Positions 1 to 32,182 of a stretch of 32,182 nt of DNA are shown in pieces. This DNA comes from an uncultured Bacilli bacterium (GTDB lineage: Bacteria; Bacillota_I; Bacilli_A; RF39; UBA660), in assembly GCA_944331885.1 (NCBI GenBank), contig CALVJF010000001.1, forward strand, positions 1 to 32,182. The letters are read 5' to 3'. The position numbers were made by a program, and so were the translations under genes. The notes beneath the pieces were generated by a model. The model was not told the DNA's origin. It did not search any database and was given only the letters and a program-made list of their open reading frames with translations. Every line of letters begins with the position of its first letter. Positions within the stretch are counted from its first letter, which is position 1.

Positions 1-1
1 G

Positions 2-508
2 AACTACATTTTAGATTTATTTACTTATTCTTTAAACAAAGTAATTAATATGAATATAAAAGTAGATTATAAAAGAATATTTGTGTGGAAACCATTAAGA
101 TATTCCTTAAAAGGTGATAAATTTAAAAGTGAATATATGGATTTTGATACTAGTTCATTCTTTGGAAAAAGATACTCTATGAATGTAAAAGTATCAATGT
201 TAGAAGATATCAAGAAATTAAAAGAAAAAGGATTAATAACAAATGCATGTTTAATATATTCAATGTGGCATGGATATATAGAAAAAGAAGAAAAGTTAAT
301 AAATTTTATCGATGAAATAAAAAATATGGGTATAGATTTTAAAGAACTTCATACTTCAGGTCATGCAGATATAAATTCGATGAAAAAAATAAACGAAATA
401 ATTGAACCTTATAAAACAATAATTATTCATACAGAAAATAGGGAAAAAGGGAAGGATATTTTCAATGATATTGTGGATTTAAATGATAATCAGGTTTTTA
501 AAATATAG
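2..508 (+). CDS. MBL-fold metallo-hydrolase, C-terminal part (5' end lies outside the window)
   Basis: The reading frame of track ORF 50..508 stays open back to nt 2, so the gene is truncated by the window edge. ELHTSGHAD followed by IIIHTEN resembles the C-terminal His motifs of beta-CASP/RNase J-like MBL hydrolases. The family assignment is by eye only. Confidence 0.5.
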   Translation, partial: NYILDLFTYSLNKVINMNIKVDYKRIFVWKPLRYSLKGDKFKSEYMDFDTSSFFGKRYSMNVKVSMLEDIKKLKEKGLITNACLIYSMWHGYIEKEEKLINFIDEIKNMGIDFKELHTSGHADINSMKKINEIIEPYKTIIIHTENREKGKDIFNDIVDLNDNQVFKI

Positions 509-517
509 GAGGAAAAT

Positions 518-967
518 ATGGAAGAAAAAAGTTTAAATGAATTAATAGAATCAAAAGATAATATTTCAGAACAATTGAAATTATTAAGAAAACATAGGGA
601 ACGAGAGGATGTAAAAGAGTATATTAATAGTTTGTTAGAAAATAGATATGTAACAGATTATGTAAGATATATGATAGATAAATATTATTTTAATAATAAA
701 GAGGCAGTTAAAGTTGAAAAAAATTGTATTGAAAGGGTATTTAAAGTTTTGTTAAGACCTGTAAAAGTTAAAACAAAAAAATATGCAGAAACAAATATTA
801 AAGTGGGAGATAATGTTTCTATTGTTGATGGACCTTTTAATGGTTTTAATGGAATAGTTGAGAAAGTAGATAATGAATATGCGAAATTCATTATTTCTAT
901 TAAAATATTTGAAGAAAATCATTCTATTAATGTTGATTTTGATCATGTGGATAAAAATATACTTTAA
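518..967 (+). CDS. KOW-domain protein, NusG C-terminal-like, with no recognisable NGN domain
   Basis: An AGGAGG SD lies at 508-513. The C-terminal VGDNVSIVDGPFNGFNGIVEKVDNEYAKFIISIKIFEE matches the NusG-type KOW motif (GDxVxIxxGPFxGxxGxV). The N-terminal ~95 aa is Lys/Glu-rich with no WY...PGY NGN signature. A terminator follows. Confidence 0.6.
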   Translation: MEEKSLNELIESKDNISEQLKLLRKHREREDVKEYINSLLENRYVTDYVRYMIDKYYFNNKEAVKVEKNCIERVFKVLLRPVKVKTKKYAETNIKVGDNVSIVDGPFNGFNGIVEKVDNEYAKFIISIKIFEENHSINVDFDHVDKNIL

Positions 968-984
968 TATAAAATTTCAATTAG

Positions 985-1012
985 AACAAGTCTTAAATAA
1001 GATTTGTTTTTT
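985..1012 (+). terminator. Rho-independent terminator
   Basis: The stem is AACAAGTCTT / AAGATTTGTT (one G-U pair), the loop is AAAT, and a T-run follows. Confidence 0.7.
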
Positions 1013-1074
1013 AATTTATATGTAAAATAATATAATCCAACCCGATATTATAATTTAGTTATATGTGTTCTATT

Positions 1075-1105
1075 TTGTCAGTTTTTGGCTAAAGTATGTT
1101 ATAAT
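1075..1105 (+). promoter_or_regulatory. Sigma-70-type promoter with extended -10
   Basis: TTGTCA lies at 1075-1080 and TGtTATAAT at 1097-1105. The spacer is 19 nt, slightly long. Confidence 0.5.
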
Positions 1106-1122
1106 TGAATTATGGTGATAAT

Positions 1123-1602
1123 ATGATAGAGTTAATAATAGATTTAGATAATGGAGAGACTTATATAAATAATTACAATAAAAATAAACTTAGTGAAAGT
1201 TTGTATAATTATATTTTAGATGAAATAAAGGGTTTTTCTATTAAGGATAAGATAAGATTAAAAGTGTTTGCTAATTATGAATTAACAAATGACGAAAAGA
1301 AAAACTTTGTTGAAATGATTAAATCAAATTTTAGTGCTGATATTCAAGAAGAACATATTATGTCAAAGTTTTTATATTTAAAAAGTTTCTTATTAATAAT
1401 CATTGGAATTGTTGGAATATTGCTTGCTTATCTTTTAGGAAATTATAATATTGGTGTTATTGAAGAGTTGTTTTTAATAATAGGTTGGGTTGGAATATGG
1501 GAAGGTATATATATAATCTTGTTTGATGAATTTGCTAAGAAGATCAAGGTTAAGAGGTATAAACAGTTAGTTGATGCAGAAATCGTTTTTGAAACTAATT
1601 GA
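1123..1602 (+). CDS. Hypothetical membrane protein (soluble N-terminal half, two C-terminal TM helices)
   Basis: The ORF has hydrophobic stretches LLIIIGIVGILLAYLLG and LFLIIGWVGIWEGIYIILF. The track TTG start at 1105 overlaps the -10 hexamer at 1100-1105, so ATG 1123 preceded by GGTGA is preferred. Confidence 0.55.
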   Translation: MIELIIDLDNGETYINNYNKNKLSESLYNYILDEIKGFSIKDKIRLKVFANYELTNDEKKNFVEMIKSNFSADIQEEHIMSKFLYLKSFLLIIIGIVGILLAYLLGNYNIGVIEELFLIIGWVGIWEGIYIILFDEFAKKIKVKRYKQLVDAEIVFETN

Positions 1603-1609
1603 GAATATT

Positions 1610-1637
1610 AAAAAACTGATATTAGTATCAGTTTTTT
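1610..1637. terminator. Bidirectional terminator between convergent genes
   Basis: AAAAAACTGATA - TTAG - TATCAGTTTTTT forms a perfect stem flanked by an A-run and a T-run. Confidence 0.75.
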
Positions 1638-1642
1638 GAATA

Positions 1643-2236
1643 TTATTTTTTAATTTTTTTATTTTTTTCGGGAATAATTAAGGTCGTTTCTCCTGGTTTA
1701 GGGGTAATTGTTCGGCAATTGCGTTTATTAAATATAAAGCCAATTATTTCAATTATAGAATAAATAACCATAATTATACCAATACTTGATAATAATAAAT
1801 TTTCAGTAAAAATTACATAAATACTTAAAATAATTAAAGCAATTGCAACAATTAGCGAAGAAATAAATTTGGTGTTTTTATGGGATAAGGAAATAGCTGT
1901 TATGAGTTGATATATGCCACTCATTAAAATCCAGCCGCCTAGTATAAAACGAATTGAAGTTTCGATTATGTCACTAAAAAAGATAAAGATTATACCTAAC
2001 AATATTAGAGCAATGGAATAAAATAAACTACGATTGGCAAAAGGGTTATTGCTTTTTCTTCGCTGAGCATAAATAAAAATATTAATAATTCCTGATATTA
2101 AAAGTATGGAGCCAATTACTATTGAAATGAATGATAAAATAATATCAGCATTTGTTATTAAAATTACACCAATTATTAAAAATATAATTGATGATAATAA
2201 TGATTTACTTTGATTGGTTATAATTTCTATTTTCAT
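1643..2236 (-). CDS. Polytopic membrane protein, possibly HdeD/DUF308-like
   Basis: About six hydrophobic helices show a repeated small-residue pattern (IIGVILI, VIGSILLISG, LLGIIFIFF, LGGWILMSG). I chose ATG 2236 (MKIEIITN) because AGAGG lies 7 nt upstream. The track TTG start is at 2254. Confidence 0.45.
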   Translation of the reverse strand: MKIEIITNQSKSLLSSIIFLIIGVILITNADIILSFISIVIGSILLISGIINIFIYAQRRKSNNPFANRSLFYSIALILLGIIFIFFSDIIETSIRFILGGWILMSGIYQLITAISLSHKNTKFISSLIVAIALIILSIYVIFTENLLLSSIGIIMVIYSIIEIIGFIFNKRNCRTITPKPGETTLIIPEKNKKIKK

Positions 2237-2291
2237 TTTTGTACCTCTTTTCAACCTAATTATATAATTTAATTAAATTTTATTCAATATG

Positions 2292-2300
2292 TGGTATAAT
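2292..2300 (+). promoter_or_regulatory. Extended -10 promoter (TGgTATAAT) for the 2323 gene
   Basis: TGGTATAAT lies about 22 nt upstream of the start codon, in the divergent intergenic region. Confidence 0.55.
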
Positions 2301-2322
2301 AACTTTATGATAGAGGGTGGCT

Positions 2323-4155
2323 ATGTTGTTAGAATTTACTAAGGCAATTGATATTTTTAAAGATAATGGTTTTGACTTAAAGTCTAATTACCCTTTATTG
2401 TATAGAAGAGGCAATGACTTAGGTGTTGCATATACTTTTAATAGTATTAATTATGGAGTTTTAGAGCGATATAAATTATTTAATTCCGAGAAAGATTTGG
2501 ATATGTTTCTTAAGGAATTAAAGTGGTATAAAGAGTTTGGTAATAAGAAAAAAGTATATTTAAAAATAGATAACTTTGAAAAAGAAAATCCTAATTATTT
2601 TTTTATACATAATGGTAAAGAAATTACTTATGAAAATATGGTAAATATCGATAAATTTGATGAAGATATAAAAAAAGAATTAGAAGGTTCTGATATAAAA
2701 AGAATTACTTTCGAAATTGAAAGATTGTTTGAATATTATAAGAAAGTCAAAGAATATATATTAGATTATATCGATAGTGTAAATAAATCTTTAGATGAGT
2801 TATTTGAGTCTTATAAATTATTACAAAAACGGATAGATATTTATAATAATTTAAACATTGATAGAAATATAGAAGAAATTGAATTTAAAAAGATAAGTAT
2901 AAGTTTTGATGTAGCTAAAGAAAATAATCTAAAGGATACGCTTAATCAATATAAAGTTGGAGATAATACTTATGAAGAATTTGTAACTCTTTTGAAAAAA
3001 GTATGGTCTTTATGCATGGAACTGGAGTTAAAAGATGATTATATTAACGCTATGAGGGTTAAAAATGATGTTGTAAATGAACAAAATTTAGTTAATCTTA
3101 AGCTTGATTATATGGAAAAAATTATAAATAAAAAATCTTTATTTAAAGGAATTAAAAATATTGCTAAGAAGTTTAGAAGAATTGAGAGAAAATTTAAAAG
3201 TGTTAAATTAGCTGATGATTATGAAGATCTATACTTCAATAAAATTGTAGCTAAATATAGTATGTATGAGAATATGCATATTTTTAATACATATGCTTAT
3301 TTGGAAGATGCCTTTGAGTTTGATGGCGACTATAATGAATTAGCTAAATCTTATAAAGAAAGAAAAGAACTAGATTTAAGTAGTGGATTTAATGATGTAG
3401 ATAAGAATATTGCCGAGTTAAGAGATTTATATAATAAATTAGATGTAGTGGCTCAAGATAAGTTAATTATCTTAAATTCGGAATATTATGATTTGTTAAA
3501 TATGATAATAAATATTGATGATTATAAGATTAAAACTGGAGAAGATTTATTGTCAATTTTAAGTATTAATAATGAGTTTAATAAAATAATGGAAAGGTGT
3601 TATAGTTTAGTTAGTGAGATATTACCTTTTAATGAGGCAGAAAATATAAAAAGAATTTTTTCGTATATAAATTTTAATAGTCAAGAGGAATTTTTACTTT
3701 CGTTAGTTAGTATTTTAGATGATTTAGAGACAATTAGTGAAAAAATTATAATTAAGAATTCAATAATTGGTTATTTTAAAACTTATAATGCTGATAATTT
3801 TGTTGATAAAATGATAAAGGCTGATTTGGATGTATCTAATACTTTATGTGATATAAAAAGTAAGGATTTACGATATATTGTCGCTAATATAGGATCTAAT
3901 ATTAGAGGAGCTTTTTCTTATTTGACTTTAAATATTCCACGAAATGGGGAAACTGAAATTAGTGTTGTTAATTCTGATAAGATAGCATTTTATATTTTTA
4001 CGAATAGTACGATTATTGATAAATCTTCAGAAGTTTTAAAAGTTGTAGATTATCGTGGTGATGTAGTTCGAGAAGCTAACTATAGTTATGTTGAACGTTT
4101 AAATAAGGAATTGGAATTTAATTTTGTTAATTGGGATGTAAATCGAAAGCTATAG
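2323..4155 (+). CDS. Large hypothetical protein (about 610 aa), Lys/Glu/Asn-rich, no recognisable domain
   Basis: This is a long uninterrupted ORF with its own extended -10 promoter (2292-2300), an SD (AGAGGG), ATG 2323 and a terminator overlapping the stop codon. No catalytic or binding motif was recognised by eye. Confidence 0.6.
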   Translation: MLLEFTKAIDIFKDNGFDLKSNYPLLYRRGNDLGVAYTFNSINYGVLERYKLFNSEKDLDMFLKELKWYKEFGNKKKVYLKIDNFEKENPNYFFIHNGKEITYENMVNIDKFDEDIKKELEGSDIKRITFEIERLFEYYKKVKEYILDYIDSVNKSLDELFESYKLLQKRIDIYNNLNIDRNIEEIEFKKISISFDVAKENNLKDTLNQYKVGDNTYEEFVTLLKKVWSLCMELELKDDYINAMRVKNDVVNEQNLVNLKLDYMEKIINKKSLFKGIKNIAKKFRRIERKFKSVKLADDYEDLYFNKIVAKYSMYENMHIFNTYAYLEDAFEFDGDYNELAKSYKERKELDLSSGFNDVDKNIAELRDLYNKLDVVAQDKLIILNSEYYDLLNMIINIDDYKIKTGEDLLSILSINNEFNKIMERCYSLVSEILPFNEAENIKRIFSYINFNSQEEFLLSLVSILDDLETISEKIIIKNSIIGYFKTYNADNFVDKMIKADLDVSNTLCDIKSKDLRYIVANIGSNIRGAFSYLTLNIPRNGETEISVVNSDKIAFYIFTNSTIIDKSSEVLKVVDYRGDVVREANYSYVERLNKELEFNFVNWDVNRKL

Positions 4156-4171
4156 TAAATATAGCTTTTTT
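4146..4171 (+). terminator. Rho-independent terminator overlapping the stop codon
   Basis: The stem is AAAGCTATA / TATAGCTTT, the loop is GTAAA, and a T-run follows. Confidence 0.65.
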
Positions 4172-4243
4172 AATTTTGTCTTGCAAATTTGTTAAAAATG
4201 TTGTAGTCTTGTAAGAGTATTTTAATTAAAAAGGGTGATTTTA

Positions 4244-6046
4244 ATGGATAAAATTATTAATATTGCGGTAGTAGCCCATGTCGATGCTGGTAAAAGTACT
4301 TTAGTTGATGCTTTACTTGAACAAAATGGAGTATTTCGTGCTAATGAAGAAGTCGTAGAGAGAGTTATGGATAGTGACGATATAGAGCGTGAAAGAGGAA
4401 TTACAATATATTCTAAAAACTGTGCTATTCGTTATAAAGATTATAAAATTAATATCGTTGATACTCCAGGACATGCTGACTTTAGTAGTGAAGTTGAAAG
4501 AATTATTAAGACAGTTGATACAGTTATATTAATTGTAGATAGTGCTGAAGGTCCTATGCCTCAAACAAGATTCGTTCTTAAAAAAGCATTAGAGCAAAAT
4601 TTACGTCCTATTTTATTTATTAATAAAATAGATAAGAAAGATGCTCGTGTTCAAGAAGTAGTCGATATGACTTTTGATTTATTTGTTGAATTGAATGCTA
4701 CTGATGAACAACTTGATTTTCCAATAGTTTATGGTATTGCTCGTGATGGTATTGCTAAGTTATCTATGGATGAAGATAGTAATTCTATAGAGCCATTATT
4801 GGAGACAATCTTAAAACAAGTTAAGCCTTATGAAGGTAATGAAAATGATAATTTACAATTACAAATATCAACATTGGATTACGATGATTATATTGGTAGA
4901 TTAGGAATTGGGCGTGTTACAAAAGGTAAAATAAAAGATGGCGAAACTGTATCTTTAATTAAAAATGATGGAAGTGTATCTTCTTTTAGAGTATCGAAGT
5001 TATATGTAAACGAAGGGATAAAGAAGGTTGCTAAGGATGTAGCTTATTATGGGGACATTGTTATTGTGGCTGGATGTAGTCATATTTCAATAGGTGATAC
5101 AATTTGTACTAAAGATGTAATTGATCCATTGCCTCCTATTGAAATTGAAAAGCCAACATTGTCAATGAACTTTTTGGTAAATAATTCGCCATTTGCTGGT
5201 AAAAGTGGAAAATTTTTAACAAATAGACATATTAAAGATCGTTTAGATAAAGAGTTGGAAACTAATGTTGGATTAGTAGTTGAGGAATTACCAAATGCTG
5301 ATGGTTATAAAGTTTCTGGTAGAGGAGAATTACATTTATCAATTTTACTTGAAAATATGCGTCGTGAAGGTTATGAGTTAAGTGTTTCTAAACCAGAAGT
5401 TTTGTTTCAAGAAATTGATGGTGTAAAATGTGAACCATTTGAAAGAGTGATTGTAAATTGTCCGGCTGATTATTCTGGAACTGTTATTAATGATTTACAA
5501 GAAAGAAAAGCTATTTTAGAAGTTATTAATAATACAGAAGATAATTATACTCATATGGAATTTTTGGCACCTACTCGCGGTTTGATTGGATATCGTAGTG
5601 CTTTTATTACTAATACAAAAGGCGAAGGTATAATGGTTAGAAGTTTTGATTCTTATAAACCTTATGTAGGTCATATCAGTGGTCGTAAAAATGGTGTTTT
5701 AGTTTCAATGGAAAATGGTAAAACTTTAGGATATTCTTTATGGAATCTCCAAGAAAGAGGGACAATGATTGTTGGCCCAGCGGTAGATGTTTACGTAGGA
5801 ATGATAGTTGGTATTCATAATCGTGATAATGATTTAAATGTAAATCCTTGTAAAAATAAACAATTAACAAATACGCGTGCAAGTGGTAGTGATGATGCTA
5901 TAGCGTTAGTTAAACCAAAAATATTCACGCTTGAAGAAGCTTTGGAATTTATTGAAGATGATGAATATGTAGAAGTAACGCCTACTGAAATACGTTTGCG
6001 TAAAAAAATATTGGATCCTGATGAAAGATATAGATTGAGAAAATAA
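4244..6046 (+). CDS. typA: Translational GTPase TypA/BipA
   Basis: The G1 motif AHVDAGKST, G3 motif DTPGHADF and G4 motif NKIDK are present, and the length and C-terminal region are typical of BipA. ATG 4244 is preceded by AAAGGGTG. The track GTG start is at 4235. Confidence 0.93.
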   Translation: MDKIINIAVVAHVDAGKSTLVDALLEQNGVFRANEEVVERVMDSDDIERERGITIYSKNCAIRYKDYKINIVDTPGHADFSSEVERIIKTVDTVILIVDSAEGPMPQTRFVLKKALEQNLRPILFINKIDKKDARVQEVVDMTFDLFVELNATDEQLDFPIVYGIARDGIAKLSMDEDSNSIEPLLETILKQVKPYEGNENDNLQLQISTLDYDDYIGRLGIGRVTKGKIKDGETVSLIKNDGSVSSFRVSKLYVNEGIKKVAKDVAYYGDIVIVAGCSHISIGDTICTKDVIDPLPPIEIEKPTLSMNFLVNNSPFAGKSGKFLTNRHIKDRLDKELETNVGLVVEELPNADGYKVSGRGELHLSILLENMRREGYELSVSKPEVLFQEIDGVKCEPFERVIVNCPADYSGTVINDLQERKAILEVINNTEDNYTHMEFLAPTRGLIGYRSAFITNTKGEGIMVRSFDSYKPYVGHISGRKNGVLVSMENGKTLGYSLWNLQERGTMIVGPAVDVYVGMIVGIHNRDNDLNVNPCKNKQLTNTRASGSDDAIALVKPKIFTLEEALEFIEDDEYVEVTPTEIRLRKKILDPDERYRLRK

Positions 6047-6070
6047 AAAAAGCACTTATAAGGTGCTTTA
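6047..6070. terminator. Bidirectional terminator between typA and the ABC operon
   Basis: AAAAAGCACTT - ATA - AGGTGCTTT is flanked by an A-run on one side and T residues on the other. Confidence 0.65.
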
Positions 6071-7873
6071 GTGGTCATTATACATTTGGTAATAATGACC
6101 TTTTTTGTTGATTAATTCTTGATGATTTCCTATTTCAACTATTTTTCCTCTATTTAAAACAATTATTTTATCAACATTTTTAATTGTGTTTAAGCGATGA
6201 GCAATGATGATTACAGTTTTATTATGCATTAGTTTTAACAATGATTCTGAAATTATTTTTTCAGTATATGAATCTAGATTACTAGTGGCTTCGTCTAAAA
6301 TAATTATTGAAGCTGTTTTTAGTGTGGCGCGAGCTATTGTTAAAATTTGTTTTTCACCTAATGATAAATTAGTAGCATTTTCGTTTATTAAGTAGTTATC
6401 TTGATTAGGAAATTGTTGGATTGTGTTATATATTGGTAATCTTTTTATTTTTTTTATATATTTTGTTAATTTTATTTTATTATTATAAATAAGATTATCT
6501 TTTATTGTTGAGTTAAATAACCAATGTTCTTGCATGATAACATTTATATTATCGCGTAAGTTGTGGCGGTTTATTTTTTGAATATTCGTATTGTTAATTG
6601 AAATTGAGCCATTACTTGGTTGATAAAATTTTAATAGTAATTTGATTATTGTTGTTTTACCGCTGCCAGTGGCACCAACAATGGCTACTTTTTCACCGGG
6701 CTCAATTTTAAAATTAATGTTTTTTAATGTTGGTTGTTCGTTGTAAGAAAATGAAACATTATTAAATTCTATTAATCCATTTAAAGAATAATTTGTTTTT
6801 AATTCTTTTTTTTCTTCAGTAAGTTCTAAAAATTCAAATATTCTTTTGGTGGCAGCATTAATAGTTTCAAGGGTTGTAGATAGCGAAGAAAGATTTAATA
6901 ATGGTTCGTTAATATTTTTGGTATATGTTATAAATGCTTGTAATTGACCTAAAGATATTTTGCTTTTAATAATTAAAAAGGCACCGATGATACAGGTAAT
7001 TATAAATGTTATATTACTAATGAATTGAGTTAAAGAGTAAGCTAAGCTGCCTAGAAAAGAACTTTTCCAAGAACTTTTTTGAAGCTCTATATTAATATAG
7101 TTTTGCTTTTTGATAAAAGTTTTTTCAGCGTTGTAATAGCAAATGATATTATGTCCTGAATACGCTTGTTCAATTAAAGAGTTGTATGAAGCCAAATTTT
7201 GTTGATTTATTTTAAAAATATTTTCACTTTTATGAAGGATAATTAATAAAATGCCAAAACTTATAGGAATAGTAAATAATATTATTAGTGAAAGACTAAA
7301 ATTCATACTGAGCATTGCTATTAAAATTCCAATGAATATTATAATTGCCGAAATTGCCTCAGATAAATCGCTAGCTAACGATATATTAATAGCTTCTATA
7401 TCGTTGGTAATAAGGCTAATAATTTCACCGTTGGTACTTTTGCTAAATTGAGCGATTGGGATTTTATGAATTTTATTGTATACTTTTTGGCGTAATTTTT
7501 GGGTGATATTACGCGCTAAATGATAGAGGGATACGTTTTGAAAATATTCCAATATAGCGTTTAAAATGAATAAAATTAAAACGATTAATAAGTAATTCAT
7601 TACAGGTTTATTGTTGTTAATAATTACTAAGTTATTGTTAATTTGAGGACATAAATAATATTCTGTACATATTTTAGAATCATTTTGGGTGATTAAGGGA
7701 GTAATAATAACATTCTTATTTTTTATGTTATAAATTGCATTATCAATGCTTTTAGCTATGAGGAGGGGGGTAACTATTGAAATGATACTAGTTATAATGC
7801 ATAACGAGATTCCAATAGTGAAATATTTTTTTGATTGAGGGTAAATAGAAAATAATTTTTTAAATGTTTTCAT
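6068..7873 (-). CDS. ABC exporter subunit (TMD-NBD) with consensus Walker B and H-loop and a deviant signature motif
   Basis: Motifs present are Walker A GATGSGKTT, signature LSLGEKQ, Walker B IIILDEATS and H-loop IIIAHRL, with six N-terminal TM helices. ATG 7873 is preceded by AGGTG. It overlaps the upstream gene's stop by 14 nt. Confidence 0.88.
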   Translation of the reverse strand: MKTFKKLFSIYPQSKKYFTIGISLCIITSIISIVTPLLIAKSIDNAIYNIKNKNVIITPLITQNDSKICTEYYLCPQINNNLVIINNNKPVMNYLLIVLILFILNAILEYFQNVSLYHLARNITQKLRQKVYNKIHKIPIAQFSKSTNGEIISLITNDIEAINISLASDLSEAISAIIIFIGILIAMLSMNFSLSLIILFTIPISFGILLIILHKSENIFKINQQNLASYNSLIEQAYSGHNIICYYNAEKTFIKKQNYINIELQKSSWKSSFLGSLAYSLTQFISNITFIITCIIGAFLIIKSKISLGQLQAFITYTKNINEPLLNLSSLSTTLETINAATKRIFEFLELTEEKKELKTNYSLNGLIEFNNVSFSYNEQPTLKNINFKIEPGEKVAIVGATGSGKTTIIKLLLKFYQPSNGSISINNTNIQKINRHNLRDNINVIMQEHWLFNSTIKDNLIYNNKIKLTKYIKKIKRLPIYNTIQQFPNQDNYLINENATNLSLGEKQILTIARATLKTASIIILDEATSNLDSYTEKIISESLLKLMHNKTVIIIAHRLNTIKNVDKIIVLNRGKIVEIGNHQELINKKGHYYQMYNDH

Positions 7874-9548
7874 ATTGCACCTCATTTTCATATAAATCTT
7901 TATAAATAGGTATTTTTAATAATTCTTGATGTTGTCCTATCGCTTCTATTTTTCCATTATTCATAAGGATAATTAAGTCAAAGTTTTTAATTGGTTTAAT
8001 TAATGATGAGGCTATAATTAAAGTTTTGTTTTTTAATAAAATATCAATGTTATTTAATATCTTTTTAATGGTAATATTATCTAATCCATTAAACATATCA
8101 TCTACTAGATAAATATTAGCATATTTAGCAAAACCACGAACTAATGCTAGACGTTGTTTTTGACCTCCAGATAAATTTTGACCTTGTTGTTCAATATGGT
8201 AGTTGAGATCATTAAATTCGGATAGTTGAAAAACATTCATTAATTGATGAATTTCTTTATTATTAATTTGCGAGTTAGCAATTTTAATGTTTGATTTAAT
8301 AGTTCCCTGAAAAATATATGATTTTGCCGGAATGACAGAAATAATTTTATTAGTTGTTTGTTGTGAGAGATTATTTAATTCATAGTTATTTATTGTGATA
8401 GATCCTTGATAATTTGGGTAGGTATTGGCTAGAATTTTTAGCAAAGTGCTTTTCCCAGAACCACTAGGGCCAACTATAGCTATTTTTTTATTTAGAGGAA
8501 TGTTTATGGAAATATTTTTTAATGTTGGTTTTTGATTTTCTGGATAAGTAAACGACATGTTAATAACTTGGTAGTTATCAACATATTTAATTATTTTAGT
8601 TTTGTTATGCTTTAAGGGGATATTTAAAATATCATTAATGCGTTGATATGAAACTTTTGCTTTAGGAAAAAGTATAAAAAGAATTATTAAAGTTAAAAAA
8701 GCGGATATTATTTGAATTGTATATTGAGATGTTGTTAATATTAATGATAGTTCAGTTTGGGATTTTGAAGATTTTAGTAGTGACCAGGTAATAACTATAG
8801 TTATTATGTTGATTATTAAAGTAGTGTAAGGGTTTAATAATGACATTAATTTATTAATATGAAAGTCTAAATTAGAGTAATTTTTGTTTATAGATTGATA
8901 TTTTTTTATTTCAAATTTTTCGCCATTAAATGTTTTAATTGTTAATAAACCATTTAATGTTTCACGAGTACGCAAATTTAATTGCTCAAGTAATTTTTGT
9001 AATTTTAACACTTGAGGAGTGACAATTAATAAAAGAACTACAAGAAAGATAATTATTAAAAAAATGCTGATAATTATTGAAAAATTTAATAACGTATTTG
9101 TTGTTAATTGAGTTATTTTTATTATTCCAAATGGTGCTATAACTAAAGCAAAGATTAGATTTTTGAAGCCAATATTAAAAGTATTTTGAATTTGGGCAAT
9201 ATCAGATGTAGATCGAGTAATAAAACTTGATATAGAATATTTTTGAAAATCTTTTTCTGGTAAAGCTATTACTTTTTGAAATAATACTTCACGTATTTGA
9301 CTAGCTATTTGAGCGCTAATGCGTGCTGAAAAATAGTTCATAATTAATGAAGAAATTATTATTAAGAAAGTAATTATGATCATCTTAATACTATGATTAA
9401 TTATTAAGTTATTTTTGGATGTCATAGTGTTAGTTAAAATGTAATTCATTTGTTCTGGAAGAGATAGAATTAAAAAAGCATTAATGAAAATGAAGATAAT
9501 TAAGAAAATAATAAGTATTATGTTCTTTTTAATTAATATTTTTAACAT
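7860..9548 (-). CDS. ABC exporter subunit (TMD-NBD) with degenerate Walker B and H-loop
   Basis: Motifs present are Walker A GPSGSGKST, signature LSGGQKQR, Walker B IYLVDDMF (Asp where the catalytic Glu is expected) and IIASSL where the H-loop His is expected. ATG 9548 lies 6 nt after AGGGGG. The track start at 9554 directly abuts the SD. Confidence 0.88.
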   Translation of the reverse strand: MLKILIKKNIILIIFLIIFIFINAFLILSLPEQMNYILTNTMTSKNNLIINHSIKMIIITFLIIISSLIMNYFSARISAQIASQIREVLFQKVIALPEKDFQKYSISSFITRSTSDIAQIQNTFNIGFKNLIFALVIAPFGIIKITQLTTNTLLNFSIIISIFLIIIFLVVLLLIVTPQVLKLQKLLEQLNLRTRETLNGLLTIKTFNGEKFEIKKYQSINKNYSNLDFHINKLMSLLNPYTTLIINIITIVITWSLLKSSKSQTELSLILTTSQYTIQIISAFLTLIILFILFPKAKVSYQRINDILNIPLKHNKTKIIKYVDNYQVINMSFTYPENQKPTLKNISINIPLNKKIAIVGPSGSGKSTLLKILANTYPNYQGSITINNYELNNLSQQTTNKIISVIPAKSYIFQGTIKSNIKIANSQINNKEIHQLMNVFQLSEFNDLNYHIEQQGQNLSGGQKQRLALVRGFAKYANIYLVDDMFNGLDNITIKKILNNIDILLKNKTLIIASSLIKPIKNFDLIILMNNGKIEAIGQHQELLKIPIYKDLYENEVQYENI

Positions 9549-9566
9549 AGACATCCCCCTAATTAA

Positions 9567-9594
9567 ATTATAATAGATAAATGTAAAATGTAAA
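9567..9594 (-). promoter_or_regulatory. Candidate promoter of the ABC exporter operon
   Basis: On the minus strand, TTTACA (9594-9589) is followed by a 16-nt spacer and TATAAT (9572-9567). The leader would start almost at the SD. Confidence 0.35.
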
Positions 9595-9681
9595 TAAATA
9601 CTTTATTTTTGCGGAATATTGTAGTATTCTAGGTACATAATATAAATCTTTATATAGTTTTATATTAAAATACTTAGTTAA

Positions 9682-11604
<1,923 letters not shown>

Positions 11605-11615
11605 GCCCCCTATTT

Positions 11616-11646
11616 AAAAAGAAAAATATATCTTTTTCTTTTTTTT
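11616..11646 (+). terminator. Weak A/T-rich terminator after lysS
   Basis: AAAAAGAAAAA - TATATC - TTTTTCTTTTT plus a T-run. The stem has only one G-C pair, so its stability is doubtful. Confidence 0.35.
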
Positions 11647-11647
11647 G

Positions 11648-11656
11648 TGGTATAAT
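11648..11656 (+). promoter_or_regulatory. Extended -10 promoter (TGgTATAAT) for the YfcC-like gene
   Basis: TGGTATAAT lies immediately after the lysS terminator T-run and 16 nt before the ATG. Confidence 0.55.
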
Positions 11657-11672
11657 TTTATAGGGAGGTAAG

Positions 11673-13289
11673 ATGATGAAATTGTTTAGCAAAAAAGCTA
11701 CACATGAAGATGGAAAAACAAATCCATATGCAATGTTAAAGATGTTAGCAGTTATTGCTGTGTTTGTAATGGTTTTAACATGGGTGATACCTGCTGGATA
11801 TCTTGAAGGAACTGAGTTAATAGAAACTACAACAACAAAGTTGGGAATAATTGATTTCTTTCTTGGTGGTATATACACATTTAATTATTTTTTATTAGCT
11901 ATAGTTTTATTGATTTTAATAGGAGGTTTTTATGGAGTTGTAAGTAAAACTACTGCTTACGAAGAAGTTGTAAATAAGTTAGCTAAGTTTGTAAGTAAAC
12001 ATAAAATTATTGCAATGTTAATAACTTCTTTAGTATTTACTTTATTAGCTAGTGTATTCTTAGAAGTTACACCATTAATTATATTAATACCTTTTGTTAT
12101 TTCAGTAATGAATAAAGCTAATTATGATAAGTTTGTGACATTTAGTACTACTTTTGGTGCAATTATGGTTGGTATTTTAGGTACTACTCATACTGGTTTT
12201 GGCTTGGATATGTTGTATGACTATATGGGTGCTTCGATGGAAACCAATTTGGCTGCTCATGTCGTTATTATGATTATCGGGTATGTTTTGATTAATATGT
12301 TTGCTATTATGCGTATTAATAATAAAGAACAAAAGCCTTTATTGATTGAAGATCGTTTTGTACCTGAAAAAGAAACGAATAATACTAGCGTTGTTCCAGT
12401 TGCAGTAGTCACATTGTTTTTAGGCGCTATATTTGTAACATTTGGTTTGTCAAGATTTATTGAATTAAATCCTATGGCATTATTAGGTATTGTTCTTGTG
12501 GTTGCTTATGTTGCATTTTTTGCTCTATATTCTAAATTTGGAAATCAAAAAGTTAAAAATAAAAAATGGCCTTTAATTACAATTATGGTGTCATTATTCA
12601 TTTTTATTATATTAGGTTATACAAATTGGAGCGATTTAACTGATGCAACTATATTTACTGATTTTCATAATTGGTTAACTAGTGAATTGGTTCTTGTTAT
12701 TAATGGTGAAGAATTTGCTTTATTTGGAAATTTACTTGGAACTTCTTATGAATTTGGGGCATGGAATGCTGTTATAATTTCAATTTACTTAGTAATATTC
12801 GCATATGTAATTGCTAAAACTTATGGTTTCAAATTAGATGACACAATTAAGTATTTTGGCGAAGGTATGAAAAAGATGTTGGTACCAACTATTCTTTACG
12901 CTTTTGCACACATTTTAGTTGTTTATTGTAATTGGTTACCAGTTGTAAATAATATTGTATATGGCTTAGCTAATATCACTGAAAGTTATAGTATTATCAT
13001 TATTATGATAATTGGACTTGTGGGAGCATTCTTCTCTTCAGATCCAGGCTTTTTGGGATATTTGATTGGAGCATTTGTTGGAACAATGTTTGTTGATAAT
13101 GCTAATACTTCAGCACTAATTGTTACTTCAATGTATGGATTTGCACAATTCCTTGTACCTACTGGTTTATTGTTGTTAGCAGGTCTTAATTATTGTGATA
13201 TTTCCTACACTTCATGGCTAAAATACATATGGAAATTTGCTCTAGGATTATTAGTAGCGTTAGTATTAGTATTTTTAATACTTGGGTAG
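11673..13289 (+). CDS. YfcC-family (IT superfamily) polytopic transporter, possible amino-acid or C4-dicarboxylate type carrier
   Basis: The N-terminal LTWVIPAGY and IGGFYGVV segments resemble YfcC-family proteins, and there are more than 10 TM helices. It has its own extended -10 promoter, a GGGAGG SD and a strong terminator. The start could also be ATG 11676. Confidence 0.55.
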   Translation: MMKLFSKKATHEDGKTNPYAMLKMLAVIAVFVMVLTWVIPAGYLEGTELIETTTTKLGIIDFFLGGIYTFNYFLLAIVLLILIGGFYGVVSKTTAYEEVVNKLAKFVSKHKIIAMLITSLVFTLLASVFLEVTPLIILIPFVISVMNKANYDKFVTFSTTFGAIMVGILGTTHTGFGLDMLYDYMGASMETNLAAHVVIMIIGYVLINMFAIMRINNKEQKPLLIEDRFVPEKETNNTSVVPVAVVTLFLGAIFVTFGLSRFIELNPMALLGIVLVVAYVAFFALYSKFGNQKVKNKKWPLITIMVSLFIFIILGYTNWSDLTDATIFTDFHNWLTSELVLVINGEEFALFGNLLGTSYEFGAWNAVIISIYLVIFAYVIAKTYGFKLDDTIKYFGEGMKKMLVPTILYAFAHILVVYCNWLPVVNNIVYGLANITESYSIIIIMIIGLVGAFFSSDPGFLGYLIGAFVGTMFVDNANTSALIVTSMYGFAQFLVPTGLLLLAGLNYCDISYTSWLKYIWKFALGLLVALVLVFLILG

Positions 13290-13313
13290 ATACGAAAGTA
13301 TCTACTTTTTTTT
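13286..13313 (+). terminator. Rho-independent terminator
   Basis: GTAGATAC - GAAA - GTATCTAC is followed by eight T residues. The stop codon lies in the stem. Confidence 0.8.
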
Positions 13314-13360
13314 GATTAAATTTGGATTGTTTTTAGCATAATATTAAATAGGTGATATTA

Positions 13361-15427
13361 ATGTTTAAAAAATTTGATAAAAAAATATGTAAGGTATTTA
13401 AAGATGCTGAAGAAGAAATGTTTAATTTATTACATCCATATGTTGGAACAGAACATTTATTTCTAAGTTTATTAAAAAATGATGAAAGTTTAAATAGATA
13501 TTTTGTTAATTCAGGAATAACTTATGATTCTTTTAAAGAAATGTTATTAAGTGTGATTGGTAAAGCTAAAAAAAGGAGTATATATGTTTTATATACTCCT
13601 TTATTAAAACAAGTTATTGAGGGGGCAATAGATAAGGCTGATTTGGATAATGATGGAGTAGTTACTACTAAAATATTATTGTGGTCATTGTTAGAGTCTA
13701 ACGATGGAATTGCAATTCAAATACTTCGTAAAATGAATTTTGATATAGAAAGTGTTATAGAAAAAATAACAATTAAAAAGCATTTAGAAGTTTTAGCGGA
13801 AGTTGGTACTTTACTAAATAATAGTGTCGTTAGTCAAATTATGGAAAGAGATAAAGAAATTGAAGAGGTTATTAATATTTTGTTAAAAAAAGAAAAGTGT
13901 AATCCTTTGTTAGTTGGGAAGCCAGGTGTTGGTAAAACTGCCATTGTAAGAGAACTTGCAAGACGGATAGATAATAACGTAATACCTAACAAATTGTTAG
14001 GAACGAAGATATATGAATTAAATTTAGGTAATTTAATTAGTGGTACTAAATATAGAGGAGATTTTGAAGAAAGATTTACTAATATATTAAAAGAAGTTGA
14101 AGAAAACAATTTAATATTGTTTATTGATGAAATTCATGGAATTGTAACTTGTGGTGGTGCTGAAGGTGCCGTTAATGCTGCGGAAATATTAAAACCATAT
14201 TTATGCAGAGGGAAAATAAAAGTTATTGGTGCCACTACCGAAAGGGAATATTATAAATATATTGCTAAAGATAAAGCTTTAGATAGAAGATTTGATATAG
14301 TTAAAATTAGTGAACCGAATGATAAAGCTACTTTAAAGATTTTAGAAGGAATTAAGGACGATTATGAAAAATTTCATAATGTAAAAATTACAAAAGTTAA
14401 TCTTCAAAATATAGTTGAAATAGGTAGTAAATATTTAAAAAGTCGTGTAAATCCTGATAAGGCAATAGAATTGCTAGATTTAGTCTGTGCTAAGGTTAAT
14501 AATAATCAAAAGGAGAAAGAATTAGAATTCTCTAAACAAGTAGCGATTAAGGATAATGATTATATTTTGGCGGAAAATATTAGTCAAAAAATTAATTCTT
14601 ATAAAAAAAGAAAAAATAAGATTACGTATTTTGATATTGTAGAAGTAGTTGAAAATAAATATGGAGTAAAAATATTAGATAATCAGACAAAAATAATAAA
14701 AAATTTAAAGGACAATTTAAAAAGTTTAATAGGTCAAGACGATGTAAAAGAAGCTTTAATTAAATTAGTTAATTATAAATTGTTAAATCTTGATAAGATT
14801 TTATCAGTGTTGCTATTGGGAAATACTGGTGTTGGTAAAACTGAAACAGTAAAGTTGATTGCCAATACTTTTGGTAAAGATAATTTTTTGCGCTTAGATA
14901 TGAGTGAGTATAATTTAGAAAGTAGAATTACAAAGTTGATTGGTTCTTCTCCAGGTTATGTTGGTTATAATGATAATTTTGAATTTGAAAAGATAAAATT
15001 GAATCCTTTTAAAATAATTTTGGTTGATGAGGTTGAAAAAGCCCATCCTAGAGTTTTGAATTTATTTTTACAAATATTAGATGAAGGCTATATTACTGAT
15101 GCTTTAGGAGAAAAAATAGATTTTAGCAATACAATGATTTTCTTTACTTCTAATTTGGGTATGAAAAAGGGAATTGGATTTGAAGAAAGAATTAATAACG
15201 AAATTGAAGAATTTTTTACTCCTGAATTATTAGGACGTTTTGATCGGGTTTTATATTATAAAAATATAACTGAAAAAGAGGTATTAACTTTTATTGAAAA
15301 AAATACAATGATAGATAAAATTAAAATAGAAGAAGTAATAAAAAAATGTAATTATGAAAAATATGGATTAAGAAATGTAAAGAAAGTAATTAAGGAAATA
15401 GAAATTGATGCTTTAGCTTATAATTAA
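13361..15427 (+). CDS. clpC: Class III-type Clp/Hsp100 double-AAA+ ATPase, ClpC-like, compact
   Basis: Features present are a Clp_N repeat (HPYVGTEHLFLSLL), D1 Walker A GKPGVGKTA and Walker B ILFIDEIH, D2 Walker A GNTGVGKTE and Walker B ILVDEVEKAHP, an IGF loop (KKGIGFEE) for ClpP docking, and YGLRN in the sensor-2 position. AGGTGA precedes ATG 13361. Confidence 0.85.
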   Translation: MFKKFDKKICKVFKDAEEEMFNLLHPYVGTEHLFLSLLKNDESLNRYFVNSGITYDSFKEMLLSVIGKAKKRSIYVLYTPLLKQVIEGAIDKADLDNDGVVTTKILLWSLLESNDGIAIQILRKMNFDIESVIEKITIKKHLEVLAEVGTLLNNSVVSQIMERDKEIEEVINILLKKEKCNPLLVGKPGVGKTAIVRELARRIDNNVIPNKLLGTKIYELNLGNLISGTKYRGDFEERFTNILKEVEENNLILFIDEIHGIVTCGGAEGAVNAAEILKPYLCRGKIKVIGATTEREYYKYIAKDKALDRRFDIVKISEPNDKATLKILEGIKDDYEKFHNVKITKVNLQNIVEIGSKYLKSRVNPDKAIELLDLVCAKVNNNQKEKELEFSKQVAIKDNDYILAENISQKINSYKKRKNKITYFDIVEVVENKYGVKILDNQTKIIKNLKDNLKSLIGQDDVKEALIKLVNYKLLNLDKILSVLLLGNTGVGKTETVKLIANTFGKDNFLRLDMSEYNLESRITKLIGSSPGYVGYNDNFEFEKIKLNPFKIILVDEVEKAHPRVLNLFLQILDEGYITDALGEKIDFSNTMIFFTSNLGMKKGIGFEERINNEIEEFFTPELLGRFDRVLYYKNITEKEVLTFIEKNTMIDKIKIEEVIKKCNYEKYGLRNVKKVIKEIEIDALAYN

Positions 15428-15440
15428 TTATAAGCTTTTT
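15415..15440 (+). terminator. Rho-independent terminator after clpC
   Basis: A 22-nt perfect palindrome, AGCTTATAATTAATTATAAGCT, is followed by TTTT. It overlaps the stop codon. Confidence 0.6.
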
Positions 15441-15457
15441 GCTTTTAAATAAATAAT

Positions 15458-15487
15458 TTGATACAATTATTGTGGAAGTGATAAACT
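15458..15487 (+). promoter_or_regulatory. Candidate cysS promoter
   Basis: TTGATA (15458-15463) is followed by an 18-nt spacer and TGaTAAACT (15479-15487). Confidence 0.4.
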
Positions 15488-15560
15488 ATGTTTAAAAAAT
15501 TAATTTTTTATCGATGTTTAATTTAGAAAATAAAATTAAATATTGAAAGGTGGAATTAAA

Positions 15561-16871
15561 ATGAAAATATATAATAGTTTAACGGATAAATTAGAGGAAT
15601 TTAAACCAATTGAAGAAGGAAAAATAAAAATGTATGTTTGTGGACCTACTGTGTATAATTATGTTCATATTGGAAATATGCGCCCAGCTATAACATTTGA
15701 TATGGTCTATAATTATTTTAAATATTTGGGGTATGATGTTAAATATGCTAGTAATTTTACCGATGTAAATCCAAAAATAATAAATGCCGCTAAAGAGTTG
15801 GGAATTACTGAAAGAGAAGTTGCTGATAAATTTATTGAGGCGTATTTAAATGATTTAAAAAGTTTTAACTGTGGAGAAATAGATTATCGTCCAAGAGTTA
15901 TTAATCATATGGAAGATATATATAATTTTATTACGAAATTAATTGAAAAAGATATGGCTTATGTAGTTGATGGGGATGTTTATTTTCGCGTTTCTAAAGT
16001 TAAAGATTACGGTATGTTATCTAACCAGGATATTGAAGAGTTAAGAAGTGGGGCAAGAGTTGAAGTTGATGAAAAAAAAGAAAGCCCTTTGGATTTTGCT
16101 TTATGGCGTCGTACAGAAGATGGAGAACAATTCGAATCACCTTGGGGAATGGGAATTCCTGGTTGGCATACGGAATGTGTGGTTATGATTAATAGTATTT
16201 TCGGAAGTAAAATTGATATTCATGGGGGTGGTGTTGATTTAAAATTTCCTCATCATGAAAATGAAATTGCTCAAAGTGTGGCTTTAAACGATAATTATTT
16301 GGCAAATTATTGGATGCATAATGGACATATTAATTTAGATGGTGAGAAAATGAGTAAAAGCTTAGGTAATTTTATACTAGCTAAAGATTTTATTAAGGAA
16401 CACGACGCTAATACTGTAAAATTGGCTCTATTTAAAACGCATTATCGCTTACCGCTTAATTTTACGGATGAGGTATTTAAGGAAGCAAAAGTACTTGATG
16501 AAAAAATATATAATGCATTAAAACAGGCTAATTTAGTAATACAAGTAAATTCTTTAAATGTTGGAGAGCTTAAAGAAGATAAAAAAATTAATGAAATTAT
16601 GGATGAAGATTTCAATACTCCTAATTTAATTACTTATTTAATAGATTTGATTAAAGATTTAAATGTTGCTTTACGAAATAATAGTAATATTGAAGAAATT
16701 TATGATAAAATAATGCTTGTAAATCAAATTTTAGGTTTAAAATATGATTTATATGTGATGAGTGAAGAAGATAAAGAATTGTATAGCAAATGGTTAGATT
16801 ATCGTAAGAATAAAGACTTTAATAAAGCTGATGAGTTACGTACTATTTTGGCTGAAAGAAATATTTTGTAA
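15561..16871 (+). CDS. cysS: Cysteinyl-tRNA synthetase
   Basis: The N-terminus MKIYNSLT...MYVCGPTVYNYVHIGN carries the HIGH motif, and KMSKS and the WHTEC zinc-site region are present. AAAGGTGG precedes ATG 15561. Confidence 0.93.
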   Translation: MKIYNSLTDKLEEFKPIEEGKIKMYVCGPTVYNYVHIGNMRPAITFDMVYNYFKYLGYDVKYASNFTDVNPKIINAAKELGITEREVADKFIEAYLNDLKSFNCGEIDYRPRVINHMEDIYNFITKLIEKDMAYVVDGDVYFRVSKVKDYGMLSNQDIEELRSGARVEVDEKKESPLDFALWRRTEDGEQFESPWGMGIPGWHTECVVMINSIFGSKIDIHGGGVDLKFPHHENEIAQSVALNDNYLANYWMHNGHINLDGEKMSKSLGNFILAKDFIKEHDANTVKLALFKTHYRLPLNFTDEVFKEAKVLDEKIYNALKQANLVIQVNSLNVGELKEDKKINEIMDEDFNTPNLITYLIDLIKDLNVALRNNSNIEEIYDKIMLVNQILGLKYDLYVMSEEDKELYSKWLDYRKNKDFNKADELRTILAERNIL

Positions 16872-16882
16872 GGAGGATAAGT

Positions 16883-17551
16883 TTGGATTTATTATTATTA
16901 CTTGTAATTTTGATAATACCAGCTGTTGCTCAGTGGGGTGTTTATAAAAGTTACAATACATATAAACAAGTTAAAAATTCGAAAGGAATTAGTGGATTTG
17001 AAGTTGCTAGAAAAATTTTAGATGCTAACGGATTAGAAAAAGTTCATGTGGTAGAAGTTAATGGGAATTTAACTGATCATTATGATCCTAGTCGTAAAGT
17101 AGTTCGTTTGTCTTCTGATGTTTTTCATGGCGAAACTATAGCTGCTGTATCAATAGCTGCTCATGAAGTTGGTCATGCTCTTCAAGACAAAGATGGTTAT
17201 TTATATATGCGCTTTAGATCATTAATTTTTCCAGTTGTTAACGTTGCAACAGGAGTATCTTATTATATTATTTTATTAGGAATATTGTTGCAAGCATTTG
17301 ATATGATAATGTTGGGTATTGCTTTAACAGGCTGCGGTTTAATTTTTCAATTAGTTACATTGCCTGTTGAATTTAATGCTAGTAATAGAGCTAAGAAGTT
17401 ATTAACTAAAATGAATTTAGTTAGTGCTGGAGAAGCTGAAGGTGTAAGAAGTATGTTGGGAGCTGCTGCTATGACTTATGTGGCAGGAGTTATTGCAAGT
17501 GCTTTACAGATTTTAAGATTATTAATGGTCTATGGTGGAAATAGAGATTAA
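16883..17551 (+). CDS. Membrane zinc metallopeptidase, YugP family
   Basis: It has HEVGHALQ (HExxH), an N-terminal TM helix, LTDHYDP, and C-terminal TM helices typical of the putative neutral zinc metallopeptidase family. AGGAGG lies 7 nt before the TTG start, and the gene starts 11 nt after the cysS stop. Confidence 0.75.
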   Translation: MDLLLLLVILIIPAVAQWGVYKSYNTYKQVKNSKGISGFEVARKILDANGLEKVHVVEVNGNLTDHYDPSRKVVRLSSDVFHGETIAAVSIAAHEVGHALQDKDGYLYMRFRSLIFPVVNVATGVSYYIILLGILLQAFDMIMLGIALTGCGLIFQLVTLPVEFNASNRAKKLLTKMNLVSAGEAEGVRSMLGAAAMTYVAGVIASALQILRLLMVYGGNRD

Positions 17552-17572
17552 GCTACTTAAGTAGCTTTTTTT
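17551..17572 (+). terminator. Rho-independent terminator
   Basis: AGCTAC - TTAA - GTAGCT is followed by seven T residues. Confidence 0.75.
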
Positions 17573-17610
17573 GTGCTTTAAAGTTAATAATAATGTTTTA
17601 GTTGATAATG

Positions 17611-17619
17611 TGATATAAT
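17611..17619 (+). promoter_or_regulatory. Extended -10 promoter (TGaTATAAT) for the acyltransferase/ligase operon
   Basis: TGATATAAT lies 18 nt upstream of ATG 17638 and downstream of the terminator at 17551-17572. Confidence 0.6.
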
Positions 17620-17637
17620 TATATAGGGAGGAATGTA

Positions 17638-18210
17638 ATGAAAAAGTTATGGCTGTATAAAATAGTTAGGCCTTTTATTACTTTTTTATTTAAATTGATA
17701 TATCATCCCAAAATAATAGGTAGTGAATTTATTCCTAAAAAAGATGGTATTGTATTAGCTGGTAATCATACAAATAATCTTGATTGTTTGTTGTTAATAT
17801 CGTCAACTAAAAGAAATATTCATTTTTTGGCAAAAGATTCACTATGTAAAGGAGTAAAAAAGTATATATTTTTAAATATGGGAATTATTCCTGTTGATCG
17901 TTCAAAACGAAATAAAGAGGTTATGGAAGTTGCGCGTAATGTTTTAAATAATAATGGAGTAATTGGAATTTTTCCAGAAGGTACTATTAATCGAACTGAA
18001 GATATAATTATGCCTTTTAAAATGGGGGCGGTTAAAATGGCTTATGATACTGCAAAGTGCATTGTGCCATTTGCAATAACCGGTAAATATAAGCCATTTA
18101 TTAATGATTTGAAAATTGTTTTTAGTAAGCCATATAAAATTAATAATGATTTAATAAAAGAAAATAAATTATTAAGTAATAAAGTTACTGAACTTTTAAG
18201 GAGGAAATAG
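17638..18210 (+). CDS. PlsC-family (lysophospholipid/glycerolipid) acyltransferase, paralog 1
   Basis: The HX4D motif (GNHTNNLD), FPEGT motif and PFKMGA block are present. A GGGAGG SD precedes the start. This is the first gene of the operon. Confidence 0.8.
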   Translation: MKKLWLYKIVRPFITFLFKLIYHPKIIGSEFIPKKDGIVLAGNHTNNLDCLLLISSTKRNIHFLAKDSLCKGVKKYIFLNMGIIPVDRSKRNKEVMEVARNVLNNNGVIGIFPEGTINRTEDIIMPFKMGAVKMAYDTAKCIVPFAITGKYKPFINDLKIVFSKPYKINNDLIKENKLLSNKVTELLRRK

Positions 18211-18212
18211 CA

Positions 18213-19961
18213 ATGGGTCTAATTAAAAGATTATGGACAAGAATTTTTAAAAAGTATAGTGATGAACCACCATGGTTAGAGTATTATTCTGAAGAGGAAA
18301 GGGCAATTAAATTTACTGATAAGTCTATTTATAATTATATGGAATCTTCAATAGATAACAAAGAGTATTATGCTCTTAATTATTTTGGTAATAGAATTAC
18401 GTATGGAGAAATGTTAAGAAGAATAGATTTAATTAGTAGAGGATTATTGTCATTAGGGGTTAAAAAGGGCGATGTTGTTAGTATTTGTATGCCAAATACG
18501 CCAGAGGCAGTTATTGCTTTTTATGCTTGTAATAAAATTGGAGCAATTGCTGATATGATTCATCCATTATCTGCAGCTAATGAAATTAAATCTTATATTG
18601 AAGATAATAAATCAAGAGTGTTATTTTTATATGATGCTAATTATGAAAAAGTGTGTGATTTTTTAGATGAAACAACAGTATATAAAACTATATTATTATC
18701 AGTTAAAGAGTCAATGCCTTTAATGTTAGGTATTGGTTATCAATTAACGCGAGGATTAAAAATTAAAAAGCCGAAAATGACAAATCAAGATTATATATCT
18801 TGGAGTGATTTATTAAATTTAGGAAGAGGATATCGTAATCAAAAGAAGATTAATGTTAAGTCTCAAGATTTGGCTATTATTTTGCATAGTGGTGGTACTA
18901 CTGGCAAGTCAAAAGGAATAATGATAAGTAATTACAATTTTAATGCTGAAGCTCAACAATGTGCTTTAAATGTGGCAAATGTTAGAGTACAAGATAAGAT
19001 TATGACAATATTGCCTATTTTTCATGGCTTTGGTTTAGGAGTTTGCGTTCATTGTCCTTTAACTTTGAATGTTGAAGTTATATTAATTCCGGAGTTTGAT
19101 GGAAAAAGGTTTCATCATATTATTCAAAAATATAAACCAAACGTTATAGCTGGAGTACCTACTTTATGGGAAGCAATGTTGAGTAATAAACGTTTCGAGG
19201 ATGTTGATTTGTCTTGCTTGAAATATGTTATTAGTGGTGGAGATTATTTAACAATAAGTATGGAAGAAAAAATGAATAAGTTTTTACGTACTCATGGAGC
19301 AAGTATTTCTATTTCTAAAGGCTATGGAATGACAGAAAGTGTTGCAGCTACTGCTTATACTTTTGATGGAACAAACGAGCCTGGTTCAATAGGAATCCCA
19401 ATGATAGGTAATAATTTTTGTATTTGTAAACCGGAAACAACTGAAGAGTTGCCTTATGGTGAAGAAGGAGAAATCTGTGTAAATGGTCCGACAGTAATGA
19501 TGGGTTATTGGGAAAATGTAGAAGAAACGCATAAAGTTTTGAAAAAACATAAGGATGGTAAAATTTGGTTGCATACTGGAGATGTTGGATATATTGCTTT
19601 AAATGGGGTTATTTATTTTACCCAAAGATTGAAAAGAATGATTGTTTCTAGTGGCTTTAATCTTTATCCTAGTGTTATTGAGGAAGTAATTGAGAAACAT
19701 CCTTTAGTTAAAAAGTGTTGTGTGATTGGGGTACCTCATAAGTATAAAATAAGTGTGGCAAAAGCTTTTGTAGTATTAGATGGAGAACCTTCTAAGAAAA
19801 TTGAAAGAGAGATTAGAGATATTTGTAAGGAAAATTTGGCTCAATATTCTCAGCCAAAATATATTGAGTTTAGAGATGAACTTCCAAAAACTTTGTATAA
19901 TAAAATTGATTATAAAACTTTAGAAAACGAAGAAAGTATGAAAAATAATGAAGCAAAGTAA
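18213..19961 (+). CDS. ANL-superfamily adenylating enzyme, FadD-like fatty acid-CoA (or carrier) ligase
   Basis: AMP-binding core motifs are present: HSGGTTGKSKG (A3), GYGMTES (A5), TGDVGY (A7), RLKRMIVSSGFNLYP (A8) and PKTLYNKIDY (A10 Lys). The start lies 2 nt after the upstream stop, with AAGGAGG inside the upstream gene. Confidence 0.85.
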   Translation: MGLIKRLWTRIFKKYSDEPPWLEYYSEEERAIKFTDKSIYNYMESSIDNKEYYALNYFGNRITYGEMLRRIDLISRGLLSLGVKKGDVVSICMPNTPEAVIAFYACNKIGAIADMIHPLSAANEIKSYIEDNKSRVLFLYDANYEKVCDFLDETTVYKTILLSVKESMPLMLGIGYQLTRGLKIKKPKMTNQDYISWSDLLNLGRGYRNQKKINVKSQDLAIILHSGGTTGKSKGIMISNYNFNAEAQQCALNVANVRVQDKIMTILPIFHGFGLGVCVHCPLTLNVEVILIPEFDGKRFHHIIQKYKPNVIAGVPTLWEAMLSNKRFEDVDLSCLKYVISGGDYLTISMEEKMNKFLRTHGASISISKGYGMTESVAATAYTFDGTNEPGSIGIPMIGNNFCICKPETTEELPYGEEGEICVNGPTVMMGYWENVEETHKVLKKHKDGKIWLHTGDVGYIALNGVIYFTQRLKRMIVSSGFNLYPSVIEEVIEKHPLVKKCCVIGVPHKYKISVAKAFVVLDGEPSKKIEREIRDICKENLAQYSQPKYIEFRDELPKTLYNKIDYKTLENEESMKNNEAK

Positions 19962-20535
19962 GAAATTAAATGAGTGGGGTTATAAGGTGTTTAAACCAAT
20001 ATTAAGTCCAATATTTAAATTATATTATAATCCTAGAATAGAAAATAAAGAATATTTGCAACAAGATGGACCAATTGTGGTAGTTGGAAACCATAAGCAT
20101 ATTATGGATCAATGTTTGGTAATTATTGCAACGAAAAGGATTATTCATTATATGGCTAAGAAAGAATATTTTGATGGAAAAATGGCTTGGTTTTTTAAAG
20201 CAACTGGTTGTATATCCGTCAATCGAAGTATTCATGATTCTAATGCCAAGAATAAAGCTTTGGAAGTGTTAGAAAGTGGGGGAGCTATTGGTCTTTTTCC
20301 TGAAGGAACTAGAAATAAGACTAAAGCTAAATTGTTGCCGTTTAAATATGGTGCTGTTTCAATGGCTAAGAAAACTAATGCGACAATCATTCCTTTTGGA
20401 ATAGTAGGAGATTATAAATTTCGTAGCAAAAATTTAAAAATAAAATTTGGAAAACCGTTTAAAGTTGGTGAAATGTCTTTAGAAGAGGCAAATGCTAAGT
20501 TGGAAAAGATAGTGTTAGAATTAATTGGAGGGTAG
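19948..20535 (+). CDS. PlsC-family acyltransferase, paralog 2
   Basis: The HX4D motif (GNHKHIMD), FPEGTRNKT and PFKYGA are present, and the protein is collinear with the 17638 gene. Its start overlaps the ligase stop by 14 nt. Confidence 0.8.
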   Translation: MKQSKKLNEWGYKVFKPILSPIFKLYYNPRIENKEYLQQDGPIVVVGNHKHIMDQCLVIIATKRIIHYMAKKEYFDGKMAWFFKATGCISVNRSIHDSNAKNKALEVLESGGAIGLFPEGTRNKTKAKLLPFKYGAVSMAKKTNATIIPFGIVGDYKFRSKNLKIKFGKPFKVGEMSLEEANAKLEKIVLELIGG

Positions 20536-20537
20536 TA

Positions 20538-21362
20538 ATGAGTAAAGATAGGAAAGATGGAAGATATATAAAGCCGAATGATGCAATCCATGCAATCATG
20601 CCTTATTTAATGGAAAAAAGAACTGAGTCTGAAGTATACAAAAGTCAACTAATTGATATTACCGAGTTAAAAAAATGGGTTGATACTAAAAATAAGGAAT
20701 TAGATTTTAAAATGACATATTTTCATGCATTAACTGCTTTATTGGTAAAAGTTCTTTACAATAGAAATTTATTAAATCGTTTTGTACAAGGGCATAGAAT
20801 TTATGAAAGAAATTATGTTTCTGTGACTTTTGCTGCTAAAGATAAAATGAGTGATAATGCTGAAGAAAAAATGATAGTATTGAAAATTGATAAAAAAGAT
20901 AATGGAGTTAAGTTGGCAAAAAAAATGGCAGTAGATATATTTAAAGTTCGCAAAGAAGGGACAAACGATTTAGATCAAACTTTAAAAGTAATTACTAGAA
21001 TGCCACGTTGGCTGTTAAGAATATTTGCTAAATTTGTAAAATGGTTGGATTATCATGGCTGGTTACCATCTAGTTTTACAGATACTGATCCTAACTATAG
21101 TACATTGTTGTTATCTAATTTAGGAAGTATAAAAAGTGATTCTTGTTATCATCATTTAAATAATTATGGTACTAATTCAATTATTATAACTATTGGATTG
21201 ATTAGAGAGGAAAAGGGAAAAACTTTAGTAGATTTAAGTGCAACTTTAGATGAAAGAATAGCGGATGGGTTTTATTTTGTAAAGTCAATGAATTTAGCGC
21301 AATATATAGCGAGTAATCCAGAAATTTTAGAAGAAGAGCTTGGTAAAATAATTAAAGAATAA
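20538..21362 (+). CDS. Stand-alone 2-oxoacid dehydrogenase E2 / CAT-fold acyltransferase-like protein with a DER variant of the DHR motif
   Basis: The protein is collinear with E2 catalytic-domain blocks (IDITELKKW, MTYFHALTALLVKVL, TLLLSNLGS, LSATLDERIADGFYFVKSM...NPEIL). There is no lipoyl or E3-binding domain. GGAGGG precedes the ATG, which lies 2 nt after the upstream stop. Confidence 0.6.
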   Translation: MSKDRKDGRYIKPNDAIHAIMPYLMEKRTESEVYKSQLIDITELKKWVDTKNKELDFKMTYFHALTALLVKVLYNRNLLNRFVQGHRIYERNYVSVTFAAKDKMSDNAEEKMIVLKIDKKDNGVKLAKKMAVDIFKVRKEGTNDLDQTLKVITRMPRWLLRIFAKFVKWLDYHGWLPSSFTDTDPNYSTLLLSNLGSIKSDSCYHHLNNYGTNSIIITIGLIREEKGKTLVDLSATLDERIADGFYFVKSMNLAQYIASNPEILEEELGKIIKE

Positions 21363-21382
21363 GTACTTAAGTACTTTTTTTT
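21361..21382 (+). terminator. Rho-independent terminator closing the four-gene acyl operon
   Basis: AAGTAC - TTAA - GTACTT is followed by a T-run. Confidence 0.7.
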
Positions 21383-21412
21383 ATTTTGTATTTAGAGTAA
21401 AATTGTATTGAG

Positions 21413-22486
21413 ATGATTATTATGACTAATTATAGAGGCACTTATGTTGAAGTAAATATTAGAAATATTAGGGAAAATGTATCTAAAATTATAAAGAAAT
21501 ATAATAATTACTTATATTATTTAGGTGTTGTTAAAGCAGATTCTTATGGACATTTTGATAACCAAGTCGTCAAAGCAATAATAGATGGTGGTTGTAACTA
21601 TTTGGCTGTTTCTTCACTAGAGGAAGCGTTAATTATTCGTCAAGAATTTAAAGATATACCAATATTATGTTTAGGAATAATTGATACTAAGTTTCTGAAT
21701 GTAGCAATTGATAATAATATTACGATAACTATTCCTGATTATGAATATGTAATGAAAATAGAAAAAGAATTATTACAGAAGTTAACAGTTCATGTAAAAA
21801 TTGACACGGGTATGAATCGTTTAGGAATAAAGACAAAAGATGATTTTATTAGAACTTATAATTATTTAAGAAATAATGATGTAAATATTGAGGGAATTTA
21901 TACTCATATATACGCAGCTAATAGTAAGGATTTAACTAATAAACAAATAGTGAAATTTAAAGAGATAGTAAATAGTGTGGATAAAGTCAAAATTATTCAC
22001 ATAGCTCAAAGTGAAACTTTGGTCAATTATCCTAAATTTGATTTTGCAAATGGTTGTCGGTTAGGAATTATTATGTATGGATTTACAAGTGATAAATCAC
22101 TTAATTTATTATCTACTTTTAAATTGTATAGTAAAGTAATTGAATTAAAGGTGCTAAATCCTTTAGAAACAGTTGGTTATAATGGAGTTTATCAAGCTAA
22201 AGAAAGAGAAAAAATTGCTGTAGTTGCTATTGGTTATGCTGATGGTATTATAAGAAAAAATACAGGAAGCTATGTTTATATTAATAATGTTAGATATCAA
22301 ATTGTTGGAAATATATGCATGGATATGTTAATGGTTAAAGTTGATGATAAAGTAAAAGTTGGAGATAGTGTTTTAATATTAAAAGATATACAACATATTG
22401 AAGAAGTTGCTAGGTATTTGGATACTATTCCTTATGAAGTAATTTGTATGATTGGTAAAAGGGTTCCGAGAGTATATATTGATTAA
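21413..22486 (+). CDS. alr: Alanine racemase
   Basis: The PLP-lysine motif VVKADSYGHF and the blocks HVKIDTGMNRLG, GIYTHIY and VGYNG are present, and the length is typical. An alternative start is ATG 21422. Confidence 0.88.
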   Translation: MIIMTNYRGTYVEVNIRNIRENVSKIIKKYNNYLYYLGVVKADSYGHFDNQVVKAIIDGGCNYLAVSSLEEALIIRQEFKDIPILCLGIIDTKFLNVAIDNNITITIPDYEYVMKIEKELLQKLTVHVKIDTGMNRLGIKTKDDFIRTYNYLRNNDVNIEGIYTHIYAANSKDLTNKQIVKFKEIVNSVDKVKIIHIAQSETLVNYPKFDFANGCRLGIIMYGFTSDKSLNLLSTFKLYSKVIELKVLNPLETVGYNGVYQAKEREKIAVVAIGYADGIIRKNTGSYVYINNVRYQIVGNICMDMLMVKVDDKVKVGDSVLILKDIQHIEEVARYLDTIPYEVICMIGKRVPRVYID

Positions 22487-22518
22487 ACTTTGGCGTAATG
22501 GTAAGTTTAAAATGAAGG

Positions 22519-23106
22519 TTGGTGTATGTCGTGATTAATTTTGAAGACTTTTTAGAAAATGGTGAAAAAATAATATATAAGAGTAAGTGTAATTATAAGA
22601 AGATTTCTAGTAATTTTTTATTTAATGGGATTTTGTTTTTGGCTATTATTTGTTTACATGTGGGAATGATAATTTTTGCTTTAAATAAATATCAAAATTT
22701 GGGAGAAATTATTATTGTAATCTTACTAATTTCTATTCTTTGTGTTACTTTTGAGTTAATATTTGGCTATGCATTAATTTATGGAATATTTTTAGCCAAA
22801 AAAGATTATAAAGATTCTTATTATTGTATGACTGATCGAAGAGCTATGGTTTATGAAAAAAATAAGTTAATATTTGTGTATTTGCAAATTATGAGTGATA
22901 TATTTGTAACAAAAGAAAAAGATGGTTATGGAAATGTTGTATTTAATGTAGATAATTTTGATTATGAAAGTGGTATTGTGACTAAGTTATCTAATTCTAA
23001 TAATGAAGAATTGGGATTAACATTTGTAGCAATTGAAAAGCCAACTCAGTTATGTGAATTGGCAATTAATACTCGTGATAAGCTTTTAAAAGAATTAAAT
23101 AAATAG
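22519..23106 (+). CDS. Hypothetical membrane protein (two TM helices plus a C-terminal soluble domain, possibly bacterial PH-like)
   Basis: Two hydrophobic helices (FLFNGILFLAIICLHVGMIIFAL, IIIVILLISILCVTFELIFGYALIYGIF) are followed by MTDRRAMVY...GNVVF. The start is ambiguous (TTG 22519, GTG 22522 or GTG 22531). Confidence 0.4.
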   Translation: MVYVVINFEDFLENGEKIIYKSKCNYKKISSNFLFNGILFLAIICLHVGMIIFALNKYQNLGEIIIVILLISILCVTFELIFGYALIYGIFLAKKDYKDSYYCMTDRRAMVYEKNKLIFVYLQIMSDIFVTKEKDGYGNVVFNVDNFDYESGIVTKLSNSNNEELGLTFVAIEKPTQLCELAINTRDKLLKELNK

Positions 23107-23115
23107 TTTTGGGGG

Positions 23116-23150
23116 AAGATAAAACAAGGACTAGTTCCTTGTTTTATCTT
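23116..23150 (+). terminator. Long perfect hairpin without a clear U-tract (atypical terminator or RNA element)
   Basis: AAGATAAAACAAGGA - CTAGT - TCCTTGTTTTATCTT forms a 15-bp perfect stem. The downstream sequence is AGAATAAA rather than a T-run. Confidence 0.45.
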
Positions 23151-23158
23151 AGAATAAA

Positions 23159-23167
23159 TGATAGAAT
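23159..23167 (+). promoter_or_regulatory. Extended -10 promoter (TGaTAGAAT) for uvrB
   Basis: TGATAGAAT lies 23 nt upstream of ATG 23191. GAGGTGA serves as the SD. Confidence 0.5.
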
Positions 23168-23190
23168 CAGATTTGTTATGAGGTGATTAA

Positions 23191-25140
23191 ATGTTCGAAT
23201 TAGTATCAAAGTATCAACCTAGCGGTGATCAACCAGAAGCAATAAAAGAATTGGTAGAGGGAATAAAAGCTGGTAAACGTGATCAAGTTTTATTGGGAGC
23301 TACTGGAACTGGAAAGACTTTTACGATTGCTAATGTAATTAAAGAAGTTAATAAACCAACATTAGTGTTAGCTCATAATAAAACCTTAGCAGGGCAGCTA
23401 TATTCGGAATTTAAAGAATTGTTTCCAAATAATCATGTAGAATATTTTGTAAGTTATTATGATTATTATCAACCAGAAGCTTATGTACCTAGTAGTGATA
23501 CATATATTGAAAAAGATGCTTCAATTAATGATGAAATTGATGAATTGAGACATGGTGCAACTAGTGCTTTAATTAATAATCGTGACGTTATTGTTGTAGC
23601 AAGCGTTTCATGTATATATGGTATTGGCGAAAAAGAAGAATATATTAATAAAATGTTAACTTTAACTGTTGGAGAAACGATGAAACGAAATGATATAATC
23701 AATAAGTTAGTGGATATGACTTATGAACGTAGTGACATTGATTTTCATCGTGGAACTTTTAGAGTTAGAGGAGATGTTATTGATATAATACCTGTAAATG
23801 AAAGGGCGCACGGAATAAGAGTAGAATTGTTTGGAGATGAAATTGATCGATTATATACTTTTGATCCAGTTACTGGTGTGGTAGTACAGGAGAAAAAAAC
23901 GATGAGTCTTTTTCCGGCTAGTCATTTTGTTACTAGTGATGAAAAAATGCAAGAAGCTATTCGAAGAATAGAAAAAGAATTGCAAGAAAGATTACAGGTT
24001 TTAAAAGATAATAATAAATTAATTGAAGAGCAACGTTTAAGAGAAAGAACAAATTATGATTTGGAAATGTTAAAAGAAACAGGTTTTTGTAATGGAGTAG
24101 AAAATTATTCAAGACATCTAGCTTTAAGAGAAGAAGGTGAAACGCCAGCTACTTTAATTGATTTTTTCCCGGATGATTTTTTATTAGTGGTTGATGAGTC
24201 ACATGTTACTTTACCCCAAGTAAGAGGAATGTATAATGGAGATAGAATGCGTAAACAAACACTTGTTGATTATGGCTTTAGATTACCTTCAGCTTTAGAT
24301 AATCGACCTTTAAAGTTTGAAGAGTTTGAGAAAAAAATTAATCAAGCTATATATGTTTCAGCAACCCCTGGTGATTATGAATTAGAAAAGACTAATCATA
24401 AGTTTGTAGAACAAATTATTCGTCCAACTGGTCTATTGGATCCAACTATTGATGTTCGTCCAACTGAAGGACAAATTGATGATATAATTGGAGAAATTAA
24501 TGATCGAATAAAGAAAAATGAAAGAGTTTTAATTACTACATTAACAATTAGAATGGCCGAAGAGTTGACTAATTATTTAAAAGATCTAAATATAAAAGTT
24601 GCTTATTTACATAGTGAAGTTAAAACTTTAGAGCGTTTAAAGATTATTAGAGAATTGAGATTAGGTAAATATGATGTTGTAGTTGGAATTAATTTATTGC
24701 GTGAAGGAATAGATATTCCAGAAGTAAGTTTAATTTGTATCTTAGATGCTGATAAGCAAGGATTTTTGCGAAGTACACGAAGCCTAATTCAAACTATAGG
24801 TCGTTGTGCTCGTAATCAAAATGGTCATGTTATAATGTACGCTGATACTGTTAGCGAAGCAATGGCCGAAGCAATTAAAGAGACTAAGCGTCGTCGCGAA
24901 ATTCAAGAACATTATAATCAAGAACATGGAATAACTCCTAAAACTATTATAAAAGAGGTTAGGGAATTAATTAGTAATGAAGTTGATAATAGTACTAAAA
25001 ATACTGAAAAATTAAGTAAAAAAGAAAAACAAGATATAATGATAAAGATTGAAGAAGAAATGAAAAATGCAGCTAAAAATTTAGATTTCGAAAGGGCAAT
25101 GGAATTAAGAGATATCTTATTTGAAATGAAAAGTAATTAG
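23191..25140 (+). CDS. uvrB: Excinuclease ABC subunit B
   Basis: The N-terminus [17 protein letters not shown], Walker A GATGTGKT, the DESH box (VVDESHVT) and a C-terminal UVR motif ([11 protein letters not shown]) are present. Confidence 0.95.
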
Positions 25141-25149
25141 TGATATAAT
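25141..25149 (+). promoter_or_regulatory. Extended -10 promoter (TGaTATAAT) for the 25178 gene
   Basis: TGATATAAT starts directly after the uvrB stop codon. Confidence 0.5.
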
Positions 25150-25177
25150 ATGTTTCCTTTAAAAAGGGGGATTGTAT

Positions 25178-26581
25178 ATGTTTGATTTTTATATAGATCA
25201 ATTAAAGAAAAATAAAATAGCTTTTTTAAAAGATATTAGTAAGAATCAACTTGGTAATTTAATTTCTTATGTTCGTAAGAGAGAAGACTATCAAGAAATA
25301 GTTGCAACTATTTATAAAAATTTAATTAGTAGAGGCTATTCTAAAATATTATTTGCTTTAGTTTATGATAATCCTGTTTATCAGAGTTTTGTAATGAACT
25401 ATATAAAAAAGCATCCAGAAATAGTTAATCAAGGAGATTATGTTGGTGGATTAATGTATTTAGATTATGGTTATGAAATTTTAAGATTATTAGCAAATAG
25501 TTTGAATGATAGTTGTTTAAGGATTTTGTTGGGATATGTTTTAACTTATAAGGAAGAAGATATTTTATATTTTTTGAAACATTCTAATATGCATGTTAGA
25601 GCAATTATGTTACAGGAAATGATTAGAAAGTTTCCAGAAAAATATTATGATTATGTGACCGATTTAAAAGAAATTATAATAAAGCCTTATGATGAAAATG
25701 ATCAGTATTATATTCAGCCAATGCTTGTTTCTGAGCCTGATCTGTCTTTAATAGCGGTACTTTTTAAAAGTAGTGGTGTTTTTGACGAAGAATACAATAA
25801 ATTGAAGGATTATATTATTGCAACTTATAAAAGTAATGATTTAGCAAAATTATTAGTTGGAAATGGGATGAATCAAGAATTTATTGATGATGCTGATAGA
25901 TTATTTTTAACTAGCAAAACTTTTAAAATTGGTTTAATAAATAAATTTGGTCAGCATATTAATTCTGAATTAGTTAAAGAATTTAATAGGTTATATAGTG
26001 TCTATATGACTGGAGCGAGCATTGTGACTGATTATGCATTTGCTTATGGATTAGGAGAAAAATTGGGGTCTATTACCGAAAAATATTTAGATTTAAGTCA
26101 TAGTAAAGACTTTAGGCTATTGCCTGGAGGTGGCTGTGCTAAAACGTTTAAAATAGGTGATTATGTTTTGAAAATGAGTTTAAGGAAACATTCATATGAA
26201 CCAATAATATGTCCTGATTTATTTTTAACAATTGAAAATTTGGAAGAAATAATTTTACGCGATGGATTTGGTCATGTTAAGTTTGCATTAGAAGTGCAAA
26301 AATATTTAGAGCGTGGTGCAGAGGGAATAAGTATAGATTTATTTAATTTGTTTCATCAAGAATTAGCAAAGTTAGGGTATTATTCAATGGATACAATAAA
26401 ATTAGAGTCTTTTAAAAGAAATTGTCGATATTTAGATGATTATCATGATGCGGATATTCGTAATCCAGAGGAATTGCCTGACTGGTTTAAAAAAGATCCA
26501 ATAGTTTTAGTTGATCGTGATTTGGTTTTTAAATTGTCAAATAAGATGCCTAAAACTTTGATATCTTCTTGGGAATTGTAA
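25178..26581 (+). CDS. Hypothetical protein with a helical N-terminal region and a possible minimal protein-kinase-like C-terminal domain
   Basis: It has its own extended -10 promoter (25141-25149) and a GGGGG SD 8 nt before ATG 25178. The C-terminal 160 aa carries GGGCAKTFKIGDYVLKM (Gly-rich loop plus Lys), YHDADIRN / SMDTIK and VLVDRD. The kinase-like reading is an inference. Confidence 0.5.
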   Translation: MFDFYIDQLKKNKIAFLKDISKNQLGNLISYVRKREDYQEIVATIYKNLISRGYSKILFALVYDNPVYQSFVMNYIKKHPEIVNQGDYVGGLMYLDYGYEILRLLANSLNDSCLRILLGYVLTYKEEDILYFLKHSNMHVRAIMLQEMIRKFPEKYYDYVTDLKEIIIKPYDENDQYYIQPMLVSEPDLSLIAVLFKSSGVFDEEYNKLKDYIIATYKSNDLAKLLVGNGMNQEFIDDADRLFLTSKTFKIGLINKFGQHINSELVKEFNRLYSVYMTGASIVTDYAFAYGLGEKLGSITEKYLDLSHSKDFRLLPGGGCAKTFKIGDYVLKMSLRKHSYEPIICPDLFLTIENLEEIILRDGFGHVKFALEVQKYLERGAEGISIDLFNLFHQELAKLGYYSMDTIKLESFKRNCRYLDDYHDADIRNPEELPDWFKKDPIVLVDRDLVFKLSNKMPKTLISSWEL

Positions 26582-26587
26582 AAAAAG

Positions 26588-26596
26588 TGTTATAAT
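26588..26596 (+). promoter_or_regulatory. Extended -10 promoter (TGtTATAAT) for the CBS-pyrophosphatase gene
   Basis: TGTTATAAT lies 21 nt upstream of ATG 26618. Confidence 0.5.
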
Positions 26597-26617
26597 ATTG
26601 TAAAGGTGGGATTAGAG

Positions 26618-28246
26618 ATGCAAACAGCTTTTGTTTTTGGACATAAAAAACCAGATACGGATTCAGTATGTGCAAGTATTAGTTTGTCATATTTAAAAAA
26701 TGCTTTAGGAATGAATACACAACCTAGGGTTTTAGGAAATATTAATAATGAGACTAAATTTGTATTGAATTATTTTGGTGTTAATGAGCCTACATATTTA
26801 AATGATGTTAAAGTTCAAATAAGAAATATGAATTATAATAAAAAAGCTATTCTTAACCAAGATGTTTCGATTGAAGAGGCTTTTAGAAAATTACATGATT
26901 TAAATGTAACAGGTATTCCTTTAATAGATGATAAAAGAAAGTTAGTTGGATATGTCAATTTAAAGGAAATAGCTAAATTTTTAATAGAAGGTAAAGTCAC
27001 GCGTTTAAATACTTCATATGATAATATTTTAAAAGTATTAGATGCTAAGGAAATATTACGCTTTGATGAAGAGATTAATGGTACTATTATGGCTGCTACA
27101 TATAAGGTAAACTCTTTTACAGAAAAGATTAATTTGGAAAATAAGCATATTTTAATTGTTGGAGATCGTTATCAAATATTGGAGCATGCAATTAATAAAA
27201 AAGTTAAAATGATAATTTTAGTAGGTAATAATATTTTATCAGATGAGCTTGTATCTTTAGCTACTGCAAATAAGGTTAATGTAATTTCAACGCCTTTTTA
27301 TTCCTATAAAACTTCTAATAAAATAAGACTTGCTAATTATATTAAAAGTGTAGAAATCAATAAAAATCCAATTAAGTTTAGTTTAACTGATTATCGTAAT
27401 GATTTTTTAGATACTACTAATAAATATGGTCATACAAATTATCCTGTTGTTAAAAAGAATGACGAGTGCGTAGGAATGGTTCGATTAATTGATGCCAATG
27501 ACTATGAGAAAAAACAAGTAATTTTAGTTGATCATAACCAAAGTGCACAGAGTGTTGATGGTTTGGAAGAAGCCGAAATATTAGAAATAGTAGATCATCA
27601 TAATTTAGGTACTATTGGAACAAATACCCCAATTAATTTTAGAGCTATGCCGGTTGGGTGTACATGTACTTTGATTTATAAACTATTTAAAGAATCATAC
27701 GTAATGATTCCAAAGCATATTGCTGGTTTAATGTTAGGGGCAATATTATCAGATACATTATTATTTAAATCACCAACTACTACTGAATTAGATAAGCAAG
27801 TTGCTGAAAAGTTGGCATTAATAGCTGATGTAGATATTGAAAAGTTTGGTATGGCAATGTTTAAAGCTGGATCTTCTGTTAAAGGAATGACTTGTGATCA
27901 AATATTTAATCAAGATTTTAAAACATTTAAAGTTAATGATTCTAATATTGGTATTTCTCAAGTAATGACTATGGATTTTGAAGAAATTGAAAAAGATAAA
28001 GATAAGTTTATTGCTATTTTAAATAATTTAACTGAAAACTTAGGGTATAGTGTAAGCTTATTATTTGTTACCGATATTATAAAAAATGGTTCTTATATGT
28101 TTTACAATGAAAAAGCTGAAAGTATTGTTAGCGAAGCTTATGAAATTGATAAAATTAACCAAGGAGTATATATAGATGGTATGGTATCAAGAAAGAAACA
28201 AATGTTACCATCTTTATTAGATTATTTGGAAAGAAAAGGAAATTAA
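26618..28246 (+). CDS. ppaC: CBS-domain-containing family II (DHH-DHHA2) inorganic pyrophosphatase
   Basis: DHH motifs are present (GHKKPDTDS, LVDHNQ, IVDHHNLG), along with the DHHA2 motif ILSDTLLFKSPTTT. A ~250-aa insert holds CBS-like segments and a GDRYQ...IILVGNN (DRTGG-like) module. AAAGGTGGG precedes ATG 26618. Confidence 0.88.
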   Translation: MQTAFVFGHKKPDTDSVCASISLSYLKNALGMNTQPRVLGNINNETKFVLNYFGVNEPTYLNDVKVQIRNMNYNKKAILNQDVSIEEAFRKLHDLNVTGIPLIDDKRKLVGYVNLKEIAKFLIEGKVTRLNTSYDNILKVLDAKEILRFDEEINGTIMAATYKVNSFTEKINLENKHILIVGDRYQILEHAINKKVKMIILVGNNILSDELVSLATANKVNVISTPFYSYKTSNKIRLANYIKSVEINKNPIKFSLTDYRNDFLDTTNKYGHTNYPVVKKNDECVGMVRLIDANDYEKKQVILVDHNQSAQSVDGLEEAEILEIVDHHNLGTIGTNTPINFRAMPVGCTCTLIYKLFKESYVMIPKHIAGLMLGAILSDTLLFKSPTTTELDKQVAEKLALIADVDIEKFGMAMFKAGSSVKGMTCDQIFNQDFKTFKVNDSNIGISQVMTMDFEEIEKDKDKFIAILNNLTENLGYSVSLLFVTDIIKNGSYMFYNEKAESIVSEAYEIDKINQGVYIDGMVSRKKQMLPSLLDYLERKGN

Positions 28247-28267
28247 AGACGAAAGTCTTTTTTCTTT
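28245..28267 (+). terminator. Rho-independent terminator
   Basis: AAAGAC - GAAA - GTCTTT is followed by a T-rich run. Confidence 0.65.
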
Positions 28268-28278
28268 GGTTAAATTTG

Positions 28279-28287
28279 TGTTATGAT
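28279..28287 (+). promoter_or_regulatory. Extended -10 promoter (TGtTATGAT) for the SDR / 206-aa pair
   Basis: TGTTATGAT lies 15 nt upstream of ATG 28303, after the terminator at 28245-28267. Confidence 0.45.
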
Positions 28288-28302
28288 TAAGTTGGTGATA
28301 AT

Positions 28303-29055
28303 ATGAAAGCATTAATTACGGGTGCTAGTAGTGGTATTGGTAAAGATATAGCTCGTTATTTAGATAGTTTGGGGTATGATTTAGTTATTGTTGCTCGTAG
28401 AGAAGAAAGGCTTAAGGAATTAAGTAAAGAGTTGAAAAATAATGTCAGAATTATAGATTTAGATTTAGCTAAAATTGATAATGTTTATAAGTTATATGAA
28501 TTAACTAAAGATGAAAGTATAGATTTATTGGTTAATAATGCCGGCTTTGGTTTATTTGGAATGACTTATAAAACTGATTTAAATCGGGAATTAGAAATGA
28601 TAGATTTAAATATTAAGGCATTGCATATTTTAACGAAATTATTTTTAAAAGATTTTGTAGCTAAGGATAGAGGAAGAATTTTAAATGTTGCGAGTAGTGC
28701 GGGATTTATGGCAGGTCCAAGATTAAATACTTATTATGCAACTAAGAATTATGTTTTAAGATTTAGTACTGCTATTTATGAAGAATTGAAGAGAATGAAG
28801 AGTAATGTGCATATTAGTGTTTTGTGTCCGGGACCAGTAGAAACTGAGTTTAATAAAGTGGCAAAAGGTGATTTTTTAATGAAAGGTCAAAGAAGTGATG
28901 TAGTGGCCAAACGAGGAATTGATGGGTGTTTGAAAAACAAGTTAGTTATTGTTCCTTCTTTAGGAATGAAAATAGCTTTATTTTTTAATAAATTGGTACC
29001 AATGAAATTATCTTTGTATGTAACATATTTTATTCAAGAGAGGAAGAGTAAGTAA
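28303..29055 (+). CDS. Short-chain dehydrogenase/reductase (classical SDR) with a hydrophobic C-terminal tail
   Basis: The motifs TGASSGIG, NNAG, the Ser region (NVASSAG) and YYATK (YxxxK) are present, with the C-terminal tail KIALFFNKLVPMKLSLYVTYFI. Confidence 0.85.
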   Translation: MKALITGASSGIGKDIARYLDSLGYDLVIVARREERLKELSKELKNNVRIIDLDLAKIDNVYKLYELTKDESIDLLVNNAGFGLFGMTYKTDLNRELEMIDLNIKALHILTKLFLKDFVAKDRGRILNVASSAGFMAGPRLNTYYATKNYVLRFSTAIYEELKRMKSNVHISVLCPGPVETEFNKVAKGDFLMKGQRSDVVAKRGIDGCLKNKLVIVPSLGMKIALFFNKLVPMKLSLYVTYFIQERKSK

Positions 29056-29675
29056 TGTTTGATAAGTTTTTAAAAAATATGCCCGTTAGTAACTATTATG
29101 TAGGATATCGAGTAAGAAAAGACACCATATTAAAAACAGATACAGATAGTCAAGGGATTAGAAGTGATGCTTTTATACATACATATCTATCTAGTTTGTT
29201 ATTTTTATATACTAAAGATGGAGAAAAATATCATGATGTTAAATTGAAAAAATCTGTTAACGAAGTAAATGTCGATGAACTTTGTTCTTTACATCTAGAT
29301 TATGGAAATAAATATTTGAAAAGGTCTGATTATGATGACTATTCGAAAAATGATTTGTATGGTGTATATGGTATTACTAATCTAGAAGAAGTTATAAAAG
29401 CAATTAATGATGGGGATTCGCTTGTTGATAAACCAGTATTTAAATATGATGAAAATTTAGGAATAACAATGATGGAAGCAGATTTATTTTTAAAATCAAT
29501 TAATAAGTATCTTGGAGGAAATGCTGATTCGATAGAGTGTCCAATGATAGCTAAGGATGAATTAGATGATTTTAAATGTGATTTTATGACGAAACAAGAA
29601 TTTTTAAATGTAGTATCTGGTAAAAATCCATTGCAAGTAAAAGGAATTTTAAAACAACTTAAAGACGTGAATTGA
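29055..29675 (+). CDS. Hypothetical protein (206 aa) translationally coupled to the SDR
   Basis: The ATG overlaps the SDR stop codon (TAATG at 29053-29057). No motif was recognised. A bidirectional terminator follows. Confidence 0.55.
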   Translation: MFDKFLKNMPVSNYYVGYRVRKDTILKTDTDSQGIRSDAFIHTYLSSLLFLYTKDGEKYHDVKLKKSVNEVNVDELCSLHLDYGNKYLKRSDYDDYSKNDLYGVYGITNLEEVIKAINDGDSLVDKPVFKYDENLGITMMEADLFLKSINKYLGGNADSIECPMIAKDELDDFKCDFMTKQEFLNVVSGKNPLQVKGILKQLKDVN

Positions 29676-29707
29676 AAAACTAACTTTACGATTTAAAGTT
29701 AGTTTTT
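29675..29707. terminator. Bidirectional terminator between convergent genes
   Basis: AAAAACTAACTTTA - CGATT - TAAAGTTAGTTTTT forms a 14-bp perfect stem with A-run and T-run flanks. Confidence 0.8.
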
Positions 29708-30032
29708 ATTTTTTTCTAATTGCTTCACTATACCAAATAACATCATCTTTTTTAGCGTCATTTAACATAATAAAGTTGTTTAAGATACGATAAGTTTTAG
29801 GATTCATTTCTTTAATATTTAAATCTTTAATAGGAGTATCATTTTCTATACGACCAAGCAAATAATCTATTGATGTATTTAGATAGTCAGCTATTTTAAT
29901 AAGTGTTTCAATGTTAGGGTATGATTTTCCTTGTTCATAAGCACTAATTGATTCTTGTTTAATATTTAAATCTGTTGCTAGTTTTGATTGAGTAATATTT
30001 CTTTTTTGACGAATTCTTTTGAGATTTTTCAT
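29706..30032 (-). CDS. XRE-family helix-turn-helix transcriptional regulator
   Basis: The segment IRQKRNITQSKLATDLNIKQESISAYEQGKSYPNIETLIKIADYLNTSIDYLLG is a typical Cro/C1-type HTH. An AGGTGA SD and a consensus promoter lie upstream. Confidence 0.85.
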   Translation of the reverse strand: MKNLKRIRQKRNITQSKLATDLNIKQESISAYEQGKSYPNIETLIKIADYLNTSIDYLLGRIENDTPIKDLNIKEMNPKTYRILNNFIMLNDAKKDDVIWYSEAIRKK

Positions 30033-30063
30033 AAATTCACCTACTTTTATAATTTATAATTAT

Positions 30064-30092
30064 ATTATAAAATAATTAATATTTATTTGCAA
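30064..30092 (-). promoter_or_regulatory. Consensus-like promoter of the XRE regulator gene
   Basis: On the minus strand, TTGCAA (30092-30087) is followed by a 17-nt spacer and TATAAT (30069-30064). Three TTATAA(T) copies at 30047, 30054 and 30065 overlap and follow it and could act as operators. Confidence 0.55.
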
Positions 30093-30104
30093 GATGTAAA
30101 ATTG

Positions 30105-30133
30105 TTGTTTATCGAACAAAAGTATGATATAAT
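30105..30133 (+). promoter_or_regulatory. Promoter of the radical SAM gene (probably also reading into uvrA)
   Basis: TTGTTT (30105-30110) is followed by a 17-nt spacer containing TG, then TATAAT (30128-30133). The ATG lies 17 nt downstream, so the leader is very short. Confidence 0.55.
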
Positions 30134-30149
30134 TATTTTGGTGTTAATT

Positions 30150-30956
30150 ATGGAATTTAAAAAGGTTTATATTGAAATCACTAATAATTGTAATTTAAAT
30201 TGTAAATTTTGCATTGGCAATAAAAGAGAAAAGATGTTTATGGAATTAAAAGATTTTAAAATCATATTAAATAAGTTACAAGGATTTACAAGATATTTAT
30301 ATTTTCATATAATGGGCGAGCCTTTATTGCATCCACAAATAGAAGAGTTTATTAGGGAAGCTAGTGAAAATTATTTTGTAAATATTACAACTAATGGTTA
30401 CTTAATTAAAAAGATTAAAGATTGTAAAAACATTAGACAAGTAAATATTTCTTTACATTCTTTTAATGAAAATGCTAATAAGTCTTTAGATGATTATTTG
30501 AAAGATATTTTGGAAGTAAGTAATAAATTGGCTGAGGAAGGAACATTTATTTCTTTAAGAATGTGGAGTAGAAATGTAAATAAAGATATTATTATCGAAA
30601 AAATTAATAATTATTTTGGAACTAGAATAACTGGTGAGATGTCTTGTAAAATTAAAGATAATATTTTTTACGAAACGATGCAGGAATTTGTATGGCCAAG
30701 TTTAACTAATGATTTTTATAGTGAAAAAGGTACTTGTTATGGAACAAGGCATCATATAGGAATATTAGTTAATGGTGATATAGTTCCTTGTTGTTTAGAT
30801 AGCAATGGTGATGTTAAATTAGGTAATATTTACAAAGAAGAATTAAATGATATAATATGTAGCGAAAAGTTCTTAAAAATGAAAAATGGCTTTATAAGTA
30901 ATCAAAAAGTTGAAGAACTTTGTAAACATTGTGATTTTAAAAAGAATATGTTTTAA
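30150..30956 (+). CDS. Radical SAM enzyme with a C-terminal SPASM/twitch-like Cys-rich extension
   Basis: The CX3CX2C cluster motif (NNCNLNCKFC) lies 12 aa from ATG 30150. The C-terminus has CYGTRHHIGILVNGDIVPCC (CX13GX4C), then a single C, then CKHC. The track TTG start at 30087 lies upstream of the promoter at 30105-30133. Confidence 0.8.
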   Translation: MEFKKVYIEITNNCNLNCKFCIGNKREKMFMELKDFKIILNKLQGFTRYLYFHIMGEPLLHPQIEEFIREASENYFVNITTNGYLIKKIKDCKNIRQVNISLHSFNENANKSLDDYLKDILEVSNKLAEEGTFISLRMWSRNVNKDIIIEKINNYFGTRITGEMSCKIKDNIFYETMQEFVWPSLTNDFYSEKGTCYGTRHHIGILVNGDIVPCCLDSNGDVKLGNIYKEELNDIICSEKFLKMKNGFISNQKVEELCKHCDFKKNMF

Positions 30957-30997
30957 GTCTTAATTAAATGGTTAAGATAAAAGTAGTAGGTGTAATT

Positions 30998-32182
30998 ATG
31001 GATAAAATTATTATAAAAGGGGCAAGGGAAAATAATTTAAAAAATGTCGATTTGGAATTACCTAAGAATTCATTAATTGTTATGACTGGTGTTTCCGGTT
31101 CTGGAAAAAGTAGTTTGGCATTTGATACAATTTACGCTGAAGGCCAAAGAAGATATGTTGAAAGTTTATCTGCTTACGCTAGACAGTTTTTAGGGGGGAC
31201 TAGTAAACCTGATGTTGATAGTATTGAAGGATTAAGTCCTAGTATTAGTATAGATCAAAAAAGTACTAATAATAATCCGCGTAGTACAGTTGGAACTGTA
31301 ACTGAAATTTATGATTATTTACGTTTATTGTTTGCTCGTATTGGTGTACCTTATTGTCCTAATCATCATGAGCCGATTAAAAGTCAAAGTATTGAGGAAA
31401 TGACTAATAAAGTAATGGATATGCCTGAAGGGACTAAGTTAGAGATTATGGCTCCAGTTGTGAGAGGAGAAAAGGGTTCACATGTTCAAGTATTAGAAGA
31501 TTTACGTCAAAAAGGTTATAGCCGCGTTCGTGTTAATGGGGAAGTTCGTGATTTAGCTGAAGATATCAAATTAGAAAAAAATAAAAAAGATAGTATTGAA
31601 GTTGTTGTTGATAGGGTTATTGTAAAACCAGAAGAGCGAAGTAGAATTTTTGAATCAATAGAAACTAGTTGTAATTTGGCTGATGGAATGGTTTTATTAA
31701 ATGTTATTGGCGGGGAAGAATTATTAATGAGTGAAAATTATGCTTGTATTCATTGTAACTATTCTTTACCAGAATTAGAAACTAGAATGTTTTCTTTCAA
31801 TTCACCTTGGGGTGCTTGCCCTGAATGTAATGGTTTAGGTATTAAGAAAAAAATAGCGATTGATTTATTAATTCCCGATACTAGTAAAAGTATTAGTGAG
31901 GGAGGAATTGTGACTTTATCACAAGATCAAAATACAACGTATACTGAAGTGATGACGGTTGCTGAACATTATGGAATTGATTTAGATAAACCAATATGTG
32001 AATTAGAAAAAGGTAAACTTGATAAAATATTGTATGGTTCTACTGATGTTATGGATTTTAAATATGTTGCTAAAAATGGCAATATTCGTACTAAAAGTGA
32101 TTTTTATGAAGGAATAGTTAATAATTTGGAGCGCCGCTATATTGAGACTACTTCCGGTTGGATAAGAGACTGGATTGAAAAT
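30998..32182 (+). CDS. uvrA: Excinuclease ABC subunit A (N-terminal 395 codons; 3' end lies outside the window)
   Basis: This gene is not in the ORF track because it has no stop in the window. My translation from ATG 30998 gives MDKIIIKGARENNLKNVDLELPKNSLIVMTGVSGSGKSSLAFDTIYAEGQRRYVESLSAYARQFLG, and the frame stays open to nt 32182. A TAGGTG SD precedes the start. Confidence 0.93.
   Translation, partial: MDKIIIKGARENNLKNVDLELPKNSLIVMTGVSGSGKSSLAFDTIYAEGQRRYVESLSAYARQFLGGTSKPDVDSIEGLSPSISIDQKSTNNNPRSTVGTVTEIYDYLRLLFARIGVPYCPNHHEPIKSQSIEEMTNKVMDMPEGTKLEIMAPVVRGEKGSHVQVLEDLRQKGYSRVRVNGEVRDLAEDIKLEKNKKDSIEVVVDRVIVKPEERSRIFESIETSCNLADGMVLLNVIGGEELLMSENYACIHCNYSLPELETRMFSFNSPWGACPECNGLGIKKKIAIDLLIPDTSKSISEGGIVTLSQDQNTTYTEVMTVAEHYGIDLDKPICELEKGKLDKILYGSTDVMDFKYVAKNGNIRTKSDFYEGIVNNLERRYIETTSGWIRDWIEN

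Follow-up and report, generated by a model that had tools for sequence, protein, structure and literature searches.

What could two PlsC-family acyltransferases, a fatty-acid ligase and an acyltransferase-like protein of a different fold accomplish when their genes lie side by side? This question is raised by four genes of an uncultured gut bacterium, located on the plus strand at positions 17638-21362 of the 32,182-nt stretch of DNA that was analysed (the window). An earlier, sequence-only reading had described them as a self-contained four-gene unit that fits no named pathway. The second part of that description still applies, and no described function was found for either of the modules, A-B-C and B-D, that are distinguished below. 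We propose, giving the idea about an even chance, that the operon would supply the synthesis of membrane glycerolipids with free fatty acids that the cell scavenges, and that it would be a junction of two modules with a common ligase.

Operon anatomy and conserved neighbourhoods

Gene A (17638-18210, plus strand) encodes a 190-aa PlsC-family acyltransferase (Pfam, NCBIfam and a PDB match), gene B (18213-19961, plus strand) a predicted 582-aa FadD-like adenylate-forming fatty-acid ligase (Pfam, NCBIfam, PDB relatives and a neighbour-joining tree), gene C (19948-20535, plus strand) a 195-aa PlsC-family paralogue of A (Pfam and BLASTP), and gene D (20538-21362, plus strand) a 274-aa stand-alone protein of the E2/CAT fold (family alignment, AlphaFold2, Foldseek, HMMER and a motif census). 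The coordinates and junctions of the sequence-only reading were reproduced exactly, and its four family assignments proved correct in profile searches and, for the fold of D, with AlphaFold2 and Foldseek. According to the ORF coordinates, 2-nt gaps separate A from B and C from D, and B and C overlap by 14 nt; with this tight packing, the locus looks like a real four-gene operon, as had been supposed.

The promoter and terminator signals are plausible but weak. An extended -10-like element, TGATATAAT (17611-17619, plus strand), was read directly as a putative promoter without a good -35, followed by the Shine-Dalgarno sequence GGGAGG (17626-17631, plus strand; also read directly), 6 nt ahead of gene A's ATG start codon. 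On its 5' side the operon is delimited by a hairpin with a T-run found in the terminator scan (17550-17567, plus strand; palindrome TACTTAAGTA, fold -8.7 kcal/mol), which ends the upstream Zn-peptidase gene and is stronger than the hairpin at the 3' end. The latter, AAGTACTTAAGTACTT with a T-run (21361-21382, plus strand), lies directly past the stop codon of D and is a putative terminator and 3' boundary; it is weak (-6.5 kcal/mol, z = -2.0) and falls under the G+C criterion of the scanner. Promoter-like sites showed no excess over shuffled sequences (40 vs 37), TGATATAAT being indistinct from background. The bracketing elements reported earlier are thus present, but neither is strong.

In the window, housekeeping genes flank the operon on either side. 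Fak, PlsX and PlsY genes were absent from the window, as were N-acyltransferases of the OlsB/GlsB type from the operon and its flanks, and the operon itself contained no head-group or amino-lipid enzyme (OlsB or GlsB type). The reported lack of a nearby carrier-protein gene was confirmed and extended, as neither the window nor 170 related loci contained an ACP-like ORF.

The order A-B-C-D was confined to almost identical contigs from a single species, so the idea of a self-contained four-gene unit failed the co-conservation check that had been suggested for it. When metagenome loci were scanned with A, 45 of the 86 recovered contained the full A-B-C set, and at least 13 further loci ended at a contig edge after A-B; the same trio was seen in all five homologue contexts examined. 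An A-C pair without B was present in 18-19 loci, and A and C were always ordered A then C. D was beside A in none of the 86 A-centred loci. Around D, a B-type ligase was the adjoining gene in about 50 of 80 sampled species-level loci. PlsC genes were rare there, with one or two loci having them nearby and about 78 of the 80 lacking them. Homologues of D with approximately 70% identity were located behind just a ligase gene, behind a flavodoxin gene 500 kb from the A-B-C genes of the same genome, or on their own. Because D is missing from the A loci, PlsC is rare near D, and the ligase adjoins D, gene-neighbourhood comparison identifies A-B-C and B-D as the conserved units and the operon as a junction of both, with the ligase common to the two.

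The ligase and the PlsC pair

B matched the Pfam models AMP-binding (1e-79) and AMP-binding_C (3e-19) and contained the core adenylation motifs SGGTTGKSKG, GYGMTE, HTGDVG, and PKTLYNK. Its top NCBIfam models were long-chain-fatty-acid--CoA ligases, all under cut-off (PRK05605, the best, 356 bits against 766; PRK06187, 323 bits against 476). By sequence comparison, B is closer to FadD-type CoA ligases than to Aas. In a neighbour-joining tree, the ligases that adjoin D in three Bacilli loci branched basally in the clade holding the A-B-C ligases.

Both acyltransferases scored well above the Pfam cut-off of 23 bits for PF01553 (A, 97.4 bits, 7e-28; C, 93.0 bits, 2e-26), and A matched the PlsC structure 5KYM in the PDB (7e-9). 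They are collinear with 41% identity (BLASTP), share FPEGT, and carry HX4D as NHTNNLD in A and NHKHIMD in C. Canonical block III, FPEGTR, binds the phosphate of the acceptor; it is present in C (FPEGTRNKT), and A has the non-canonical FPEGTINR. The same distinction was observed among orthologues, with PEGTR in 62 of 62 and PEGTRNKT in 58 of 62 C-type sequences, and PEGT(I/F)N(R/K), in which the Arg is moved two residues, in about 80 of 84 A-type sequences. A and C, which differ in block III, are probably anciently diverged PlsC paralogues. For 1-acylglycerol-3-phosphate O-acyltransferase (TIGR00530), they scored 90.9 and 89.2 bits, under the cut-off of 102.95.

In the proposed route, B would adenylate a long-chain fatty acid and hand the acyl group to a thiol carrier, more probably CoA than ACP because none of the relatives has an ACP gene nearby. 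A and C would then acylate two distinct positions, or two distinct acceptors, of a glycerol-phosphate backbone, as suggested by their family, motifs, and neighbours. The likeliest pair of reactions would convert glycerol-3-phosphate first to lysophosphatidate and then to phosphatidate, one of the paralogues being PlsD-like; alternatively, the two acceptors may be lysophosphatidate and a lysophospholipid.

The neighbours of A and C in other genomes are consistent with this route. A PgsA-like CDP-alcohol phosphatidyltransferase gene was located directly upstream of A in loci L088, L092, L103, and L104, and a PgsA-like domain was fused to a C-type PlsC in L014. In 19 loci, the A-C pair was followed by a protein of plasmalogen-synthase (PlsA-like) architecture (PMC9702350, PMC12838417). 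These PgsA-like and PlsA-like neighbours point to ordinary membrane glycerophospholipid synthesis that starts from activated fatty acids, and the housekeeping genes around the operon in this species agree with such a core function.

Rather unlikely in our estimation, yet the strongest competitor, is a repair or scavenging role resembling that of Aas, in which B would be an acyl-ACP (or acyl-CoA) synthetase and A and C would re-acylate 1-acyl or 2-acyl lysophospholipids from gut uptake or membrane turnover, with no de novo phosphatidate. A matched TIGR00530 and the PlsC domain in PRK08633, a family of MFS-PlsC-Aas fusions, equally well (90.9 and 91.8 bits), C scored 67 bits with PRK08633 (cut-off 1221), the pairing of a ligase with a PlsC-type acyltransferase is the design of Aas and AasC/LpaT (PMC6167442), and the atypical block III of A would be expected for an acceptor other than lysophosphatidate. 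However, A and C reached just 24.8 and 17.5 bits with the Aas-type model PRK08043 (cut-off 886), B is nearer to the FadD-type CoA ligases, no gene for an LplT-like lysophospholipid transporter or ACP was found near any of 171 sequences, and the PgsA-like and PlsA-like neighbours are no less compatible with de novo synthesis.

Two specific assignments were rejected. A single protein of the Aas type does not apply, since the genes are separate here and all Aas equivalog scores (PRK08043, PRK08633, and PRK06814) were far under their cut-offs. An O-acyltransferase of the OlsA/GlsA type was discarded as well, with 25-28 bits for the OlsA and OlsF models against cut-offs of 300-620 and no adjacent N-acyltransferase.

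Fold and possible role of protein D

D gave a weak match to PF00198 (22.0 bits, below the cut-off of 23), and no other domain was detected in its 274 residues. The AlphaFold2 model (pLDDT 82) retrieved E2 catalytic domains from the PDB with Foldseek (E ~1e-12; 4e-12 to E2 cores), as well as chloramphenicol acetyltransferases with TM-scores of 0.73-0.80 (normalised to target), and the E2/CAT catalytic-domain fold was confirmed in this predicted structure. Of the description of D as an E2/CAT acyltransferase-like protein, the fold therefore stands; D is not a canonical enzyme of this type because a Glu holds the position of the catalytic His. Specifically, D has DERIADG in place of the E2 motif DHRxxDG, and in HMMER alignments Glu239 aligned with the His of 3MAE and CAT III. 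DER was invariant in the family alignment and present in 258 of 302 family sequences in the motif census; the remaining readable sequences had DDR, DNR, or DQR, and DHR was not encountered in the 302. SNLGS and YHHL were also invariant in the alignment, DERIADGFYF was strongly conserved, and an amphipathic helical insertion occupied approximately residues 144-172. The D family, which falls into about 1,300 clusters at 50% identity and was present in no fewer than 581 Bacillota species, is large and unstudied, and its motifs describe an enzyme-like protein without the usual catalytic histidine.

The surroundings of D elsewhere were examined as well. A GT4 gene, with alpha-monoglucosyl-diacylglycerol synthase as its best model, was linked to D in 13 loci, and in other Bacilli D directly follows it. 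A Lactamase_B_2 hydrolase gene was located between B and D, or near D, in 19 loci, and members of the family were fused to PAP2, GtrA-like, or, in one protein, WS/DGAT domains. These partners and fusions are lipid-related. The place of D in the operon could also reflect the common ligase partner and not a joint pathway with A and C.

As a last, speculative step of the proposed route, D might be an accessory acyl-thioester-handling protein that accompanies the ligase family across Bacillota. With a non-canonical active site in which Glu stands for His, it might either transfer acyl groups to another lipid of the membrane (a glycolipid, diacylglycerol, or a lysolipid) or swap them between thiol carriers. 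We put forward as a tentative and somewhat doubtful extension that in this family Glu, perhaps together with the YHHL histidines, replaces the canonical His, and that D and the ligase constitute a FakAB-independent and ACP-gene-independent route from fatty acids to membrane lipids, wired here to a phosphatidate-making PlsC pair. If so, environmental fatty acids would enter the membrane lipids of gut Bacillota via D and a dedicated FadD-type ligase, and in this species that route would meet a PlsC pair converting acyl-CoA to phosphatidate. Possible mechanisms for D would then be transacylation from acyl-CoA to a carrier or to a lipid, or glycolipid acylation.

Against the main explanation, D could be non-catalytic, the canonical His being absent. 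The corresponding alternative, which we regard as improbable, makes D a pseudo-enzyme, that is, a scaffold or acyl-CoA-binding regulator of the ligase, and leaves the chemistry to A-B-C alone; the His-less E3-binding protein of eukaryotic pyruvate dehydrogenase would be a model. The occurrence of Glu, Asp, Asn, or Gln at the His position throughout the family and the ligase as the commonest partner of D agree with it. On the other hand, the very strong conservation of SNLGS, YHHL, and DERIADGFYF with its invariant Glu would rather be expected of a functional active site, Glu is able to serve as a general base, and the fusions of D to catalytic lipid enzymes suggest an enzymatic role.

Least probable is the dedicated unusual multi-acylated lipid of the sequence-only reading (for example, an acylated glycolipid or tri-acylated species made by three acyltransferases in sequence), to which one operon with three acyl-transfer-type proteins and a ligase, the position of D right after the GT4 in other Bacilli, and the WS/DGAT and PAP2 fusions would be suited, but nothing points there: the four genes are not co-conserved, an OlsB/GlsB-like enzyme is missing from the operon, OlsA-type scores are low, and A and C lie near PgsA-like and PlsA-like genes elsewhere and among housekeeping genes here.

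Comparison with known acyl-activation systems

The fused Aas of E. coli had been named as the only well-known pairing of a PlsC domain with an adenylating domain; the literature also offers a split AasC/LpaT system (PMC6167442), and PlsD, as far as it is described in PMC1950310, is a further precedent for the operon. In Chlamydia, AasC and LpaT form a split Aas-type system encoded by separate genes (PMC6167442). As in Aas and AasC/LpaT, a PlsC-family HX4D acyltransferase in the operon is genetically coupled to an adenylating enzyme of the FadD superfamily that is predicted to activate free fatty acids for phospholipid acylation. Unlike these systems, the operon has two PlsC paralogues flanking the ligase, a ligase closer to the FadD-type CoA ligases, no ACP or LplT gene nearby, and a fourth gene of the E2/CAT fold.

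Clostridium butyricum has a PlsC homologue, PlsD, that replaces the glycerol-3-phosphate acyltransferase PlsB of E. coli (Heath, Goldfine and Rock 1997, cited in PMC1950310). By the description given there, a small PlsC-family protein of a Bacillota member can supply the function of a glycerol-3-phosphate acyltransferase, which a design with the two paralogues A and C would require for making phosphatidate de novo; no ligase has been reported next to PlsD. The FakAB/PlsX/PlsY/PlsC pathway (PMC10146087), the standard Gram-positive route for exogenous fatty acids, likewise leads from these to phosphatidate. The operon differs in that activation would be carried out by an AMP-forming ligase instead of a fatty-acid kinase, with no Fak, PlsX, or PlsY in the window.

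D shares its fold with E2 catalytic domains and chloramphenicol acetyltransferase (1B5S, 3MAE, and 3CLA), with SNLG and DxRxxDG being collinear. It differs from them in the lack of lipoyl and subunit-binding domains, in the invariant Glu at the catalytic His position, in the extra amphipathic helical insertion, and in the invariant YHHL loop; in the genome it is accompanied by a fatty-acid ligase and lipid enzymes instead of E1 or E3.

In actinobacteria, FadD28/PapA5 and WS/DGAT systems combine a FadD-type ligase with a CAT-fold acyltransferase (HHxxxDG) to make lipid esters. These acyltransferases keep the HHxxxDG histidine, and their acyl donors are often carrier-protein-bound. D is probably nearer to E2 than to condensation-like domains. 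The B-D module resembles these systems in combining a fatty-acid-adenylating enzyme with a protein of the CAT/condensation fold, and one member of the D family is itself a WS/DGAT fusion.

Operon layout and surroundings

The four genes lie on the forward strand, and re-reading them gave the same open reading frames and junctions as the sequence-only reading. Genes A (17638-18210, 190 aa) and C (19948-20535, 195 aa) encode PlsC-family proteins, B (18213-19961, 582 aa) a FadD-like adenylating ligase, and D (20538-21362, 274 aa) an E2/CAT-fold protein. The gaps between A and B and between C and D measure 2 nt each, and B overlaps C by 14 nt. Direct reading identified a promoter-like TGATATAAT at 17611-17619 and a GGGAGG 6 nt 5' of the gene A ATG; at the 3' end, a 16-nt palindrome followed by a T-run (21361-21382) begins within the stop codon of D and forms a hairpin of merely -6.5 kcal/mol. 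Because promoter-like hexamers stayed about as frequent when the window was shuffled, these putative signals are plausible only, and the close packing of the genes is the stronger argument for a single A-D transcript. A terminator scan with folding also located a hairpin plus T-run (17550-17567) at the end of the upstream Zn-peptidase gene. The 32-kb window contains exactly two copies of the 10-nt palindrome TACTTAAGTA (17554-17563 and 21364-21373; 0.11 copies expected by chance), which flank the operon 5' and 3'; each copy is the core of a hairpin with a T-run that begins at a stop codon. This pair could represent a terminator type common in the genome or the footprint of cassette assembly.

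The window has a G+C content of about 27% with uniform skew, and its sequence is matched by contigs from gut metagenomes and by the MAG GCA_947853625.1. Its other genes are housekeeping genes (BipA, an ABC exporter pair, LysRS, ClpC, CysRS, alanine racemase, UvrB, and a CBS-type pyrophosphatase); searches of the window for ACP, PlsX, PlsY, and Fak genes found none. A mobile-element or defence origin of the operon was set aside on account of the housekeeping flanks and the uniform composition across the window.

Several neighbouring features were recorded in passing. LysRS (9685-11604) is a class II enzyme of 639 aa with a C-terminal tRNA_bind (EMAP/Trbp111-like) domain. Four ORFs had no Pfam match (2317-4155, 612 aa; 25172-26581, 469 aa; 22519-23106, 195 aa; 29055-29675, 206 aa); the four near-identical contigs all have genes called for the 469-aa and 195-aa ORFs, starting slightly further in, and the 195-aa product appears to contain hydrophobic segments. 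At 29706-30956, genes for a radical-SAM/SPASM protein and an HTH_3 (Xre-type) regulator diverge from each other; peptide maturation is a possible role for this locus, which may run on beyond the examined part.

Two conserved modules and their junction

Scanning species-representative genomes with the D family recovered it in at least 581 species, in both Bacilli and Clostridia. A B-type ligase adjoins D in about 50 of the best 80 loci, in the orders B-D, D-B, or B-x-D. We dropped the idea that PlsC genes beside D had merely been overlooked, since a sensitive PlsC profile found one near D in locus L014 only, and weakly in L080. Viewed from A, the A-B-C cassette occurs with identical overlaps in five of five homologue contexts, and among 86 metagenome loci it is complete in 45; at least 13 carry A-B ended by the contig end, and 18-19 carry A-C without a ligase. 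D is adjacent in none of these 86 loci. The closest D homologues, at about 70% identity, are placed differently: one follows a ligase alone (L171), one follows a flavodoxin gene 500 kb from the A-B-C cassette (L085) of the same contig (L172), and one stands alone (L173). The order A-B-C-D was found only in the source species (L001-L004). From the D loci, the A loci, and the differing sites of the closest D homologues, it follows that the operon joins two conserved modules, A-B-C and B-D, which have one ligase family in common. The sequence-only reading had described a self-contained four-gene operon for acyl activation and transfer without a carrier protein, possibly making an unusual (multi)acylated lipid. 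The observation stands and the interpretation is supported in part; the four genes are not conserved together.

A neighbour-joining tree of the ligases, built without an outgroup, separated one Clostridial D-adjacent clade from one Bacilli clade, at the base of which three D-adjacent ligases join the A-B-C ligases. Immediately 5' of A-B-C, three loci (L102:2410-5999, L125:2175-3908, and L148:4271-5989) carry one or two additional ligase paralogues, which form a separate branch of the tree. Three contigs with a Bacilli-like D (L012, L016, and L021) sit in MAGs whose labels are 'archaeon', 'Methanobrevibacter sp.', and 'Muribaculaceae', and a ligase adjoins D in L012 and L016; mis-binning is the likely cause and horizontal transfer a possible one.

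Protein families and recurrent neighbours

B carries AMP-binding and AMP-binding_C domains (Pfam). Among curated models, those for long-chain-fatty-acid--CoA ligases fit it best, every score lying under the cut-off, and its solved-structure relatives are generic class-I adenylating enzymes. A and C belong to PF01553 (E values of 7e-28 and 2e-26), share 41% identity, and both contain the HX4D motif. In block III, the acceptor-phosphate motif of the family, A-type orthologues consistently read PEGT(I/F)NR and C-type orthologues the canonical PEGTR. Because this difference is consistent and the gene order of the two types is fixed, the sequences suggest that A and C use two distinct acceptors. 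Aminolipid synthesis of the OlsA/GlsA type was rejected, as scores fell far under the cut-off and the N-acyltransferase partner is absent. In L085, on the 1.03-Mb contig ERZ28751742:contig_12937, the C-type PlsC at 10323-10917 is broken into ORFs of 151 and 91 aa, either by a frameshift or by a long-read assembly error.

The neighbours of A and C elsewhere are core glycerophospholipid functions. A PgsA-like CDP-alcohol phosphatidyltransferase gene lies directly 5' of the A/C pair in four loci (L088, L092, L103, and L104). In 19 loci (L152-L170), where the A-C pair mostly lacks a ligase, the gene after the pair encodes a protein of some 970-1190 aa that combines two acyl-CoA-dehydratase-activase (BcrAD/BadFG) domains with DUF2229. 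Together with the homologous 435-aa protein that comes next, it resembles the architecture of the plasmalogen synthase PlsA/PlsR, on our assumption that the activase and DUF2229 domains are equivalent to those of PlsA; L167:7226-10147 and L167:10430-11737 are examples of the large and the 435-aa gene. In L014 (2933-4045, reverse strand), a PgsA-like CDP-alcohol phosphatidyltransferase and a C-type PlsC are fused in one 370-aa protein; its gene sits between an A-type PlsC and a ligase, and a divergent D and an Acyl_transf_3 gene lie nearby.

D matches PF00198 only faintly, and its AlphaFold2 model (pLDDT 82) resembles chloramphenicol acetyltransferases and the catalytic cores of E2 enzymes. In profile alignments, Glu239 of D (DERIADG) takes the position held by the catalytic His in E2 (DHRxxDG) and CAT (HHxxxDG). 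Glu is invariant at this position in 34 aligned D homologues; across 302 D-family sequences, 258 read DER, the remaining readable ones read DDR, DNR, or DQR, and none of the readable cases has DHR. Judged by these alignments, D is a non-canonical E2/CAT protein. The SNLGS and YHHL motifs are invariant in the family alignment. SNLGS seems to be the counterpart of the oxyanion Ser in E2, an equivalence we presume from its position relative to Glu239 and not from an alignment; the YHHL loop, with His205 and His206, has a pLDDT below 50 and is hence not resolved in the model. D also contains an inserted helical segment (about residues 144-172); it seems to be amphipathic and may be a membrane-binding element.

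The recurrent partners of D, the ligase among them, and its fusions are all lipid-related. A Lactamase_B_2 hydrolase homologue, whose best NCBIfam model is PRK00685, occurs in 19 D-centred loci (L020 and 18 other Clostridial ones) and lies immediately 5' of D in at least 10. The order ligase, MBL-fold hydrolase (Lactamase_B_2/_3), D recurs in Clostridial loci, with L020 (3477-6858) as an example. Flavodoxin lies near D in 10 loci, and family members are fused to PAP2, GtrA-like, or WS/DGAT domains. A GT4 glycosyltransferase accompanies D in 13 loci, including L008 (4829-5992) and L013 (4818-5984); the curated model it fits best is alpha-monoglucosyl-diacylglycerol synthase, at 113 bits far under the cut-off of 400, which hints at a glycolipid link for D. 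The GT4 gene of L008 ends at the D start codon, and in the other loci it lies close to D.

Proposed pathway and known systems

The gene layout, folds, motifs, and conservation patterns are established, and every substrate named here is a proposal. In the scheme we infer, B would activate free long-chain fatty acids. A DSL-type pattern, which misses divergent carriers, found no ACP-like small ORF in the window and 170 loci (171 sequences); because no carrier gene lies near any relative, the product of B is probably acyl-CoA, with acyl-ACP as the alternative. A and C would then esterify two positions of a glycerol-phosphate backbone, most economically by converting glycerol-3-phosphate to lysophosphatidate and on to phosphatidate. 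The main rival would have A and C re-acylate lysophospholipids in the manner of Aas, by analogy with the split AasC/LpaT of Chlamydia (PMC6167442). The PlsC domain of Aas-type fusion proteins matches A and C about as well as TIGR00530, under whose cut-off both fall slightly. As for D, it would take up the thioester made by the ligase; it might acylate a glycolipid, diacylglycerol, or lysolipid, or, by analogy with E2 chemistry, carry out CoA-to-carrier thiol transacylation, and a non-catalytic role is a further candidate.

The low-G+C gut and rumen Bacilli related to the source organism are uncultured. Should the scheme be correct, their conserved PlsC-ligase-PlsC cassette would give Gram-positive bacteria a second, kinase-independent use of host or dietary fatty acids, with a bearing on FASII-inhibitor resistance and on the dietary shaping of these taxa. 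The Glu-for-His E2/CAT family occurs very widely among gut Clostridia and Bacilli, is consistently linked to ligases and lipid enzymes, and is labelled 'hypothetical protein' where sources name it. Its reaction, once found, would annotate thousands of genes and could bring to light a new type of catalysis in a long-known fold. The window is useful because it is the sole known site where both modules join in one operon.

The curated libraries (Pfam, NCBIfam) and the searchable literature yielded neither the conserved PlsC-ligase-PlsC cassette seen in uncultured low-G+C Bacilli nor the His-less E2/CAT family that accompanies the ligase, and studies of two uncultured Bacilli orders, RF39 and RFN20 (PMC7301438, PMC10868615), make no mention of fatty-acid or phospholipid synthesis. 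The nearest designs are known from other systems. Aas and AasC/LpaT share with the operon the combination of an adenylating enzyme and a PlsC-type acyltransferase. PlsD, a PlsC homologue reported to replace PlsB (PMC1950310), is a precedent for glycerol-3-phosphate acyltransferase activity in the PlsC family, as the scheme for A and C would need. Since both elements are already known, the operon is a variation on the Aas, AasC/LpaT, and PlsD precedents.

Follow-up and report, generated by a model that had tools for sequence, protein, structure and literature searches.

A four-gene operon ending in a stand-alone E2/CAT-fold protein

The window analysed here is a stretch of 32,182 nucleotides from an uncultured Bacilli bacterium (contig CALVJF010000001.1), and it carries on its forward strand an operon of four closely spaced genes (Table 1). 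Two PlsC-family acyltransferases (A and B) flank a FadD-like long-chain acyl-CoA ligase, and the fourth gene, rightly placed by the earlier note at the end of the operon, encodes the protein that we refer to as E2L. Packing is tight, with the gene for acyltransferase B overlapping that for the ligase by 14 nt and stopping 2 nt short of E2L. The top NCBIfam matches of the ligase are long-chain-fatty-acid--CoA ligases, each scoring under its equivalog cut-off. As judged from Pfam and the open reading frames, the genes around E2L in the window are of PlsC and FadD type, together with an alanine racemase and a Zn-peptidase. A palindrome followed by a T-run at the end of E2L is likely the terminator of the operon; it was missed by a terminator-hairpin scan, its G-C pairs being too few. 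A similar hairpin, picked up by the scan, lies upstream of the operon at positions 17550-17567.

Table 1. Genes, motifs and signals of the E2L operon (positions in the window)
Feature	Position	Strand	Basis or remark
PlsC-family (HX4D) acyltransferase A, operon gene 1	17638..18210	+	Pfam PF01553, 7e-28
FadD-like long-chain acyl-CoA ligase, conserved partner gene of E2L	18213..19961	+	Pfam AMP-binding, 1e-79
PlsC-family (HX4D) acyltransferase B	19948..20535	+	Pfam PF01553, 2e-26
GGAGGG Shine-Dalgarno of E2L	20527..20532	+	5 nt before ATG; read from sequence
E2L gene (stand-alone E2/CAT-fold protein, 274 aa)	20538..21362	+	Last gene of operon; ORF
R5-K-D7-G8 motif in N-terminal arm, nearly invariant	20550..20561	+	Family conservation
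Cationic amphipathic helix, residues 149-171, LKVITRMPRWLLRIFAKFVKW	20982..21050	+	Inside family-specific insert
SNLGS block; S193 in oxyanion Ser column (Ser148 of CAT III)	21114..21128	+	HMMER alignment
YHHL motif Y204-H205-H206-L207; H205 = candidate relocated catalytic His	21147..21158	+	Conservation; CAT alignments
DERIADG motif D238-G244, counterpart of DHRxxDG / HHxxxDG	21249..21269	+	Sequence; E2 and CAT alignments
GAA codon, Glu239, in column of catalytic His of E2 and CAT	21252..21254	+	Sequence; alignments
Palindrome AAGTAC-TTAA-GTACTT, then T-run	21361..21376	+	Likely operon terminator; read from sequence

Fold and family assignment of E2L

An AF2 monomer model of E2L (pLDDT 85, pTM 0.85) submitted to Foldseek returned E2 catalytic domains as all of its top 50 matches (E 1e-14 to 1e-12), the best with a probability of 1.0, an E-value of about 1e-14 and a TM-score of up to 0.79. 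The alignment to the catalytic domain begins around residue 35. By Pfam, the protein scores 22.0 bits against PF00198, under the cut-off of 23 and over an N-terminal stretch only, and has neither a lipoyl or E3-binding (peripheral-subunit-binding) domain nor a match to PF00302 (CAT); NCBIfam holds no model for it. A PDB sequence search with E2L alone gave no match and a profile search gave weak E2 and CAT matches only, so apparently no member has been solved, and literature searches found no paper on the family.

The likeness to E2 catalytic domains that the earlier note had drawn by eye stands in fold and register, but to name the protein an E2 subunit would be wrong. A genuine, if divergent, E2 component of a 2-oxoacid dehydrogenase complex would account for the fold match, for the weak PF00198 match and for the name '2-oxo acid dehydrogenase subunit E2' carried by one relative. 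We consider this barely credible, and it is already contradicted on several counts: the accessory domains and the catalytic His are absent, the Pfam score is below threshold, a six-frame family search of the genome found no canonical E2 (PF00198) at E <= 0.01, and the neighbours are lipid genes rather than E1 or E3.

True E2 is also set apart from E2L by an E-value gap of over 40 orders of magnitude. Over 600 genomes, profile E-values were bimodal, with E2L members at <=1e-54, true E2 at about 1e-9 to 1e-12 and none between; at about 15% identity among E2L, E2 and CAT a joint tree is unreliable, and the separation is read from this distribution. A protein search with E2L retrieved 3,983 homologues, the family amounting to about 4,000 clusters at 90% identity, whose members bear the annotation 'hypothetical' or the erroneous name '2-oxo acid dehydrogenase subunit E2'. 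E2L ranges from Actinobacteria to Bacillota and is common in Clostridia of the gut, in Erysipelotrichaceae and in Bacilli with small genomes; cultured carriers include Hominibacterium faecale SF3 and Lentihominibacter hominis NSJ-24.

We recognise members by D-[ED]-R-x-x-[DE]-G at a strand-helix junction, by [YF]-H-H-[LI] 34-44 residues upstream of DER, by a helical insert that follows the central helix and precedes the SNLGS strand, and by frequent linkage to a FadD-like ligase. The window protein carries both motifs (D238-G244 and Y204-L207), the insert and a FadD-like ligase in its operon. The size of the family and the bimodal E-values support the suggestion, also made in the earlier note, of a divergent subfamily: by sequence, E2L is a large, discrete branch of the E2/CAT fold with DERxxDG, (Y/F)HHL and the helical insert as its signature.

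Glu239 occupies the column of the catalytic histidine

The His of HHxxxDG/DHRxxDG is treated as a hallmark of the entire CAT/E2/condensation superfamily. In E2L the corresponding codons, GAT GAA AGA ATA GCG GAT GGG, read DERIADG, with the GAA reported from the letters alone confirmed as Glu239 of the open reading frame. The strings TLLLSNLGS, CYHHLNN, LSATLDERIADGFYF and NPEIL, on which the by-eye comparison had relied, were likewise all found in the translation.

A HMMER profile of 23 homologues places LDERIADG on IDHRILDG of Listeria E2 (3mae) and on VHHAVCDG of CAT III. In hhalign, 130 family representatives aligned to 14 canonical E2 catalytic domains with a probability of 98.3% (E 1.9e-14), DERIaDG falling column-for-column with DHRIIDG, and to 13 clostridial CATs with a probability of 89% (E 2e-6), E239 falling on the second His of HHAvxDG. 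The register assigned by eye, with Glu239 in the catalytic His column, is thus upheld by two HMMER and two profile-profile alignments; neither method, against E2 or CAT, moved the His to a different residue. In the AlphaFold model the motif lies between strand 228-238 and helix 244-259.

Conservation of the pocket residues

Conservation was counted in 130 representatives of 28-53% identity; a set of related loci from a closer alignment, biased by its DERIA pattern, was left out of the His/Glu census. Position 239 is Glu in 109 representatives and Asp in 12 (acidic in 121/130), with Asn in 3, Gln in 1, Gly in 1, a gap in 4 and His in none. The column might have shown no conservation among homologues; instead, the Glu first noticed in this one protein recurs across the family. 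All of 58 close homologues have D238, E239 and R240, and the motif residues around 239 are kept among the representatives (D238 in 124/130, R240 in 125/130, D243 in 117/130 and G244 in 126/130).

The column with the highest information content is H205 of the YHHL motif, present in 128/130 representatives and followed by H206 in 121/130; D238, R240, G244, H206, S197 and D243 are among the 20 most conserved columns, and YHHL is present in every fusion variant checked. An exchange at position 239 that leaves His in no representative, beside a histidine this constant, is not drift. By both HMMER and hhalign, H205 falls on Leu160 of CAT III and H206 on Asn161, in a region where the CAT alignment is weak (E 0.02-0.1 by HMMER, 2e-6 by hhalign) and the E2 alignment gapped. 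In S. aureus CAT the equivalent of Leu160, Leu154, touches the substrate in the protomer that binds it, across from the catalytic His supplied by the next protomer, and residues 150-158 form an inter-protomer strand (PMC12549896). H205 thus aligns with a putative acceptor-pocket wall that would face the catalytic-His position of a neighbouring protomer. Residues 195-214 of E2L are coil in the monomer model, with a pLDDT of about 68, as expected of a strand that is ordered only in a trimer.

These counts bear on which residue would act as the base. In an otherwise ordinary CAT-type acyl-CoA O-acyltransferase, Glu239 itself could be the general base or a hydrogen-bond partner of the transition state, with His205 and His206 only shaping the pocket or binding a head group. 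Glu sits exactly in the His column with the D, R, D and G of the motif intact, the Asp tolerated in 12/130 fits a carboxylate base, and the motif His of E2o works by hydrogen bonds and not by acid-base chemistry (PMC5986005). We nevertheless find this unlikely, as H205 is more conserved than E239, Asn or Gln stands at 239 in four representatives, and it is rare for a residue that only shapes the substrate site to be more invariant than any other across a family spanning Actinobacteria to Bacillota. Our favoured candidate for the relocated catalytic residue remains His205.

Two further regions depart from, or add to, the classical site. Column 193 is Ser in 53, Ala in 40 and Thr in 36 of the 130 representatives, so the classical oxyanion Ser is dispensable in the family; with Ala in 40, the chemistry may depart further from what we assume. 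N194, G196 and S197 are highly conserved. At the N-terminus, R5 is found in 113/130, D7 in 114/130 and G8 in 93/130, and relatives fused to transmembrane segments keep this motif as GDRSDGR at the junction.

A helical insert with an amphipathic helix

By hhalign, about 38 residues of E2L (about 143-185) have no counterpart in E2. The AF2 model folds this insert into helices 144-153 and 157-172, and the stretch 149-171 has the top hydrophobic moment of the protein (0.80) at a mean hydrophobicity of about 0.05. In membrane-anchored relatives the segment matching 149-171 clears the transmembrane hydrophobicity threshold. From its composition, this amphipathic helix probably binds the membrane interface.

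Gene neighbourhood and fusions

Of 65 loci, 34 have a FadD-like gene no more than three genes away from E2L, and in 24 the two are direct neighbours. They also stand side by side in 4 of 14 other genomes, and in 4 of 8 genomes of the window's taxonomic family the FadD-like gene is either next to E2L or near it. Either gene may come first, and the stop codon of one often overlaps the start codon of the other. In about half of the loci FadD is missing from the surroundings of E2L and other genes take its place, differing from locus to locus (ABC-F, flavodoxin, housekeeping genes); the ligase is therefore not an obligatory partner. Other neighbours in some loci are genes for a CDP-alcohol phosphatidyltransferase and PlsC, and in metagenome-assembled genomes of gut Bacilli a GT4 gene, whose best curated match is a monoglucosyl-diacylglycerol synthase, is translationally coupled upstream of E2L. 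Fusions join E2L to WS/DGAT, to PAP2 and to polytopic membrane domains of 5-6 helices. The WS/DGAT fusions come from five protein clusters, one of them from Pseudonocardiaceae, and in these the E2L domain retains DERxxDG and YHHL while the WS/DGAT half retains HHAxVDG. Loosely, the GT4, PAP2 and WS/DGAT links point to chemistry at the level of diacylglycerol.

In several Clostridia the gene between ligase and E2L encodes an MBL-fold hydrolase. This, with the resemblance of the conserved H205, H206, D238, E239 and D243 to a set that binds metal or activates water, raises the idea of a hydrolase or metal-dependent enzyme such as an acyl-CoA thioesterase or lipid esterase, in which the His-His pair, Glu and Asp would have that role. 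We regard it as very unlikely. A thioesterase beside an acyl-CoA ligase makes a futile cycle, adjacent residues of a strand such as 205 and 206 normally face opposite ways (by the CAT alignment H206 points toward the neighbouring strand), and we know of no hydrolase with the E2/CAT fold.

The linkage to an acyl-activating enzyme, the lost motif His and the amphipathic membrane helix are also compatible with a non-catalytic scaffold, one of the options in the earlier note. In our version of it, E2L would bind acyl-CoA or lipid, or act as a chaperone, passing the ligase product to PlsC-type acyltransferases or tethering the ligase to the membrane. In the window, two bona fide HX4D acyltransferases could do all the chemistry, and E3BP, which is among the fold matches (6h60), is a precedent for a non-catalytic E2 paralogue. 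Three observations make this improbable. First, the residues of the former active site are the most conserved part of the protein, which is not what a relaxed pseudo-enzyme would show. Second, many loci hold ligase and E2L only, with no further acyltransferase nearby. Lastly, the motif is unchanged in fusions with PAP2, with membrane domains and with the canonical WS/DGAT enzyme.

Lipid supply in the host lineage

PlsY was found in none of 31 genomes of the window's lineage, and ACP is nearly absent from them; in the window's own genome no PlsX, FakB (DegV), FabF or ACP was found. From this pattern, the lineage appears to build its membrane lipids by scavenging fatty acids through acyl-CoA. 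E2L is accessory in this taxonomic family, being present in 9/31 genomes against 26/31 for the ligase. That distribution disposes of E2L as the missing glycerol-3-phosphate acyltransferase of a PlsY-less lineage, at least as a general role. A function as acyl-CoA:ACP transacylase was also rejected: no ACP was found in the genome, the family has nearly none, and no carrier gene lies beside E2L elsewhere.

A proposed relocation of the catalytic histidine

We propose, giving it roughly an even chance of being correct, that E2L is an active, membrane-interface, acyl-CoA-dependent lipid acyltransferase with a relocated His, partnered with the co-transcribed FadD-like ligase. The ligase would convert exogenous fatty acid to acyl-CoA. 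E2L, probably a trimer like all E2/CAT enzymes, would take the thioester into a tunnel between protomers and acylate a hydroxyl on a membrane lipid, for example diacylglycerol, a glycolipid or a lysolipid. The general-base His would have moved to His205, on the strand that walls the acceptor pocket and faces Glu239 of the adjacent protomer, and Glu239, in the old place of the His, may orient or polarise His205 or help to stabilise the tetrahedral intermediate. This is compatible with the earlier suggestion that either Glu or the nearby HH serves as the base, which we prefer to the scaffold, since H205 ranks first in conservation and position 239 stays acidic in most representatives.

Catalysis without the motif His has precedents: in E. 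coli E2o the H375A variant loses only 54-fold and H375W keeps 60% of activity (PMC5986005), and NRPS cyclisation domains in which DxxxxD replaces HHxxxDG are still active (PMC10510592).

More tentatively, E2L might constitute a new class of lipid acyltransferases in gut Bacillota, whose catalytic His has moved to the other side of the protomer interface (His205-Glu239') and which, with a dedicated FadD-type ligase, attach exogenous fatty acids to a glycolipid or an acceptor at the level of diacylglycerol. If so, E2L could make acylated glycosyl-diacylglycerols or a third acyl ester. The identity of the acceptor would help to explain how host or dietary fatty acids enter the membranes of such bacteria. 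With several thousand proteins that never have the hallmark His, yet keep the other motif residues and have a new invariant His opposite, the branch would offer a clear example from nature of a catalytic residue changing place within an oligomeric active site.

Comparison with known systems

With the E2 catalytic domain (PF00198; 3mae, 1b5s, 6zzn, 1dpb) E2L shares the fold and the strand-motif-helix arrangement, and it keeps the D, R, D and G of DHRxxDG, the SN(L)G block and the C-terminal NPxxL. Where E2 has the motif His, E2L has Glu or Asp; lipoyl and E3-binding domains are absent, as is an E1/E3 context, and the window protein scores under the Pfam gathering threshold. Its partner gene is an acyl-CoA ligase. 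Family-specific additions are the helical insert of about 38 residues with its amphipathic, membrane-type helix, the invariant YHHL and the N-terminal RxDG, whereas the oxyanion Ser is not conserved.

Type A CAT (CAT III and CAT I, PF00302) likewise shares the fold, by inference together with the trimer and its interface active sites, and its HHAVCDG aligns with DERIADG. CATs are stand-alone proteins of 210-280 aa, as is E2L, and join an acyl-CoA donor to a hydroxyl acceptor, the chemistry that we propose for E2L (PMC12549896). The similarity is weaker than that to E2, however; the catalytic His195 is replaced, Leu160 has become His and E2L has the putative membrane-binding insert. None of the loci examined showed linkage to resistance genes.

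NRPS heterocyclisation (Cy) domains belong to the same superfamily and have an acidic DxxxxD for HHxxxDG while still being catalytic (PMC10510592). They are two-lobed pseudo-dimers of about 450 aa that lie inside megasynthases and act on carrier-protein thioesters, with no detectable sequence relation to E2L beyond fold class, and the likeness is one of analogy. E3BP (protein X) of eukaryotic pyruvate dehydrogenase, an E2 paralogue without the catalytic His, matches E2L in fold. It keeps lipoyl and binding domains and sits in the PDH core as a structural pseudo-enzyme, whereas E2L has none of those domains and its pocket residues are strongly conserved rather than relaxed. WS/DGAT (PF03007, HHxxxDG), an acyl-CoA-dependent lipid O-acyltransferase of the same superfamily, occurs physically fused to E2L; it has two domains and the canonical HH motif, in contrast to the single E2-type domain of E2L with its DER and YHHL.

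Glutamate takes the place of the catalytic histidine

Translation of the 274-residue E2L gene (E2L being our name for a family of stand-alone proteins with the E2/CAT fold) bore out the earlier note's reading of the DERIADG motif and of the GAA codon for Glu239, at a position where the acyltransferase subunits of 2-oxoacid dehydrogenases (E2, DHRxxDG) and chloramphenicol acetyltransferases (CAT, HHxxCDG) carry histidine; the other strings quoted there were all found in the window. The four genes of the operon are spaced by 2-nt gaps or a 14-nt overlap. The hairpins that bracket them are near-identical CTTAAG-centred palindromes, AAGCTACTTAAGTAGCTT and AAGTACTTAAGTACTT, each followed by a T-run, the downstream one being too poor in G-C pairs for the terminator scanner to pick up.

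Features of the E2L operon and its surroundings
Feature	Coordinates	Strand	Basis or remark
Terminator-like hairpin, upstream of operon	17550-17567		terminator scan
PlsC-type acyltransferase	17638-18210	+	operon gene 1
FadD-like acyl-CoA ligase	18213-19961	+	operon gene 2
Second PlsC-type acyltransferase	19948-20535	+	operon gene 3
GGAGGG Shine-Dalgarno	5 nt upstream of E2L ATG	+	sequence
E2L ORF, 274 aa	20538-21362	+	ORF call; fourth, final gene of operon
DERIADG motif (D238-E239-R240-I-A-D243-G244), GAT GAA AGA ATA GCG GAT GGG	21249-21269	+	sequence
Glu239 codon GAA	21252-21254	+	sequence
Palindrome and T-run after E2L stop codon	21361-21376		sequence; resembles hairpin 17550-17567

Pfam alone is insufficient to fix the register of the motif, PF00198 scoring 22 bits where the cut-off is 23, and covering residues 28-101 only. 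Four independent comparisons establish the register that had been read by eye. The first two use a HMMER profile built from 23 homologues, in which LDERIADG falls opposite IDHRILDG of 3mae, an E2 structure from Listeria, and opposite VHHAVCDG of CAT III. The third, an hhalign comparison of 130 full-length E2L representatives with 14 canonical catalytic domains of E2 from same-class genomes, sets DERIaDG on DHRIIDG column for column (probability 98.3%, E 1.9e-14). Lastly, against 13 clostridial CATs hhalign sets E239 on the catalytic His of HHAvxDG, the second of the pair (probability 89%, E 2e-6). An AlphaFold2 model built from a 58-sequence alignment (pLDDT 85, pTM 0.85) has the motif between strand 228-238 and helix 244-259, as in E2, and a Foldseek search of the PDB gives E2 cores for every one of its 50 best matches (E 1e-14 to 1e-12, TM at most 0.79). 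Glu239 therefore occupies the place of the catalytic His of E2 and CAT.

Conservation of the altered active site

A 90%-clustered collection contains 3,983 homologues of the protein at E <= 1e-3; clustering at 50% gave 1,287 representatives, 700 of them with E <= 1e-10. All 58 close homologues have D238, E239 and R240 unchanged. Across the 130 representatives, which range from 28 to 53% identity, position 239 is E in 109, D in 12, N in 3, Q in 1 and G in 1, and never His, so that the homologue alignment called for in the earlier note found the site conserved. The remainder of the motif is likewise kept (D238 in 124, R240 in 125, D243 in 117, G244 in 126). By information content the top column is His205 (128/130), followed by G211, N80, G244, G220, P156, R240 and D238; His206 is kept in 121/130, and the classical oxyanion Ser column (S193, aligned by HMMER to CAT III Ser148) reads S 53, A 40 and T 36. 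This pattern is the opposite of that of a decaying pseudo-enzyme, with the pocket the most constrained region of E2L, though through a different set of residues. It argues against a non-catalytic binding partner, an option raised earlier from the missing histidine that we regard as unlikely.

Two precedents indicate that the E2/CAT fold can function without the motif His, because in E. coli E2o the substitutions H375A and D374A bring only a 54-fold loss each, H375W retains 60% of the activity and leaves the pH profile as it was, and the authors assign the histidine to hydrogen bonding and not to an acid-base role (PMC5986005), and because NRPS cyclisation domains with DxxxxD in place of HHxxxDG are still catalytic (PMC10510592).

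A candidate base on the opposite wall

Both HMMER and hhalign place Y204-H205-H206-L207 on N159-L160-N161-V162 of CAT III. In S. aureus CAT, numbered as CAT III minus 6, residues 150-158 form the strand that pairs with the neighbouring protomer, chloramphenicol is touched by Leu154 and Ile156 (CAT III Leu160 and Val162), among others, of the 'binding protomer', and the adjacent 'catalytic protomer' supplies the catalytic His (PMC12549896). From this alignment and mapping we infer that His205 and Leu207 point into the acceptor pocket across from Glu239 of the next subunit, and that His206 is turned towards the neighbouring strand. Residues 195-214 are coil in the monomer model (pLDDT about 68), as would be expected if this stretch became a strand only on trimer formation.

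The likeliest reading, to which we give about an even chance, is that E2L is an active, membrane-interface, acyl-CoA-dependent acyltransferase with His205 as its probable base. E2L would take up the product of the partner ligase and transfer the acyl group to a membrane-lipid hydroxyl, the putative acceptor; His205 would probably act from the opposite pocket wall, with Glu239 of the neighbouring protomer probably its partner or a transition-state ligand. That Glu239 alone replaces His as the base is unlikely, though less so than the other rivals, and that E2L is a hydrolase or a metal site quite improbable.

Probable membrane contact, gene neighbours and fusions

E2L contains an insert of ~38 residues (about 143-185) to which E2 catalytic domains have no counterpart by hhalign. 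Within it LKVITRMPRWLLRIFAKFVKW, rich in Trp, Phe, Arg and Lys, has the highest hydrophobic moment of the protein (0.80, with mean hydrophobicity about 0.05), and the equivalent segment of membrane-anchored relatives exceeds the transmembrane hydrophobicity threshold.

Of 80 loci from named genomes 65 were scorable for linkage; a FadD-like gene lies at most three genes from E2L in 34/65 and directly adjacent in 24/65, in either order, the stop codon of one gene often overlapping the start codon of the other. The two genes again adjoin in 4/14 further genomes, and in the window's family the ligase is adjacent in 3/8 and near in 1/8 other E2L-bearing genomes. No carrier-protein gene adjoined E2L in the loci examined. 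Several Clostridia have an MBL-fold hydrolase gene (260-320 aa) between FadD and E2L, a conserved trio that recurs in Lachnospiraceae and Oscillospiraceae MAGs (loci L055, L059, L084 and L097) and other clostridial loci. In MAGs of gut Bacilli, E2L is translationally coupled to an upstream gene for a GT4 glycosyltransferase, whose best curated match is alpha-monoglucosyl-diacylglycerol synthase (MGS; 113 bits, far under the equivalog cut-off). CDP-alcohol phosphatidyltransferase and PlsC genes lie near E2L in some loci; at L047 one 370-aa ORF (2933-4045, minus strand) combines both domains and adjoins a further PlsC gene as well as a FadD gene, with the nearby E2L gene on the opposite strand.

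Five clusters (P0234, P0291-P0294), of which one is from Pseudonocardiaceae, join E2L to WS/DGAT. Other fusions are to PAP2 (P0199), to a GMC oxidoreductase (P0295), to a GtrA-like domain, and to membrane domains (P0149, P0239, P0296-P0301); N-terminal membrane domains have 3-6 predicted transmembrane segments and unannotated fused domains 5-6. The E2L part of every fusion keeps DERxxDG and (Y/F)HHL, and the WS/DGAT half keeps HHAxVDG. The WS/DGAT fusions carry two CAT-superfamily domains per chain, DERIEDG with FHHL versus HHAxVDG. The PAP2 and WS/DGAT fusions and the MGS-like GT4 coupling point, if loosely, to diacylglycerol- or glycolipid-level chemistry.

Lipid genes of the lineage

In the window's genome (89.6% complete) the searches found CdsA and three genes of the PlsC family, of which two belong to the E2L operon, and no ACP, PlsY, PlsX, DegV/FakB or FabF. 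None of 31 genomes from the family yielded PlsY, and ACP turned up weakly in 3; a ligase orthologue is present in 26. The lineage therefore seems to make its phosphatidate, apparently all of it, by way of acyl-CoA from fatty acids that it scavenges, one PlsC-type enzyme presumably acting as glycerol-3-phosphate acyltransferase. With E2L in 9/31 genomes against 26/31 for the ligase, E2L is an accessory part of this route and not a core one.

E2L as a discrete family

The E2L profile was searched in the window's phylum (299 genomes) and in that of Hominibacterium faecale (301 genomes). Matches formed two groups, one at <=1e-54, full length in ORFs of 260-330 aa, the other at ~1e-9 to 1e-12, partial and within the 400-560 aa ORFs of true E2; none of intermediate E-value occurred in these genomes. 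About 26/299 and 13/301 carry E2L. This gap marks a discrete family rather than a divergent E2, which supports the separate subfamily offered as one option in the earlier note. A true E2 is scarcely credible given the same gap and, in the window's genome (0.92 Mb), the lack of any canonical E2 among the genes found. Relatives are entered in databases as 'hypothetical protein' or as '2-oxo acid dehydrogenase subunit E2'; NCBIfam has no model for E2L, no solved structure matched it by sequence, and our literature search found no paper on the family. E2L is a new, uncharacterised and widespread subfamily of a known fold with a rewired active site.

Tandem or double copies occur at G403:C15:3844-5729 and G488:C110:41-1730, and genomes G171, G182 and G363 have two copies each; hetero-trimers are a possibility. 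Homologues in three ~2 Mb genomes of the window's class have in-frame TGA codons, one or two each (G141:C1:213453-214187, G217:C21:2422-3165, G197:C32:31879-32613). Under table 4 the G141 copy is an intact 289-aa protein adjoining a FadD-like gene, and these lineages therefore probably read TGA as Trp. Proteins 46-53% identical to that of the window lie on contigs binned as Methanobrevibacter sp. (L049), an archaeon (L045) and Muribaculaceae (L054), with a FadD-like gene adjoining in L045 and L049; mis-binned Bacillota contigs seem a more likely source than true transfer.
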